Shown here: positions 1 through 64,000 of the stretch, piece by piece
Layout: every line of letters starts with the position of its first letter
How positions within the stretch are numbered: position 1 is the first letter of the stretch
IMG/VR virus record: IMGVR_UViG_3300021961_000021
Source of the DNA: a virus
DNA length: 64,000 bases
Strand: one strand, 5' to 3'
The notes under the pieces: generated by a model
Told to the model about the DNA's origin: nothing
Database searches by the model: none
The model's input: only the letters and a program-made list of their open reading frames with translations
Translations under genes and position numbers: made by a program

Positions 1-3000
1 TGAATTGCATTCGCATTCGTGATGTAGAACTCGGTTGCATACCAGACTCTGTTGTTTCCACCGTGTCTCAGGTTGAAAATCAACTCCTCAAGATAATCTT
101 TGATATCATCAATACAGTTTGACGGACCACCAGGAATGTTAAGTGAAGGATACTGGGAAACAGTACGTCCAACCGCAGTAGATGCAATAAACGCCAAGTT
201 AGCTTCTATTTCATTTGCTGCATCATAATAAGTGTCGTCTGATGCATTATTATAATAATCATCTCTAGGAATAGGTACACCCAGTCCAGTTGTGGAAGCA
301 TCCTCATAAGGGACGAAACCAAGTCTATTCTGCATAGCAAGGATAGTCATATCTCTTGCCAGTTTGAATGTGTAGAGGGTTTCCTCCGACTGGTTTTCGA
401 TATGCTGTAGACCAAAATCGGAATTCAGGTACAGACCAGCGGCATCATATGTCTTGGAGTTACCACCAAAACGAAGGTCGTGAACAATCTGATCGAGGAT
501 TGCGACAATATCATCCTCACAATTAACCTTACCGCCAGGAACCTTAAAGTTATCTGCTTCAAATGCACTCAGTTTAGTCATCAAATCGACCGCTTCTTCA
601 GCAATCGTGCGTGCATTTGCTTCAATCAGATTGGCAGCATCGAAAATTCTATTATCAACCTGATACGCTTGAGGATCGACGGTAATTGTGTCGTCTCTAT
701 AAACATCCAACTCGGACCAAATTGCCTGATAATAGTTACTAAAATCGAGTGCCACATCTGCGGGATTTTCGTTGTAACCAATCAGTAGGTTACTAATTGC
801 TTTTCCGCAAAGATATTTTGCATACTCAATAGCATCAATCATTGCAAGAAGTTCATTCTCAACAAAGTTGATGTTTGTTTGACCATCAATATAGTAATCA
901 AGAGCAGCATTGACTTGGTTGTTGCCACCAGTCATCAAATCTCCAACAATTGCTGGGAGAATATAATCTCTCAGGTCACGGACGCATTTTGCTCTACCGC
1001 CAGGAATCTGTAGTTTATTTTGGATTGCAAATCCAACATTAACTTGATACTTATTCTCGATGTAATAAACTGCTTCATCTGCAATGAACTTTCTGTTGAA
1101 GTAAATCAGGTCAGCAGCATCATAGAATCTGTTGCCAGAAGGTGAAATGATACTGAGGAGAAGTTCAGTGAGTTCAGTGATCTTATCTTGAATTGCCTGT
1201 GCAGCAGGTGCAGTGAAGTAGTTGGGTACACGAATTTGATCTGTATGAGTACCAGTGAGATCTGTTTCATCCAGAGTGATTACATCAATACAAAGTTTAC
1301 CGACTTCATTCCAGGTATAAGTTGACTGGAGAAGTTCGCCAGCAATATGCTTCAGTGCGCCAGATGATTCCAGATATGCTCTACCAACAACTGTTGTGTT
1401 GTAGTTTCCACCATCAATCAAATCTTGAATGATTGCTGGGATGATATATGACTTTGTATCACGAAGGCAGATATTTGTACCAAAATAAGAACCTGCCCCA
1501 TCACCAGGCATCACAAAATCTGGGTAACGATCTTTCAGGCGACCAACTGCTTCTTCGGCAATCCAATCAATGTTGTTTCTGATAACCTCTGCCGATTTTC
1601 TGTAATCTTCACGAGCAAGATCAACAACCTCTGCTGTAAGTTCTTGCCTCCAGAGTTCCACCTCATCAACAACTGTTTCTGATATTGTTGTGGCAACATA
1701 ATTTGCATAGATTGCTCCCTGTTCAATTGGGAAGGGACTATCACCAAGAATTACGAACTTATCATAAATTGATGAAGTGTAAGAAAGTGGGGGAGTAAAC
1801 GCACCAGAATATGAAGCGATTCCAGAGCGAATGATCAAACTATCAATGTGACCTGTATAAACCTCACCATTTGTATATGAAGCACCAATCTTAATTGCTC
1901 TATCGGAATAGTCATTTGTGTCATTATAATCTGAACCAACTTGAGCACCATTAACAAAGAGTTTTGTTGTTCCCGATGTTCTGGAAACAGCAATGTGATA
2001 CCAAGTATTTGCAGTTGTAATTGCACTGGTAGCAATAATAACGTCAGCAGCGCCAACTCCAAAACGAAGCGAAGTGCCACTCATAAATACGCTAATTGCA
2101 GTATCTGAACCACTAGCACGGAGGTCGATTATTCTCTGAACACCAGTTACCACAGAAGGACGAATCCAAGCCTCTACGGTGTAATCACCAGTACCAAAAT
2201 CAAATCTCCCATCTGAAGGGAAATCAATTCTTGATGCAGATCCAGTGAAATATATTGAACCAGTATTGGTTTTATATGTCAGTGAATCTGTACTTGCATT
2301 TGCAATTGTCAGTTTGGAGTTAGTGATGTATTCATCAGGAATTAATGTACCAGTTACATCTGTGGAGTAAATCCACTTGTTGCCAGCGTTTGAACCAATA
2401 ACATCGAATGTTGCTCCAGAAGTAATTGCCTTAACGACATTACCAAAGGAGAAGAAACCACCAGAAGACTTGTTGCTGTATGCGTGTTTGGTGCAACGAA
2501 TTGTTTCACCATCTTCAAATGCATACGGAGGTTCAACGCGAGTGAGATTTGAAATTGACCACTGATAAGTAGTTGGATCTGCACCAGTTGGATCTTCAAG
2601 AGTATCGGTGATGATACGGATGAAGTTGGTGATTGCAGATGTTTGGGAGATGCAAGAATCGGTATAACCAGCACGAGCAGTTGACGGTGCAGTTTCGGTA
2701 TATGCTGCTGTAAATGCCGCCAGAGTACCAGGAACTGCAGTTGTGCCAATCGAAGTGATTAGCATACTGAAGAGAGATGTGATAGCAGATGCTACATCTT
2801 GGCAGGTAGGATTGCTAGGATCGACGGTAATTGTGTTATCGGTGACCTGAATCCAACCGTGAGAGTTGTCTTGCTTGGTGATAGCAATGTTTCTCATCAC
2901 GTCAATTGCCATATCGCGTGCCTTAGTGAAGGCATTCACGGTATCATCTTCATAACCAGCAACGTGTGCACCTTCAAGATAACGCTTAGTAGCGTCGTAC

Positions 3001-6000
3001 ATAAAGTCATTGCCACCGTGTGCCAAGTTGTAGACCATTGCTTCCAGAACATCTACGATGTCGGAGAGACAATTTACATCGCCACCAGGAACAACCAGGC
3101 TAGGATTCTGTTGCTTAGCATAGTAGAGTGATTCGTGTGCGATGAACCACTTGTTAGCAAGAATCAGATTGCGAGCATCTGCAAAACGATCGCCAACAAT
3201 ATCGTATTCTTGAAGAATTGTAGTATCTCTATACTGCTGAAGATCTGTCCAAAGCGGAGTGTGAACTTGGTTGCGAATGCACTTGATCATCAGATCGCGT
3301 GCTTGCTCCATAGCATAGACTGCTTGGGGTACTTCACCATTAACGTGGTAGATCGCATTACCCTGAACATAGGTTGCAGCAGCATCCCAAACTTCAGAGT
3401 TGCCATCATATTCAAGTTGATATGCAATCACATTGATGATATCTACGATGTCATCCTCACAATCTCTATCGCCATTAACAGAAGGAACACTAAATGCAGG
3501 GTAGTAATCCTTCATAATACCCACCGCTTCTTCAGCGATGAATCTTGCGTTCTTTCTGAGCAGGTTTGCAGCATCATAAGAACGAGTATCGATAACAGTT
3601 CTCAATGATGAGTTGTTAAAGTAGATCTTCTTATTACGAATCTTATCGCCAGCTTGGAAATTGCCACCAGCAAGAACTGTGTATCTAATTTCCTGATTCC
3701 TTACTTCTTCAAAATCAAGGAAGTCTTGGTTATTTGCCACCTGACTATAGAGTTCAGTGGGGTTAATAACTGTTTGTGAGATGTCATCAAGAACTTCATT
3801 GGGATATGTGATCGAAGGTACACGCTGGAATACCAGACCAAAGAACGATGATGCGGGAGAAAGATCTACGGTATCGATAATCTGATTGGAAGTTTCATCG
3901 AAGTACGGTGAAACTGCAACAACTCTAGCTGCAATCTTAGATCTTGCGGAATAAATGATATCATTGAACTTGATCTCAAATTCGCCAGTTTCATACTTGG
4001 CAGTACCAGAAGTTCTGGATGCAACCAAAGTATTTGTGACAATACCATCTTCAAGGTTAATTCCTTCCAAGACAGCAAATTTGCCGTTAAGATTTGCAAT
4101 TGTTTCACCCTGTTCAAAGATTGTCTTACTTGTCAATGGTTCTACAGAACTAAGTACACCATCAAATCCAGTTGCGGATGAAAGAATGTTGTCATTAATA
4201 TTGAATGAACCAGCAATATTAACAACATCAATACTATCAACGCCAGAATCGATTACAACTGCAGTTCCTTCTGTTTGAAGAGAACGAACAATCTTACCAG
4301 ATGTCGGGAAAATACCGCTAGTAGTTGAGAATGTAAATCTAGTGATCTGAATTTGAGCAAACGTAATATCACGGAATTTAATTCTAGAAGGTGCTCTAGG
4401 AGGTTCACTGAATACAATTGAGGGACCAGAAGTTGTGAATGAAACTGAAGGTGCCTGAGCAATACCATTCAACAGGACTAGAAGTTGATCGTCAGTGGCA
4501 GTGATGGATTCACCTTCAACTGTCAACGGGAATTGAGTTCTAATACCATCAAAATCTGCAGAGAAGTTATCAAGTTTTTTAACGATTGACGTAAGAATTT
4601 CCTCCGAGTTTGTCAGTCTCTTCTGACGGAAGAGAACTTCGGTGTTGTTGAACTCGGTATAAATTGGTTGAGTGTTTGCAAATGATGTAATTTGGTTGGT
4701 ATTTGTAAAACTGGAAATGTTTACCTCTTTAACAAGGTCAGAAATAACCTTACGACCAGAGATATCCTTACCACCAGTCAATGACAGTTCACCAAACATA
4801 TTGAAACCAACAGGGTGGTTTGTTTCAAGAATCGATGTTCTCCACTGGTTGATGGGTGTCTTAGACTTGATAACGTATGAGAAGTTCTGGTAGAAGTAAG
4901 AATCCTGAATCTTCTGAACAATTTCCGAGGGCTTGCCAACGTCATCGATGAACTGACCAGTTGATGTTGTCAGAGAGTCGATGTTAAGTGTGCCACGAGC
5001 AATTGACTGGTTATCGATAGTACCCGCTGCACGAGAAATCTGACCAGTTACACGCTCACCTTCAATAAACTCGCCAGAATAATTTTCCAATTTGAGGATA
5101 CGAGGACCAATTTGCCATCCATCATTTGTTGAAACATAACCAGTTGCAGTGGCAGTTTCCAAGGTGCTGCCTTGATATACAAGTTCACCCTTAAGGAATC
5201 TAGATGTTTCGACAATTGCTTCTGCTTTACCACCAAATACTTCGGTTAGAATGATTTGACGACCGTCACCTTGGGTGAGGAATGTAATGAAGTTTCCAGA
5301 TTCCGCATCAACTTTGGTGAGTGCAATGCGAAGTTGATCGCCCTCAAGTGAATTTTCAGCTCCAGCAATAGCATAATAAATTTGATTTTCATTTAGGCTA
5401 ACCAGACCTGCGCTGCTTGGTTTGGGAAGAACACCGACTGTGGAACCAAGATCTTCTGCTCTCAGTTGAATTTCTGCCCCAGTTGTAATACCGTGAGGGA
5501 AATTGAACTGAAGATAACCAAGGTCAATGTTAACCACATAATTAAATTCGGATTTCAAAGTAACTGTTGGTTCGGAAGAATACCCAGATCCAGGATTCTT
5601 AATAATGATATCCGACAGACGATTGTTCTTAACAATTGCCTCAGCCTCAGCACCAATTCCTCCACCACCTTCAATAACAACTCTAGGTGTTGAAGTATAA
5701 CCAGAACCAGGATCCGTTACCTTGATCTGGGCCAAAATAGCGGTATTAAACAGTTGAAGGTTTACTGGGAAAGTGATTTCGGGTTTCAGAGTATAATCGT
5801 GCGAATAACCAAAACCAAATTCATTGTTCTTCAGTTTCTTGATCTTACCAATACTTCTGCCTTGCAGGAAGACAGATGCGCCAGATCCCTCATTAGGAAT
5901 AACGATTTCAAGAACACCACCAGAACCAGCAAGAAGAGGACCGAGGATACCAGGAATTGAGTCGATATCTACGCTTGCAAAGGTATAACCCTTACCAGCA

Positions 6001-9000
6001 GATGTCAATTCAACTTTTGTGATTGTTCCAAGAAGTTCACCATCATCTGCAACAGTAACATTGCAGGATGCACCTTCACCATCACCAAGGATGGGGACAT
6101 TGTAATAGACACCATTCACATATTCCGTACCACCAGAAAGGATACGAATCTTCTCAATCTCTCTATTTGATGCAATATCGCTAACGATAGGTAGCTTTTG
6201 ATAGAAACCACCAGGATTGACTAGCTTGATGGATGCAATAGGACCAATTGCCTTTGTTGATGTGGTTGAGTATGACGCTCTATCGACACCAGTTTCGGTG
6301 ACACCTATAGGTGCATTGCTGCTTTCTGGTTCACTATGGAGTCTGAATTTAAAGCTAGAAGGACCAGTGACTTCGCTAATTGTGAATGTGCCCTTGTACG
6401 GAGTTTCAATAACGTCAATAAACGATGATTTGCTTACGGGAGAGACTGAATCATCGGTTCTTGACGGATCGAAGTAATATGAAATGTTAGTAACACTTTC
6501 ATCCACAATGAACTTAACCAATGGTTTTGGTGAAGTTTGATCCGTCAAACCAGGAATACCTTCTCTAGCAACGTTAATAAACGGATATTCCAGTTTATAT
6601 TGGTTGTCCTTAGAGAACGAGATAAAATACCCAAAGTTGGAAGTATCATCAAGGTCAAAGATGTACTGATGACCACGAACAAACAGCAGTTTAGGATGCT
6701 TAGCGTAAATGTTAACGCTACCGATTGATTGACTATTGAATACAGGATCTGCACTAGCAACATCTCTCAAACGGAAAGTAAATTCCCTCTTTGTGAATAC
6801 TTCTTCAATAAAGAATGAACCATTATATTCCTGTGTTGCGAATCCCTCAACAAAGATAATTTCATCTAGTTCAAAATTGTGTGGTTTGGATGATTGGCAA
6901 TATACAATATCTGTCGGAGTAAGATTACCGCTTGGGATAATGTCTTTAGCCAATTTGGCAGTCATCGTAAAGGTTTTAACACCCACAAGACCAGAGAATG
7001 TGGCGATTTTACCAGTATTATCTACAGTAAGAGATACACCGACGGCTTCAGCATCGATCGTGTCTCCTTTGATGAAGATTGATCCAGGATAAATTGCATC
7101 GATTTTGATAATGTAATCTTCTGGAGAAAACTCTTTCCAAGAAGAAAATTCCGCCAGAGTACCTGTAGAATATGGTGAATTGACCAAATCAATGTCAAAT
7201 GAACCGTGAACGGACGTAAATGCCCAGTTTACATTGCCATCAGATACTGTTCCTGTTACGTGAACGGGTTCTATACCACCAGAAACACCAGTGCTAGTTG
7301 CAGTGTATACTTTTCCAGCATTATATACAACATCACCAGTTGTATATGAATAATTGGTCTTCCATTCGGGAAGTATATCAGATTCTGTAAATACAAAACT
7401 GATATCATTAATATCATTTGTAGTTGATTTAACTTTCTTTGTCTGGTCAAAATTACCAATAATCTTACCCAAAGTCACATAGTTTGAACCAACTGACGTG
7501 ATAACACCATAAGCATTTACGACATCTTGACCACCAATTGTCTGATATTGCTGCAGTGTTGCACCCTTAGTGAAGGTTGCGGACTGGTTGAATGTAAGTG
7601 TCTTTACATTATCAATAGATGTGTATAGTGCATCTCGGAAATAGTATTTCGGAATTACTACGGTTGACAGAAGAAGTTTCTTACCCAGAGGTGTTGGGAT
7701 AGTTGCTGTTCTAGTTTCATAAACTTGCTCATTTGATATAAATGAATATGATCCCTCAACATTATTTGCAACCACATCACCATAATCAAGAATTTGCAAA
7801 CCAGCCGCCCCAAGAACCCAATTAGATGAGGTCATAGGAAGGGTATTAAACCCAAAATTGCTCACGGCAGAAGCGACTTCAATTTCTAAACCAGTTTCTA
7901 CATCGTCAAGTTGATAAGTGCCAAGTTTGGTTTGCCCCTGATCCAATTTAAATACAAATGCTCCAACAACCTTATTTGTGCCGATAGCTTCCCCAGGAGT
8001 AAAGTCTTCAGTATATTTTGCAAATCCAGATACAGAAATGTTATCGACCCATCCAGAAAGGCTTGTTGATGATGCAGGTGTTGATGCACCGAAAAGATAC
8101 GCCTGCTTCAGTTGTGTATCTACCTGAGTGCTAGTAATTTGAAGTTCTTCAATACCATTAATATAGACAGTATATGTGTATGTACCAACACCAGGAGTTT
8201 CCTTAACTAGAGCAAAATGCACCCAGTTTTGGTTATTGAACTTGGTCCAGTTATTTGTGGTGGTGCTGTAATATGTATTGGCACCTATTTTCAATACAAT
8301 CTTACCAAAGTTTCCACTAGCGGATTGACCATCAATTTCAACAGTTACTGTGCTTCCAGAAGTAGGAATAACTGATGTGAGAATAAGATTGGAAGATTGT
8401 GCAGTATACTGAGCAGATTTCATCTTAACCCAGCTTTCCACTGTCCATTCCGAAGCAACATCAGATTGCCAATTCAAATTCAGTGAGTTTGCTGCGGTGA
8501 GTTCTACGGACTGAGACCCATACTTGTATTCAGTTGTACTGATGGATTCTGATGCAGACCAAGCAGGCACCAAGTCTTTGTTGTATGTACCATCAAATAC
8601 TGATGATACTTCAAAATTGAAGATTGCGAGTTGCTCAGATTCAACTTTATCTCCAGCAATAATTGTATCGCCAGAGTTATCATTAGTTACAGATTTTGCT
8701 TTAAATCCGATACCATTAACTTGATCCAATGATGCTGCTGTGATGATCTGGTTAGTGTTCCAAGAAATCTTGAACATAACCGACTGATTATCGTTATATG
8801 CATATCTTACATACGCAGCAACATCAATGTTACCAAAGATATCATACTTTAGACCAACCGATCTAATTTCTTGGAATGATGCATTTGGAACGATCAATTT
8901 TGTGACACTAGGTGTCATATAATTGTCTTTCGCAAACTTCATATACATAACACCAGCAGTAATGCCAGTCGAAATTGTAGTTGCAGTTGCAGTTACATAT

Positions 9001-12000
9001 AGTGAATCGTAATCATCAACAGCAATTCTCACATCAGAGAATCTGTATGCAGCATTACCAAACTTTCTACTCCATTGAACTTCAATGGTTGCAGTGTCGT
9101 AATATGTTTCACCAACAACAATATTACCAAGACCATCGGGATCATCAATACCAGCAAATAGAACAGTATTATCTGAAGTGAATACCATATCGGTCATTTT
9201 TTCACTTCCAGAAGCAGAACAGATCTTACGCTTCTCTTTTACTGATCCGTCAAGATCCAATAAACAAATCCACATATCATCGGGACTTGGTGAGTTTGTA
9301 TCCGTCCAACCACCGATATAAATCTGCCCATCTTGATCAAGTGTAACTGCTGAAGCATAATCTCTTCTAGTAGAACCAGAGATACCAGCAATTTCTCTTT
9401 GCCACTTAATTACTGCAGTGGGATTGTTGAATCCATCAAATCCAGACTCAAACTTTGCAATAACCAAATCGGGGTTATGATTTGGATTGGTTAGATTTGG
9501 TCTAGTTTCGCCAAAAACATAAATTGAGTGTGGGTTTGTGTTTTGAACATAAATTCTATTGAAGATGCAACTCTTAGCAGCAGTTGCTGGTTGCAGTGGC
9601 AACATTGTACGAGTCCACAGCAATCTACCATCGCTATTGAACTTGGCGATTACACCCGCAGTGTCACCATCTTCCTCAGAAGATTGTCCAACAATATAGA
9701 ATGTGCGATCTTCAGCGATTGCAATATCATTAATTACTGTGATACTTGCTTGCTCCTGCAAATATGCAAGGGCATATGATGCTTTCTTAAATCTTTGAGG
9801 ATGCGAAACCCTGATCTCTGGAGGATTGGAAACACTATATCCTGAACCAGAATTGATGATGTTTACATTTTTAATAGCACCAGATTCTTCACGAATAATG
9901 TTGAGTTTGAAATCTTTACCAGATGATGAAATGATCTCGTATGATGGTGGAATGTCTTCCGAATAACCAAGACCTTCTTGGTCAATAGTGACATTTTCCA
10001 CGCCAGATACAACTTTAACTCTGAAAGTTTTGTTGGTTTGATCAATGATCGGGATACTATTGACGATAATCTCATCACCTTCGCGCAAGTCGTGCTCACC
10101 ATCAGTTGTGATGATGCCATAAGGAATATCGTTAACGACTTCCGAACTATAACCAAGAACATCAATACCTTTAACAGCAGAAACTTTAGCGGATACTCCA
10201 TATCCACCTGTACCCTCATTATCAAAATACAGTTTATCGTTGACTTTGTAAGAAATACCAGGATTTTCGACAACAAAACCACTAATTTGAGCATCCTCAA
10301 ACTTAGTTGTTGTTTGAATTTCGATATCAACTTGAGATCTCAATGAAACTCTGGGATAATAATCAAACAATTGCAGAACAGGTTCTTCCAGAATTGATAC
10401 TGGATCTATAATTTCATCTTCTGTAATCAAACCATCCTTATTATTATCTTCAATTTCAAAAATCAGATCTTCGCCAAATTCTGTGGTCAGACTATCTGTA
10501 GATTGGTTTGGTTGACGCTCGATATCAATATCAACCTCTTGATATGGATCTCTAAATCTTACAACATCTTTAGGAATGTTTGTCTGAACGGCATTTTGAC
10601 TAAAGTTCCACTTATCTGGGGTCGAATATAGTTGAGGACCACAAATAAACGGGAATACTGGCAGACCATTCTCGGATGCATCAATTGCGACAAAATATGC
10701 GTAGATACCGTTGGGGTATTCTGGTGTTTTGCAGAAACGACCATTATATTGGTCTAGGTCGCCTTTCTGGAAGACATATTCATAGTCATCAATGAAAGAT
10801 TCTGCAGGATATTCCGAAAGGGGAGGACCATCGAATCTTTCGGGAATCGGATTTGTTGCTGCATCATAAATGAGATTGGGTTTGATCCTATAGGAAGAAA
10901 CCATTCTCTTGACGCCAGACGATTGATTTGTGGCATCAATGTAACCATATGGACCATAAATGGGGTTTCCATCATATGCCCATCCGATGATCGGAGAATG
11001 TCTCAGACCACTTGTAAGTTCTTTTAGATTACCAGTTTGTTGTTCAAGATAAACGTTATCACCAAGAACGTATCTTAATTGTTTGGGATCCGATACGTGA
11101 GCGTATTCACCGCCATATTGTGTATTGTACCCAGCAAAAACATATCCACGAGACTTATCAAGAAGACCTGTCAGTTCATTCTCCAGGTTTCTTGTCCATT
11201 TGAATACGTTTGCTGTAAAATCAGCAAGTTCTCCAATTGCTTCCAGTCTAATTGTAGTAGTTCCAGTTGTATATCCAATACCACGGTTTTCGACCGTAAT
11301 GCTAAGAACCTTACCTTTATCTTCACCAAAAGTACCAATAGTAGCCTTTGCCACAGCACCATATCCAGATCCATTAATTACAACTCTTGGGGGAGTTGTA
11401 TAACCAGAACCAGATGCGATAATAGCAATAGATACAATACGTCCATTAATGATGATTGGTTGGGCAACAGCACCAGTGCCAGAATTGAGAATAACACTTG
11501 GAGATGATGTATAATTGGAACCAGTGTTGGTGATGGAAATCGATTTAATAGGACCCCTAACACTAGCAGTTGCAGTTGCACCAACACCCCCACCGCCAGA
11601 AATCGAAATCGTTGGTTGGGAAGTATATTCTTGACCAGGAGAACCAACAAGGATTTTGGAGACTCTTCCATTGGTGATAACTGCAGTTGCAGTTGCACCA
11701 AAACCACCGCCGCCAACAATTGAGATTAGTGGAGATGAAGTATATCCAGTTCCTCCATTAGTTACCTCAATTTCATACAGCGATCCATTAACTACAACTT
11801 TTGCTTGTGCTCCAGATCCACCGCCACCAGTAATTTCGATGTTGGGAATAACCGCTGCATCATATCCTTTACCAGGATTATTGATGGTGATACCTGTAAT
11901 ACCACCATATTGAACGGTTTTCTCTGACTTATATGACCAAGCAGCAACACCATTCACCCAAGCCCCTATCGGACCAGCAGTAATATCTTCACGACGAGAA

Positions 12001-15000
12001 ACAGTTTCGATATTTCTTGGGAATCTAATCAGTTTTCTCTGATTCCCAGGAATCAAAGCAGATCCAACAAAGGGACCAACCTTATAGTTGGGGATACCTG
12101 TAGTTGCAACATATGCATAATCATTATTGAAAAACGTATTTTGAACGTTTGTTGTAAAATCCTTAATAGTCGAATTGATACTTTCTACATCAGATTTACC
12201 CTTATTGAGGTCCACTGACATCAGGATATTGCCCTGAGGTGGATTTTCGGCACTAGCAGCAATCTCATATGAGAAGACTGTGTTGCTAATTCTTGAAGTT
12301 ACTAAGAATGTGCCATTAAATACCGTTGGGTTTGCACCATAAATTGTTACGGAGTCACCAACAAGTAGACCGTGATTATTATCGGTGTATACAGTAGCAG
12401 TTTGATTGTTTAAACCACCTGGCTCAATAGATACAACCTGAATCAGTTTTTTGACATTATACAACCAAGATGTGACCCTATTATCAACCGTTGATGAACC
12501 AAGAGCTGCCACAGATAGTTTGTCACCAGCCAGATAATATGATCCAGTGTCGGTAAGAATTGTACCATTTGCTTCGGCAATACCAAGAACACGGAGTTTT
12601 ACCTCTTTGGTTGTTCCCTTATTAACGTAGCAGAAAATATCAGACTCGATGTTTGTGCCAGCATCCCAATCTTCAACAACTCCATTCTTTGAACGAGTAC
12701 ACTCAATAAACTGGTTCAGTGACTTCTCTTTATACTGAACATACTCTTCATCACCAAGAATAATCAGACCATTTCTTTCTGGCCAACCAATTGTTGAGTC
12801 AACAGTGATGATTGAATCTTTTGTTCCAATAGGTTCAACCAGAGTGGTTTTGTACGGAATTGTGAAATGCCCTTGAAGTGTTTCCTCTGAGATTGACAAC
12901 TCATAAATGACTTGATCGCCAGTATTGATTGCGATAGTATTCTCAATCAGACAAGATGCATCTTTTACACTTGTATCTACAGCATCAGCATACTGCACCA
13001 AAACTCCATCATTCAAATCTGATGGACTGCCCTCAAGAAGTTGAACACGAATGATCGTGTTTACACTCCAAGTTGCTGCTGAAGGTTTGATCAGTTCATC
13101 TTTTGGATATGCTACTTCGATATCTTCAGAGAACAAAACTTTAAACAGATACTCTGTAGCAGTTTTAGTGCCTTTTGATGCATAAAAGTCCTTGATTGTC
13201 TTGATAATCTGAGGAGCGTTTACTTTTGTATAATCAATGGGAGCACTTGGCAAGAACTGAGAGACAAATCTACTATACAATTCTTTGGCAAACAGTGAAT
13301 CCAAATTCTCAATTTTGGATCCGATTTCGTGCGAAGACTGAATGCTGTTCTCTTCAAGTGTGTAAACTTGATTACCATTAATGTCAAACTCTGATGTTGC
13401 AGATACTGCTCTCTTACAATTAATAAATTGCGAAGCAAGATACCCTTCACCTTGATTATGAATGGTGAAACCTGTAATTTCCCCAAATCCAGTCGTACAC
13501 GCTGCAGCTGCAGCAAGAGGTGATGCGATGAATACTGTAGGTGGTTCAGTAGTTGAATATCCATCACCAAATGCGGTGATATTAATATCTGTAATTTCAC
13601 CGTTGAAAATGGTAGCAACAGCTGTTGCTCCTGTTCCACCAATGGGATTGCCGAGAAGATCCTTACGGTTGTCTACGATATAAACTGATGGGGGATCTGT
13701 GTAACCTCTACCACCAGTTAAAAGTTCAATATTGATGAGTTTTCCACCAGAAACTTGAACATCAAGAATCTGTGCACCAATAGGATCAATAATTCTACAT
13801 CTGGGAGCAGTTGTATAACCTCTACCAGGACTGATGATGTTGATTGCTGTTACTCTACCATCAGTGATTACTGCTTCCGCTGAAGCACTAATTGCGCTAG
13901 GATCACTAGGGGGATCAATATAAACAGTTGGCGCAGTGGTATAATCAGCCCCACCCTCCAAAACTACGATCGATCCGTCTACAATAGATCCAGTTTCATT
14001 AATTTCAGCATTCGTAATCTTTGCTCCAGCAGGATTCCTGAATGAAACTGAAGGGATTGTTTCATATCCAGAACCAGATGATGTGACTGTAATATCTGAG
14101 ACTTGACCAGTAACGTCATCAATAGTGACAAATGCCGAAGCAACAACACCAGAAGGATCTTCTGGTTCATCAAAAACGACTACGGGAGGATTTAGTGAAG
14201 TATATCCCTGTCCACCGTTAATGATTTTGAGATCTTTAATGCCATTTACAAGTGCTGATGCAGTACCATATTTACCCTCTGTTCCATCTGGAGACAGGAC
14301 AGTAACTTTCGGGGTAAAATTGATTCTATAATTAGAACCATAGTCTTTGACAACAATATCTACCAGTTTACCATCTTCAATTTTGGAAACCGCTACAGCA
14401 TCTTTACCAAATTCTGGTGCAATAAGTTCGACTGCTCTTATGGTTACCAAATCATTAAGAGACAGATCTTTCTTAAAGATAATAACATTTTCATAGACGG
14501 TATAATCCTCAAATGGAGTTTGCTCAACACCATTGAGAGCAACCAGACAAGAAACTGTTGAAAGCGGAGTATATGAAGCAGTATTCAGTGTTAATGCGTA
14601 AATATTCTGTCCTTCATTGGCAGAAGTGATTTCGATATCATCAAGTTTTCTTACGGGAACACTTGTATAACCAATCAAGTAATCAATTCTACTCGGTTTA
14701 GTAACACCTGGGGGAATTACGGGTGGAGTAAAGAATCTAATAGTAGATCCTTCAATCACATAATGCTCATACGGTTCGTACTGAATTCCATTGATAATTA
14801 CACGAACATACTCCGCGCTGGAGGGACTAATCGGAACTCCAAGCAGTTTCAGATCAAACAGTGTTCTGGAACCATTAATGTATGGTACAATACTCTCAAG
14901 TTCTTGAATTTTTTTGTTAAATTCGAGAAGATTGACACCAGGAGTAAACACAATCTTTGGAGATTGTGTGATAGACTCATAAAAGATGATCTCATCATCA

Positions 15001-15296
15001 ATTTTGATAGTTCCATCCTTGGGAAGGAAATAATCAACGTTTTCGGCAACAATATTGGTATCTATCGGAGATACTCTCGTGAGAACCACCGATTCGGAAG
15101 AAATGAAGTTCGGATCATATTCATCGGAACTAATATCCGTGTAACCAAGGATATTGTTAAGAATATCATATGGTTTACCAGATTTTTCTTGGGATTTGTA
15201 GTATTGAACTAGCAAATCCACAAAAGACTGATCTTCTTCTTTGATAAACGCAGGAATCTGATCCTGAAGTCTTTGGGATACTTTAATTGCCTTCAT
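1..15296 (-). CDS. gp7: Giant baseplate wedge initiator gp7-like / fibre-like structural protein, >5,098 aa, 3' end outside window
   Basis: ATG at 15296 reads MKAIKVSQRLQDQIPAFIKEEDQSFVDLLVQYYKSQEK, a gp7-type N-terminus, directly downstream of gp6. The same frame is open at 1-60 (GNNRVWYATEFYITNANAI). The ORF track lists no stop-terminated ORF from this ATG, implying no in-frame stop in the window. Contains many xxxGxGYxxxP repeats and two LamG-like segments (EWTVESWVK near 8.4 kb; DYTVEAWIRP near 2.2 kb). Confidence 0.85.
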   Translation of the reverse strand, partial: MKAIKVSQRLQDQIPAFIKEEDQSFVDLLVQYYKSQEKSGKPYDILNNILGYTDISSDEYDPNFISSESVVLTRVSPIDTNIVAENVDYFLPKDGTIKIDDEIIFYESITQSPKIVFTPGVNLLEFNKKIQELESIVPYINGSRTLFDLKLLGVPISPSSAEYVRVIINGIQYEPYEHYVIEGSTIRFFTPPVIPPGVTKPSRIDYLIGYTSVPVRKLDDIEITSANEGQNIYALTLNTASYTPLSTVSCLVALNGVEQTPFEDYTVYENVIIFKKDLSLNDLVTIRAVELIAPEFGKDAVAVSKIEDGKLVDIVVKDYGSNYRINFTPKVTVLSPDGTEGKYGTASALVNGIKDLKIINGGQGYTSLNPPVVVFDEPEDPSGVVASAFVTIDDVTGQVSDITVTSSGSGYETIPSVSFRNPAGAKITNAEINETGSIVDGSIVVLEGGADYTTAPTVYIDPPSDPSAISASAEAVITDGRVTAINIISPGRGYTTAPRCRIIDPIGAQILDVQVSGGKLINIELLTGGRGYTDPPSVYIVDNRKDLLGNPIGGTGATAVATIFNGEITDINITAFGDGYSTTEPPTVFIASPLAAAAACTTGFGEITGFTIHNQGEGYLASQFINCKRAVSATSEFDINGNQVYTLEENSIQSSHEIGSKIENLDSLFAKELYSRFVSQFLPSAPIDYTKVNAPQIIKTIKDFYASKGTKTATEYLFKVLFSEDIEVAYPKDELIKPSAATWSVNTIIRVQLLEGSPSDLNDGVLVQYADAVDTSVKDASCLIENTIAINTGDQVIYELSISEETLQGHFTIPYKTTLVEPIGTKDSIITVDSTIGWPERNGLIILGDEEYVQYKEKSLNQFIECTRSKNGVVEDWDAGTNIESDIFCYVNKGTTKEVKLRVLGIAEANGTILTDTGSYYLAGDKLSVAALGSSTVDNRVTSWLYNVKKLIQVVSIEPGGLNNQTATVYTDNNHGLLVGDSVTIYGANPTVFNGTFLVTSRISNTVFSYEIAASAENPPQGNILMSVDLNKGKSDVESINSTIKDFTTNVQNTFFNNDYAYVATTGIPNYKVGPFVGSALIPGNQRKLIRFPRNIETVSRREDITAGPIGAWVNGVAAWSYKSEKTVQYGGITGITINNPGKGYDAAVIPNIEITGGGGSGAQAKVVVNGSLYEIEVTNGGTGYTSSPLISIVGGGGFGATATAVITNGRVSKILVGSPGQEYTSQPTISISGGGGVGATATASVRGPIKSISITNTGSNYTSSPSVILNSGTGAVAQPIIINGRIVSIAIIASGSGYTTPPRVVINGSGYGAVAKATIGTFGEDKGKVLSITVENRGIGYTTGTTTIRLEAIGELADFTANVFKWTRNLENELTGLLDKSRGYVFAGYNTQYGGEYAHVSDPKQLRYVLGDNVYLEQQTGNLKELTSGLRHSPIIGWAYDGNPIYGPYGYIDATNQSSGVKRMVSSYRIKPNLIYDAATNPIPERFDGPPLSEYPAESFIDDYEYVFQKGDLDQYNGRFCKTPEYPNGIYAYFVAIDASENGLPVFPFICGPQLYSTPDKWNFSQNAVQTNIPKDVVRFRDPYQEVDIDIERQPNQSTDSLTTEFGEDLIFEIEDNNKDGLITEDEIIDPVSILEEPVLQLFDYYPRVSLRSQVDIEIQTTTKFEDAQISGFVVENPGISYKVNDKLYFDNEGTGGYGVSAKVSAVKGIDVLGYSSEVVNDIPYGIITTDGEHDLREGDEIIVNSIPIIDQTNKTFRVKVVSGVENVTIDQEGLGYSEDIPPSYEIISSSGKDFKLNIIREESGAIKNVNIINSGSGYSVSNPPEIRVSHPQRFKKASYALAYLQEQASITVINDIAIAEDRTFYIVGQSSEEDGDTAGVIAKFNSDGRLLWTRTMLPLQPATAAKSCIFNRIYVQNTNPHSIYVFGETRPNLTNPNHNPDLVIAKFESGFDGFNNPTAVIKWQREIAGISGSTRRDYASAVTLDQDGQIYIGGWTDTNSPSPDDMWICLLDLDGSVKEKRKICSASGSEKMTDMVFTSDNTVLFAGIDDPDGLGNIVVGETYYDTATIEVQWSRKFGNAAYRFSDVRIAVDDYDSLYVTATATTISTGITAGVMYMKFAKDNYMTPSVTKLIVPNASFQEIRSVGLKYDIFGNIDVAAYVRYAYNDNQSVMFKISWNTNQIITAASLDQVNGIGFKAKSVTNDNSGDTIIAGDKVESEQLAIFNFEVSSVFDGTYNKDLVPAWSASESISTTEYKYGSQSVELTAANSLNLNWQSDVASEWTVESWVKMKSAQYTAQSSNLILTSVIPTSGSTVTVEIDGQSASGNFGKIVLKIGANTYYSTTTNNWTKFNNQNWVHFALVKETPGVGTYTYTVYINGIEELQITSTQVDTQLKQAYLFGASTPASSTSLSGWVDNISVSGFAKYTEDFTPGEAIGTNKVVGAFVFKLDQGQTKLGTYQLDDVETGLEIEVASAVSNFGFNTLPMTSSNWVLGAAGLQILDYGDVVANNVEGSYSFISNEQVYETRTATIPTPLGKKLLLSTVVIPKYYFRDALYTSIDNVKTLTFNQSATFTKGATLQQYQTIGGQDVVNAYGVITSVGSNYVTLGKIIGNFDQTKKVKSTTNDINDISFVFTESDILPEWKTNYSYTTGDVVYNAGKVYTATSTGVSGGIEPVHVTGTVSDGNVNWAFTSVHGSFDIDLVNSPYSTGTLAEFSSWKEFSPEDYIIKIDAIYPGSIFIKGDTIDAEAVGVSLTVDNTGKIATFSGLVGVKTFTMTAKLAKDIIPSGNLTPTDIVYCQSSKPHNFELDEIIFVEGFATQEYNGSFFIEEVFTKREFTFRLRDVASADPVFNSQSIGSVNIYAKHPKLLFVRGHQYIFDLDDTSNFGYFISFSKDNQYKLEYPFINVAREGIPGLTDQTSPKPLVKFIVDESVTNISYYFDPSRTDDSVSPVSKSSFIDVIETPYKGTFTISEVTGPSSFKFRLHSEPESSNAPIGVTETGVDRASYSTTSTKAIGPIASIKLVNPGGFYQKLPIVSDIASNREIEKIRILSGGTEYVNGVYYNVPILGDGEGASCNVTVADDGELLGTITKVELTSAGKGYTFASVDIDSIPGILGPLLAGSGGVLEIVIPNEGSGASVFLQGRSIGKIKKLKNNEFGFGYSHDYTLKPEITFPVNLQLFNTAILAQIKVTDPGSGYTSTPRVVIEGGGGIGAEAEAIVKNNRLSDIIIKNPGSGYSSEPTVTLKSEFNYVVNIDLGYLQFNFPHGITTGAEIQLRAEDLGSTVGVLPKPSSAGLVSLNENQIYYAIAGAENSLEGDQLRIALTKVDAESGNFITFLTQGDGRQIILTEVFGGKAEAIVETSRFLKGELVYQGSTLETATATGYVSTNDGWQIGPRILKLENYSGEFIEGERVTGQISRAAGTIDNQSIARGTLNIDSLTTSTGQFIDDVGKPSEIVQKIQDSYFYQNFSYVIKSKTPINQWRTSILETNHPVGFNMFGELSLTGGKDISGRKVISDLVKEVNISSFTNTNQITSFANTQPIYTEFNNTEVLFRQKRLTNSEEILTSIVKKLDNFSADFDGIRTQFPLTVEGESITATDDQLLVLLNGIAQAPSVSFTTSGPSIVFSEPPRAPSRIKFRDITFAQIQITRFTFSTTSGIFPTSGKIVRSLQTEGTAVVIDSGVDSIDVVNIAGSFNINDNILSSATGFDGVLSSVEPLTSKTIFEQGETIANLNGKFAVLEGINLEDGIVTNTLVASRTSGTAKYETGEFEIKFNDIIYSARSKIAARVVAVSPYFDETSNQIIDTVDLSPASSFFGLVFQRVPSITYPNEVLDDISQTVINPTELYSQVANNQDFLDFEEVRNQEIRYTVLAGGNFQAGDKIRNKKIYFNNSSLRTVIDTRSYDAANLLRKNARFIAEEAVGIMKDYYPAFSVPSVNGDRDCEDDIVDIINVIAYQLEYDGNSEVWDAAATYVQGNAIYHVNGEVPQAVYAMEQARDLMIKCIRNQVHTPLWTDLQQYRDTTILQEYDIVGDRFADARNLILANKWFIAHESLYYAKQQNPSLVVPGGDVNCLSDIVDVLEAMVYNLAHGGNDFMYDATKRYLEGAHVAGYEDDTVNAFTKARDMAIDVMRNIAITKQDNSHGWIQVTDNTITVDPSNPTCQDVASAITSLFSMLITSIGTTAVPGTLAAFTAAYTETAPSTARAGYTDSCISQTSAITNFIRIITDTLEDPTGADPTTYQWSISNLTRVEPPYAFEDGETIRCTKHAYSNKSSGGFFSFGNVVKAITSGATFDVIGSNAGNKWIYSTDVTGTLIPDEYITNSKLTIANASTDSLTYKTNTGSIYFTGSASRIDFPSDGRFDFGTGDYTVEAWIRPSVVTGVQRIIDLRASGSDTAISVFMSGTSLRFGVGAADVIIATSAITTANTWYHIAVSRTSGTTKLFVNGAQVGSDYNDTNDYSDRAIKIGASYTNGEVYTGHIDSLIIRSGIASYSGAFTPPLSYTSSIYDKFVILGDSPFPIEQGAIYANYVATTISETVVDEVELWRQELTAEVVDLAREDYRKSAEVIRNNIDWIAEEAVGRLKDRYPDFVMPGDGAGSYFGTNICLRDTKSYIIPAIIQDLIDGGNYNTTVVGRAYLESSGALKHIAGELLQSTYTWNEVGKLCIDVITLDETDLTGTHTDQIRVPNYFTAPAAQAIQDKITELTELLLSIISPSGNRFYDAADLIYFNRKFIADEAVYYIENKYQVNVGFAIQNKLQIPGGRAKCVRDLRDYILPAIVGDLMTGGNNQVNAALDYYIDGQTNINFVENELLAMIDAIEYAKYLCGKAISNLLIGYNENPADVALDFSNYYQAIWSELDVYRDDTITVDPQAYQVDNRIFDAANLIEANARTIAEEAVDLMTKLSAFEADNFKVPGGKVNCEDDIVAILDQIVHDLRFGGNSKTYDAAGLYLNSDFGLQHIENQSEETLYTFKLARDMTILAMQNRLGFVPYEDASTTGLGVPIPRDDYYNNASDDTYYDAANEIEANLAFIASTAVGRTVSQYPSLNIPGGPSNCIDDIKDYLEELIFNLRHGGNNRVWYATEFYITNANAI

Positions 15297-15320
15297 TTCT
15301 GGTTTTTATCTTCTGTTGAC

Positions 15321-17411
15321 TTAGAAACAAGCGTCAAACTCGGGGTATTCAAACACCGTAGTCGGATAATCAATGATATTTATTTCAGTTCCATCGAAGT
15401 TAATTGGACTGAAATCGAATGGATCGAATACTGGAACTGTTGTCCCATCAATTGTATAATCAATTGCAATTACTTGCGGGTTAAAGATTGATGGATCGAC
15501 TCCAGTACCAATATTGATATTACCTGAAGCTGGAATCACAGTAATGGGAATACGATCTGTTCCATCGGGAGTAGATGCAACATTTACTGGTCCGAGACAA
15601 ACCTGACCGCTCTTGTAATCTACAGTTCCCGCATTTGTCTTGAGGATTACTTCTTTTTCATCAAGTTTGGTGACTAGAATCAGTTTACCTTGACCATCAT
15701 CACGAACATTGACGGCAAGCAACGCAGAAGTGTCATTATCAATGAATGTGCTTGTGCTAAGGACAGCATTACCTGTCAATTGCTGACTTTGAAGTGCAAG
15801 ATCCAGCAGATTTTCGGTATAACCAGTAGAGTAGAAAGTACCACTCTTAACAGATGAGAATTTTGGCGCACAAGTGCCACCAGATCCATCAGATGCATTT
15901 CCACCAGAGACATCACTGGGATTTAGAATCTCATTATTGAAGTCAACACACTTAGTAAAGGTGGATCCAAATGGGAATCCTGTAACATTCATACCAAGTG
16001 TCATTTGAGTGACGTTTCCTGCAATTGCATCAAGAGAATTATCAATCATTGTTTGATATGATGATTGATTGATTCTTCCGTTGAATCTGTTTGCCGAACC
16101 TTGAGTATTGTATTGATCGATAGCACCAAGAACCCTAGATGCTAGTTCATTATTTGATAATGTGGTTTTTGACCCATCAAAGAATACCCAACTCTTTGGA
16201 CGAATGTACAAGTTGATTGGATCAATGATGACTGGTTCAATAGCAGCCATCGAAAATTTCAATAGATCATTCTTAATTTTCTTTTTAGTGGTTTCATTTA
16301 ATGCAGCGCCACTTTGAGTGCGAATTGCAATAAAAACCTTACCATATACAGGTGGATATACCCTTTCACCACCATATGCAACTACAGATCTTGCTTGAGG
16401 ATACACTTTCTTGGTGACATACTCATAATCAGTCTCTGTAACCGCTCTGTTTTGCGCCGCAAATGCCCTTGGAGCGTTATATTTGATGCTGATGACAGAT
16501 TCACCCGCTTCACCGTCTTGAGATGCCTCCACGGTCGCTATAGAGATGTTTGCTGCGGGTATTGTGCGGTTTAGGTTATCGACCACACGACCGATAAAGT
16601 TAAACTTTTTGCACCCGTTAGCATCGGGACCATCAGTTTTTACATACTTGAGACGAATAACCTCGCCAGCGATCAACTGACGGCAAATAACACCATCTCC
16701 AAAAATAATTTTATATCTGAGATCATCGGTTTCTTCTAGGAAGTAACCTCTAGTAGTACCATCGACGTTAACGATGTTCGTTACCAGATTGTAAGTGTCG
16801 ATTTCTTCTGACTGAGCATTAGGTGAAATTGCAACTGTAAGCAAATCAGTATCAATTCCATCCACAGGGACTTCATATCCCCTCTTCTTAACATCACTTA
16901 CGGTATAAGTGTATGAAAGGAGGTTACCTTGATAAATTATAGTTTTGGCAAAATTGGCAATACCAGTAGACTGATCGACACTAACTGTAATATCTTCAGG
17001 TAAAGTGAAGATGTAAGATACGCCGTCAACAGTAGATACGAAAACATCACCAGCATTAATTGTTGCGGATGCTGGGTAAACTGTGCTGCTACCAACATAC
17101 TGAGTTTGAACAGCAAAATTGATGCAAGCCTTCGATGCTTTTACTGACCTGGGAGTATAATTAAGTTGCTTTGCAATCTTGACTACATTATCACGAATAG
17201 TCGCAGATTCAAGAAACGCCTCATTCATTGCCATATTGGCATTAAATGCAGCATAATATGTGTTATACGCCAAAACATCTAGCAGGTATGAAGCTGCCGA
17301 TCCTTCAAAGTCATAATCTGTGAACTCATTTCTAGTTCTTAGATATGATTTGATAGAATCTTTAATCTCCGTAAAATCGAGAGACGTTAAATTGGATGGT
17401 ATTGCTGTCAT
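15321..17411 (-). CDS. gp6: Baseplate wedge subunit gp6
   Basis: N-terminus LTSLDFTEIKDSIKSYLR...FTDYDFEGSAASYLLDVLAYNTYY and QNRAVTETDY are gp6 family motifs; synteny gp25-gp6-gp7. Confidence 0.95.
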   Translation of the reverse strand: MTAIPSNLTSLDFTEIKDSIKSYLRTRNEFTDYDFEGSAASYLLDVLAYNTYYAAFNANMAMNEAFLESATIRDNVVKIAKQLNYTPRSVKASKACINFAVQTQYVGSSTVYPASATINAGDVFVSTVDGVSYIFTLPEDITVSVDQSTGIANFAKTIIYQGNLLSYTYTVSDVKKRGYEVPVDGIDTDLLTVAISPNAQSEEIDTYNLVTNIVNVDGTTRGYFLEETDDLRYKIIFGDGVICRQLIAGEVIRLKYVKTDGPDANGCKKFNFIGRVVDNLNRTIPAANISIATVEASQDGEAGESVISIKYNAPRAFAAQNRAVTETDYEYVTKKVYPQARSVVAYGGERVYPPVYGKVFIAIRTQSGAALNETTKKKIKNDLLKFSMAAIEPVIIDPINLYIRPKSWVFFDGSKTTLSNNELASRVLGAIDQYNTQGSANRFNGRINQSSYQTMIDNSLDAIAGNVTQMTLGMNVTGFPFGSTFTKCVDFNNEILNPSDVSGGNASDGSGGTCAPKFSSVKSGTFYSTGYTENLLDLALQSQQLTGNAVLSTSTFIDNDTSALLAVNVRDDGQGKLILVTKLDEKEVILKTNAGTVDYKSGQVCLGPVNVASTPDGTDRIPITVIPASGNINIGTGVDPSIFNPQVIAIDYTIDGTTVPVFDPFDFSPINFDGTEINIIDYPTTVFEYPEFDACF

Positions 17412-17414
17412 TGA

Positions 17415-17828
17415 TTAAGCCTTCTCTAGGAGAAAATCGATGGTTTGTACTAATGTTTCACCAACAATCGTATAATCAATCTCAATATGTAGTTGGGTAT
17501 CATCTACATTATCGGGATATAATCTAACAGCATTAAGTCTCACTCTTGGTTCTAATCTTGAAACCACGTTAATGATTTCTTCTTTGATATCCTCACCAAC
17601 AAAAACATCAAATGGTTCAAAAAGCATTTGTCTCAAACGAGATCCATTTCTGGGAGCAAATACTCTTTCATTGTATCCAGTTAGGACTAGATTGCGAATC
17701 GATTGTTTGATCGAGTTCTCATTTTTAACTACAGAAAAATCTTCAGTATTGGGATTTGATTTAAACCCAATACTGAAGTCTCTGAAAGCTCTACTGAGAG
17801 CCCTATCTGCTTTAAAGCGATATGCCAT
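17415..17828 (-). CDS. gp25: Baseplate wedge subunit gp25
   Basis: DFSIGFKSNP...VKNENSIKQSIRNLVLT...ER.F.P..GS...LFEP...EPRV is the GPW/gp25 pattern; immediately upstream of gp6. Confidence 0.93.
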   Translation of the reverse strand: MAYRFKADRALSRAFRDFSIGFKSNPNTEDFSVVKNENSIKQSIRNLVLTGYNERVFAPRNGSRLRQMLFEPFDVFVGEDIKEEIINVVSRLEPRVRLNAVRLYPDNVDDTQLHIEIDYTIVGETLVQTIDFLLEKA

Positions 17829-17836
17829 TTAAATGA

Positions 17837-18037
17837 TTAATGCCATCGTTCAACATAATCATCAAAACCATTCTTGCCCCCACACCATTTTGAAAATCGA
17901 TCACCTGGGGGATTTGACGGTTTTACTGATGTCTGTTTTAGATATTTATCTGCTCGGGGATCAGTAATTAACACAGTAGTCCCAAATTGGTCTTTCATCA
18001 TTTCAGGTACATTATCAGGTACTGGGTGGGTAGCCAT
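17837..18037 (-). CDS. Small hypothetical protein
   Basis: 66-aa ORF between a late promoter and gp25. Confidence 0.7.
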   Translation of the reverse strand: MATHPVPDNVPEMMKDQFGTTVLITDPRADKYLKQTSVKPSNPPGDRFSKWCGGKNGFDDYVERWH

Positions 18038-18098
18038 TTCTGTCGCTCCATTAAAATTAGATTGACAGAACTTTTAAAGTGGTTGCTATCACTAAAAT

Positions 18099-18106
18099 TA
18101 TTTATG
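18099..18106 (-). promoter_or_regulatory. T4-type late promoter (CATAAATA)
   Basis: NATAAATA on the minus strand upstream of the 17837-18037/gp25/gp6/gp7 run. Confidence 0.6.
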
Positions 18107-18305
18107 AATAATCAGGTGGATTATACTTGATGAACTCAGCAAATGTCATTTTCATTTCTTTTTGTGTCATACCACAATGAGATGCAGCAGCTGGAAGATT
18201 CATAGAAGCACGATAAAGAGCAACGTTTGCCTCATTCACATTTTGTGGTGTAGTCTTCACTTTTTGCACTACCAATTTGGCGTGATCAATTTTAAGAAGT
18301 CCCAT
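18102..18305 (-). CDS. Hypothetical protein, possible helix-turn-helix
   Basis: 67-aa ORF (MNLPAAASHCGMTQKEMK), ATGA-coupled to the upstream ORF. Confidence 0.7.
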   Translation of the reverse strand: MGLLKIDHAKLVVQKVKTTPQNVNEANVALYRASMNLPAAASHCGMTQKEMKMTFAEFIKYNPPDYS

Positions 18306-18454
18306 CAGGTGCCTTGACCACGATAACGCTTTTTACGACCATTACGGGAACTGGAACCAAGATGCGTATTTTGAGACCGTCCTTGACGAGTTTTCTTGGG
18401 TTTTCCAGGAGTATAACCAGATTTAACGAGACCGACTTTTGCTTTTGCTGCCAT
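18305..18454 (-). CDS. Small basic protein, 49 aa (not in ORF track)
   Basis: Hand-translated MAAKAKVGLVKSGYTPGKPKKTRQGRSQNTHLGSSSRNGRKKRYRGQGT; its stop overlaps the next ATG. Confidence 0.75.
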   Translation of the reverse strand: MAAKAKVGLVKSGYTPGKPKKTRQGRSQNTHLGSSSRNGRKKRYRGQGT

Positions 18455-18493
18455 ACTTAGTAGAGGTGAACAACAGTTGAATTATACCACAGA

Positions 18494-19030
18494 TCATCCA
18501 GCAAGGACTGTTGGTGACCCATAACAAACAACAGATCTGCAGGGCCAAGATTTAAACGATTTTCCAACCCCAAGAGGATCTAGAATCCTACCAATTGGTA
18601 ATTTCAGAGCATATACCGTTTTTGTAGTTGCCTGTAAAGTTCTAACGTGCCCAATACCTCCCATATCTTCTATGGTCAGTTTACCGCAAGGAATTGGTGT
18701 TGGTTTCGGGCAAACATTTGGTCCACAAGGACACATATAGACAACAATGTTTGTAGTTGTAGTCTTGTGTGGAGTAAACGTATCCCCCATTAACATAATG
18801 GGAACACCATTTACCAAAACAGTTGCCCTAATAGGGTTCAACGCTGTTAAAGGTATTAGTGCTTGTGGACCCCACCAACAAGTTTTGTCCTTAACTTTAA
18901 TAGGTTTTGGTACTGGAGGTGTACTGCACGGATGACTTACGTGATGCTCTGCCAAAGGTATAGGAATACCGTGTCCACTACACGGAGTACCGTTGTGAAT
19001 TGCTACTGGTTTTAGTATGCCTAGCGCCAT
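18494..19030 (-). CDS. PAAR-like tail spike tip protein (gp5.4-like)
   Basis: Cys/His/Pro-rich with CSGH, TVLVNGVPI...GD.FTPH, GH...TV....PIGRI.DPL and terminal GSPTVLAG, typical of PAAR proteins. Confidence 0.8.
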   Translation of the reverse strand: MALGILKPVAIHNGTPCSGHGIPIPLAEHHVSHPCSTPPVPKPIKVKDKTCWWGPQALIPLTALNPIRATVLVNGVPIMLMGDTFTPHKTTTTNIVVYMCPCGPNVCPKPTPIPCGKLTIEDMGGIGHVRTLQATTKTVYALKLPIGRILDPLGVGKSFKSWPCRSVVCYGSPTVLAG

Positions 19031-19031
19031 A

Positions 19032-22000
19032 TTAGTATGTTAAATCGCATTCATCGAAATAAGGATTGCCATAATTATTCAGAGAATCATCAAGCAACAT
19101 TGCAGAAGCTGTAGACCAATTTCTATATGTGAAAGTACCTTCATATGCGCCCAATTCTATATAGTTGTCGTCATTGATTAATCCTGGATCTATTGCAATT
19201 GCAGCGTGAATAACTTCATCCAAAGCAGCACAACCCACAAATGGTGATCCAGTACAAATATCATCTGACGTAATCTTATTTCCATTACAATCATAACCAG
19301 CACTAACTTGCAAGACCCCATCGGTCACAAAATTATGCCAGCAAGGATTTGGAAATTTTCCGCCGCTGCAAGTCTTCAATTTGATTGTATTGTAAGGTAG
19401 TTCACCATTTGTCGTTGCACCACCATAAGTGATGCCAGTTGGTTGACCCTGAGCATCGACCTGAGTCTGAGTGAAGAATGTTCCAACATAAGTGTTGTAA
19501 TTATTAGGACCAATCCAAGTTTCTAGTTGTTCCAACTCACTCATATTATTGAGACCATAATCAAACGTGTTTTCATCCCCACCAATGGGAATGAATGCGT
19601 ATTGACCAGGACCAGTCTTATAGCATTTGCCCTGTTGATCTCCTCGTTTACATTTATGAGTCTTTTTCTTTCTCCCAGTACCAGGATCCGTGACCTTTCT
19701 TGGTTTTGTTACTGCAGGAGCGGGCAAAGATTTGAGGAAATTCATAAATGCAGTGTTTACACTAGCTCCAGCACCACTAACATCACCTTCAATTGACATA
19801 CTTACACGCAATTGAATCTTTTCTTTCTTTGATGCACAGTATTTAAATGGCAAATATCCGTAAACTGTCTCCTGCCCATCCGCATCATATGACACATATG
19901 GGCAAGGAATGTCAAAAAATCTCCTCACACTGTATAAATTTGCTTGTTGTATCTCAATACATCCTCCATTATAGATTCCTGCCATTCCAGATGACATATA
20001 TCTGTCAAAAGTACGCGCATTTGGAGAAGATGAGTTCCAAAAATTGTCCAAAATGTTATTATTTTCGTTCCAATTTGGGTTTCCGAGCGTCAAATTCTTA
20101 AATAGTTGCTCACGATCCCAGTATTGTGCCCAATCTGCAAATCCAAGACCCGAATTTGGTTGGAAACAGGTGTTGGGAATGATATCACCACACATTCTTT
20201 GCTTATCATCTGCCTTAATATCCGTCATTGTGATGTAACCACGGATAATATCAGTGTTAATGTCGTGGTCAAACTCCGTAGTAGCGTCCTTCATATCATT
20301 TTTGTTGGATTCCAGAATGGAATTCGCATCCTGTGCATTCGTTCCGAACCGCGACAGGTTTGAATCCAACACTTTTTGCCACTCTTTCATACCTTCACCA
20401 ACGAAGGTGTCGGATCTTTGATCACGTTCTCTGTCAACAACTACGATTTTTGGGTTCCAATTTGCAGGATACCCCGCACCTGCGTCCTGAATGATCACAT
20501 CTTGGATGCAACCTTGAGCATCAATGATTGCTTTTAGCTTTGCTTGCTTCAGTTCTCCCGTGAATTTTGACTCGGTAACGTATTTTTGGTTGTGTACATA
20601 CGATGCCGCTTCCTTAAAATTGGCATCATTTACCTTAAAATCGTTCTGATCTTGCAAATTGAGCTGAATCTTAGGTGTAAGATCATCTTCAAAGGTCTCA
20701 TTTACGTTTTTTGCGGTGTCAATGAACCCCTGATCGCGCAAAATGTCTGGCAATTCGATTGCAAGTTGCGGATTTTTATATCCAAGACCAGCATTAATGA
20801 TGTTAACGCTCTTCAACTTACCATTTTTTCCAATTCTACCCTCAATGATTGCAGAATCTAGAGATCTTTCGGGGATCAAAGCGTTCTTATCAATGTTTAC
20901 GCGGTAGTATGAGACCTTTTTAGGGAACTCATACACACCAAAGAACGCTGCTTTGTCCTTAATTCCGTATCCAGCTAGTGCTACAACCTCACCACCGTTT
21001 GCTGAAGTGTATGATTGCTCGTAAACAAACGCATTCCCAAGTCCATTTTGCTGAATTGAGGTGAGTTCCATATACCCACAATCCATATCATCGCCAAAAT
21101 ACCTGCAAGCACTAATTAACCATCCGTTAATCGACTCTCCAACAGCGAAAAATCCACTGCTAGAGGTGTATCTGAAGAACAAAATGCGGTCATCTGTACC
21201 AGCAGTCCAGAATGATTCCTGTGCACCAGGAGATGCATCTGGTACTTCTACGGTAATGTGTGTCTTTTGTGTCCGCCAGGCACTTTGTTTGATCTGATAA
21301 TCGTAAGTATGATACGCCCAGACAGGTACACAAGTATTATTTTGTGTATATGTTGAAGGACAGCACGGTGCAGTAGTTGTAATTAGATTGATTCCGTATA
21401 CAGGACCATTCCAGGGATATGATGTATCATACAAATAATAGACAATTTGCCCCTCAAAAGCATCGTGGAAGTTTAGTGAACGAGGTACTGCTGCCTTTAC
21501 TGCTCCATTCTTACCCCAGAAATGCTCAAAGTATGCATCTGTGCTGAGAATCGTTACGTTATTGATATCCCAACCAGTCGTTCCAGGGGTCTCTCCGTGA
21601 AATCTCCAATAGTCCTGAAGACTGAAGTTGTTCTGAGATCCATACCACCCCCATTGATTATATCCATACCATCCACTACGGTCTACTTCACCCGTACATT
21701 TAATGCTTCCTACATCAATGATGCGCTTCTTGGGACGTGGACCTCTCCCAAGCATTACATATCCAATGATTCCTTGGTATTTGTACTCCTGATTCATAGG
21801 ATCAATCGGAGGTTCAATACCAGACACAATCTCCAGATTGACTTCTTTGCCAGGATCTACAGTGTAAAAATGATCTTTGCCCTTGCCCTCTGCGGTAAAG
21901 TCTGCAATATACTCATACAGGGGTACTGCATTCTCTCCAGACTTCAGAATACCTGAAGCGGTTGCTGCAGCAGCAGATGTGAAAATATACCCAAGACGAT

Positions 22001-22406
22001 CAACTCCGCTGCTCGTACTCAGGTATGAATCTCTATTGTTACTATTATATGCGATGTACAGTGGCACCGCACCACCAGGATTGCTCTTTGCTACCTGAAA
22101 ATAACGTCGTGCCTTCTGACGAGGTTCGTGATTATACGATCTAAAGTTATCCCAAGTGTCAGGAACATCTCTATCATTCTGATAGGTATGATCTTTTAAC
22201 TTGCCAGAATAGAAACGATGCACGGGTTTACGCTGTGCATTGCAATATGCCACACACGTTTGCTCTGGATCTCCAATATACCAAACTTCATCCTTACCAA
22301 ATTGATACGAACCAGGACCAGAATCTTGAATGTTAATATTCTGGTAATCGTCCGAATCAACTGGGTTCTCATAGGATCTACCAGTTTCGATGATATAAGC
22401 AGGCAC
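19032..22406 (-). CDS. 1,124-aa virion structural protein (baseplate-associated)
   Basis: Long ORF coupled to PAAR; has IINAGLGY/IQDAGAGY repeats like those in gp7. Confidence 0.7.
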   Translation of the reverse strand: MPAYIIETGRSYENPVDSDDYQNINIQDSGPGSYQFGKDEVWYIGDPEQTCVAYCNAQRKPVHRFYSGKLKDHTYQNDRDVPDTWDNFRSYNHEPRQKARRYFQVAKSNPGGAVPLYIAYNSNNRDSYLSTSSGVDRLGYIFTSAAAATASGILKSGENAVPLYEYIADFTAEGKGKDHFYTVDPGKEVNLEIVSGIEPPIDPMNQEYKYQGIIGYVMLGRGPRPKKRIIDVGSIKCTGEVDRSGWYGYNQWGWYGSQNNFSLQDYWRFHGETPGTTGWDINNVTILSTDAYFEHFWGKNGAVKAAVPRSLNFHDAFEGQIVYYLYDTSYPWNGPVYGINLITTTAPCCPSTYTQNNTCVPVWAYHTYDYQIKQSAWRTQKTHITVEVPDASPGAQESFWTAGTDDRILFFRYTSSSGFFAVGESINGWLISACRYFGDDMDCGYMELTSIQQNGLGNAFVYEQSYTSANGGEVVALAGYGIKDKAAFFGVYEFPKKVSYYRVNIDKNALIPERSLDSAIIEGRIGKNGKLKSVNIINAGLGYKNPQLAIELPDILRDQGFIDTAKNVNETFEDDLTPKIQLNLQDQNDFKVNDANFKEAASYVHNQKYVTESKFTGELKQAKLKAIIDAQGCIQDVIIQDAGAGYPANWNPKIVVVDRERDQRSDTFVGEGMKEWQKVLDSNLSRFGTNAQDANSILESNKNDMKDATTEFDHDINTDIIRGYITMTDIKADDKQRMCGDIIPNTCFQPNSGLGFADWAQYWDREQLFKNLTLGNPNWNENNNILDNFWNSSSPNARTFDRYMSSGMAGIYNGGCIEIQQANLYSVRRFFDIPCPYVSYDADGQETVYGYLPFKYCASKKEKIQLRVSMSIEGDVSGAGASVNTAFMNFLKSLPAPAVTKPRKVTDPGTGRKKKTHKCKRGDQQGKCYKTGPGQYAFIPIGGDENTFDYGLNNMSELEQLETWIGPNNYNTYVGTFFTQTQVDAQGQPTGITYGGATTNGELPYNTIKLKTCSGGKFPNPCWHNFVTDGVLQVSAGYDCNGNKITSDDICTGSPFVGCAALDEVIHAAIAIDPGLINDDNYIELGAYEGTFTYRNWSTASAMLLDDSLNNYGNPYFDECDLTY

Positions 22407-22407
22407 T

Positions 22408-22674
22408 CTATTCAGTAAGACGTTCTTCGATTTTATTTAGTCTATCGAACAGGATATCAAACAATTCCTTGAGATTACTGTACTCGGTATTACCAGGAAC
22501 CTTATACTGAATCATATCTGCCCCTCGCCCTAGCATCTGTTCAATGTTTGAAACACGCTGCGCAAGATTGGTACACGTCTTTGCAATCATCTCAAAGCGC
22601 CATTCATTCTCTTCTTCTTTATTTGCAAACGTAGGAATCTGCAAATCCTGGGGAATTTCAAAATCTTCTGCCAT
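22408..22674 (-). CDS. Hypothetical protein
   Basis: 88-aa ORF abutting both neighbours. Confidence 0.7.
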   Translation of the reverse strand: MAEDFEIPQDLQIPTFANKEEENEWRFEMIAKTCTNLAQRVSNIEQMLGRGADMIQYKVPGNTEYSNLKELFDILFDRLNKIEERLTE

Positions 22675-23210
22675 TAGAAATAATTTAAATTAAGGACAAT
22701 ACGAAACTTTTCATTCGTTGTAGATGTTCCAGCGTGTTCTGTGCCCACTGGAAACCTCACCAAGCGGTTTGCTTTTGATTCGACTCGTGTACCATCCTTA
22801 AAGAAGGTATATCCATCATTATCATTCAAGTACATAATCGCAGTCGTTGCTCCTGCAAACTCATCACTACCATACTCACCACAATCTGTATGATAGTCAT
22901 ACTCAATCAGATTGTCAGTATGATGATTTAGATTTGCTTTGATCCGAATCAGCGCCCGAGGTTGTAACGCATTCACAAGAGGCAGCACCGCTTCATAATA
23001 GGTGCTCTGTGGTTGACCACCTGTATAAAGGTAATTCACCATTTGCCAATTGTAAATCTCTTTTGCCTGCAGTTCAGGATCCACCATTCGTGCTACGTGC
23101 ATTACCTTTGCCATATTGACGAACCAAGGAAAGTCCTGTCCAGCAAGTGTACGATACATTGTATTGAAAACTTCATAATGTAAGAAGTTGTCCTGAATCT
23201 CAATTGTCAT
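22674..23210 (-). CDS. 2OG-Fe(II) oxygenase
   Basis: YHTD...YLNDNDGYT...NRLVRF...EHAG...RIVLNLNY gives the HxD...H...R pattern. Confidence 0.88.
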   Translation of the reverse strand: MTIEIQDNFLHYEVFNTMYRTLAGQDFPWFVNMAKVMHVARMVDPELQAKEIYNWQMVNYLYTGGQPQSTYYEAVLPLVNALQPRALIRIKANLNHHTDNLIEYDYHTDCGEYGSDEFAGATTAIMYLNDNDGYTFFKDGTRVESKANRLVRFPVGTEHAGTSTTNEKFRIVLNLNYF

Positions 23211-23258
23211 AGAATAGTTGCAACGTTCGCGGGGTAAACGGTTCAGATCCCCTTAGAT

Positions 23259-23414
23259 TTAATCACACGGTGGTCGATTGCCGTAGAGATTCAGTGCAGG
23301 AGAGATTTTTTTCAAAATTTCTTTACATTCATCCTCCTTGCCCTGCCGATTACATTGATAGTATCGAACAGCATCATAGATTAGGCGGATTTCCGCAGGG
23401 TTGATAAAATTCAT
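23259..23414 (-). CDS. Small hypothetical protein, 51 aa (not in track)
   Basis: MNFINPAEIRLIYDAVRYYQCNRQGKEDECKEILKKISPALNLYGNRPPCD; ATGA-coupled to the upstream ORF. Confidence 0.6.
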   Translation of the reverse strand: MNFINPAEIRLIYDAVRYYQCNRQGKEDECKEILKKISPALNLYGNRPPCD

Positions 23415-23581
23415 CGAGGGTTGTCAAATACACGTCGGAGAATCAATTCCTCATTGTCTTCAATATATTCCACGACTGTTCCAACATCCCATCCGAGATC
23501 TTGGAGAACTTCATCGGGAATTGTGAAATAAAGTTCGCCGTGTTCGTCTTCTTCGATAGTGGTGGTAAAGCGTCTACTCAT
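23411..23581 (-). CDS. AbrB/MazE-like small protein, 56 aa (not in track)
   Basis: MSRRFTTTIEEDEHGELYFTIPDEVLQDLGWDVGTVVEYIEDNEELILRRV has the I-P-xx-V-L-xx-L-G-W-xx-G swapped-hairpin pattern. Confidence 0.65.
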   Translation of the reverse strand: MSRRFTTTIEEDEHGELYFTIPDEVLQDLGWDVGTVVEYIEDNEELILRRVFDNPR

Positions 23582-23801
23582 AGTATTATATCCGAATCTT
23601 CGGTATATATGTGTGAACCTCTACGGGGAATTTTTTCCTGGGGAATTTTTTTTATATGGGGGGACCCGTAAAGTGAATTTGAATTCGTTCGATAATATGC
23701 CTGTCGGTATACTTTTGTAGGTTACACCAATATCGAATTTTAATATAGTCGATTATACTAACTGGTGCACTCAGTAAGCATCACCAGACCCCTCTAGAAT
23801 G

Positions 23802-23832
23802 CCCTGCAAGGTGTATCAAATGCCTTGCAGGG
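23802..23832. repeat. Perfect 10-bp inverted repeat with 11-nt loop
   Basis: CCCTGCAAGG-N11-CCTTGCAGGG in intergenic DNA. Confidence 0.85.
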
Positions 23833-23848
23833 TAGAGTATACCATAGA

Positions 23849-24040
23849 TCAAATGTTTACGTCATAGCATAGTCCTTCGACGATGAAATAATCACACAAT
23901 TGTTGATACTTACCAAAGCGGTCTTGATGATCAACATCGATGAGAAATTGCATCAATTCGATACACTCATCAGGTGGCAGGTTAGCATCATCGTACAGAT
24001 CAATGTACATCTGATACTTATTAGGAATACGTGTCAGCAT
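23849..24040 (-). CDS. Hypothetical protein
   Basis: 63-aa ORF overlapping the upstream stop. Confidence 0.65.
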   Translation of the reverse strand: MLTRIPNKYQMYIDLYDDANLPPDECIELMQFLIDVDHQDRFGKYQQLCDYFIVEGLCYDVNI

Positions 24041-24183
24041 TGTGTAGTATAATCGATGTCTAATTCGCCCAGAGAGGCATCATCGTAGTCTACATCATTC
24101 TCTATATCATCTGACTGATCTTCTAGCATTTCCTCTATCCAATCAGTGTGGTCGATAGATGATAGGAACTGTGCACTGTTCAT
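24034..24183 (-). CDS. Small acidic protein, 49 aa (not in track)
   Basis: MNSAQFLSSIDHTDWIEEMLEDQSDDIENDVDYDDASLGELDIDYTTQC; fills the gap between coupled ORFs. Confidence 0.6.
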   Translation of the reverse strand: MNSAQFLSSIDHTDWIEEMLEDQSDDIENDVDYDDASLGELDIDYTTQC

Positions 24184-24368
24184 TGATAGTATTCCTCAGA
24201 ATCAAATTGATAGTTCTTTCCCTGACGGTTAGTGTTACTATCTGTGCGATTGAATTGTTCATACTCAGTGTAGTTCGATTGTTTACGACTACCCTGTGCA
24301 CGTTTCTCTCGCAAACTCTTCGGGCGATTCGATCTATAATCGTCGTTCCGTTTGTATGTTCTACCCAT
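24180..24368 (-). CDS. Small basic hypothetical protein
   Basis: MGRTYKRND...; first ORF after a sigma70-like promoter. Confidence 0.7.
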   Translation of the reverse strand: MGRTYKRNDDYRSNRPKSLREKRAQGSRKQSNYTEYEQFNRTDSNTNRQGKNYQFDSEEYYQ

Positions 24369-24409
24369 TGGATTTGACTTCGATTGTCTCCTGTTTGGTT
24401 GACTTAAGT

Positions 24410-24438
24410 AATTTATACGAATTTGGGGAATCTGTCAA
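24410..24438 (-). promoter_or_regulatory. Sigma70-like promoter TTGACA-17-TAAATT
   Basis: Followed by ACTTAAGTCAACCAAAC, which resembles the leader of the repeated cassette. Confidence 0.55.
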
Positions 24439-24557
24439 GTCGTTGTGATACTATCTGAAGTGTCCCCTATGTGTTGACAAATGCTCGTTCGTGTGATAAC
24501 GTGCTAAGGTTACATCTCTCTGAGGGATTATACATTATTCCGCAGGTTTAGTATACT

Positions 24558-24580
24558 TTTTCCACAGGTATTGTGGAAAA
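24558..24580. promoter_or_regulatory. Inverted pair of DnaA-type boxes TTTTCCACA-ggtat-TGTGGAAAA
   Basis: Both arms match TTWTNCACA; lies in about 240 bp of non-coding DNA. Confidence 0.5.
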
Positions 24581-24614
24581 CATAAAATAACCAACTATGT
24601 TTTTTAAACCATTT

Positions 24615-24956
24615 TTAATCTGCGGAATTATCCCATTCTAAGTTACTATAATGGTCATTCAGTTTGTTACCATCTAGGTGGAATACATTTCTGTTGGGGT
24701 TATCAGTTGGATGAAATGCAGTTGCTGTTAATCTAGCAATGCGTCTAACTACAGTTTTGCCGTGCTGTCTGAGTGTAACTCTTCTGTATCCATTTTCGTT
24801 TAGATTAGTGGAGAGTTTTTTCCATCGACCATACTTAGCAGAGAAAACTTCACCTTGTTCGTTGATGTAGTATTCTTCGTAATTAGGGATAGGTTTGTAT
24901 AACGTTCCTTCGCTATCTTTGAACGTATTGTCGTTAATCTTGGTGAAGGCAATCAT
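24615..24956 (-). CDS. NUMOD4-HNH homing endonuclease-like protein, possibly C-terminally truncated
   Basis: YKPIPNYEEYYINEQGEVFS (NUMOD4-like) and HLDGNKLNDHYSNLEW (HNH_3-like); stop 5 codons after LEW. Confidence 0.75.
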   Translation of the reverse strand: MIAFTKINDNTFKDSEGTLYKPIPNYEEYYINEQGEVFSAKYGRWKKLSTNLNENGYRRVTLRQHGKTVVRRIARLTATAFHPTDNPNRNVFHLDGNKLNDHYSNLEWDNSAD

Positions 24957-24960
24957 TGTA

Positions 24961-25605
24961 TTAAAAGGGTGCTACATTGAAGGACAGAGCAATGCGATTT
25001 GTGTGAGATGATGATTCAAAACCGTGTTGAAGATTAGGTGGGTGAATGATAACATCTCCCTCATTATATGGCACGGTTGCATCTACTTGATTGAAGGCAT
25101 TTATCTCTGTATGATTGAGTTGAATGGAGGGGTAATGTGTGGATGAGATGTTACGTCGAAACTTGAGAATTGCGTGTTGAGTGAGATCGAAATTAACGTA
25201 ATATGTGCCACTGTAGATAACGTTTGAGTGTTCGTGTGGTGCATACATAGCGTTCTCTTGTCCGAGTTCTAGGTAACTATCAGCGAAGTTAATTTGTTGG
25301 AGATCGTATGCATATGCTTCTCGATTTGACTTTAGAACAGCGTCAGAGATCATCTCCTTAATAGGAGCAAACTGTTTCAACTCAAGTATATTGGGAGGAC
25401 CGATTTGCATTACGTTACGAGAGATCAACTCATTAGAGTTTGTGAGAGCATTAGCATTTCCTGCGAGGGATTCGATATAGTTGAGAATGATTTGTTTGTG
25501 TTCAATGTGATTGTCGTTGGTGTATCTTGCGACTGGATACATAAACAATCCGTAGACAGTTGCATCAGCAATGTTCTCAAAACCATCAGAAAGATTCGTC
25601 GTCAT
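24961..25605 (-). CDS. 2OG-Fe(II) oxygenase (HxH...SG.YY type)
   Basis: PHEHSNVIYSGTYY...HPPNLQHG...RIALSFN. Confidence 0.85.
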   Translation of the reverse strand: MTTNLSDGFENIADATVYGLFMYPVARYTNDNHIEHKQIILNYIESLAGNANALTNSNELISRNVMQIGPPNILELKQFAPIKEMISDAVLKSNREAYAYDLQQINFADSYLELGQENAMYAPHEHSNVIYSGTYYVNFDLTQHAILKFRRNISSTHYPSIQLNHTEINAFNQVDATVPYNEGDVIIHPPNLQHGFESSSHTNRIALSFNVAPF

Positions 25606-25623
25606 TGATATATTTTAGAGTAC

Positions 25624-25649
25624 AAAAAAGAGGGGGATTTGATTCCCCC
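25624..25649 (-). terminator. Rho-independent terminator
   Basis: Minus strand GGGGGAATCAAATCCCCC followed by TCTTTTTT. Confidence 0.65.
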
Positions 25650-25676
25650 CCAGTATATATCGTTTGATTTGAGATG

Positions 25677-25835
25677 TCAACTATGCGCGGAGATGTATGC
25701 ATCCAGAGTATAACCACGATGCAGAGATTTCATTTTCTCGTGATTACGATTCGTGGATTTGTTGTTGAAGAGTATCACTCGCACTTGTGTAGTTTCTTTG
25801 CGAGAGATATTCAGTTGGCGTTGTTGACGGGACAT
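25677..25835 (-). CDS. Small hypothetical protein, 52 aa (not in track)
   Basis: MSRQQRQLNISRKETTQVRVILFNNK...; hand-translated. Confidence 0.5.
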   Translation of the reverse strand: MSRQQRQLNISRKETTQVRVILFNNKSTNRNHEKMKSLHRGYTLDAYISAHS

Positions 25836-25840
25836 TGTTC

Positions 25841-26005
25841 TCAGTTAGAGGTGGATTGAATCGTGTTACCTACGAAGTGAAATACCTCACCAGTGTTGTA
25901 ACGAACGCTAGGAAACACAAGAAATAGAACAACGTAGATGATTGCAAGGAATTTCACTTTCTTAGGATCAAGTTTCTTGAATGTGAGATGCTTACGTCGT
26001 GCCAT
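25841..26005 (-). CDS. Small membrane protein, 54 aa (not in track)
   Basis: MARRKHLTFKKLDPKKVKFLAIIYVVLFLVFPSVRYNTGEVFHFVGNTIQSTSN. Confidence 0.6.
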   Translation of the reverse strand: MARRKHLTFKKLDPKKVKFLAIIYVVLFLVFPSVRYNTGEVFHFVGNTIQSTSN

Positions 26006-26009
26006 TGTT

Positions 26010-26141
26010 TCAGAGAACGTATGCAGGAGAACCGCAGGATTTGTAGAATTCTACCATCGATTCTGCTTCACTCACAGTAGGAAACCACTGCTCACGCCAG
26101 ACTTGAGCGTAGGGGGAAAAGTAGCGGATGCAGGTACGCAT
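26010..26141 (-). CDS. Small early protein, 43 aa (not in track)
   Basis: MRTCIRYFFPYAQVWREQWFPTVSEAESMVEFYKSCGSPAYVL, preceded by an AAACAAACAAA leader. Confidence 0.65.
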   Translation of the reverse strand: MRTCIRYFSPYAQVWREQWFPTVSEAESMVEFYKSCGSPAYVL

Positions 26142-26189
26142 TTTGTTTGTTTGAGTGAGTGTTACTTAGGAAGGGAAAGTGTGGGGTGC

Positions 26190-26519
26190 TCAGTTAAGGC
26201 GCATACCAGAGAAGAAGGGCACAGTGGTGAAGTTATCACGACCGTTGTTGATAGTCACGAACCAATCACCTTGCTTCTGAAATACACGCTCACCGCCACA
26301 TCCGTTCGCTTCCAGAATAGCATTCAGACGGGATTTGGTGGTGTTAGTGCGCCAACCACCATCGAAAAGTTCAATCCAGGTCTCGCCAATGCGAGCGATC
26401 AGGTTACCGAACAGGAACACATCGCTGCAGTTGGTATAAGAAACGACCTCAGTGTTGTCGAGTTTGAAATCAACACCGTTAGCGATGGCGGTGTTCATTT
26501 GGCGTTCGATCTTGCGCAT
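26190..26519 (-). CDS. Early hypothetical protein
   Basis: 109-aa first ORF downstream of cassette 1. Confidence 0.8.
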   Translation of the reverse strand: MRKIERQMNTAIANGVDFKLDNTEVVSYTNCSDVFLFGNLIARIGETWIELFDGGWRTNTTKSRLNAILEANGCGGERVFQKQGDWFVTINNGRDNFTTVPFFSGMRLN

Positions 26520-26584
26520 TTGAGAGTAGAGAAGTGGTTTGAGGTGTGGAGGGCGGATCGGGTCGCTGTCCCCTCCACTTCCTT

Positions 26585-26642
26585 AAGATACCACCGCCAG
26601 GGGGTGCTAGGGGGGATTGGTGGACAGTTCGGAGACTGGCAC
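26585..26642 (-). promoter_or_regulatory. Early promoter cassette copy 1
   Basis: GTGCCAGT box, 44-nt spacer, then TG-n-TATCTT. Confidence 0.75.
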
Positions 26643-26651
26643 ACCTATTCT

Positions 26652-26843
26652 CTACATCGGGGGGTGATATAGACTATCATTCATAATCTCTCTGCACAGT
26701 TTAAATGATGCCCACTCTTCATCAGTAATGTTATCACTTGCATATGGAATTCCTACGCGATGTGCACACATTCTGTCGATCGATTCTTGCATCTGTTGCG
26801 TGGGTGTGAGTGTAACAAATGATGCGAGCAGGAGTTCAATCAT
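26652..26843 (-). CDS. Hypothetical protein with N-terminal hydrophobic segment
   Basis: 63-aa ORF coupled to the upstream ORF. Confidence 0.6.
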   Translation of the reverse strand: MIELLLASFVTLTPTQQMQESIDRMCAHRVGIPYASDNITDEEWASFKLCREIMNDSLYHPPM

Positions 26844-26998
26844 TTGGATGCACAGTAAGATGGATCAATGCGACACATTTGCGCGTGTTGGTTATCTATG
26901 ACGCGGAACATTTCCTCATCACGGAAAGCACAAAATACGTTCCAACCAACAACAGCAGCAATTCCAAGTATCAGAGCGGCAGTATAACGTGCAGGCAT
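26840..26998 (-). CDS. Small membrane protein, 52 aa (not in track)
   Basis: MPARYTAALILGIAAVVGWNVFCAFRDEEMF...; ATGA-coupled. Confidence 0.55.
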   Translation of the reverse strand: MPARYTAALILGIAAVVGWNVFCAFRDEEMFRVIDNQHAQMCRIDPSYCASK

Positions 26999-27003
26999 TA
27001 TGT

Positions 27004-27246
27004 TCAACCCTTGAAGTAGTAATCGACTTCCTCTTGAGTGAGAACTTCTTCCACGAAATCCACTACATCATCACCGAAATGGTTAGATACATCTTCAGCG
27101 AGTTCCAGATCACTATACTCAGTGAGATTCTCGCAGATCACATCATATGCAAATTGCATCAGAGTTTTAGTATCCATACCGTCCACAATTTGCTCAGCAA
27201 ATGCTTCAATCAGATCGGTGCGGCGGTTAGTGTCGAGTTGGGGCAT
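27004..27246 (-). CDS. Acidic hypothetical protein
   Basis: Likely start MPQLDTNRRTDL at 27246 after an AC-rich leader (track starts at 27306). Confidence 0.65.
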   Translation of the reverse strand: MPQLDTNRRTDLIEAFAEQIVDGMDTKTLMQFAYDVICENLTEYSDLELAEDVSNHFGDDVVDFVEEVLTQEEVDYYFKG

Positions 27247-27289
27247 TTTAGGTGTTTGTGTTGTTGTTGTTGTGTGTGTGTTTAGTATA

Positions 27290-27607
27290 TCAGACGGTGC
27301 GCTCATCTGTCACCTGATCTTCTACACGATAGTAGAGAGATTCAGAGACAGAATTGATATATTGGAGCACACTCAGTGTAACTTTGCCGAGTTGTTCTTT
27401 GCCACCGTTAGCATACCACTCACGGGTGCTACGGTAGACATAAGAAACCACACCGACAATAAATGCAGCGATGGTGGCAATGTTGAGCAGCAAAGAGTTC
27501 ACAAACGGTTGCTCAACGATAGCATCAACTTTGTCAGAGATTTGCTGTTGAATGTTGTTCATTTGAATGTTGAGATTGTGTTGTGCTTGTGCGTAAATAG
27601 CAGTCAT
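27290..27607 (-). CDS. Hypothetical membrane protein
   Basis: Likely start MTAIYAQ at 27607; one hydrophobic helix (IATIAAFIVGVVSYVY). Confidence 0.6.
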   Translation of the reverse strand: MTAIYAQAQHNLNIQMNNIQQQISDKVDAIVEQPFVNSLLLNIATIAAFIVGVVSYVYRSTREWYANGGKEQLGKVTLSVLQYINSVSESLYYRVEDQVTDERTV

Positions 27608-27614
27608 TTTGTTA

Positions 27615-27800
27615 TCAGAAAGGGTTTGTCCAGTTGTTGTACTGATTCTCAGTGATGTATCCCTCTTTACAGAGTGCATCAGTGAAATCATTCCACTCAG
27701 TACGCTTCCAAACAATGTCATTCTTGAGTTTAGGATAGGCGATGCAAGTTGCCTTCCAATTGTGACGGAATTGCTCAAGAACTTGTGCTTTGGTTGCCAT
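27615..27800 (-). CDS. Early hypothetical protein
   Basis: MATKAQVLEQFRHNWK...; first ORF after cassette 2. Confidence 0.75.
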   Translation of the reverse strand: MATKAQVLEQFRHNWKATCIAYPKLKNDIVWKRTEWNDFTDALCKEGYITENQYNNWTNPF

Positions 27801-27815
27801 TGGTGTGATCTCTTG

Positions 27816-27882
27816 GACTCTTTAAGTATTGCACCTCTAGGGGTGCTTTGGGGGGTTTGGTGTGCACCTTGCAGACTGGCAC
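27816..27882 (-). promoter_or_regulatory. Early promoter cassette copy 2
   Basis: GTGCCAGT, 44-nt spacer, TG-c-AATACT TAAAGAGTC; 47 bp identical to copy 3. Confidence 0.8.
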
Positions 27883-27883
27883 A

Positions 27884-28015
27884 CTATTTGTTTTGTTTGT
27901 CGAGTTCTTGCTGTTTAATCACCTCACGTTCACCGTCGAGGTAATTAAACCGTGGAGAATACAGGACAAAGAATAACCAACCAAATGCAGCAGATATGAT
28001 AAGAAACTCAAGCAT
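27884..28015 (-). CDS. Small membrane protein, 43 aa (not in track)
   Basis: MLEFLIISAAFGWLFFVLYSPRFNYLDGEREVIKQQELDKQNK. Confidence 0.55.
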   Translation of the reverse strand: MLEFLIISAAFGWLFFVLYSPRFNYLDGEREVIKQQELDKQNK

Positions 28016-28199
28016 CTACCAGATACTCCATAAACAACCACTCGTAAGTGCCATCTTGAGGATCTTTGCCATCGATGACCCACTCAGTGTAGATTGCATC
28101 AGAATAATCTATATTATTGTTTGCACAGTGCTCTTCAAGACGTGCACAATAATGCTCGGCAACGTTATCAATGATTTGCTCTTTGAGTTGGTCAGACAT
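28008..28199 (-). CDS. Hypothetical protein
   Basis: 63-aa ORF. Confidence 0.65.
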   Translation of the reverse strand: MSDQLKEQIIDNVAEHYCARLEEHCANNNIDYSDAIYTEWVIDGKDPQDGTYEWLFMEYLVDA

Positions 28200-28203
28200 T
28201 AGA

Positions 28204-28344
28204 TTACGGGAGGTAATTTTCGGGAGAAAGGCAACGCTCTTGTGCAGCGTTTTGCCAGTATTGGAGTTGTTTTTCTGTGTTATCTAGTTTGTTACTGATG
28301 AACACAGAATAACAAACTAGACCTACAACTAGAAGAAACTTCAT
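28204..28344 (-). CDS. Small protein with N-terminal hydrophobic segment, 46 aa (not in track)
   Basis: MKFLLVVGLVCYSVFISNKLDNTEKQLQYWQNAAQERCLSPENYLP; TGATG-coupled. Confidence 0.55.
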   Translation of the reverse strand: MKFLLVVGLVCYSVFISNKLDNTEKQLQYWQNAAQERCLSPENYLP

Positions 28345-28565
28345 CAGCAACACACCATCACTTTAACACGGGGCAGAGTATGAAACTTGGTGACAGTGTA
28401 CCCATAGTTGTTGATACGAGAGTTTGCTTCATACTCCATATCTTTCTTGGAAATCAGACGCTCAGACATCTCTTTACCATCGAAAGATGTGACCTGCACA
28501 AACTTATCAGTGAGACCCGCTGCAGGATAGAAATCGACTTGCATTGCGCCTTGAATGAGTTGCAT
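28344..28565 (-). CDS. Early hypothetical protein
   Basis: Likely start MQLIQGAMQVDFYP at 28565, with a GAGG RBS after cassette 3. Confidence 0.7.
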   Translation of the reverse strand: MQLIQGAMQVDFYPAAGLTDKFVQVTSFDGKEMSERLISKKDMEYEANSRINNYGYTVTKFHTLPRVKVMVCC

Positions 28566-28581
28566 TTGACCTCGTTTGTTT

Positions 28582-28648
28582 GACTCTTTAAGTATTGCAC
28601 CTCTAGGGGTGCTTTGGGGGGTTTGGTGGACAGTTCTCAAACCATCAC
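28582..28648 (-). promoter_or_regulatory. Early promoter cassette copy 3
   Basis: GTGATGGT, 44-nt spacer, TG-c-AATACT; 28582-28628 is identical to 27816-27862. Confidence 0.8.
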
Positions 28649-28912
28649 AAGACGGGGCGCAGGTTGCACATCGAAACGACCAAGATGATCGAGACTCACA
28701 GATGCATTGGGGGGCAAGATACTGAGATCATCTCTCACTTGCCACCAGTTATCACCCTCAGCGATAACAACGAAACCAAACACACCTGCGGTTGGCATCA
28801 TAAACAAACCGTGCTTTTCTGCCTGTTTAGCAGTAGCAAACCCACGAGCAGTAATAGACCACCACTTGTCAGATTGTCCGCCACCGAAGTAGACACAAAT
28901 GAAGTCAGTCAT
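28637..28912 (-). CDS. Hypothetical protein
   Basis: 91-aa ORF. Confidence 0.65.
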   Translation of the reverse strand: MTDFICVYFGGGQSDKWWSITARGFATAKQAEKHGLFMMPTAGVFGFVVIAEGDNWWQVRDDLSILPPNASVSLDHLGRFDVQPAPRLVMV

Positions 28913-28962
28913 TTAGTAAAGAACCAGAGAACGATTAGTGAACCAATGAGTACAGTTGTCAT
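28909..28962 (-). CDS. 17-aa hydrophobic micro-ORF (not in track)
   Basis: MTTVLIGSLIVLWFFTK; TGATG overlap upstream and ATGA overlap downstream. Confidence 0.45.
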   Translation of the reverse strand: MTTVLIGSLIVLWFFTK

Positions 28963-29186
28963 CAGTAGTGATACTCAGAAACATCAACGAGATCGACATA
29001 CTTAGCGATGCCATCATAGCAACGCTTCTTCATCTCATCATCACAATCTTGAATATAACCAGTCAGAAACTCAAAGCAGTATTTGATACGCAGTTCAGGA
29101 GCGATTGCATCGAGTTTCTGTTGCTTACGCTGCTGATAGGAGAACATCTCACGGTCAGCGAAGGACATTGTTTGGAGAGGATGCAT
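28962..29186 (-). CDS. Early hypothetical protein
   Basis: Likely start MHPLQTMSFADREMF at 29186 after cassette 4. Confidence 0.7.
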   Translation of the reverse strand: MHPLQTMSFADREMFSYQQRKQQKLDAIAPELRIKYCFEFLTGYIQDCDDEMKKRCYDGIAKYVDLVDVSEYHY

Positions 29187-29211
29187 TGCGTTGCCTTTCT
29201 TTGACTTTTTA

Positions 29212-29269
29212 AGTATTGCACACCCTAGGGGCATTATGGGGGAATGGTGGACAGTCCCCCAACTGTCAC
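29212..29269 (-). promoter_or_regulatory. Early promoter cassette copy 4
   Basis: GTGACAGT-N6-ACTGTCCAC; 44 nt from the first box to TG-c-AATACT. Confidence 0.8.
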
Positions 29270-29757
29270 AGGATGCGGGTCGCGTGGGTCTGGATCGCCT
29301 TGAATGGGATAGTATAACCCAGACGAGGATCTTTGCGGTTCTTCACGCTATGAAACTGTTTCTTCAGTTGAGGTAGAAGAATAGCGAGAACATCGTCAGC
29401 ATCCATCTTCCACACCTCTGCAATCTTGCCACCATCATAACGAGCATAATAGTGGTTCTTATACTTACCGATCTTATCTTCGATCAAATACTCTTCTTGT
29501 TCTTCCCACGAGTTCTGTACACTGATGCCATTGTAGGTTGCAGTCAGTTTCTTGCCGATGGTAGATTTATACTCACACTCACCATCTTCGTCTACACCAT
29601 CAGCACCACTGTAGGTATCAGCAACAGTGTGCCCAAGTACACCCGCTAAGTGAATCTCACGACTGCGAGCGTAAGAGAAAGGATCACCCCAACCATTCTC
29701 CTGGCAGAGTTCATACATCTCTTCAAACAGTTGTTGAAACTTTTGTTCGGGAGTCAT
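29266..29757 (-). CDS. Putative PD-(D/E)xK nuclease-fold protein
   Basis: GADGVDEDGECEYKST matches D-x(n)-E-x-K, preceded by an N-terminal helix with REI. Confidence 0.55.
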   Translation of the reverse strand: MTPEQKFQQLFEEMYELCQENGWGDPFSYARSREIHLAGVLGHTVADTYSGADGVDEDGECEYKSTIGKKLTATYNGISVQNSWEEQEEYLIEDKIGKYKNHYYARYDGGKIAEVWKMDADDVLAILLPQLKKQFHSVKNRKDPRLGYTIPFKAIQTHATRIL

Positions 29758-29780
29758 TGTTGTAAAGAAATGAGTGCTAA

Positions 29781-29951
29781 TCAGAGGAAGGTGGAAGGAT
29801 CGCCGTAATCAGCGTAGAGTTCACCGTTCACACGGATTTCAGCGTAACCGAACTCTTCAGACAGAGAGTAGCAGAGATCGTATGCACGATCCTCAGAAGT
29901 TACGGTCTCGTTCTCCTCAGGAGCAGAGGGGCAGATGATCTCGAAAAGCAT
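29781..29951 (-). CDS. Small acidic early protein, 56 aa (not in track)
   Basis: MLFEIICPSAPEENETVTSEDRAYDLCYSLSEEFGYAEIRVNGELYADYGDPSTFL; first ORF after cassette 5. Confidence 0.7.
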   Translation of the reverse strand: MLFEIICPSAPEENETVTSEDRAYDLCYSLSEEFGYAEIRVNGELYADYGDPSTFL

Positions 29952-29979
29952 TGAATGACGTTGTTTGTTTGACTCTTTA

Positions 29980-30037
29980 AGTATTGCACAGGATCAGGCG
30001 GTTTGGGGGAAATGGTGTGCACTCTGCAGATTGGCAC
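29980..30037 (-). promoter_or_regulatory. Early promoter cassette copy 5
   Basis: GTGCCAAT, 44-nt spacer, TG-c-AATACT TAAAGAGTCAAACAAAC. Confidence 0.8.
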
Positions 30038-30230
30038 AGGGTCAGACGATTTGATCGCTGCTAGGGTATCCCCCCCGATCTCAGCAGAGTCTCACCCGAG
30101 AACCCTTGCCAGCACTAGGAGCAAAACGCAAAAAACCTGCAATTCTAGGTTTCAGGGGTGATACGTCACCCCCTCTCCAGACGTTGCAGGAAAATGTGAA
30201 AGTGTAAGAAACTCAGGTTTTAGTAGGTTA

Positions 30231-30617
30231 TCACCAGTGTGCACCCAAATGTGACATCATCTCGATAAATGCTTCCTTATCAGTGTTAAGATCAATGTCA
30301 GCATTCAGTGCATCTTTGCCTACCATACCTGCAGATGTAATCACACCCCAGTCAGCAACAATACCACCACGATCTCTAGGCGCAGTACCGACAATTTTAA
30401 CAGACTCACCATCTTCAACCACATCAAACTTCCAGGTGACAGACTCAGCATCAGCGAGAATCTCGTCCTTCTTTCTCTGCAAGCGATAGTCAACTAGACC
30501 AGTTGTTTTACTGCTTGCCATACGCTCATCAATGTTAGCGAGACGATATGCTTTTGCCTTTGCTACCAGTGCTGCAGCAATTTCATTGCCAAGTGCTTTA
30601 ATTGAATCGGATGCCAT
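30231..30617 (-). CDS. Hypothetical protein with its own late promoter
   Basis: 128-aa ORF 29 nt downstream of TATAAATA. Confidence 0.7.
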   Translation of the reverse strand: MASDSIKALGNEIAAALVAKAKAYRLANIDERMASSKTTGLVDYRLQRKKDEILADAESVTWKFDVVEDGESVKIVGTAPRDRGGIVADWGVITSAGMVGKDALNADIDLNTDKEAFIEMMSHLGAHW

Positions 30618-30645
30618 TGTAACTACGTTCTGTGAGTTTCTGATC

Positions 30646-30653
30646 TATTTATA
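30646..30653 (-). promoter_or_regulatory. T4-type late promoter TATAAATA
   Basis: Exact consensus upstream of 30617. Confidence 0.7.
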
Positions 30654-30654
30654 C

Positions 30655-31899
30655 TTAGCGAACAAAGGACTGGGGTGCCTCACCCTGCACAAAGATAGCA
30701 TCAACAACTCGCTGCAGTCGCTCGATAGTTTGCTTGCCATAGTTCTTGAACACAGGTACAGTCACGATGCCAGTAGATTTGCGATAGAGGTTACACTGAC
30801 CAGCAGGAATCTTGCCAGAGGCAATATCAGCAGCGTCATCTTTGTTCATACGGATAACACGTCCGATGGTCTGTGCCATCTCAACCACATCAAGATTGCG
30901 AAGCAGGACACAATGAGTCAGACCAGGCACGTTGATACCTTCAGACAGAATGCTGTAGTGGAATACAACAAACTTGCGATCATCTTCCTTGCCCCACTCA
31001 GTCAGAGTGTTGAAGAATACCTCACGGTTGACCTTCTTATCGTTGACATATGCACCGAACTTAGAGGTAACGTGAAGCACATCATAACCACGCTGCTTGA
31101 GACCAGCGAGCAACTTAGTCTTGCCGAGCATATTGCCAAGCACACGACTAGAGGGCACAGCAACAACAATCTTGTGGTTGGTGTTGTCATCGAGATCGTC
31201 AAGAATACCGAAGACGGTATCACAATCAGACTCGTGAGCAGTCACACGATTGCGGTTAAGATCAACGTCAAAAGGTACAACAGTGGGAGACACAATGCTG
31301 CCCTGAGCAATCAGTTCCTGTGCACGAACGTTGCAGATAACTTGACCGTAGATTGCACCGTTGTTCATACCACGATCGTGAGACAATGCGTGGCGAGGAG
31401 TAGCAGTGAAGAAATAACGATTCTCAACATACTGAGAGATCGCAAATACACTGGTGAAGAAGTGCTTACCAGTAGCATTGTGTGCCTCATCGAAATAGAT
31501 GACATCGACAGGAATGCCAGCGTCAACTACACGATTGAGAGAATGATAGGTGGTGAAGATAATGCAAGAGTCACCAGCAGCACGAGCAGTATTGTTGAAC
31601 AGTGCAATCTTGTCAGTCTTGGTGCTGCTGAAGTGGTGAGTTTCGCCACTGTGAACGTGACAAATGTGCACGTTGTTGGTATCGATGTGCTGCAGAAACT
31701 CTTCACAGAGTTGCTCAGCGAGCAAAATACGAGGAGCAACGACAACAACAGTCTGTGCACTAGATTGCAAACGACGGATGCAATCGTAGATCATCTTGAT
31801 AGTCTTGCCACCACCAGTAGGAACAATGATCTGCCCGACATTGTGCTTTTGCATTGCATCGAGAGCACGAACTTGATGCGGGCGGAGAGTGATGGGCAT
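30655..31899 (-). CDS. SF2 DEAH-box helicase (ResIII/DEAD-like)
   Basis: Q-motif LRPHQ, Walker A PTGGGKT, DEAH, motif III TATP, LSEGINVP and motif VI QTIGRVIR; likely start MPITLRPHQ at 31899. Confidence 0.9.
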   Translation of the reverse strand: MPITLRPHQVRALDAMQKHNVGQIIVPTGGGKTIKMIYDCIRRLQSSAQTVVVVAPRILLAEQLCEEFLQHIDTNNVHICHVHSGETHHFSSTKTDKIALFNNTARAAGDSCIIFTTYHSLNRVVDAGIPVDVIYFDEAHNATGKHFFTSVFAISQYVENRYFFTATPRHALSHDRGMNNGAIYGQVICNVRAQELIAQGSIVSPTVVPFDVDLNRNRVTAHESDCDTVFGILDDLDDNTNHKIVVAVPSSRVLGNMLGKTKLLAGLKQRGYDVLHVTSKFGAYVNDKKVNREVFFNTLTEWGKEDDRKFVVFHYSILSEGINVPGLTHCVLLRNLDVVEMAQTIGRVIRMNKDDAADIASGKIPAGQCNLYRKSTGIVTVPVFKNYGKQTIERLQRVVDAIFVQGEAPQSFVR

Positions 31900-31923
31900 T
31901 GGGCAATTCGCTTGACATTGATA

Positions 31924-31981
31924 AGAATACAGGGTGCTCAACCCAAAGTCAAGCACCCTGTGCAGGTTCTGAAACTGGCAC
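31924..31981 (-). promoter_or_regulatory. Early promoter cassette copy 7 (sigma70-like variant with hairpin)
   Basis: GTGCCAGT, 44-nt spacer, TATTCT; TTGACT-17-TATTCT; 10-bp inverted repeat 31929-31938/31952-31961. Confidence 0.75.
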
Positions 31982-31989
31982 ACTATAAA

Positions 31990-32223
31990 TCAACTTCGAT
32001 CATAGTGTCCGTTTTCGGTATAGTAACCGTCGCTAATATGTCCACCATTGTCTGCTGCCAGCACGGACAATTCTCGGGACTGTGACACTCTTTCAAGTCG
32101 ATCCAGTTCCCAGTAGACTGCAGATAACTTCGTTTGTAGATAGTCTCTCGTCGGGAGATCGTGAATCCTTTTGCGAATTGATTCAACGTCATTCTTGAGT
32201 TGTTTCAGTAGGTCAGTTTCCAT
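31990..32223 (-). CDS. Hypothetical coiled-coil protein
   Basis: 77-aa ORF overlapping the upstream oxygenase stop. Confidence 0.6.
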   Translation of the reverse strand: METDLLKQLKNDVESIRKRIHDLPTRDYLQTKLSAVYWELDRLERVSQSRELSVLAADNGGHISDGYYTENGHYDRS

Positions 32224-32788
32224 AATAGTGCTCTATGAGTGTATAACGATTGGCATAACCTGTTGGCATTGCATTAAAACTAATTGTGCATCTATTCGAT
32301 CCAGGTTCAGTATAATGCTCCAACCAAGATGGAAAGATGATTAGATCTCCTGCCTCTGGTTTATATTCCCACACATCCTCAATGTCTGATAGTACAACTA
32401 CACCAGACCTGCCTAGATTAGCAGGATTGAGGAAATATGTTGGACTACAGTCAGTCAGATAATATACACCCGACAGTAGTGAGTTTGGATGATTATGTAT
32501 GTGATGTTGCTCATCTGCAGTGGATTTGTTTATCCAAGACAGAGAAGGCATTATTCTATCACAACTGTAATGATATAGTTGTTGATATTCATCCAAGCAC
32601 TCCTGTATTTGTGAGAACAATCGTTTGAATACTGGTTCTCTGTGTATATGGTGATTGGTAGATTGTTTCAGATCTCCCACATCATAAGCACAACTATCAG
32701 CATAGTCGATTAGAGGTTGTCTATCAACATTCATTTGATGTGTGTATATGTGTGTGGGAAAGATCTCAACTATCTTGCTCATCTTCAC
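32213..32788 (-). CDS. 2OG-Fe(II) oxygenase (HxH...SG.YY type)
   Basis: SWINK...HHIHNHPNSLLSGVYY...FPSWLEHY...RCTISFN. Confidence 0.88.
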   Translation of the reverse strand: MKMSKIVEIFPTHIYTHQMNVDRQPLIDYADSCAYDVGDLKQSTNHHIHREPVFKRLFSQIQECLDEYQQLYHYSCDRIMPSLSWINKSTADEQHHIHNHPNSLLSGVYYLTDCSPTYFLNPANLGRSGVVVLSDIEDVWEYKPEAGDLIIFPSWLEHYTEPGSNRCTISFNAMPTGYANRYTLIEHYYGN

Positions 32789-32975
32789 CCAGGACTTGAC
32801 GACAATACTCCATAATCATATTGGTAAAGTCCTCCTCTTTAAAGTCGTTGAACATTGCCCATCGTGGGTCTGCTGGATCCCACTCAATCGTGAATGATCC
32901 ATCCTCATTCTCAACAACACTAATACCATCATTAGGATCAGAATCCTGATCCACTGGTTTTACTTCGTTTTGCAT
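32766..32975 (-). CDS. Hypothetical protein
   Basis: 69-aa acidic ORF (ENEDGSFTIEWDP.DPRW). Confidence 0.65.
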   Translation of the reverse strand: MQNEVKPVDQDSDPNDGISVVENEDGSFTIEWDPADPRWAMFNDFKEEDFTNMIMEYCRQVLGEDEQDS

Positions 32976-33132
32976 CGATTACCTCAACAATGTCAATGTG
33001 TTCTTTAAAGTTCCACCAGGCGATGAGAACATCTTCATAATCTTGTAGAATTTTAACACTACCATCAACGCACCATACTTTATACCAGTTGCGTGTATAT
33101 GGTAGATCTGATGTACATTTGAATGAGTTCAT
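32938..33132 (-). CDS. Hypothetical protein
   Basis: 64-aa ORF, ATGA-coupled. Confidence 0.6.
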   Translation of the reverse strand: MNSFKCTSDLPYTRNWYKVWCVDGSVKILQDYEDVLIAWWNFKEHIDIVEVIDAKRSKTSGSGF

Positions 33133-33338
33133 TTGAGTTCTTCAAGATCCCAATTAACGTCATCAGGAGGATCTACCCAGAACCAGTAATCTACGTTGTG
33201 TTCAGATGACACAATGATCCTACCATTGTCCTTCTTATGTTCAATCCTAACGTATGGATTGTTATTCATATAGTTGGCAAGGTTTGATCGTGCAAAATCA
33301 CTTTTTGCCGTCACCTTTGCTAGATTTCGTAGAGTCAT
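33129..33338 (-). CDS. Hypothetical protein
   Basis: 69-aa ORF. Confidence 0.6.
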   Translation of the reverse strand: MTLRNLAKVTAKSDFARSNLANYMNNNPYVRIEHKKDNGRIIVSSEHNVDYWFWVDPPDDVNWDLEELK

Positions 33339-33438
33339 AGATTACTGAGAGTAGGATTACTAACCACAACTCTAGCACTGCTAGAATTATGATTTCAACT
33401 GCCGCTGGGGGTAGACCAGTAGTTGCGAATAGAATCAT
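33298..33438 (-). CDS. Small membrane protein, 46 aa (not in track)
   Basis: MILFATTGLPPAAVEIIILAVLELWLVILLSVIYDSTKSSKGDGKK bridges the gap between flanking ORFs. Confidence 0.45.
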   Translation of the reverse strand: MILFATTGLPPAAVEIIILAVLELWLVILLSVIYDSTKSSKGDGKK

Positions 33439-33583
33439 ATTCACCTTGGCGTAGTTTGTCGTATATTGTACCACAATCTACGTCGTGGACCAATTCAATA
33501 TCCCGCTGATCTTTCTTTGTAAGTAGATTCAATGCACTACAGAGTGCGTTAATCTCGTTTTGATTAAGATTCAGATTCATCAA
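33395..33583 (-). CDS. Hypothetical protein
   Basis: 62-aa ORF. Confidence 0.55.
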   Translation of the reverse strand: MMNLNLNQNEINALCSALNLLTKKDQRDIELVHDVDCGTIYDKLRQGEYDSIRNYWSTPSGS

Positions 33584-33800
33584 CTTGTTCCGTGATGTTG
33601 TTTTGAATTAGATACTCAAGGTCAGAATGTCCCCAAGGTTCCATACCATCCTTTACAGTAGGTTTTACATAGCGAACATTATAGGGAGAATTGAAGAACC
33701 TGCGAAAAGCAGTAACAACAATAACAAATGCCGAAACAACACCAACCAGACCAAGGAAGGTGGTAGCATCGCCAGCGAAAGTGTAAGTGTCAGGATTCAT
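33564..33800 (-). CDS. Small membrane protein
   Basis: FLGLVGVVSAFVIVVTAFRRFF helix; TAATG-coupled to the RlpA gene. Confidence 0.7.
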   Translation of the reverse strand: MNPDTYTFAGDATTFLGLVGVVSAFVIVVTAFRRFFNSPYNVRYVKPTVKDGMEPWGHSDLEYLIQNNITEQVDESES

Positions 33801-34102
33801 TAGATTACGCGATAACAGACAGTAGCATTACCCTTGCGGGCAGATTCAATGTGAGAAAATGCAGCATATGATAAGTCAATGTCTGCGTGTGAGTAGGGTC
33901 CACGATCATTAACTCTCACAATTACTTGTTTGAGATTATCCTGATTGGTGACCCGTAGTTTAGTGCCCATCGGCAAATATGGGTGAGCAGCAGTCCAGCG
34001 ATACGCATCAAATCGTTCACCGTTTGCTGTACGTTGACCGTGGAAACCGTCACCCATTCCATAGAATGTGGCAATGCCACACATTAGACCAGCAACAATC
34101 AT
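33800..34102 (-). CDS. rlpA: RlpA-family double-psi beta-barrel (septal ring lytic transglycosylase-like)
   Basis: GIATFYG...FHGQRTANGERFD...TAAHPYLPMGTKLRVTN...VIVRVNDRGPY...IDLSYAAF. Confidence 0.9.
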   Translation of the reverse strand: MIVAGLMCGIATFYGMGDGFHGQRTANGERFDAYRWTAAHPYLPMGTKLRVTNQDNLKQVIVRVNDRGPYSHADIDLSYAAFSHIESARKGNATVCYRVI

Positions 34103-34278
34103 ACCTCTTGCAATTTACCGTTTTGAAACTTCAGAAATTCGGGGTTGAAAACATAACGACCCTCAGCAGGACTCCACACAATTTTGTTAGGAGCAGCAGC
34201 AGGAATGTCACGGATAGCGTTAGCGCATTCAGCAACAATCTGATCGAGAGTGTAACGAGCAGGAGCGATGCCGTACAT
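34099..34278 (-). CDS. Early hypothetical protein
   Basis: Likely start MYGIAPARY at 34278 after cassette 6. Confidence 0.6.
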   Translation of the reverse strand: MYGIAPARYTLDQIVAECANAIRDIPAAAPNKIVWSPAEGRYVFNPEFLKFQNGKLQEV

Positions 34279-34306
34279 AGTTTGTCGTTGTTTGTTTGAC
34301 CTTTTA

Positions 34307-34364
34307 AGTATTGCACCCATCAGGGGAATTGTGGGTGAATAGTGGGCGGTTTGGGAACTGGCAC
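34307..34364 (-). promoter_or_regulatory. Early promoter cassette copy 6
   Basis: GTGCCAGT, 44-nt spacer, TG-c-AATACT TAAAAGGTCAAACAAAC. Confidence 0.8.
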
Positions 34365-34463
34365 AGTCTCGGGAGGTCGCTGTTCCATCTCTTCTATCAC
34401 GCTGAGAATGTTTGCATAATAAAAACAAATCTCACGATACAAATCGTAGTTGTAATCAGTCAT
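34320..34463 (-). CDS. Small protein, 47 aa (not in track)
   Basis: MTDYNYDLYREICFYYANILSVIEEMEQRPPETVPVPKPPTIHPQFP; ATGA-coupled. Confidence 0.55.
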   Translation of the reverse strand: MTDYNYDLYREICFYYANILSVIEEMEQRPPETVPVPKPPTIHPQFP

Positions 34464-34789
34464 CGTTGATTCATAGGGGGTAGCATTTCATTGCCAGGGT
34501 GATCTGCTATCTTAGCAGTATAATGTTTGTTGTACTTAAAGTGCTCATCATTGATCTCAATGTCATCCCAATCATTAGGGTAGACTACCATACAACATTG
34601 CATCTGTTCTCTCCTAGCACCAGGATCTTGAGGATATTCTTTATAGCAAATGCTGATGTAGTCTTCAGAAACAAATGCTATGTAACCATCAAAACCATTG
34701 TATCTTGCTGGTTGCCCAACTTCAAGTGCTTTGAGTATATTTCTAACCTCAAGAGGAATGGATTCAGAGAGAAACAGAGGTGATGTCAT
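34460..34789 (-). CDS. Hypothetical protein
   Basis: 109-aa ORF, ATGA-coupled. Confidence 0.7.
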   Translation of the reverse strand: MTSPLFLSESIPLEVRNILKALEVGQPARYNGFDGYIAFVSEDYISICYKEYPQDPGARREQMQCCMVVYPNDWDDIEINDEHFKYNKHYTAKIADHPGNEMLPPMNQR

Positions 34790-35349
34790 TCTAGATAGAA
34801 CTCCAGTAGGTACACACTTTCATTAGTCTTATTCTCGGTAATGTTCAAACTCATTGATGATGGGTAGATTGAAAGTTGTCCCACATTTGGTTTAAATGAC
34901 CACGAGTTTGAGTTTAGCAGGTTCTCATCGGGGAACACGAACTTGGATGTGACAGTTCTCCAACTGTCATATGGTGATGTCCAGATCATATCACAATTTG
35001 GTTCTTTGAAGAAACAAACACCAGTAAATACTGATGAATATGAACCAATGATCTCAACTTTTTCGTCAGGATCAATCTTCCTGATATAACTTGTCTTGAG
35101 GTTATACTCACCAACGTCATTCTTGAGACCAATAGTTCCAGCGAATTGAGCAAATTGAGTATAAATCAGATTCTCCCAAGAACGATACTCAGTTGCAACC
35201 TGTTCATTAATAGTTCTGTGTTTATCTCGATGATAAATCAACTGGTTACAGTGATGTATAAACCCAGGAGATACATCAATCGTTGTAATGTATAAAGGAA
35301 CACCAAATGCTGGGATTACATCTAGCGAATTAAATTGTATGCGGTTCAT
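34786..35349 (-). CDS. Degenerate 2OG-Fe(II) oxygenase-fold protein lacking His ligands
   Basis: Resembles 32213-32788 (SY...SVFTGVCFF...LSIYPSSM), but the HxH and distal His positions are replaced. Confidence 0.55.
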   Translation of the reverse strand: MNRIQFNSLDVIPAFGVPLYITTIDVSPGFIHHCNQLIYHRDKHRTINEQVATEYRSWENLIYTQFAQFAGTIGLKNDVGEYNLKTSYIRKIDPDEKVEIIGSYSSVFTGVCFFKEPNCDMIWTSPYDSWRTVTSKFVFPDENLLNSNSWSFKPNVGQLSIYPSSMSLNITENKTNESVYLLEFYLE

Positions 35350-36020
35350 AACAGTGGAATAATAGAGAATTGATCGTCTGGCAATTCGGGTTCAGTAACA
35401 ATATCAAACCCAAGAGTAATACGGGGACCATCGTACTCTTTATTTACCACAACTCGATGCATACGTTTCCAACCAGGACCAAAGTAAATGTTACCTACTT
35501 CATTCTTGATCTCATATCGTAGATCATCTTCCTTAAATTGGGTAACAGAATCCTTTGGGTCAATACTAACATAACCGTGATAAGGGAAGTGATGATCGTG
35601 CCATCCCAATACCTCATTTGGTTTATGCATATTCATCCAACATTGCATCCACAGTGGTGCATCAGTCTTCAGTTCAGTTCTTACAATAAAACTGATCTCT
35701 TTTAACAGAAACCAGAATAGTGGTGATGGAGATGTGAGATTGAATACGTTATAGAATCTGTATCCAGATAAATCACCAGATCTCATCACATCTTCAAGTG
35801 CTTGCTGATCTTCTGCAGCAGTATCTCTGAACAGTTCTGGTAGTGCACTTAGGGTGAACTTATCAGATTTGAGTGAAGAATCGCAACCAGTGAAAGTATT
35901 CTTAAAGAGACGATATGCTCTTCCCAGTTGTCTCTGCATCTCTACAGATTCATTCTCAACAACTGTTGAACGATGAACTGACCAATCATCACCTCTATGG
36001 ATTTCTCTAAGTTTATACAT
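35346..36020 (-). CDS. 2OG-Fe(II) oxygenase
   Basis: CWMNMH...WHDH...MHRV...RITLGFD. Confidence 0.8.
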   Translation of the reverse strand: MYKLREIHRGDDWSVHRSTVVENESVEMQRQLGRAYRLFKNTFTGCDSSLKSDKFTLSALPELFRDTAAEDQQALEDVMRSGDLSGYRFYNVFNLTSPSPLFWFLLKEISFIVRTELKTDAPLWMQCWMNMHKPNEVLGWHDHHFPYHGYVSIDPKDSVTQFKEDDLRYEIKNEVGNIYFGPGWKRMHRVVVNKEYDGPRITLGFDIVTEPELPDDQFSIIPLL

Positions 36021-36651
36021 TTGAATATGCTCTATAAGGATCAGTAAGAGGATTTTTGCTGATATTGATGTTCACAACAGGTCTCCATCCTTTGCTGGGT
36101 GTAGTTGCTGTGTGGAACATATCACCCTTAAATAACACTGCACGACCCTTCTTGGGTGATACAGATTGGCACACAGTGAACTGATCTTTCTCCAGATACT
36201 TCTGGTAGTCATAATCATTTAGTGTACGTTCATTGTAAATGACCGTATCACCATCACTGTCATCCAGATAATATACCACATTCCAAGAATCTGGTACATA
36301 GGAATCAATGTGTGGTAATTGCACCACATTCTGATACATATTTGGCACACAGTTGATACGCATACGCATCAAATGATAGCACTCGATAATATCCATTGCA
36401 GCAAGTGCAAGTGGGACAAATGCATTACACAATGGTGAGATGTTTCCACCTCGATCACTCTCGTACATATAGTGAAAGTTACAGAAACCATTGCGAGGAT
36501 CTTCTTCACGACCTTCCATAATTGCACTATCTTTCCTATGCCAGGTTAGATTCTCATCTTTAACCAAGGTGAGCAACCATTCTTGATATGTACGATTAAT
36601 CAAGTCATCGACAACAACTACATCATCCCACTTACATTTCAAATGATTCAT
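36013..36651 (-). CDS. 2OG-Fe(II) oxygenase
   Basis: PHID...YYLDDSDGDT...PKKGRAVLFKGDMFH...RPVVNIN. Confidence 0.88.
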   Translation of the reverse strand: MNHLKCKWDDVVVVDDLINRTYQEWLLTLVKDENLTWHRKDSAIMEGREEDPRNGFCNFHYMYESDRGGNISPLCNAFVPLALAAMDIIECYHLMRMRINCVPNMYQNVVQLPHIDSYVPDSWNVVYYLDDSDGDTVIYNERTLNDYDYQKYLEKDQFTVCQSVSPKKGRAVLFKGDMFHTATTPSKGWRPVVNINISKNPLTDPYRAYSNV

Positions 36652-37355
36652 AGCAATTCCTCCATTGCCTCATCGTCTTCATCAATACCTTCACCAGTGT
36701 TTTGTTCACAAGGACCATAATACGGGTTGTGATTCTGATAACTTTGTTCATTTCTTACCAGATCAGATGCTGCTTCCCACGGTGCAGCAAGCATAGGACG
36801 ACCGTCCCACTTTCTGTCGGCATACTTACCTTCTTGCTCAACATATGACACGAAACATTGTATCTGTTCCTTGTCACCTTCGTAGTTAGGACGCCAATGC
36901 AAATCCTCGTGTCCCTTAAAGATAACTGTGTCTCCAGTTTCTAAGAACAATTCAATGGTTTTTCCTTGAACTTCTATAAAGAAGGGCCACTTATATTGCG
37001 GGTCTGCTCTTACACAAATGTTACCTACCCATTCACCACTACTACGATCACGATGTGCAAAGCACTCAGTATTCTTAACGTACAGTCTACCGTATGAGAA
37101 TGTTTGGTGCAGTTTCTTACCAATAAGTTTCTCAATCAGTGGTTGCTGATATTGTCCCAGTGCCTCAAATGGTACAGGACAGTACATACTAAATGCACCA
37201 GGCATTGTAGGATCACCAAGAGGAAGATCTGGATATTGATATTGAACAACATCCTTAATCATATGGTATTCAAGTGCAGTATGCTCACACAATGTCTTTG
37301 GTATCGCATTACGAGCAACCCAGAGTCTTCCTGGGACGAGTTCTTCAAGATTCAT
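36648..37355 (-). CDS. 2OG-Fe(II) oxygenase
   Basis: YGRLY...AHRDRSSGE...GDTVIFKG..DLHWR. Confidence 0.82.
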   Translation of the reverse strand: MNLEELVPGRLWVARNAIPKTLCEHTALEYHMIKDVVQYQYPDLPLGDPTMPGAFSMYCPVPFEALGQYQQPLIEKLIGKKLHQTFSYGRLYVKNTECFAHRDRSSGEWVGNICVRADPQYKWPFFIEVQGKTIELFLETGDTVIFKGHEDLHWRPNYEGDKEQIQCFVSYVEQEGKYADRKWDGRPMLAAPWEAASDLVRNEQSYQNHNPYYGPCEQNTGEGIDEDDEAMEELL

Positions 37356-37987
37356 ACAGTTCTTCCAAAAAATAATAGCGTGAGTCTACCAGTAGCAAGA
37401 TCATTTCCGAAGAAATCACCTCCAGAATGATACTTTCTACCATCAAATATGATGCAACGATTATATCTTGCTTCAATAGTAGTGTTAGGAACGAAGTGCT
37501 TGTTACATTCGTCTCTATGCTTATTTAACCTAGATCGTAAAGTAACATCATCAGTTTGCACATTTGTTTGGAACTCTTCTTGGTAATCGACACTATCATC
37601 ATTGATTGGAACATCATACAGTGATGTACCACAACCTTGAGGATATTCTGGATTTAAATATATCAAACCACCAATACCAAAGTCATCATCATCACGGTGA
37701 ATCCACCCAGATTCATAATCACTTGTGCACAGGTGGAATGTTACATCCAGTCGTTCAAAGTGAGACTTATCTGGTAGATACTGAATTAACTTCGATGCTA
37801 AACGTTGATGGAAGTTCCAATCAAGTTCGTGCATCAAAGGTGCTGCTCTTTGCCCTGGCCAATTACCTTTATTCGGGTGATCTTTGCAGGGAAAGTAATT
37901 CAATGTGAGTGCCCAATTTCTTATCACAGACGGTGTTTCAAAGAAATTGTCAACAACTATCGTCGGAATGGGTTGATAAAGGGACAT
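37352..37987 (-). CDS. 2OG-Fe(II) oxygenase (DUF6445-like)
   Basis: VVDNFFETP...WPGQR...WIHRD...GLIYLNP...GTSLY...RYNRCIIFDG..YH...RLTLLFF. Confidence 0.82.
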   Translation of the reverse strand: MSLYQPIPTIVVDNFFETPSVIRNWALTLNYFPCKDHPNKGNWPGQRAAPLMHELDWNFHQRLASKLIQYLPDKSHFERLDVTFHLCTSDYESGWIHRDDDDFGIGGLIYLNPEYPQGCGTSLYDVPINDDSVDYQEEFQTNVQTDDVTLRSRLNKHRDECNKHFVPNTTIEARYNRCIIFDGRKYHSGGDFFGNDLATGRLTLLFFGRTV

Positions 37988-38664
37988 TTTGTAGGACGTT
38001 TTCCAAACATTAACTGCTGTGATAGATGTGGAATCAAATGTTTAAGATTCACACGTTTCTCAAATGTACTTATCTGTTCAAGTGATGGAGTCGATTTAAT
38101 CATATCGAATGACTCGGTGAGATCATTCTCCTTGTAAAATGCAAATCGATAGAGTGGATCACCACGTTTGATTATCACTGGTTTTGTCTTATCTACGACA
38201 TCAAATGCAAATGCACCGAGTCTAGACCAATCAGATAAGTTCCACCAACCACCAACAAGAGTTAGATTGTTGTTGACTGATGTAAGTCCACAGTCCTTCT
38301 GTTCAACCCAGATGTGTTTAGAATCTGTCCACAAATAGAACTTGGGAATGTGTAACTGAAATGTGCCAGTGTTCTGCCAGTTCTGAATAGGTTCAACGTA
38401 ATTGTTGATAGGTACGTTGGTGGATTCAATTCTCTCGTTCTCATAGTCTATGAACAGAGTTATATCTCTTGGAGAATATACTGTGAACTCTCGTTTAGAT
38501 TTGTGTGACCAAGCAGGACACTTATGATACATTATCTCTTTAGGGTCAAATTGTTCATAAAACCGTTTTGGTTCTATACCAATGCCATCCACATTCAGCG
38601 GTGATTGCAGCGCAGGTGGACCTGCAGCACCCTCAAATTGATAATAGTATATCTGGGTAGTCAT
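37957..38664 (-). CDS. CP-motif protein (DUF6065/dUTPase-fold-like), function unknown
   Basis: YHKCPAW...IKRGDPLYRF...C-terminal TKCPF; resembles 40158-40952. Confidence 0.6.
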   Translation of the reverse strand: MTTQIYYYQFEGAAGPPALQSPLNVDGIGIEPKRFYEQFDPKEIMYHKCPAWSHKSKREFTVYSPRDITLFIDYENERIESTNVPINNYVEPIQNWQNTGTFQLHIPKFYLWTDSKHIWVEQKDCGLTSVNNNLTLVGGWWNLSDWSRLGAFAFDVVDKTKPVIIKRGDPLYRFAFYKENDLTESFDMIKSTPSLEQISTFEKRVNLKHLIPHLSQQLMFGKRPTKCPFINPFRR

Positions 38665-38744
38665 TTCTTCTTAAATAAGAATCTAAAGGGACACTTTGGT
38701 TCTGCTTTTGTACCAAAGATCTTTTCTTTAAGTTTCCTGTACAT
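38661..38744 (-). CDS. 27-aa peptide MYRKLKEKIFGTKAEPKCPFRFLFKKK (not in track)
   Basis: ATG lies inside the 3' end of 38728-39270; TGA overlaps the ATG of 37957-38664; exactly fills the gap. Confidence 0.6.
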   Translation of the reverse strand: MYRKLKEKIFGTKAEPKCPFRFLFKKK

Positions 38745-39270
38745 AATTAAAGTTGATAACAAGACGGTGAGATGATGTAATTGGACAGGATGATGCGTGA
38801 TACGTTAAACCATCAAAGATAACCAATCTACCTTTCTTTGGAGTTACGGTGTCACATACATTTTCATTCTCATCGAAGAAATGTGTATCACCATCACTAT
38901 CATTCACATAATATAGTGCTGTCGTGTGTGGACACTCAGCGTCAATATGTGGCATATTATACCCCAACTTAGTGGGTAGAAGCAACCCACCTTTAGCACG
39001 GAGCAGTCTAAAGTTCCCGTTTCCTACAAAACTGAGAAAAAGGGGAAATGCAAAATCCCAAAACTGTGATTCATATTCTGTTGAAGAATCATAGAACAGA
39101 TGAGCAAACCCAGGTGTTCCACTAGCATTTGGAAACTTACTCTTTAGAGAATCGACGTTCTTGTATGTGACCTCGTTTAGAAACATCCAGGGGAACCGAA
39201 TGTTCGTCATCATTGCCTCAATCTTGTCCTGATAGAGTTCAGGTATTACGTTATCAACAATTTGTATCAT
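38728..39270 (-). CDS. 2OG-Fe(II) oxygenase
   Basis: PHID...LYYVNDSDGDT...PKKGRLVIFDGLTYH...RLVINFN; paralog of 36013-36651. Confidence 0.88.
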   Translation of the reverse strand: MIQIVDNVIPELYQDKIEAMMTNIRFPWMFLNEVTYKNVDSLKSKFPNASGTPGFAHLFYDSSTEYESQFWDFAFPLFLSFVGNGNFRLLRAKGGLLLPTKLGYNMPHIDAECPHTTALYYVNDSDGDTHFFDENENVCDTVTPKKGRLVIFDGLTYHASSCPITSSHRLVINFNYVQET

Positions 39271-39850
39271 AATTAATCGTCATACATACTCGATCATCAT
39301 CAATTAAGTTTGCCTGTGTTCTGTGTTTTAACCAACCAGGAAATACTAGAATGTCACCAGTTCTAACCTCTACTTCATTCCACAGATTAAGTTGTGGTTC
39401 ACCAGGAGTTCCCCAACGATGATATTCTAATGGATCTCGATATTCAAAATTACCTGTTCCAGGATTACATTTCAGATAACAAGATACCACCAATGATGTA
39501 CCATTGTGGTAATGTTCTCTCGTGGCACCACCTTTCTTGTGGACATTCACCCAAGATCTGATAGGACTTGGCATACCATTTGGATACCCCCAGTGTGACT
39601 GTATTTCAATCAATTTTGGTTGCAACCACAGTAAAAACTCTTCAAGTATTTCCCAGTGATGTGGTGCCTGATGCTGATTATATGCAGTAGAGATTGCGCT
39701 ACCAGTTTCTAATGCAGAACCAGTTGCCCAGTTGTCTCTAGTATTCTCAATTAGTTTTCCAACGTGTTCTTGTAGAGATTGATTTTCGTAATTGAAATCA
39801 TATCTCAATCTCCACAAGTATGCTGGACTAATATGTAATGGTTCCATCAA
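39254..39850 (-). CDS. 2OG-Fe(II) oxygenase (HxH type)
   Basis: SWVNVH...EHYH...GDILVFPGWLKH...RVCMTIN. Confidence 0.88.
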   Translation of the reverse strand: MMEPLHISPAYLWRLRYDFNYENQSLQEHVGKLIENTRDNWATGSALETGSAISTAYNQHQAPHHWEILEEFLLWLQPKLIEIQSHWGYPNGMPSPIRSWVNVHKKGGATREHYHNGTSLVVSCYLKCNPGTGNFEYRDPLEYHRWGTPGEPQLNLWNEVEVRTGDILVFPGWLKHRTQANLIDDDRVCMTINYDTNC

Positions 39851-40161
39851 TCACTTCTGCCGCCGATCACCTCAATTTCTTCAGATGGAGCAACGCCAGT
39901 GACACCAATATCACTCAGAGAAGGAATAGATACATCACCAGATTGCCCAAGAACTTCACTCCTACAGATCAGAAGAGCATCAATAGCACCTTCAAGTTGA
40001 GACTTACGTCTAAATGCTTCACTACGCTTCTCAAACTCAATAGTTGTAACACCATAAGGATTCAGTTTTTTATCACTGAACTCTGTGTCGTACTTTTCAA
40101 TTTCAACTTCAATTTGTTGTTTCTGAAGATAAAAGTTTTGAATCAATTCATCAATAGTCAT
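39847..40161 (-). CDS. Hypothetical coiled-coil protein
   Basis: 104-aa ORF, ATGA-coupled on both sides. Confidence 0.65.
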   Translation of the reverse strand: MTIDELIQNFYLQKQQIEVEIEKYDTEFSDKKLNPYGVTTIEFEKRSEAFRRKSQLEGAIDALLICRSEVLGQSGDVSIPSLSDIGVTGVAPSEEIEVIGGRSD

Positions 40162-40952
40162 TTGTTTTCTCCATTTGTGTGATACTTGATTGCCTGCATT
40201 GCTCGCTTAATTCTGCCCTGAACGTTATCGTGAACCATCCACTCAGAACGAATAGAATAATTAAAAGCGTGTTCTAAATCCCAATCTGCTTCAGTAGCAT
40301 TACCCACAGTAACGTCATACCAATTTCTTTCAAGAACTGAACGAGGCATAGGTATATATTGACATAGAGGAGTACCTGCTTTGATTAATGTACCCTGAGG
40401 ACCAGAATCCATAACGTGCCATAAAAGTTGCACGTTTGCTTGCATAGCAAAGCGAGGATCAAATATACCAGTTACTGCTTGGAATCTTTCCTCATTATTC
40501 CAATGAACGTGTGTCTGAAGAAGAACAAGATCATCAGAAGCACGAACTCTCCAGGGTGTTTCAACCTTCACAATGTGCTTAAGAGTATCTCTAGGACTAT
40601 CAATCAGTGGAATAACTTGCTCTGGAGCGTGATCTGAGATGTAGTTAGACTGTCGAGTGAAAGTGTTAGGTACTTCCCAGTTAAATGATACACCATCACC
40701 ATTGGTAATGATGATAAAGTCCATTGGAGCAACCATTACATAACCCATACGGGCAATCTGTTTGATTCCAGGACAATTTGAACTGTTCTGAGATCCTTGG
40801 AAAGGACAGCGCATATCTTTAACATCTGGTTGCATCCAAGACCTTTTGATCTTGGAGGTTTCCATCACTGGATAACACTCAGCAAGTCCAGGTTCAAGAC
40901 TATGAAACCTCAACCAGGACTTCTTTGGTTTAAATAAGTTCTTCACGAACAT
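40158..40952 (-). CDS. CP-motif protein (DUF6065/dUTPase-fold-like), function unknown
   Basis: Likely start MFVKNLFK at 40952 with a GGAGAGG RBS; RCPF...NCPGIKQ...KVETPWRV...AVTGI...IKAGTPLCQYIP. Confidence 0.65.
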   Translation of the reverse strand: MFVKNLFKPKKSWLRFHSLEPGLAECYPVMETSKIKRSWMQPDVKDMRCPFQGSQNSSNCPGIKQIARMGYVMVAPMDFIIITNGDGVSFNWEVPNTFTRQSNYISDHAPEQVIPLIDSPRDTLKHIVKVETPWRVRASDDLVLLQTHVHWNNEERFQAVTGIFDPRFAMQANVQLLWHVMDSGPQGTLIKAGTPLCQYIPMPRSVLERNWYDVTVGNATEADWDLEHAFNYSIRSEWMVHDNVQGRIKRAMQAIKYHTNGENK

Positions 40953-42570
40953 TGTCCTCTCCATAAATGTTTTCAAGAAGGTATTCGTAGTGAGTGGGAC
41001 ACTCACCACTCTCAACAAAATCATTCACTTCCTTCTGATACTCTAGGTGAGCATTTTCAAGAAATACTATTTCATCTGGATCTCTGGTATCAATCCAATC
41101 TGTCCCAAGCATCATACCCATACCAGCAGCAATGTAGTTCATACCATTCATATTAACATCCATCTTTTGATCCAGGTCCAGTGAAGAACCCAATCTTTCA
41201 TAGTTGTCATTGATACGAACAAAACCATCCATTTGTTCACTAACATACTCATTACGTTGAGTACACCAGCGCCAGTAGGGATTATCAGTACGCATAGACA
41301 GTGCATAGTGCATTGCCACAAACTTACTGAAACCAATTACTTCACGTTGTGCTGCATAGTTAAACCAATTACGCTCAATACGAGTTACATAACCTTTGCG
41401 TCTATTAAGGATATCTACGAGTCTAAGGATATTCTCGTGAGTTGTCAACAATCCAGTGGACTCCAATGGTTCAACAAAACCATAAGATAGACCGATACCA
41501 ACTACATTCAGGTTCCACGCTTTCTCGTGATAACCGTGCTTAATATCCAATTTACCAACAGTATATTCTCCAGGTTGAACGTTGAATTTCTTTTCAATCC
41601 ACTGCTCAAACTCTGGTTCAACTTCAGATTCCATAGCAAATCGTGAAGACCAACAGTAACCAACACCAATACGATTCCAGAGAGGAATAGTCCACATCCA
41701 ACCATTAGATGCTGCTTCACAGTCAGTGACGTTGTGCATCAGTCGCTCACGATCTTCTTGAGATTTATAGGGAATACGAGCAAACAGTGCTTTATTATTT
41801 GCCAGATCATCAAATGGAATGAATCTTGTTCCTAACTGACCTTCAAGAAGAACACTTGCAAATCCACTACAATCAATGAAAAGATCACCAATCACACCGA
41901 TTGTACGATTGTCTTCGACTAAGCGAACAGCGAGTTGTTTGATCTCACGATTAGATTCTGCAGGAGAACCACCAGCGGTTACATCCTTAACCATACCACG
42001 AACTTCACCCACAACGTGAGTAAATCGACCTTCATACTTATAGCAAACGTTATCACGCAGATACTCACCGAAGAGAGTAGCATCCATATGATACGCTACA
42101 TCAGTTTTCCAGTTAAAGTTACGCCATCTACCATCACGATTATCCCACTGCTTGTTGTGCTTCACCAGAGCACAGTTCTCTTTATTGAAGAACTCAGCAA
42201 ATGTCTCAGGGGGATACTTATCTGGATCATTCTTGGCAAGATCAAACCAATCACCAATACCCCTAAGAGTATTAGTATAGTCAAATACACCAAATGGATA
42301 TTGGAAAACGCTATCGATTTCTCGGAAATTTGTAAATTGAATGCTATTTTTATAGGTAGCATTGCAGGCAGGCATCCAGTCTTTATCTTCAAGACCAAGT
42401 GCACTCAGATAATTATTAAAATGCCCAAGTGTAGACTCACCCACACCAACTGTAGGTTTGTCACTTTCAACCAATACAACATTGATCCAAGGACATAGTT
42501 TAAGCAATGCAGCAGCGGTCATCCATCCAGATGAACCTCCACCAACAATAACAACATTTTCAACCTTCAT
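40930..42570 (-). CDS. Flavin-dependent halogenase (tryptophan halogenase/PrnA family)
   Basis: GGGSSG FAD motif, VGEST, ATYK (position of the catalytic Lys), GWMWTIP, FVEPLESTG. Confidence 0.92.
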   Translation of the reverse strand: MKVENVVIVGGGSSGWMTAAALLKLCPWINVVLVESDKPTVGVGESTLGHFNNYLSALGLEDKDWMPACNATYKNSIQFTNFREIDSVFQYPFGVFDYTNTLRGIGDWFDLAKNDPDKYPPETFAEFFNKENCALVKHNKQWDNRDGRWRNFNWKTDVAYHMDATLFGEYLRDNVCYKYEGRFTHVVGEVRGMVKDVTAGGSPAESNREIKQLAVRLVEDNRTIGVIGDLFIDCSGFASVLLEGQLGTRFIPFDDLANNKALFARIPYKSQEDRERLMHNVTDCEAASNGWMWTIPLWNRIGVGYCWSSRFAMESEVEPEFEQWIEKKFNVQPGEYTVGKLDIKHGYHEKAWNLNVVGIGLSYGFVEPLESTGLLTTHENILRLVDILNRRKGYVTRIERNWFNYAAQREVIGFSKFVAMHYALSMRTDNPYWRWCTQRNEYVSEQMDGFVRINDNYERLGSSLDLDQKMDVNMNGMNYIAAGMGMMLGTDWIDTRDPDEIVFLENAHLEYQKEVNDFVESGECPTHYEYLLENIYGEDNVREELI

Positions 42571-42572
42571 AG

Positions 42573-44057
42573 TTACTCCTCTTGTCCTTTATATAGGTGG
42601 TCTTTGTAGTATTGAGTAGTTCGGGGATACGAACTTAGGTCTTTTGGTCGAAGTCTATCAGATATTTGCACTGAACAATCAGACACAGGATAACCATCCC
42701 TGAGAGACAATTCTTTATATCTCTCTGGCATCATATCATATTCATATCCACCCAGCAAGTATGCCATACCGTGTGCAATTACATCCAATCTATGCATTTC
42801 TGTCCAATCAAGAGTGAATGTATTTGGAAATTCCCCAAGGAAGTCAAGTTGGTTATATTCCTTCCAGAATGGAGTATCAGTACGATTACCCATAACATAA
42901 TGCTTCACAACAAAATCACGGAAAGAAGTGAATCTTTCTTTCACTGAATGATTAAATGCTGTCCTAAGATGCCCATTCCAGAATTTCTGACTTGTAGGAA
43001 GAACCTGAATAAGTTTAAACAAGAATTCGTGAACTGAGAACAATCCACCCGATTCAAGGGGTTCGATAAATCCTGCAGAAAGACCAATTCCTACAACGTT
43101 ATGCTTCCATACTTCCTTTCTGATGCCCGTTGGCCATTTCAACAGGCGAAAGTTCTCGTCTGGTTCATCCTCAGCACCAAGAAATGCCTTGAATTCTTTT
43201 AGTGCATCCTCATCTGAGATGTGCCTATCACAGAAGTTATATCCTGTGCCAATTCTACTGTAAGTAGGAACTGTCCACACCCAACCTGCACTCAATCCAG
43301 TACAGTTAGTGTATGCCATCAGTTCACGATCTCTATCTTTATACTGTCTGCGAATTGCCCAAGTAGAATTATTGAACAATACTTTGCTCCAGTCTTCCCA
43401 TTCTGAGTGTACTTTGTTCAACAACAAGGCACGGAATCCTGTGCAATCTATGTACAGATCAGCAGTAATGAACCTGCCACTATCCCCAAGATAAAGTCGA
43501 TCAATTCCGTCCACGCTGACATCAATATCAGTAACCGTCTCTTGAATATGTTCAATTCCTCTAGGGATGGCATAATGGTCTCTAAGATAATTTGCAAATC
43601 TAACAGCATCTAGATGATATCCACAATCCTTATCAAGGAATGGTGGATACAATCTACCACACTCAATTGGATCAATAGCGTCAGAAAAGACACGGCAAAA
43701 TGTCATACTATTCACGTCGTGATCTCTTCTCCAGTTGAAGTAATCATTCAAAGGAAGAACAACACCAGAAGGTCCAAACGGATAATGAAAAGGACCATTC
43801 TCGTTGAAGTTTACAAATCTAACGGAATGTTTGTATGTTGCATCACACGCAGGCATCCAGTCTTCATCTTTAAGACCCAGATACTTTATGAATTCGTTAA
43901 AAAACTGAGTAGTGGACTCCCCCACTCCAATGGTAGGTACATTGGGAGATTCCACTACTGTGATTTTTTTGGTATTACCAAAGTGTTTTGACAGAACAGA
44001 TGCTGTCATCCACCCTGCACTGCCACCACCGACAATGCAGATATGATCTAGTTTCAT
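42573..44057 (-). CDS. Flavin-dependent halogenase (tryptophan halogenase/PrnA family), second copy
   Basis: GGGSAG, IGVGEST, ATYK, GWVWTVP, FIEPLESGG. Confidence 0.92.
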   Translation of the reverse strand: MKLDHICIVGGGSAGWMTASVLSKHFGNTKKITVVESPNVPTIGVGESTTQFFNEFIKYLGLKDEDWMPACDATYKHSVRFVNFNENGPFHYPFGPSGVVLPLNDYFNWRRDHDVNSMTFCRVFSDAIDPIECGRLYPPFLDKDCGYHLDAVRFANYLRDHYAIPRGIEHIQETVTDIDVSVDGIDRLYLGDSGRFITADLYIDCTGFRALLLNKVHSEWEDWSKVLFNNSTWAIRRQYKDRDRELMAYTNCTGLSAGWVWTVPTYSRIGTGYNFCDRHISDEDALKEFKAFLGAEDEPDENFRLLKWPTGIRKEVWKHNVVGIGLSAGFIEPLESGGLFSVHEFLFKLIQVLPTSQKFWNGHLRTAFNHSVKERFTSFRDFVVKHYVMGNRTDTPFWKEYNQLDFLGEFPNTFTLDWTEMHRLDVIAHGMAYLLGGYEYDMMPERYKELSLRDGYPVSDCSVQISDRLRPKDLSSYPRTTQYYKDHLYKGQEE

Positions 44058-44060
44058 AAA

Positions 44061-44585
44061 TCAGATTTCAGGTTCTTCGTAAGTACGACCCCAGTTGCTA
44101 TAACGTTCCCAGCAAGGAAGATCTTGTTGAGACAGTTTGCAAGGACGATGTTTGCCAGGTTCAGCAGCATCAGACATAAACAAAGCAATTTCTTCCTCTG
44201 TCATTGTGGGATCCATCACTTCTTCAACTGAAGAAGGACGAACAGTATTCTCTTTTACTGCTTTGATATGATTATACCACAAAGCATCAGCAGCGCCAAG
44301 ATCTCTACCAGCAGCGATATCTTGGAACAGCATATCAAGTTGCTGACCAATTTCGCCGTATGCTACACGACGAATTGTTGCAGGATCACCATAGACATCA
44401 TCGCGCTTGATCCATACCATATCCTGAGCAGAAGGAGACCACTCAAGAGTCCAGGTTTTAGTGATATCATCGGGTGCATTTACCCACATCTGTGAGCAAC
44501 CACGTCCAAGAAATAAAGTATATTCTTCGCCAGGTTCTACGATGTCCGCAACGTAACCTGTGAAATCCATCAATGCTTTTTTCAT
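44061..44585 (-). CDS. Fibre-associated hypothetical protein (possible assembly chaperone)
   Basis: Directly follows the fibre gene; RRVAYGEIGQQLDMLFQDI...W...IKAVKE segment resembles fibre-adjacent small proteins. Confidence 0.6.
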   Translation of the reverse strand: MKKALMDFTGYVADIVEPGEEYTLFLGRGCSQMWVNAPDDITKTWTLEWSPSAQDMVWIKRDDVYGDPATIRRVAYGEIGQQLDMLFQDIAAGRDLGAADALWYNHIKAVKENTVRPSSVEEVMDPTMTEEEIALFMSDAAEPGKHRPCKLSQQDLPCWERYSNWGRTYEEPEI

Positions 44586-44595
44586 TTAATTTACC

Positions 44596-45396
44596 TCACT
44601 TATAGTTGATAACACAGACCACACCATACTTGCCGTTAGAACCACGGAAAGAGTGGAAGTGACCACCAGAACCACCAGAACCATATGCCGAGTGATCTTG
44701 GTGATTGTGGGAGAAGTTGCCACCATTGGGCCAACCACCCGAAACTGCACCGCCAAAGTGAGAAGAACCACCAACACCACCGCCACCGCCGTGGTGAGAT
44801 TGTCCGCCACCACCCCATACGTTCAGGTCACCGCCAGAACCATTTCTGCCGAGACCACCAGAGTGTTGATTGTTTCTGTTAGCACCGTGTCCACCACCTG
44901 CAGACAGATAAGGACCGAAAGATGATGTACCACCATCACCACCGTGACCAAAGTACCAAGTACCACCGCCACCACCACCAACAGTGATGCTCACGGATGA
45001 GATGTTAGCAACGTTAATTACTCGTTCAGAGTAACCACCAGCAGCACCAGATTCACCGTGACCCGATGCGCCACCGCCACCACCTTGGACACGAACGTGG
45101 ATATATTTCACACCAGAAGGACGGTTCCAAGTGCCGTTACCCGTCCAAACTTGCAGAGATTGAATATTCTCAGAGGTAACCGATGCCCAAGACATCGAGG
45201 AACCATTGTTTGTGAGAAACTTACCACTTTGACCAGAAACGGACGGAACAATCTGACCCGAAGAACCAGACATCGTACCGTTAATGGTGATGTTGCTAAC
45301 AGTCAGATTCCCGTTAGCAGTAATATTGCCTGATGCAAGTGAAAAACCACCAATGCCAGACAGGTCTCTAATAGATGCAACTTTTAGTGTACTCAT
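44596..45396 (-). CDS. Gly/His-rich tail fibre-like protein
   Basis: MSTLKVASIRD N-terminus; GTWNRPSGVKYIHVRVQGGGGG...GYSERVI...ITVGGGG...GGTSSFG glycine-rich fibre domain. Confidence 0.8.
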   Translation of the reverse strand: MSTLKVASIRDLSGIGGFSLASGNITANGNLTVSNITINGTMSGSSGQIVPSVSGQSGKFLTNNGSSMSWASVTSENIQSLQVWTGNGTWNRPSGVKYIHVRVQGGGGGASGHGESGAAGGYSERVINVANISSVSITVGGGGGGTWYFGHGGDGGTSSFGPYLSAGGGHGANRNNQHSGGLGRNGSGGDLNVWGGGGQSHHGGGGGVGGSSHFGGAVSGGWPNGGNFSHNHQDHSAYGSGGSGGHFHSFRGSNGKYGVVCVINYK

Positions 45397-45421
45397 TTTG
45401 CCTGCGAAATTTTCCTAGAGT

Positions 45422-45429
45422 TATTTATA
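45422..45429 (-). promoter_or_regulatory. T4-type late promoter TATAAATA
   Basis: Exact consensus 26 nt upstream of the fibre ATG. Confidence 0.8.
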
Positions 45430-45440
45430 AGTTAGAAGGA

Positions 45441-46289
45441 TCAGGAGAAGTTCTGTCTTTCAATCATCACAGTGATTGGTGCTGTTCCAAGGGTTTGGTT
45501 AACAATACTAACTTCACAACGTTGAATTAAACCACTAGCACCACTACCACCATCACGATAGTAAACATTGCAACTCTGTCCATTTACAGTCCACCCAGTA
45601 GGTGTACCAGTTCCACCATCAAATCTAGTATAAACGATAAAACGTGCTACTGAACCACCATCAAGGGGAACATTTGTTAGGTTGATTGTATAGTTACCAC
45701 CACCATCTTTGTTTACCCAAATCTGACCACCACGATTCCAGTCGTGGTTTACAGTTCCACTTGACTGATAGTAATAAATGTGTTCTTTAATACCACTATG
45801 AGCAAGCGTACCTGTAAATGTACCGTGACCAGACTCAATATCAACGAAGTGAGCATACGAAAGATCGTCGTCACCCATAATCATCCAGGTGGCATTATTC
45901 TCAATGGTAACAGTGTAACCATTTTGAATTTCCAGGGGACCAGCAGAGAAACCGTTGGTAAACTCCACACCACCATTAAATACAGGTCCAATAGTGATGT
46001 TTTCACTGATAGCAGTACCATTAGTACGAATGATAGAATCTTCGCCCAAAGAAGGACCACCGCCACCAACATCATCCCAACCAGGGTTACCCGCTTGAGC
46101 ATCTTGCAGGTAAATCTGTGCCATATCTTCAGTGGTGTTATATACCACCGTTCCATAGGCAGGTGTACCCAGAGCGTTAATCTGAGTTTGGTTCAGAGAT
46201 GGAAGATTGAGTTGTTCGGAGATAGACCAGGCAGTAACCAAACCTCTGGTCGCTGCCTGTATCTGATTACCATTAATCTTAGTTGCCAT
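45441..46289 (-). CDS. Tail fibre-like structural protein
   Basis: GTVVYNTT...GWDDVGGGGPSLGEDSIIRTNG..ISENITI segment typical of cyanophage fibres. Confidence 0.75.
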   Translation of the reverse strand: MATKINGNQIQAATRGLVTAWSISEQLNLPSLNQTQINALGTPAYGTVVYNTTEDMAQIYLQDAQAGNPGWDDVGGGGPSLGEDSIIRTNGTAISENITIGPVFNGGVEFTNGFSAGPLEIQNGYTVTIENNATWMIMGDDDLSYAHFVDIESGHGTFTGTLAHSGIKEHIYYYQSSGTVNHDWNRGGQIWVNKDGGGNYTINLTNVPLDGGSVARFIVYTRFDGGTGTPTGWTVNGQSCNVYYRDGGSGASGLIQRCEVSIVNQTLGTAPITVMIERQNFS

Positions 46290-46311
46290 TTGCCCCTAGT
46301 TCCTGTACTAC

Positions 46312-46319
46312 TATTTAGA
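46312..46319 (-). promoter_or_regulatory. Late promoter variant (TCTAAATA)
   Basis: NNTAAATA 22 nt upstream of 46289. Confidence 0.45.
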
Positions 46320-49300
46320 TGACGAGTTCACGAATATGAATCACGTCATTAGTTGACGGAGGTGTACTAATACTGAAATCAACAGCATTACCACTTACCG
46401 TATAGTCAACTCCAGGAATTTGAGCAACACCGTTCAAGAATACCATCACAGAATATGCAGTGTGCCCAGAAGAAATAGCAAATGATGATGTAGAACCATT
46501 ACCATTATATGTTACGCCATTATTACCATTGGCAATACCCGTTGCCAATCTGTATTTATCAGCACAACCATACTTACCAGAGACATCAATATCTCCATTA
46601 AAATATGTATTACCGCTGATCTTCAGGCGATTATTGGCATCAGGTGCCATACCAATACCATAGTTGGTAGTGCCACCAAATCTACGAGAGGTAATAGAAG
46701 CAGTGTCAGTCAGACCCCACTTATACCAAGTACCTGCCTCATAAATCCAACCAAGTGCATCACCAGCAGTCCAGTCTACATTATAGATGATGTCACCATC
46801 ATTAAATGCCAGACCAGGATCAACTTGAGGTTGACCAGATCCATCGTCTTCTGCTAGGAATGTTTGTCTGAGAACTGTACCATCATCGTTAGAGTATGTA
46901 AGTCTCAGTGTCTGAATGTTCTCTTGTGAAGTGATCCTCTTCTGGAATGTAACAGGACCAGAGAATACAGATTCCAACTGGTTAGATGCACCACCGATAA
47001 CGGTCAGTTTGTCGGTAAGAACGATCTCAGAGAATGTCTGAATTGTAGTATTCTCTTCACCAATAACGTTCAGTTGTGCAATATCCTCGTTAGTGATCTG
47101 ACCAGTAATCGGGTTGATAACTTGGTTACCAACGTACAGTTCACCATCAGAGTTAACACCAGAGTAGTAAGCAACACCTGCTGCTTCTTTCAGTGACTGT
47201 GACAGTCTAACCTGATCTGGTGACAGAACTTCTACCTGAGTAGAGGGGAATGCAGTTGAGTAGTTACCAGGACCGAAACCAAGGTACTCAAATGTGTGAC
47301 CAGATGCACGAAGAATTGAATAACGTCTCAGTTCTGCAAGAATGGGTGCAACAGAGTTATCAGCATTCAGTTTCAGAGGAATCTTACGCTCTTCTTCATC
47401 ACCAAGTCTTGAAGTAACAACAATACCATTCAATGTGTTAGAGGTTGTGTTGTAACCCAGGTTATTTTCCTGCTCAAGAAGGAAGAACTGTGCAGTTTCC
47501 TTTGTGATTGAGAGTTGAGTATCCTCATTAGGTGTAGGAGATGCACCATCGGTTGTGGTTACATCACCGATGATCTCGTTAGATGCAATTGAAATTGCAG
47601 GACCAGGATCAGAATTCGGATTATCCCTATCAAATGCAGGATATACATCCACAGCATTCTGAGAGAACTCAAAGTCATTAAAGTTTGACGTTGAGGGAGA
47701 GACTGATGCGTTCAGAACTGACAGATAATAGATACCATCAGCAACACCACGCTCAAATGTCTGATACGTCTCAACTTCATAGATGTAATATGTTCTATCG
47801 TATGCAGGAGAGTTCGTTTCAGATGATCTTGGTTGAATCACGAAACCAGTAATAGGTTCACGAGGAATCGGGAATGCATCCTTATCCAGTACATAACGGA
47901 AACGATAGATTCTATCCTTCAGGTCACGAGCATCGGGCACACGACGGATAAAGGTTGTAGGTGTGAATCCAAGGTTGTTATACTGACTGTTTGCAATCAG
48001 AGTAGTATAGATATCATTATTGGCAGAATCTACCTGTAGATACCAGTTACTTCTGACAGAATCCCACTTGATCGGGCTAGCATCATCACCAGGAGATGTG
48101 CCTGTTACTTCTGGACCAGCAGGATCAATCTTAGCGGTATGAGTTGTAGGATTAGTTGCACCAGCAGCGATCAACAAAACCTGAACCTTGTCAGGAAGTG
48201 TGGGAGAATCTCTCCTTGCACCAATAGTATAACCCTGAATCTTGCTGGGAGGTTTAGCGTTCTCGTTTGTGTAACCGTACAGATACAGTTTAGTAGGATC
48301 TGATGCTGCTTTAATCTTCTGAATATCGAGTGTCACCCAGTTAATAGAAACTTCAGCGACATCAGCAAGAGATTTGGGCGGAATAACGTGAGTGATCTGA
48401 CCCGCTTTGTCTTTAGTAAATGCTGCAGACTTAAACCCTTTCGATCTTAGTGATGTATTACCGAAATTGGAGTTTGAGTTAGTAATAGATAGGTCACCAC
48501 CACTATCAGAGAAGAAGTGATCACCGAAACCCACGGCAAACACCGAAACCACCTGAATAAACGCATCATTTGATGCTTTAATGTGGACGTGACGCCACCC
48601 CTTTCTGTATTTTGCAAGACCATCGATGTGTGCTCCACTACCTGCTGCTTGTGCTTCATAGTTACCTGTTGAAGCATTATACTTTACAAATGCACGGTCA
48701 TCTTTTTGCAGTGAAATGCCAGTAAACTGTGCAACAACCATTGATTTGAAACCAGTTGATTGTGCACCATCAGCGTGCATACCGTTGATACCCCACACAG
48801 AGCGGAGTGAACAGTTGAACACATAGGGAGATGCCGAGTCAACAGTATCAATCTCAACCTTAACCAGAACGTTAGAACCAATCGCGTTTCCTGTTGGTTC
48901 AGATGACATCTGATAGGTGAACTGGTTACCCTGAGCAGATGTTACCAGGAAGGATCCGTTATATAGATTCGCATCTGCCTCAGTAGGACCCGTGACGCCT
49001 GAGATGTTGACGGCGACCCCGACAGAGAAACCGTGATTAACAGGGTTATCCTGAATATCGACAGTAAATGCTGTTGCCGTTTGTCCATTGCGAATAATTT
49101 GAGATACTCGGAATTCGTCGGAAATCGGACCAACAATACGGTTTTCTTCAACCCTTGCTTGCAGTTGGTCTTGAGCGACAGTACCAGAAGTATCGGGAAT
49201 TGTAGCGTATGCCTTTGAAATCTTCTGATAATAAAGATCTAGGTCTGTAGCATTAGCATATTCAAAACAAGTAATCTTGTGATGAGAGAAGTTTGGTGCA

Positions 49301-49890
49301 ATCGTATCTGTCAGTTCAGGGCGATAGTACACACCATTGTTGTCACCATCAAAGAATGACATCTGCCAGAAATAGCAACCACCAGTCAGTCTGAAGATTG
49401 CTGAAGTTCCAGGTTCATTAGCAGCAGTGATGCCAAGTGATGCCTGAGTTGTAGGATAAGGAACATACTTCGGAATGATCTTGGTTCTACGAAGGTCAGA
49501 ACCAACAACAGAAACACCTCTGGGGCAAATTACACCACCGTTAACAGAGTTGAATTTGTATAGAACATTATTAGCGGAAGTCAGATCGAAGTTTGTGTTT
49601 TCATCAAAAGGTGTAATTTCACCATATTCAGATGTGCCAGGTCTGTTATCAATAACATATTCTGACGGATACAAATAAATCGAGAAGGCATCAAACTCGT
49701 CGTTTGAAAGACCTACTCGATACGAAAATCTAGCAACTTCAAGAAAGGCACGTTGCAACGTCTTAAATGGACGCAACGCTGAGTTACCTCTATTATCGTA
49801 TGCGTCCGATGAATCGAAATCATCAGGGTTCACATAGATAATGCGACCCGTTCTGGACGTGATGATATTCTTAAGACGAGTTAGTGCCAT
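46315..49890 (-). CDS. 1,191-aa virion structural protein
   Basis: MALTRLKNII...IIYVNP...RGNS..RPFKTLQRA N-terminus; C-terminal VFLNGVAQ.PG.DYTV domain. Confidence 0.8.
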   Translation of the reverse strand: MALTRLKNIITSRTGRIIYVNPDDFDSSDAYDNRGNSALRPFKTLQRAFLEVARFSYRVGLSNDEFDAFSIYLYPSEYVIDNRPGTSEYGEITPFDENTNFDLTSANNVLYKFNSVNGGVICPRGVSVVGSDLRRTKIIPKYVPYPTTQASLGITAANEPGTSAIFRLTGGCYFWQMSFFDGDNNGVYYRPELTDTIAPNFSHHKITCFEYANATDLDLYYQKISKAYATIPDTSGTVAQDQLQARVEENRIVGPISDEFRVSQIIRNGQTATAFTVDIQDNPVNHGFSVGVAVNISGVTGPTEADANLYNGSFLVTSAQGNQFTYQMSSEPTGNAIGSNVLVKVEIDTVDSASPYVFNCSLRSVWGINGMHADGAQSTGFKSMVVAQFTGISLQKDDRAFVKYNASTGNYEAQAAGSGAHIDGLAKYRKGWRHVHIKASNDAFIQVVSVFAVGFGDHFFSDSGGDLSITNSNSNFGNTSLRSKGFKSAAFTKDKAGQITHVIPPKSLADVAEVSINWVTLDIQKIKAASDPTKLYLYGYTNENAKPPSKIQGYTIGARRDSPTLPDKVQVLLIAAGATNPTTHTAKIDPAGPEVTGTSPGDDASPIKWDSVRSNWYLQVDSANNDIYTTLIANSQYNNLGFTPTTFIRRVPDARDLKDRIYRFRYVLDKDAFPIPREPITGFVIQPRSSETNSPAYDRTYYIYEVETYQTFERGVADGIYYLSVLNASVSPSTSNFNDFEFSQNAVDVYPAFDRDNPNSDPGPAISIASNEIIGDVTTTDGASPTPNEDTQLSITKETAQFFLLEQENNLGYNTTSNTLNGIVVTSRLGDEEERKIPLKLNADNSVAPILAELRRYSILRASGHTFEYLGFGPGNYSTAFPSTQVEVLSPDQVRLSQSLKEAAGVAYYSGVNSDGELYVGNQVINPITGQITNEDIAQLNVIGEENTTIQTFSEIVLTDKLTVIGGASNQLESVFSGPVTFQKRITSQENIQTLRLTYSNDDGTVLRQTFLAEDDGSGQPQVDPGLAFNDGDIIYNVDWTAGDALGWIYEAGTWYKWGLTDTASITSRRFGGTTNYGIGMAPDANNRLKISGNTYFNGDIDVSGKYGCADKYRLATGIANGNNGVTYNGNGSTSSFAISSGHTAYSVMVFLNGVAQIPGVDYTVSGNAVDFSISTPPSTNDVIHIRELVI

Positions 49891-49916
49891 TTAACTTCGG
49901 ATTCCTCTTCTATTGC

Positions 49917-49924
49917 TATTTAGG
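49917..49924 (-). promoter_or_regulatory. Late promoter variant (CCTAAATA)
   Basis: NNTAAATA upstream of 49890. Confidence 0.45.
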
Positions 49925-49937
49925 TATGCTGTCAGTA

Positions 49938-51842
49938 TTAGGGGTTGGGAACACCACCACCACCGCCAACTCCAGTGCCAGCAGCAAGAGCAGGTCGGTA
50001 ATCAACAAAGGTATAATCACCAACGGTGTTCTCAAATCCATTCACTTGGAATGTAACATCTGCAGTTGAAGCATAAACAACCAAGTGAGAAGCAGGACCA
50101 ACTACAATTCCACTGTGCACATTTGTAGCGCCAGCATCAAGTGCAACATCATAATAAATGTAATCATCGTTATTAAGATCCTCGGGATCTGTCACACTGC
50201 TCACTGTTGCGACTACTCTTGTGGATCCAGCAACAGGAGGACTATCGGGGAACTCATCAGTAGCGACAAATGGAATGCTACCACCAAGAGATACTTTCAG
50301 TACACCACCTGTACTATCCCAAGCACTAACATAACCAAATGCTCCAGGAGTAACAGTACCGACAGTTTGAGATGCAGTACCAATCAGGAATGTATTGGCA
50401 GTTGCAGGAGTACCGACAACATCATAAACATAAATCTGTTCAAATGTGGGGTCTGGGTTGATATCAATGGACGCTGAATATCCAGTAACACCCTCAGCAT
50501 AATAGAACAGAGGATCTGGAGTATTAGCAGTAATATCAATTTCGATATAAGCACCTGCTACACCAGGAGTACCGACTTTAGTTACACCAGTCGTAAATTC
50601 TGTACCAGGAGTGGGATTAGCACCAGTACCTTCAAGGACATCAGAGAATCTAAATGGAAGACCTGTGTTAGAGGCATCGGCAAGAAGGAAACGATAGGTT
50701 CTATCAACATCCAGAGAGAACGCTGCAGGATCTTGAACGATTTCTTCACCAATAACTGATCCCCAAATGAATCTATCGGTAAAGATTATGTCACCTGCAC
50801 CAGAAATCTGGAGGTCAACGCTAGCAGTTGCACCAGCGACAGACTCACCACTAGCAAACCAATATGCAAATGACTGAGTAGCAAGAGTCAACGGTGTAAC
50901 AGTTGAAGCATCAGCGTGTTGAGCATCAACAGTACCAAACTCACCACGAGTAACAGTCAGATCATTACCATTAACTACCGAAACCAACATAACTTCATTG
51001 TTGACTACGATATATTGACCAGAAATTACAACCGTACCATCTGTAACGGTAAGTGTTGTATCACCAGCAGCAAAGGGTGCACCTTCGTTAATTGTAGTGG
51101 TAGCAAGGGAAGGTGTATATACACCAACATATTGACCAGGAACTTGTGCCGCTGCGCTAGTTCCAAGAGAACCACGGGTTACAGTGACTGTTGCTCCACC
51201 AGTATTTGTGGGGGCATTATAGAATGCAACACTAGAAACAGTTGCGATCTCAGCATTTGCACCATTAGGGTCAAATACGACATAATCGTTCGCAGAGATA
51301 AGTTCACCGCTACTAAACGGAATTGCGGTTACACCAGCACCCATATCTGGCATTGAGATCTCAATGGAAGTATTACTAATACCACGGAATTCGCCAGAGA
51401 GCGCCGATAGCGTTGAAGTAATAGTTTCACCACCAACAAATGTGCCAGACAAAGTATTGTTATCAATACCAAGTCCACCAGTTCTTGCAACAACTACGTT
51501 GTATGTTGTAGTACCTGTGACACGATAAATGTCACCAATCTTTGCTTCAAAGTTACCCTGATCAGATGTCAATTGAAGACCAGGAGTTGCTGTTGAAGCA
51601 GTCAGACCAGGGTTAATTTCGATCAGATACTTACTGACGATGTTACCCCTTTCAAAGTCATAGGTGTTAGCATCAAGAGTCAACTCTTGAGTATAGTCCT
51701 TATGACCAATTCTGTAAGTACCAGCAGCACCACGATTTGCTACTTGCACCACAGTTGATGCAGTAGTGTCTACTGGAGTAGAGTATAAGACTGTATTTGT
51801 AGTTGCTGCTGGTGATGCAGCTGCGAGTCTACCTGCTGTCAT
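49938..51842 (-). CDS. 634-aa virion structural protein
   Basis: MTAGRLAAASP; repeated VTRG.LGT.A/VTRGEFGT motifs; T/A/G-rich. Confidence 0.75.
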   Translation of the reverse strand: MTAGRLAAASPAATTNTVLYSTPVDTTASTVVQVANRGAAGTYRIGHKDYTQELTLDANTYDFERGNIVSKYLIEINPGLTASTATPGLQLTSDQGNFEAKIGDIYRVTGTTTYNVVVARTGGLGIDNNTLSGTFVGGETITSTLSALSGEFRGISNTSIEISMPDMGAGVTAIPFSSGELISANDYVVFDPNGANAEIATVSSVAFYNAPTNTGGATVTVTRGSLGTSAAAQVPGQYVGVYTPSLATTTINEGAPFAAGDTTLTVTDGTVVISGQYIVVNNEVMLVSVVNGNDLTVTRGEFGTVDAQHADASTVTPLTLATQSFAYWFASGESVAGATASVDLQISGAGDIIFTDRFIWGSVIGEEIVQDPAAFSLDVDRTYRFLLADASNTGLPFRFSDVLEGTGANPTPGTEFTTGVTKVGTPGVAGAYIEIDITANTPDPLFYYAEGVTGYSASIDINPDPTFEQIYVYDVVGTPATANTFLIGTASQTVGTVTPGAFGYVSAWDSTGGVLKVSLGGSIPFVATDEFPDSPPVAGSTRVVATVSSVTDPEDLNNDDYIYYDVALDAGATNVHSGIVVGPASHLVVYASTADVTFQVNGFENTVGDYTFVDYRPALAAGTGVGGGGGVPNP

Positions 51843-51849
51843 TTGTTAA

Positions 51850-53175
51850 TTACCATCCTGCTGCGAAGTGTTGTTGGAGTCTGAGTCTACCACCCAGATC
51901 AGGTGCCGAAATCGGACCACCGAACGACACACCCAGTGTGCCTACGTTTTCTGTTGAGAGCAGAGTTGCATCTGCATCGGGGAAACTAATTGTTCTAGTA
52001 CCAGAAAGGTTACCGAGATCAAGAACAACTTGCTTTTGATCATCAACTTCATCAATTAGTTTAAGTGCAACAATAGACTTGTTGTAAAGAACTTGTGTAG
52101 CTCTTGTTGTTACAAGTGTATTTGTTGCAAGTATACTTGTATTTAGGTTCTGCGAAGGGAACGCAAATTTCAAAGTTGATGCGCCAGGGACCAGCGACAT
52201 ATCAATGAAAACTCTTGCGGTTGTATCGTCACCATAAACAAAGTATGGATCCGCATAGTTTTTGTTGGTGAATGTCTGAGTAGAGTCAACACCAGCAACC
52301 GTCAGAGACTGGTCAGGGAAACTAACAACACGATCAGTTGTTAGTGGTGATGCATCAAGAGTTACTCTAGGAGTAGGATTGTTAGGATCACCAGAAGCAA
52401 TATCGGAAACTGTAGGATTGATCAGGTTCTTGTTGCTTACATCCTGCTCTGTAATAGTATCAATCAGAGTTGATTGTGATGCTGTAGTTCCATAGTCAGG
52501 AAGACGATAGATGTGAACTACAGGTGATTCCCAAGCGTCAGTTTCAAATCTGGCAACCTTACCGCTGTCAGAAGAACCAATGATTTGCAAGTTATTATCT
52601 TGAATGATAATAGTCTTGTTCGTGATTGTCTGAGCAGTATCGTTACCAATCAGTGTTGTAGAAGTAAACGTTCCTGTACTAGGAAGTGCGAATGTACGAA
52701 TACCAGCACCTGTAGATACACCAGAGACTTCAAACTTTGCTCGTTTGTCTGGGTTCTGGTCATCTGCAATGAAAAAGTTCGTATCAATCAGTTCTGTGGG
52801 ACCATTTACAAGGAACTTACCAGAACCTTGAGGTCTCAAATCAATGTTAACGTTTGATGATACAGTATCACCAGCAATCAATCTAATCGTAGCCGATCCG
52901 TCAGCATTGTTTTGCTTTCTATAGTACATCGATGATGTACCAAAGGCAAGACCAATTTCATTATAAGCATTCTGGTAAAGACCAGTATCTCTGTCTAGGT
53001 CAAAAGCCAGACCAGGAGCGGATTGTGACCCAGAAGCAACACCCTTAAACAGTTGGTTGATTCTTGCTTTTCTGTTAGGAATCAGTGGGTCAGAAATGAC
53101 TACAGGAAGAATTGCTTCCCCTGTTAACACTTCATCCGCCAGAGTATCTAATTGTGAAATTCTTTTTGTTCCCAC
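51850..53175 (-). CDS. 441-aa tail/virion structural protein
   Basis: GTG start; KRISQL N-terminus, APGLAFD.DRDTGLY, repeated T.T.TNK/T.R...FPD motifs. Confidence 0.78.
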   Translation of the reverse strand: MGTKRISQLDTLADEVLTGEAILPVVISDPLIPNRKARINQLFKGVASGSQSAPGLAFDLDRDTGLYQNAYNEIGLAFGTSSMYYRKQNNADGSATIRLIAGDTVSSNVNIDLRPQGSGKFLVNGPTELIDTNFFIADDQNPDKRAKFEVSGVSTGAGIRTFALPSTGTFTSTTLIGNDTAQTITNKTIIIQDNNLQIIGSSDSGKVARFETDAWESPVVHIYRLPDYGTTASQSTLIDTITEQDVSNKNLINPTVSDIASGDPNNPTPRVTLDASPLTTDRVVSFPDQSLTVAGVDSTQTFTNKNYADPYFVYGDDTTARVFIDMSLVPGASTLKFAFPSQNLNTSILATNTLVTTRATQVLYNKSIVALKLIDEVDDQKQVVLDLGNLSGTRTISFPDADATLLSTENVGTLGVSFGGPISAPDLGGRLRLQQHFAAGW

Positions 53176-53203
53176 GTAACTCAGGCGCGTTATTCTACAA
53201 CTT

Positions 53204-53211
53204 TATTTATA
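53204..53211 (-). promoter_or_regulatory. T4-type late promoter TATAAATA
   Basis: Exact consensus 28 nt upstream of 53175. Confidence 0.75.
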
Positions 53212-53368
53212 CAGTTGTGTTAGTAGGGGATGGATAATCATCATCTGGATACAGTTCGTTATACCTTAGGAATCGACGTTTGTTTGGTTCGACTCCTAAG
53301 GCAGCACAGGCATCCAAATAATCTTCCCACATTCTATCGAGATACTTTGGAATATCATCAGATGTCAA
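53207..53368 (-). CDS. Small hypothetical protein, 53 aa (not in track)
   Basis: TTG start with a GAGG RBS: MTSDDIPKYLDRMWEDYLDACAALGVEPNKRRFLRYNELYPDDDYPSPTNTTV. Confidence 0.55.
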   Translation of the reverse strand: MTSDDIPKYLDRMWEDYLDACAALGVEPNKRRFLRYNELYPDDDYPSPTNTTV

Positions 53369-53573
53369 GGTTTACCTCTCTATTTCCTTTCAAAAGTGAC
53401 ATTGTACTCACAGACTTATCACGATACTTACTAAAATAATCGACTGACTCTTGCACTGCCTTTACAATATCATCATAAAGTGCTTTACCACTGATTTCCT
53501 CATCACTGATGTAATCAAAAATCACATCATTCAGACGCTCATAACGTGCTTCATTGTATTCAGGAATTGCCAT
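53358..53573 (-). CDS. Hypothetical protein
   Basis: 71-aa ORF. Confidence 0.7.
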   Translation of the reverse strand: MAIPEYNEARYERLNDVIFDYISDEEISGKALYDDIVKAVQESVDYFSKYRDKSVSTMSLLKGNREVNLDI

Positions 53574-54150
53574 AAGTACCCTCCTTGAGAAGTTGAATGT
53601 GCCTTTCTAAACCAGATTTGATCCTTTCATCTGTATTAGAATGGATAAAGGATTGGATATAATCAATTTTATATTGTCGATACACCTTACCTGCCGTATC
53701 CAAATCAGTATAACGACCCAAATAAGTATTTGTTCCGTTTACTTTACAAAAAACATTATACTTCCCCTTGCGAAAATTAACTCCAATCACACCAGTATTA
53801 GACCTATCTGCTTTACGTTGATTCAACAATGAGTTCAAACTTTTATCAACGAAAACACAAGTTTCTGGAGAGTAAACTTTATTACCAGGAAAGATGATAT
53901 CCTTATCAAGTTCTTTACCAGAAACATCACCCTGAGTATAAAACCAATCTCGGAAATTGGAATAGGTCAACCATTCATCACACACTACACATCCTTCATA
54001 AGTAGGATTTCGTTCCACCCATTCTGGAGAATAGCAACGACGTAGCATCATTTTCCAACGGTAATATGCTGGATCCACTTGACCTGGCGAGGTTCTAGTC
54101 CCACCAGTAATGTCCATTACTCCGATTCCGTATACGAGTTTGGTTTTCAT
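53560..54150 (-). CDS. HNH-type homing endonuclease-like protein with AP2-like C-terminus
   Basis: W..ML.RCY...PTYEGC.VC.EW...SNF..W...LDKD...GNKVYSPETCVFV...NS, then GV.F.KGKY...YLG.Y. Confidence 0.8.
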   Translation of the reverse strand: MKTKLVYGIGVMDITGGTRTSPGQVDPAYYRWKMMLRRCYSPEWVERNPTYEGCVVCDEWLTYSNFRDWFYTQGDVSGKELDKDIIFPGNKVYSPETCVFVDKSLNSLLNQRKADRSNTGVIGVNFRKGKYNVFCKVNGTNTYLGRYTDLDTAGKVYRQYKIDYIQSFIHSNTDERIKSGLERHIQLLKEGTYGNS

Positions 54151-54163
54151 TTCATTTAGTGTG

Positions 54164-54367
54164 TTAGTTGTTTTCGTGTTTTTGTGTCATATCATCGAGT
54201 TTATCCAGAATATCATCAAACGAGATGAGATTCTCCAACTCAAAGATCATTTTGGATATTGTGGTACATACCACAGGGCGCTCTTGGCGAGCAGCAAATG
54301 CCAGAGCATTACGAAGTGATTGACCTGCCTCATTGAGAGAAGATACAACAGACTCAGAAAGTGCCAT
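54164..54367 (-). CDS. Hypothetical protein
   Basis: Likely start MALSESVVSSL at 54367 (LRNALAFAARQERP). Confidence 0.7.
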   Translation of the reverse strand: MALSESVVSSLNEAGQSLRNALAFAARQERPVVCTTISKMIFELENLISFDDILDKLDDMTQKHENN

Positions 54368-54450
54368 AATGTTTGATTTCAAGGAATAGTTTAGATTGGT
54401 TAGGGGGATCCGTCAAGACCCCCCACGACTTCCTTCACACGGACATACTA

Positions 54451-54478
54451 ATTATAGCACATCATTCTGGGGGTGCAA
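54451..54478 (-). promoter_or_regulatory. Sigma70-like promoter TTGCAC-16-TATAAT with extended TG
   Basis: Read directly on the minus strand. Confidence 0.6.
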
Positions 54479-54635
54479 TCTGCATCAGATACTCAACGGT
54501 GTTAGCGACATCTTCCATTGCATCACGGAGAAAAGGTCGCTGACCAGATTCCATCCTGACTATTGGACGACTATTATCCGTGAGTGTCCACCTCCATTGC
54601 TTCATTTCAGTGCAATACCATAGGTTGATTTTCAT
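54462..54635 (-). CDS. Small hypothetical protein, 57 aa (not in track)
   Basis: MKINLWYCTEMKQWRWTLTDNSRPIVRMESGQRPFLRDAMEDVANTVEYLMQIAPPE. Confidence 0.7.
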   Translation of the reverse strand: MKINLWYCTEMKQWRWTLTDNSRPIVRMESGQRPFLRDAMEDVANTVEYLMQIAPPE

Positions 54636-54640
54636 ATCAA

Positions 54641-55534
54641 TTAAGAATTCGTAGAACGCATTTTAGCATAAGAAAAAACTTTGCTTGGAATGTTTACCCC
54701 GAGTGCTTTTTCAAAACCTTGGAATCCAGGAGCAGAGTTCGCTTCACAGATTTTATACCCATCTGGGTGAAAAAGCAAATCGACACCAGCAATGTCAAGA
54801 TCCAAAGTGTTTGCTACTCGGATGGAAAGCATTTCCAATTCTTCATCTAGTGGGTATTCAGTGCCTTCTCCACCACGGGAGATGTTTGCCTTGAATGATC
54901 CATCGGTACTCTGGCGAAGCATAGCACCAACGACCCGCCCACCAATAACGATAACGCGAAGATCACGTCCCTCCGAATGCTGTACATACTCTTGCACGAT
55001 CATACTGTTCTTGTAGTCTAGCGAAGAAATCAATTCTGACAAGTCCTCAAATTTCTTGGCATCCTCACACAAGTAGACCCCAGCACCATAAGATCCAGTC
55101 ACAACTTTAATAACGCAGGGGAATCCAACGTTTTTTGCGACTAAATCCGACTTGCAAGGAAAACGAGTGAGCATTGTCTTGGGGATAGGAAGACCTGCCT
55201 GTGCCAAAATCTGATTTGCATACATCTTGTCTTTAGATGCAATTATCGAATCAGAATTTGGAAGAGTAGGAACATTCAATCGTTCAAATTGTCTGAGAAC
55301 AGAGAGATTAAAATGCCCAGTACCACTACCAGTACGAGCAAGTACAATGTCAGGGAGACTGACAATATCATTGCGAAAGCGAATGGATTTACGGTCATCT
55401 CTTGATACGATTAGATCGATTTCATCGGAATAAACAACTTCAAAATCTATATTATCGACTTGTGCTTCTTCACGAAATCTCGTCATCTCATAAGAATCGG
55501 CACCCCTACGATTACCGAGCATCCAAATTTTCAT
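54641..55534 (-). CDS. rimK: RimK-family ATP-grasp alpha-L-glutamate ligase
   Basis: DKMYANQIL..GLPIPKT, GFPCVIK..TGSYGAGV, IVQEYV, DLRVIVIGG, FKANISRGG, IAGVDLL, CEANSAPGF. Confidence 0.88.
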   Translation of the reverse strand: MKIWMLGNRRGADSYEMTRFREEAQVDNIDFEVVYSDEIDLIVSRDDRKSIRFRNDIVSLPDIVLARTGSGTGHFNLSVLRQFERLNVPTLPNSDSIIASKDKMYANQILAQAGLPIPKTMLTRFPCKSDLVAKNVGFPCVIKVVTGSYGAGVYLCEDAKKFEDLSELISSLDYKNSMIVQEYVQHSEGRDLRVIVIGGRVVGAMLRQSTDGSFKANISRGGEGTEYPLDEELEMLSIRVANTLDLDIAGVDLLFHPDGYKICEANSAPGFQGFEKALGVNIPSKVFSYAKMRSTNS

Positions 55535-55553
55535 ATTTTCGCCAAAATAAAAG

Positions 55554-55625
55554 TGGGAAATGGTGGATTTGAACCACCGACCTCACGATTATCAGTCGTG
55601 TGCTCTACCCCTAAGCTAATTTCCC
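55554..55625 (-). tRNA. trnI: tRNA-Ile(GAT)
   Basis: Acceptor GGGAAAT/ATTTCCC; anticodon arm CACGA-CTGATAA-TCGTG; GGTTCAAATCC T-arm; no encoded CCA. Confidence 0.95.
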
Positions 55626-55673
55626 AATGGGGAGGGGAAGCACTTCTCTATCCACCGAGCGTTACTTCCCCAG

Positions 55674-55746
55674 TGGAGAATAGCGGACTCGAACCGCTGA
55701 CATCCTGCTTGCAAAGCAGGCGCTCTACCAACTGAGCTAATTCCCC
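55674..55746 (-). tRNA. trnA: tRNA-Ala(TGC)
   Basis: GGGGAAT/ATTCTCC with G3:U70; anticodon arm CCTGC-TTTGCAA-GCAGG. Confidence 0.96.
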
Positions 55747-55885
55747 TGGCGGCCCTTTTGTTAAAGGGGTAGAGCCGAACCCCTGTCGGGACTAGAGTGT
55801 GGACCCCTCTTCCCTTACGACGCTACGGACGACACCCGTAGTAGAAGTTGATCTCCTTCTATGCTATCTGCATAACGAGTATCAA
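55747..55885 (-). ncRNA. Candidate structured ncRNA between tRNA-Thr and tRNA-Ala
   Basis: Five back-to-back hairpins, no long ORF; see findings. Confidence 0.55.
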
Positions 55886-55959
55886 AGCCCACGGTCGGAC
55901 TTGAACCGACGACCTACGGTTTACAAAACCGTTGCTCTATCCAGCTGAGCTACGGAGGC
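55886..55959 (-). tRNA. trnT: tRNA-Thr(TGT)
   Basis: Anticodon arm ACGGT-TTTGTAA-ACCGT; T-arm GGTTCAAGTCC; acceptor has a C5-U68 mismatch. Confidence 0.92.
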
Positions 55960-56140
55960 GTTCTTCTTTGGACAACTTGAAGTATAAAGTATAATACCGT
56001 TTCTTCATTTCGTCAATAGTATTCATATCTTCCTCAAATCCTAAGTATTTAAGAAATGAATATGATCCTTCCAATTCACTTAGAAGTCGGCATACGTTTA
56101 TGGATGATAATTCGTGACCACCAAAAATGTATTTATTCAA
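55937..56140 (-). CDS. Hypothetical protein
   Basis: 67-aa ORF whose last codons overlap the tRNA-Thr 5' end. Confidence 0.7.
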   Translation of the reverse strand: MNKYIFGGHELSSINVCRLLSELEGSYSFLKYLGFEEDMNTIDEMKKRYYTLYFKLSKEERLRSSAG

Positions 56141-56391
56141 AACGGTAGTTCCTCATCACAGGTCACTTCTTCAAGTTCAAAGATTATAGGATGACATTGC
56201 TCAGAAATCAAATATGAACTAGATCTGAGCAAGTCTTCAATTGAAAGATAGTCTTGAGACATAGCATATTCTACCATATCTTGAGTATACTCTTCAATCT
56301 CATCAAAAGTAAATGGCAGACCATTTAAGTAATAAATCCTTGCAAGACCTACTTTGGTAAGATAACGGAACTCGGAATAGATTCTGTACAT
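56137..56391 (-). CDS. Hypothetical protein
   Basis: 84-aa ORF (YYLNGLPFTFDE), ATGA-coupled. Confidence 0.7.
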   Translation of the reverse strand: MYRIYSEFRYLTKVGLARIYYLNGLPFTFDEIEEYTQDMVEYAMSQDYLSIEDLLRSSSYLISEQCHPIIFELEEVTCDEELPF

Positions 56392-56822
56392 CGAATAAAA
56401 CTGAATGGTCCTTTCTTTGATCCCCAGAGCAAGGTTCCGTCTTTATCCCATCCCTTGTCACTGGTTTCAAATAATTCCTCAGTAAGTTTAAATGTACCTT
56501 CTACTCGTCTACCTTTATGATCAATCCATCCTTTTTCGGTTTCACCAGTGAAACCAAATTCCGACTCTGTAAAGATTGAGTCTCCCATCCTTGTTTCACC
56601 ATCATAAGTCTCTAGAAGAATCTTTCCAGATTCCGATCTAACTTTATGCTGACGATGACGATAGACTTCCTTGTTCCAGTCATACCATTGTCTAGACTTT
56701 AGAACACCATCTTCCCAATACCAATGGTAATGAACATAAGCAAAGGAAGATGGGTACATTTGTGCTTGTTTTAAATTGTGCCAGTGATGTACTAAAAGGT
56801 TGAGAAAACGTTCCTGATCCAT
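56349..56822 (-). CDS. cpeT: CpcT/CpeT-family bilin lyase (auxiliary metabolic gene)
   Basis: WHNLKQAQMYPSSFAYV...SRQWY...YR...SDKGWD.DG.LLWGSKKGPF.F, the T-type lyase pattern. Confidence 0.85.
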   Translation of the reverse strand: MDQERFLNLLVHHWHNLKQAQMYPSSFAYVHYHWYWEDGVLKSRQWYDWNKEVYRHRQHKVRSESGKILLETYDGETRMGDSIFTESEFGFTGETEKGWIDHKGRRVEGTFKLTEELFETSDKGWDKDGTLLWGSKKGPFSFIRCTESIPSSVILPK

Positions 56823-56837
56823 AGATGTAATTATATA

Positions 56838-57140
56838 TCAGAAATCCTTGGTCAGTTCTTCCAGTGTATCATTGACGTAACCCTGAACTTCTCGATCAGA
56901 AGGCAACGTGACTCCAGGAATAGGCGGGGGTGGTTGCATAGGAGCATACTGTGCTGCTTTCTGTGATTCAAGCAGTTCAAGATCTGCCTGATCAATTCCT
57001 GCAGGTTTACCAACTGGTGCCATAATCACATTACCATTCTCGCTTTGAATCAAGAATGTGTAACCACGTTCAACCAGATCCAAACAGAAGTCAAAGTTCT
57101 TTTCGACTTCCTCTACTGTAACTTTAATAAATGTATTCAT
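56838..57140 (-). CDS. Phd/YefM-like small protein
   Basis: Likely start MNTFIKV at 57140; VTVEEVEKNFDFCLDLVERGYTFLI...GNVIMAP resembles a Phd N-terminal domain. Confidence 0.5.
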   Translation of the reverse strand: MNTFIKVTVEEVEKNFDFCLDLVERGYTFLIQSENGNVIMAPVGKPAGIDQADLELLESQKAAQYAPMQPPPPIPGVTLPSDREVQGYVNDTLEELTKDF

Positions 57141-57322
57141 AGTAAGTAACAACGTTGTTCAGCGGGAACAGATTCCTGAATAAGTTCCACAGTCTCGTGA
57201 AACCCTTCAGCACCCTCTTCATCCCATTTCCATTGAACGGTTTCAATCCGTCCCTCATTATCTTGAATTTTTACGGTACGCTTGGGGAAATCGATCCAGA
57301 CGTAATCCAGGTAGGTATCCAT
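57137..57322 (-). CDS. Hypothetical protein
   Basis: Likely start MDTYLDYVW at 57322; ATGA-coupled. Confidence 0.65.
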   Translation of the reverse strand: MDTYLDYVWIDFPKRTVKIQDNEGRIETVQWKWDEEGAEGFHETVELIQESVPAEQRCYLL

Positions 57323-57361
57323 TGGGGACAGTGGTGTGTACCCCAGAATCATAGCACAGGA

Positions 57362-59794
57362 TCAGTTCAGCAGCAAGGGCAGACCATAGATTTGGCAAGG
57401 ACCGACAGAGCATCCCATCGACATAATACCAGTACCAACTGAGTATGATGCTGCACCAGAGGTAACTTGGTTAACGATAGCACCGCCACCACCTGTTACA
57501 AACTCACCAATACCACCAGATGCACAAGTAACCAGTGTACCGTGACCACCAGTTGCACCAGTAACAATATCAACAATACCGCCAGGTTGAGCAGCGGAAA
57601 CTGTCATACGAACCTGAGTAGCAGGAAGGGCAGAACCAAGACCTTCGGAGGTAAGAGTGACATCTGCACCTTTAATGATTGACAGACGACCAGAAATACC
57701 AGGAAGAGGATTCAGCATACCAATCATATTAAACACTACGTTGTTTACCAGATTGGTTTGCCAGGCACACTCATTCACAATCTCACCAGAAATTGAATTC
57801 ATCAGAGACGTTGCCTTGACGGACATTGAACTTGCGTTCAGGTCAAGTGAGTTGATCGCAGAAAGAGTAACGTTTGCTGCTTGAATACCCCAGTTACCTT
57901 GATAGTTGATCTCGTGGTCTGCTGCAATTGTTTGTGCAGACTTTGCCTGCTTATCTCCAGGTTGTGTACCATCCTTACCCTGTACACCAACACCATTGGA
58001 GCAATGCTCATTTTTTGCCCCAAGAACTTCCAGGTTAAAGTCACCCATAACCTTGAGAGTATAATCACCCTCAATAGTTACGCAATGATTACCTTTAACT
58101 GTGGTGCACTTATCACCACCAACGATCTTGGTCTCATTCCCAGGTTGGTTATAATGGGTATCACCTTGTGCTGTTGAAATCTTCGTCTGCCCACCAGCAT
58201 CTGTAACAATGGTCTTCTCTTTACCAGGATTATTATCCTGAATAACTGAAGCACCATTCATAAATGTGGTAACTTGCATCATACTCGGCAGCAAGTTCTG
58301 ATACAGAGATGATATGTAATCACCTTGTGGAATTACATTCCCAGCATTAATCTCAATCTTCCTCTGCATAAACTCTGGCACTGTGGCACAGTCAGATGCC
58401 CCTAGAAGTGGTAACCAGAATGTTAGTTTTGGTCCTCGTATTTTCCTTCCACAATCCTTCTTCGGTAAGAGTGCCTTGAGAAGGTTGATGATCAAGGTAA
58501 CAAGATTACCCCAATTAATCTTAGAGAAATCAAATTGGAAAAGGGTATCCATTGCCTTACCCATTTCCTTGAACTGCCCTGCTACATTCTTAACGACCTT
58601 GATAGCAGCAAGCAGTGTGCGACCCAGTTGCATTACCTGCTGAATACCCTTCTGCACTTTCTGGACAATAGCAGCAGTGGTTGTTTTTACCTGGGCGGGA
58701 ATAGCATCATATACTTTTTGTACGATGAAACTAGACATTTGCTGAGCAAATGCTGCTGTACTATTAAATGCATCTCGTACAAGACTAATAATCCACTGTC
58801 CCTCAAAACCACAGAACAAACTGAAGATGAAATCTGCCAATTGAAGAATGGCATTGATAATCCCCAGAGGAATGATATTAGTGATGAACTTTGTGATCGC
58901 AGAAATGATCTTCTCAATCTGTTTTGCAAGAACTTCCTTCATCCAGGACATAATGCCCGAAATACCATTCGCAATGAACAGGTTGATACCTTTGATCGCA
59001 TTCTTCAACAGTTTATTACTTACTTTCTTACCAGTGATCAGAGATACTAAATTTCCTGCAGGATCGGATCCAAGTCCAGCAGCAAACGTACCAACCTCAG
59101 TGAGCATTCTCTCCAGATCACGTTCAAATCCCTCTGCAGCAGGTCCCTGTGACCCGTCAGCGATGCCCTGTGCCTCTGTAGGGGGCACTTGAGGGTTTGA
59201 CGCATAGTTGCCAGGAACTGCCTGTGCAGCGGCAGGTAGAGCACCCCTATCAGTCGCCTCACCGCCTGATGGGTTTGCGGGAGCAGAACCAGTCTTATTA
59301 AATGGTGCTCCTCCAGGAACTTCTTTACCTGCAGCATCTTGTGCCTGTGTAGGAAGTTTCGGTGCTTCTGCAGCATCAGCAACAGTTGTCTTAGGAACAT
59401 CACTGTCGTTAGCATCACCACTGCCAGTCTTTTTGTCAGCAGCATTTCTAAATCCACGGAATGAACCAAGAACACAAGGAAGTTGTGCTTCTTCACCATC
59501 AAGGAAGAATCCAAGAACTTGTGCACCTACTTGAAGTTCGGTTGTAGTTCCAGTATTCTTAATTCCAGGTTGATCCGTAGGAAGTATGCAGATTGCCCAC
59601 GGAAGAGATTCTGTCGGAAGAGATGTTGTATATGCCTCTTTACCTCCAGCACCAGTATACCAACCGATGATTCGTACTTTTACTCTACCCAGTTGCTGAG
59701 GATCTTCGATCGATTCAACTTCACCTACCCACCAAGTGAAGCCATCACGACCCATTACATCAGATCTGCCAATAGTATTGATGGTCTCGGACAT
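57362..59794 (-). CDS. gp5: Baseplate hub / tail spike gp5-like
   Basis: GFTWWVGEVESIEDPQQLGRVKVRI.G...LPWA...GAQVLGFFLDGE.AQ.P.VLGS OB domain; C-terminal beta-helix repeats (VKGNHCVTIEGDYTLKVMGD). Confidence 0.9.
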   Translation of the reverse strand: MSETINTIGRSDVMGRDGFTWWVGEVESIEDPQQLGRVKVRIIGWYTGAGGKEAYTTSLPTESLPWAICILPTDQPGIKNTGTTTELQVGAQVLGFFLDGEEAQLPCVLGSFRGFRNAADKKTGSGDANDSDVPKTTVADAAEAPKLPTQAQDAAGKEVPGGAPFNKTGSAPANPSGGEATDRGALPAAAQAVPGNYASNPQVPPTEAQGIADGSQGPAAEGFERDLERMLTEVGTFAAGLGSDPAGNLVSLITGKKVSNKLLKNAIKGINLFIANGISGIMSWMKEVLAKQIEKIISAITKFITNIIPLGIINAILQLADFIFSLFCGFEGQWIISLVRDAFNSTAAFAQQMSSFIVQKVYDAIPAQVKTTTAAIVQKVQKGIQQVMQLGRTLLAAIKVVKNVAGQFKEMGKAMDTLFQFDFSKINWGNLVTLIINLLKALLPKKDCGRKIRGPKLTFWLPLLGASDCATVPEFMQRKIEINAGNVIPQGDYISSLYQNLLPSMMQVTTFMNGASVIQDNNPGKEKTIVTDAGGQTKISTAQGDTHYNQPGNETKIVGGDKCTTVKGNHCVTIEGDYTLKVMGDFNLEVLGAKNEHCSNGVGVQGKDGTQPGDKQAKSAQTIAADHEINYQGNWGIQAANVTLSAINSLDLNASSMSVKATSLMNSISGEIVNECAWQTNLVNNVVFNMIGMLNPLPGISGRLSIIKGADVTLTSEGLGSALPATQVRMTVSAAQPGGIVDIVTGATGGHGTLVTCASGGIGEFVTGGGGAIVNQVTSGAASYSVGTGIMSMGCSVGPCQIYGLPLLLN

Positions 59795-59819
59795 TAATCA
59801 CGATAAAATCTAACAAATT

Positions 59820-59827
59820 TATTTATA
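59820..59827 (-). promoter_or_regulatory. T4-type late promoter TATAAATA for gp5
   Basis: Begins immediately after the tRNA-Val discriminator base. Confidence 0.75.
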
Positions 59828-59899
59828 TGGGAGATACTGGGATCGAACCAGTGACTTATTGCTTGTAAGGCAATCGCTCTACCGCTGAGCTAATCTCCC
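59828..59899 (-). tRNA. trnV: tRNA-Val(TAC)
   Basis: GGGAGAT/ATCTCCC; anticodon arm ATTGC-CTTACAA-GCAAT. Confidence 0.95.
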
Positions 59900-60165
59900 G
59901 AATGTAAGATGCGATGGCAATTAGAACAAAGGCATACACATTTCTCAATCTCTTCGACTATACGCTGTGTAGCATAACCGTTTCTGACTAATTCAGATAC
60001 ACCTTTGTCCTTGGTAGAAGGATCGCTATGGTGAAAGTCCATAGCAGCAGGATGAAAGAAACCACACTTTACACAGGGAGTCATTTTACTCAGCATATAC
60101 TCCTTGTTTCGTGCTCTGCGTTTAGCAGAAGCTTCTTTATCCCTGATCTTTCTATCTGTTGCCAT
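59890..60165 (-). CDS. Zn-binding HNH endonuclease between tRNA genes
   Basis: CVKCG...DFHH.DP..K...CVCLCSNCHRILH; stop codon lies inside tRNA-Val. Confidence 0.88.
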   Translation of the reverse strand: MATDRKIRDKEASAKRRARNKEYMLSKMTPCVKCGFFHPAAMDFHHSDPSTKDKGVSELVRNGYATQRIVEEIEKCVCLCSNCHRILHSGD

Positions 60166-60168
60166 TGT

Positions 60169-60198
60169 TAACTCAGCATATACACTGAGTTATTTATA
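60169..60198 (-). promoter_or_regulatory. Late promoter TATAAATA (60191-60198) overlapping an 8-bp hairpin upstream of the HNH ATG
   Basis: TAACTCAG-N8-CTGAGTTA ends 3 nt before the ATG. Confidence 0.7.
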
Positions 60199-60215
60199 AT
60201 GGAAAACCATTGAGT

Positions 60216-60290
<75 letters not shown>

Positions 60291-60773
60291 TCAAAAGTAA
60301 TTGATGTTGATAACACACCGTACACTCTCATCAGTACAAGTATAACCTGTATGATTTGTTAGAGTGTCGAATATCACCAACCTGTTGGCGACAGATTCAA
60401 TTTTATCACCATTTTCAAATTCTGTCCACCCATTGTTAGTATTGACGTAATACAGGGCGGTCTTACATTGAAATGTTTGATCAGTATGCATACCAGTGCA
60501 ATAATGATCAGGTGTAATCGTGGTGAGGTTTGCTTTCACCCTAATCAGTGCCTTATAGTCTAGATCATTGAGTAGGGGCAAAAGCATATTGTAGTAATTT
60601 GAAATTACTGTATCCTCATAGAACCTATGAGTAAACTGAAAATCGTATTTTGTATTTTCAGTTGTCTTGTCAACAATGCCATTATTATAATACCAAGGAA
60701 ACTCAGCATATAGCATTGTGTCCTTAATTATACCATAATTTACTGGATTGAGGAAATTGTCACGGATTAGCAT
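60291..60773 (-). CDS. 2OG-Fe(II) oxygenase
   Basis: Likely start MLIRDNFL at 60773; MHTD...YYVNTNNGWT...NRLVIFD...HTG...RVCININY; paralog of 22674-23210. Confidence 0.88.
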   Translation of the reverse strand: MLIRDNFLNPVNYGIIKDTMLYAEFPWYYNNGIVDKTTENTKYDFQFTHRFYEDTVISNYYNMLLPLLNDLDYKALIRVKANLTTITPDHYCTGMHTDQTFQCKTALYYVNTNNGWTEFENGDKIESVANRLVIFDTLTNHTGYTCTDESVRCVININYF

Positions 60774-60972
60774 TTGTTTCAAGACATTCCATAGTACCGT
60801 GGTAGAAGTTTGGTTTACACACAAACTTTTTGGGTTCTGCCAACTTACCAAGACTATTCATCACAATAATGAACTGCCCCACCAAAATGATCCAGGTTGC
60901 TCTTTTACGAACCCCCTCAAAGTATCTATTAGGTGTATGAGATCCACCCTGTTGCGATGATCTTCTCTTCAT
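60760..60972 (-). CDS. Hypothetical protein (start uncertain)
   Basis: Fills the gap between two oxygenases; one hydrophobic stretch. Confidence 0.4.
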   Translation of the reverse strand: MKRRSSQQGGSHTPNRYFEGVRKRATWIILVGQFIIVMNSLGKLAEPKKFVCKPNFYHGTMECLETNANP

Positions 60973-61537
60973 TTGGTGCTGGTAATCCGTGGTGTACGTG
61001 GGTCCAGTCCACTGGCCAAATCAAGGTTTTCCCTTTAACTGGAGCACACTTATAGTCCTGATGAACCCAATAAGTTTCCCCACCCACATTGACAGTATTT
61101 AGATAGGTCATCCAAGCAAGGTGACGAAATGATGTCACCTTATGAGTCCCTGTTCGTTCACAGTGTGGACGATGATATCCTCCTACTGCTTTCGGATACC
61201 ATTGGATGTTGAATGGTTCTGATATTTCCATTGGAGCCATTCTAGCATATGGAAATACTTCTAGATACTCACTCAGAACTCTATTGAGTTCATCCATAAA
61301 GTTAGTTACCCGTTTATCTGATAAGAACGGTGGAATGGGCAGGTCTACAGAGTTCTTAATAGACTTGTTGACACCACTACCAAACTCACCGCTTACTTTT
61401 CTAATATAATCACAGGTCTCCCAAAAGTCAAGTAGACCGTCAATAACACTATCCGAGATCTGTCCTTCGGATATGAAATTAGTCGTCGTAGACTTTACAT
61501 TCTGAGGCATCGGGGTTTTCATCACAATAAAGTTCAA
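60929..61537 (-). CDS. 2OG-Fe(II) oxygenase (prolyl 4-hydroxylase-like)
   Basis: FNIQWY...HRPHCE...RHLAWMTYLN.V..GGET...P.KGKTLIWP.DWTHVH.G...K.IATGW; start probably 61510-61537. Confidence 0.88.
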   Translation of the reverse strand: MNFIVMKTPMPQNVKSTTTNFISEGQISDSVIDGLLDFWETCDYIRKVSGEFGSGVNKSIKNSVDLPIPPFLSDKRVTNFMDELNRVLSEYLEVFPYARMAPMEISEPFNIQWYPKAVGGYHRPHCERTGTHKVTSFRHLAWMTYLNTVNVGGETYWVHQDYKCAPVKGKTLIWPVDWTHVHHGLPAPNEEKIIATGWISYT

Positions 61538-61688
61538 GAGGAGTAGGATCGTGACTATCTTCGGGGTGATTCTCTTCGTACTTCTTGAGAGAATTTAGTT
61601 CCCCTTCAATATGTCTCCTCATTTGGGGAGAAATTGTAGCGTCATCGAGTATTTTTTTATCCTGTTCAATATGCTGTTTGATATCCAT
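61479..61688 (-). CDS. cp12: CP12 Calvin cycle inhibitor (auxiliary metabolic gene)
   Basis: C-terminal PTPLELYCDENPDASECKVYDD CP12 signature. Confidence 0.93.
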   Translation of the reverse strand: MDIKQHIEQDKKILDDATISPQMRRHIEGELNSLKKYEENHPEDSHDPTPLELYCDENPDASECKVYDD

Positions 61689-61723
61689 AGGAATAGGTAA
61701 CAGTATTATACTATATATGGGTG

Positions 61724-63118
61724 CTAAGAAGCGAGCACACTATCCTTAGAGAGTGTGAGATGCGTCTCCAACTTATCTGGAGAGTATGAATGCATAAGAC
61801 CAATCACCAAATATTTGCCAGAGTACATATTATCAAGTTCCAATCTTTCTGTCTGTGTACCTGCTGAAGTGGATGATGGAATGGCAATATGTATAACATC
61901 TCCTGCAGTAATTCCTGTATTACCAGCAATAGTGATTGATAGTTTATGCAGATTCAGTAATTGCCAGCGTGAAGTTGAATATGCCGATGCAGTAACTGTG
62001 TCAAAATCCATATTAGCAGCAGATCCAGCAGCATTAGCTGTAGCACTGGAATCCTTCATACCAGGAAGTGCACGAATCTTGATTCTGGTAGGTCTGGATT
62101 CGCTAAAATACTCTTTATCAACTCTCAATAATGGATTGATTGGGTTGAGTGTATTTGCAAAACTAAAGACCGTGTTGACTCCCATATTTACAGGAGGTTT
62201 GATAGATCCTGAAGAATTGTTAGCTGCACCCTGCTGATTTGTTTCACCATTCTGGGGAAGGTTACCATTCGTCAGTGCTGGCATAAGAATGCCATAGACA
62301 ACATTACTATAAAGACCAGATCTCATCTTTTCCAAATGATTGGATCTATCTGGATAGTTGATATGCTCAATGTTGTATGCATTAGGGGTACTTCCACCAA
62401 CGTTTGCTTGAGTATAAGTAAATTTCTTCGGATTACTAAATGATGGATTACTTGATGAGCACAGATAATCCATAGTACAGAAATTCTTCCCTCTATAGGT
62501 TTCCCAATAAAGATATCCAGGACGGTTTGTAGTGCCACCTAAGATCTTATCCTGAATATATGAGATACAATCAAATGCCCTCCAAGACGGAGACACAAAA
62601 TTAAAGTTGCCCCTGGCAGGTTCCCATCGATCAATCTTAAGCGAAGAAGTTTTCAGGAACTTTGTCTGTATTTCTTTAACGATCTCATCTCCAGGTTTGT
62701 CCTTAAACCCAGCAAAAACGCGGTTGCTTTCATTATTTGTAGCATCAGGAGACACAGTGTAGAGAATGTATGTCTGTGCTCTTTCCGATTTAGTAACCTC
62801 ACCAATCTTAAATACCTTCTGAATAACCTCCAATTCAGAATCTGGAGCCGAATCAGAAGTCATTCTGATCTTAATATATTCATTACCAACAATATACTTG
62901 GCAAGATCAAGTGTATCATAAACGACAAACTCCATTCTAATTGACGGAGACTCTACAGACTCATAATAATTAAATGCAGAGCACATTGTTCTCATATCAT
63001 ATGCATTATTTCCTGAGAATTTCAAGGTGCTAACATCCTGATTGGGAGGAACATCTTTCCCAAGCAATAGTGTGAATTCGGATAATCTATATCCTTTAGG
63101 TTGAGACGTTTGTGCCAT
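61724..63118 (-). CDS. Baseplate hub protein (gp27/late control D-like)
   Basis: YYESVESP...D, F.F.SP.W..FD.I.Y, YLYWET..G.NF..MD.L, I.GN..ITAGD.I.I.IP...SGKYLV..L.H pattern; TGATG-coupled to the upstream gene. Confidence 0.7.
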   Translation of the reverse strand: MAQTSQPKGYRLSEFTLLLGKDVPPNQDVSTLKFSGNNAYDMRTMCSAFNYYESVESPSIRMEFVVYDTLDLAKYIVGNEYIKIRMTSDSAPDSELEVIQKVFKIGEVTKSERAQTYILYTVSPDATNNESNRVFAGFKDKPGDEIVKEIQTKFLKTSSLKIDRWEPARGNFNFVSPSWRAFDCISYIQDKILGGTTNRPGYLYWETYRGKNFCTMDYLCSSSNPSFSNPKKFTYTQANVGGSTPNAYNIEHINYPDRSNHLEKMRSGLYSNVVYGILMPALTNGNLPQNGETNQQGAANNSSGSIKPPVNMGVNTVFSFANTLNPINPLLRVDKEYFSESRPTRIKIRALPGMKDSSATANAAGSAANMDFDTVTASAYSTSRWQLLNLHKLSITIAGNTGITAGDVIHIAIPSSTSAGTQTERLELDNMYSGKYLVIGLMHSYSPDKLETHLTLSKDSVLAS

Positions 63119-64000
63119 CAGAAGAAGTTACTTAAGATTGTAGATGCTTCACCCATAAAACCAAATCTGCTCTGCAGGAACTTGTTAGCTGGATTCTGCT
63201 TTTGAGGCATTACCATAGGAGGAGTGGCAGAATCACCACCACCGCCAACTCCAGGTGCTTCGATCACATCAAGAACAATCATTTTAACTGCTCCCTCAAG
63301 ATTTGCAGACTCAACTTGTGCTGTTGCTTCCTGTACTTTTTGTACCATATCTATAATTTTTTGTCCAGCAAGCAATCCAGGTGCAGCACCAGGAACAATC
63401 GCTGATGCAACAGGAGTAATTGCCTTCACAACTGGTGCCATCTTATTCATAGCACCACCGATCATATTACCAATACTCTTGACAAATCCACCGAAACTCA
63501 TCTCAGGAATAGGACCACCAGCAGACTTCAGATAACCACCGCTTCGTGCCTCCTGCATTCGTTTTGCAGTAAGACCAGGATTCTTACGAGTGTCTGGAGT
63601 ATCAAATGGAATAACAAATCCACCAGCAGATCTCTTAGCAACGTACTCAGTACCGTGACCGATAAAGTCAACTGTCTTACCCGTAAGTGATACAGGATAC
63701 CCAGACATAGGACCAGAGATCCAACCACCCTTACTTGCAGATCTGCCCTGCCTTCTAAATGCTGCAGCAATAGCATCGGTGTACTTGGTGCCTTTGGTGC
63801 CAAATCCGTCAGAACCAACTTGCCCAGTTCTCATCCAGTTTTCTGCACCACCCATACCCTGATTATGGGCATAACCAAGAATCTGCAGTTTTCTTTCTGG
63901 AGTTGCACTCTTGTACTTAGCATTGCCCATCAAGTAGTTATGATTTGCCTTAGTGAATGCAGCAAAGAATGCTTCCTGCATCTCAGGATTCTTCCTGAAC
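63118..64000 (-). CDS. Tail/baseplate hub-associated protein, 5' part outside window; possible lysozyme-like segment
   Basis: The frame stays open upstream of the listed Met to the window edge (FRKNPEMQEAFF); LGYAHNQG.GGA..W...G..G.DG.GT.G.KY resembles a lytic transglycosylase C-terminus. Confidence 0.6.
   Translation of the reverse strand, partial: FRKNPEMQEAFFAAFTKANHNYLMGNAKYKSATPERKLQILGYAHNQGMGGAENWMRTGQVGSDGFGTKGTKYTDAIAAAFRRQGRSASKGGWISGPMSGYPVSLTGKTVDFIGHGTEYVAKRSAGGFVIPFDTPDTRKNPGLTAKRMQEARSGGYLKSAGGPIPEMSFGGFVKSIGNMIGGAMNKMAPVVKAITPVASAIVPGAAPGLLAGQKIIDMVQKVQEATAQVESANLEGAVKMIVLDVIEAPGVGGGGDSATPPMVMPQKQNPANKFLQSRFGFMGEASTILSNFF

Follow-up and report, generated by a model that had tools for sequence, protein, structure and literature searches.

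Phage tRNA arrays are usually taken as codon-supply kits. The 139-nt spacer under study occupies positions 55747–55885 on the minus strand of a 64,000-nt stretch of DNA, here called the window, which is assigned to an uncultured T4-like cyanomyovirus. The tRNAs and neighbouring genes of the window resemble those of Synechococcus and Prochlorococcus myoviruses, with only ~67–72% identity across small fractions of its length. Along the minus strand the order is a small ORF, tRNA-Thr, the 139-nt spacer, tRNA-Ala, a 47-nt spacer, tRNA-Ile, and a RimK-like gene. The tRNA-Thr(UGU) gene (55886–55959, minus) is called by ARAGORN and scores 63.6 bits with the Rfam tRNA model, tRNA-Ala(UGC) (55673–55746, minus) is called by ARAGORN and Rfam, and a 47-nt hairpin spacer separates tRNA-Ala from tRNA-Ile (55553–55625, minus). 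All three tRNAs of the array, including tRNA-Thr, lack an encoded CCA; a tRNA-Asn elsewhere in the window (60216–60290) encodes GCCA. An ORF check of the 139-nt spacer gave nothing of note, and a sigma-70-like site lies at 56016–55988. The small ORF upstream of the array (55937–56140, minus) runs into the first 23 bases of tRNA-Thr and its C-terminal region (...MKKRYY.LYFKL..KEE) is conserved among relatives (L020 in our numbering of loci), so ORF and array are probably co-transcribed.

An earlier, sequence-only reading of the region had proposed a structured non-coding RNA nested in the tRNA operon and distinct from a tRNA cloverleaf, while leaving room for a known cyanophage motif such as manA or wcaG. 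ARAGORN and the Rfam tRNA model see only the flanking tRNAs, even at E ≤ 10, in agreement with that reading. Rfam 15, run at gathering thresholds on the whole window and at E ≤ 10 on 701 nt and 145 nt, returned only tRNAs and chance-level epsC and PreQ1; the spacer thus matches no Rfam 15 family even at E ≤ 10, and manA, wcaG, PhotoRC, glnA, and abiF were all absent at E ≤ 10 from the 701-nt and 145-nt searches. The homologues of the region covary, in the 38-nt module and in the 3′ element described below, which bears out the proposal of structured RNA within the tRNA operon.

Comparison of these homologues divides the spacer into a composite of three parts, namely module A, hairpin c, and a 68-nt tRNA-like element, and the gaps of such arrays accordingly hold separately evolving folded RNAs. 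The five inverted repeats that the sequence-only reading had listed on the minus strand are all present, and the comparative data retain four of them as RNA structure and discard the second; the single ~139-nt unit it envisaged gives way to a chain of separately shuffled modules in which the conserved unit is the 3′ 68 nt. Module A (55848–55885, minus) is a 38-nt three-part hairpin that starts at the first base after tRNA-Thr and consists of an outer UUGA/UCAA, a middle CUC/GAG, and an inner UUAUGC/GCAUAG helix closed by the loop AGAUA. The first repeat (ATGC/GCAT) forms its inner hairpin. Across 11 distinct copies, 99.3% of cells are paired, four pairs are changed on both sides (GUC/GAC to CUC/GAG, for example), and covariation reaches 0.291 against 0.115 in shuffles. 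Copies of module A stand directly behind many different tRNAs, with or without a downstream tRNA-like element. The second repeat (AGAAG/CTTCT) was rejected because its 5′ arm is used by the covarying module A helices CUC/GAG and UUGA/UCAA and because the stem is missing in the L027 lineage. Hairpin c (55823–55841, minus; CUACGG-GUGUCGU-CCGUAG) corresponds to the third repeat and is conserved in the window lineage and in the L027/L034/L044 lineage, where the stem is kept beneath three loop variants but does not covary. A reading of hairpin c as a TGT/Asp-anticodon mimic, based on UGUC in its loop, was rejected since the loop is not conserved.

Folded alone, module A has z = −3.97, hairpin c z = −1.83, and the tRNA-like element z = −0.30. 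The whole 139 nt has a minimum free energy (MFE) of −44.7 kcal/mol (z = −1.64), which is unremarkable, with 14 of 200 shuffles folding equally well; the plus strand folds more weakly (z = −1.10). For the full spacer and for the element these energies are uninformative because nested folding is blind to the knot that the alignments support.

The tRNA-like element (55747–55814, minus) comprises a P1 hairpin, a linker, a P2/pseudoknot domain, and CCA. Its covariance model, R1, scores 80.6 bits (E = 1e-24) and finds a single copy in the window. Pattern scans of IMG/VR and JGI metagenomes recovered ~80 homologous phage contigs or loci carrying 44 distinct sequences; the 3′ 68 nt are common to all of them, and the shortest form, of 67 nt, sits flush between two tRNAs. 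The cyanomyovirus contigs that bear it come from coastal, estuarine, and lake habitats. A blastn search against 50,697 phage records gave matches to the 3′ half in S-RIM50, S-SZBM1, DSL-LC03, and one S-RIM8 strain, all four of them cultured cyanophages. Divergent members, sought in viral, metagenome, and genome scans and by a model search of 477 kb of loci, did not appear, and only this tight family with one copy per locus was found. Scanning 185,579 species genomes with the element pattern gave one match, which is non-homologous, lacks complementarity, and was taken as chance; within those genomes the element is, on this evidence, phage-only. A literature search found no published description of the element or its core sequence, and an anonymous entry for it in a list of 10,006 candidate viral RNAs is possible.

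The 5′ domain is built around P1 (55788–55814, minus), whose strands GGGA-AG-AGGG/CUCU-AG-UCCC enclose a 2x2 internal loop. P1 is the inner part of the fourth repeat and shows changes on both sides in all nine pairs, whereas the outer GTCG/CGAC part of that repeat is lineage-specific and has one C that is also used by the adjacent stem. The P1 stem differs freely between lineages, from 5 to ~12 bp, and is capped by a 7-nt loop (GUCCACA; 55798–55804, minus) with the form GUCCA-N-A in 43 of 43 full-length distinct homologues, including those from scans that did not fix the loop. Outside the element, the loci collected contain two distinct hairpins with a GUCCANA loop, about as many as the 2 expected by chance, and the loop is therefore not a free-standing motif. 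A linker of 3–9 nt connects P1 to P2.

The fifth repeat is the P2 hairpin (55765–55784, minus; AGGGG-UUCGGCUCUA-CCCCU), which takes the form GGGG/CCCC or GCGG/CCGC below the loop UU-CGGCUC-UA. Two of its five pairs covary (G-C/C-G/G-U and A-U/C-G), the closing pair among them. Two features that the sequence-only reading lacked complete the domain, a pairing of this loop with the tail and an invariant CCA. The loop strand CGGCUC (55772–55777, minus) is complementary to the tail strand GGGCCG (55750–55755, minus), and the two exchange together, from C-G to A-U at one position and among G-C, G-U, and A-U at another. Between P2 and the tail strand lies the A-rich linker L3, UUAACAAAA (55756–55764, minus), in which ACAAAA is invariant; a scan that left L3 free gave no other variant of this motif. 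L2 is the invariant dinucleotide UA. As deduced from the alignments, the fold is an H-type pseudoknot with an L1 of 2 nt, an L2 of 2 nt, and an A-rich L3 of 9–10 nt.

Support for the knot comes mainly from its haplotypes. Eight occur among the homologues, and seven of them are fully complementary at 6/6 pairs although the retrieval patterns used for this test left all 12 pseudoknot positions free. They include CGGCUA/UGGCCG (C-G to A-U), CGACUA/UGGUCG and CGACUC/GGGUCG (G-C to A-U), and G-U intermediates. The loop-tail helix is 99.6% paired, with compensatory changes in two pairs, a C-G to A-U exchange split 23:20, and two of its six pairs invariant across homologues. Three non-homologous pattern matches pair at only 0, 1, and 4 of the 6 positions. 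Over the whole element, in an alignment of related sequences with several columns fixed by the retrieval patterns, 92–93% of cells are paired compared with 74–75% in shuffles (29 and 44 distinct sequences; 92.6% versus 74.4%), and covariation is 0.49–0.51 compared with 0.17–0.19 (0.493 versus 0.172), a value reached by 0 of 500 shuffles; slid controls are 39–53% paired. Two other partners for these strands were considered and set aside. A helix between tail and P1 loop (GGUCC x GGGCC) is contradicted by G-to-U tail variants, and a nested helix between the P2 5′ strand and the tail, the MFE proposal for L005, conflicts with the covariation of column 39 with column 54 and the invariance of column 73.

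This pattern of change bears directly on whether the element is an RNA at all. A tRNA gene in decay, for instance a relic of tRNA-Trp, or a feature of the DNA itself, such as the scar of a recombination event or the end of a mobile element, would account for the tRNA-sized slot (67 nt), the T-arm-like GGUUCG, the Trp-like loop, the GCCA end, and the presence/absence polymorphism among S-RIM8 strains without invoking RNA function. However, compensatory changes keep three helices, one of them non-nested, in marine, estuarine, and freshwater phage lineages, and the loops and L3 stay invariant as the stems drift, which amounts to purifying selection on an RNA fold. We therefore regard decay or a DNA-level origin as very unlikely.

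The knot also invites comparison with the preQ1-I aptamers (RF00522), which have in common with the element an H-type layout, a 5-bp G-rich P1, an L1 of UU or UC, and a 9-nt A-rich L3. The P1-L1 segment of the element (AGGGGUUC) is similar to its B. subtilis counterpart (AGAGGUUC), the T. tengcongensis aptamer has exactly the same L3 (UUAACAAAA) (PMC10639078), and PreQ1 is the sole riboswitch family that Rfam lists for the region. A ligand-sensing relative, with the knot binding a 7-deazapurine-like or other purine-like metabolite, might be read from these similarities. The Rfam score is 10.7 bits, though, against a gathering score of 39, and its E of 7.6 is chance level. L2 is just UA, so that the specificity cytidine (C15 in the T. 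tengcongensis aptamer) is absent (PMC7641330). In the ligand-free T. tengcongensis aptamer, A14 of L2 occupies the pocket between U6 and A29 (PMC7641330), and the A of the element's UA loop could fill such a preQ1-like pocket permanently. The second helix is much stronger than its riboswitch counterpart, with six mostly G-C pairs in place of 3–4 weak ones, and should fold ligand-free. There is no que gene context and no expression platform, and what follows is a tRNA, not a gene. A riboswitch relative is thus highly improbable.

The encoded CCA (55747–55749, minus) has a G before it and directly adjoins the first base of tRNA-Ala. All 45 loci examined have CCA behind the tail, including loci from a pattern that did not require it, and the next tRNA begins 0–3 nt later in nearly all loci with a detected downstream tRNA. 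The identity of this neighbour differs between loci (Ala, Pro, Val, Trp, or an odd tRNA-like gene), and the position of CCA stays fixed relative to the knot even where 1–3 nt precede the next tRNA. Since CCA keeps its place relative to the knot and not to the tRNA, it is part of the element and not a leader signal. Among the 409 distinct tRNA genes of these arrays, by comparison, CCA is encoded in only 35. In two loci (L022 and L050) the element's CCA is followed not by a tRNA but by a shared non-tRNA sequence, (A/C)GGGCUCACAUGUACCAAGG..., and in L022 the next detected tRNA is a tRNA-Gly 124 nt beyond the CCA.

Circularly permuted, two-piece tmRNAs are known from cyanobacteria and some cyanophages, and the element could in principle be the acceptor piece of one, having a T-arm-like hairpin, a CCA end, and often tRNA-Ala as its next neighbour. 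ARAGORN finds no tmRNA, however, and a tag reading frame is absent. The would-be acceptor 3′ strand pairs, with covariation, with the hairpin's own loop and not with a downstream 5′ strand, and an ordinary tRNA of varying identity comes next. A tmRNA origin is consequently so improbable as to be nearly negligible.

The loop and the end of the element resemble one tRNA in particular. GUCCANA is identical at 6/7 positions to the anticodon loop CUCCAAA of the phages' own tRNA-Trp, and 7 of 8 tRNA-Trp genes encode CCA, always as G-CCA and with the loop CUCCAAA (L014, L022, L023, L029, L036, L043, and L061). The main identity elements of bacterial tRNA-Trp are the anticodon and G73. The parallel between the GUCCANA loop and GCCA end of the element and tRNA-Trp is only suggestive, because G-CCA is also found in Arg, Ser, Gln, and Asn genes of these arrays. 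Loop position 32 is a G, which is unusual in tRNAs, and position 37 is A, C, or U. Phages that bear the element and have large arrays also carry a normal tRNA-Trp.

The alignments establish the structure, conservation, and placement of the RNA modules. To explain them, we favour, by a modest measure, a processed small RNA that would work by tRNA mimicry, its folded modules being cut from the multi-tRNA transcript and accumulating as RNA. Host tRNA-trimming enzymes should excise the modules: a cut at the 3′ end of tRNA-Thr would create the 5′ end of the spacer RNA, and RNase P cleavage at the start of tRNA-Ala would produce a CCA-OH end with no extra nucleotides. The exact abutment of the spacer to both tRNAs fits the release by RNase P and tRNA 3′ processing that the sequence-only reading had suggested. 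We infer from RNase P cutting that the encoded CCA would be the 3′ terminus of the RNA, which would end in ...GGGCCGCCA. Barring further cleavage, the primary product in the window would span all 139 nt and carry the three parts together; minimal versions would yield 67 nt.

In the released RNA, the 3′ domain is predicted to form a compact knot in which P2 (4–5 bp) and the loop-tail helix (5–6 bp) are bridged by the 2-nt L1 and the A-rich L3, the latter probably running along the P2 minor groove. Coaxial stacking of the two helices would produce a rod of 10–12 bp with a single-stranded (G)CCA, imitating the acceptor/T-arm rod of a tRNA. The 5′ domain would present the invariant 7-nt loop GUCCANA on P1. 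A knotted end of this kind would resist exonucleases, be repairable by CCA-adding enzyme, and might be charged. Together, the loop and the GCCA end would occupy a factor that binds tRNA-Trp, such as TrpRS or a host defence enzyme that cuts tRNAs or modifies CCA, and the RNA would then be a decoy or competitor. The element lacks a D/T-loop elbow, and the lengths of P1 and the linker vary so that the distance from loop to CCA is unfixed; these features make it less likely that the RNA decodes or closely copies the L shape of a tRNA. A bolder version, in which RNase Z and RNase P free a genuine chargeable tRNA-like structure of a DNA phage, recognized by TrpRS through the UCCA loop and G-CCA or by a defence enzyme directed at tRNA-Trp or CCA, and serving as a decoy that protects translation during infection, appears doubtful. 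If true, it would extend pseudoknot-type tRNA-like structures with a defined amino-acid identity beyond RNA viruses for the first time.

The main rival to mimicry is a cis-acting 'portable tRNA end'. Here the knot and CCA would do no more than furnish the adjacent RNA or tRNA precursor with a well-defined 3′ end that withstands exonucleases, or order the RNase P and RNase Z cuts, and the released piece would have no function in trans. The element is without exception confined to tRNA arrays and stops at the start of the following tRNA, as expected of such an end, and it is dispensable within one phage species. Modules A and H (the latter described below) are shuffled around it and also stand directly behind tRNAs, which suggests a general family of self-folding trailers. 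A purely cis-acting end, in turn, leaves unexplained why GUCCANA is invariant on a stem that covaries freely and why CCA is invariant when most neighbouring tRNAs have none encoded, and the minimal 67-nt form carries no upstream cargo except P1. We consider this explanation possible but less probable than not.

In overall plan the element is closest to the TYMV-type tRNA-like structure (Rfam RF00233). Both pair a hairpin loop with the 3′ tail, so that the acceptor stem is a loop-tail pseudoknot, and in the element, as in the viral structure, two stacked helices would end in a single-stranded (N)CCA. Both also have a separate hairpin with an anticodon-like 7-nt loop, that of the element having U at the second position followed by CCA. 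Unlike the viral structure, which sits at the 3′ end of an RNA genome, the element belongs to a DNA phage and lies inside a tRNA operon; it has no T-arm/D-arm elbow to give an L shape, no fixed loop-to-CCA distance, and no Rfam match. In effect, the element reproduces the working end of a tRNA by means of a fold known, within the literature searched, only from plant RNA viruses and a riboswitch class.

The species 1 and 2 RNAs of T4 (rnaC, 139 nt, and rnaD, 119 nt) are likewise small non-tRNA RNAs inside the tRNA cluster of a T4-type phage, and rnaD ends in ...GCACCA. The T4 record places them after tRNA-Arg, at the cluster end. Model R1 found no match in the T4 tRNA region (L084), and there is no sequence or structure homology to rnaC or rnaD, which makes these RNAs the closest functional analogue but not homologues. 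They have stood unexplained in the tRNA cluster for 50 years, and their function is still unknown (PMC9697503). The family described here is compact, covaries strongly, and has cultured hosts (S-RIM50, S-SZBM1, and DSL-LC03), and the role of non-tRNA RNAs in phage tRNA operons is therefore directly testable. Should the element prove to be a chargeable mimic, or to act as a decoy against defence enzymes that target tRNAs, abundant viruses of marine and fresh waters would have a new kind of RNA-based counter-defence or control of translation.

A similar logic of processing exists in vertebrates, where RNase P cleavage at the downstream tRNA-like unit (mascRNA) makes the 3′ end of the upstream MALAT1 RNA and an A-rich, triple-helix-type fold protects it. 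MALAT1 differs from the element as a long RNA of eukaryotes that folds in another way and lacks CCA, and the analogy is one of logic only.

The presence of the element varies within a single phage species. In S-RIM8 A.HR5 (L085), tRNA-Thr and tRNA-Ala abut and the element is absent, whereas S-RIM8 strain RW_03_0807_WH8101 (L002, KX349286) has a 328-nt insert with the element between the same two tRNAs. From these comparisons, the element is an accessory, exchangeable cassette. It is sporadic, being present in only four cultured cyanophages and in one S-RIM8 strain but not its sisters, and for this reason we consider it dispensable.

Besides the tRNA-like element, the 328-nt cassette of S-RIM8 contains module H, an odd tRNA-like gene, and ~130 nt more. 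Module H, a spacer RNA of ~45 nt that recurs among the loci, has the layout UUUGCG-CUGG-AAAGAUAAA-CCAG-AAUGCCG (L001:555–595, L002, L029, L038, L046, and L004:1065–1105). Its closing stem differs by locus (CAAUCA/UGAUUG, UUGCUG/CAGCAA, or GGGUAG/CUACCC), and its inner stem covaries between CUGG/CCAG and UCGG/CCGA. The 47-nt spacer between tRNA-Ala and tRNA-Ile in the window (55626–55672, minus) has a similar layout; it folds as a strong hairpin (−20.2 kcal/mol, z = −3.16) that is closed by GGGGAAG/CUUCCCC and interrupted by internal loops, with GAUA in the loop of its inner hairpin.

The odd tRNA-like gene, reported by ARAGORN as 'tRNA-???(ca)', occurs at L002:663–737, L003:~672–737, and L004:~818–885 and in L024, L031, and L075, often directly 3′ of the element's CCA. 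Its acceptor stem is 8 bp long and is accompanied by a D-like arm and a T arm, and at the position of the anticodon arm it carries a 3-bp stem (CCC/GGG or GUG/CAC) with an invariant 5-nt loop, GACAA. Finally, at L023:8270–8420 (minus), a sigma-70-like promoter (TTGACA...TATAAT) precedes a leader that starts with the hairpin GCGGGG-GUCCAAA-CUUCGC, whose loop is as in P1, and continues with a CCUCCC...GGGAGG fold just 5′ of tRNA-Arg(UCU), a single occurrence that is at chance level.
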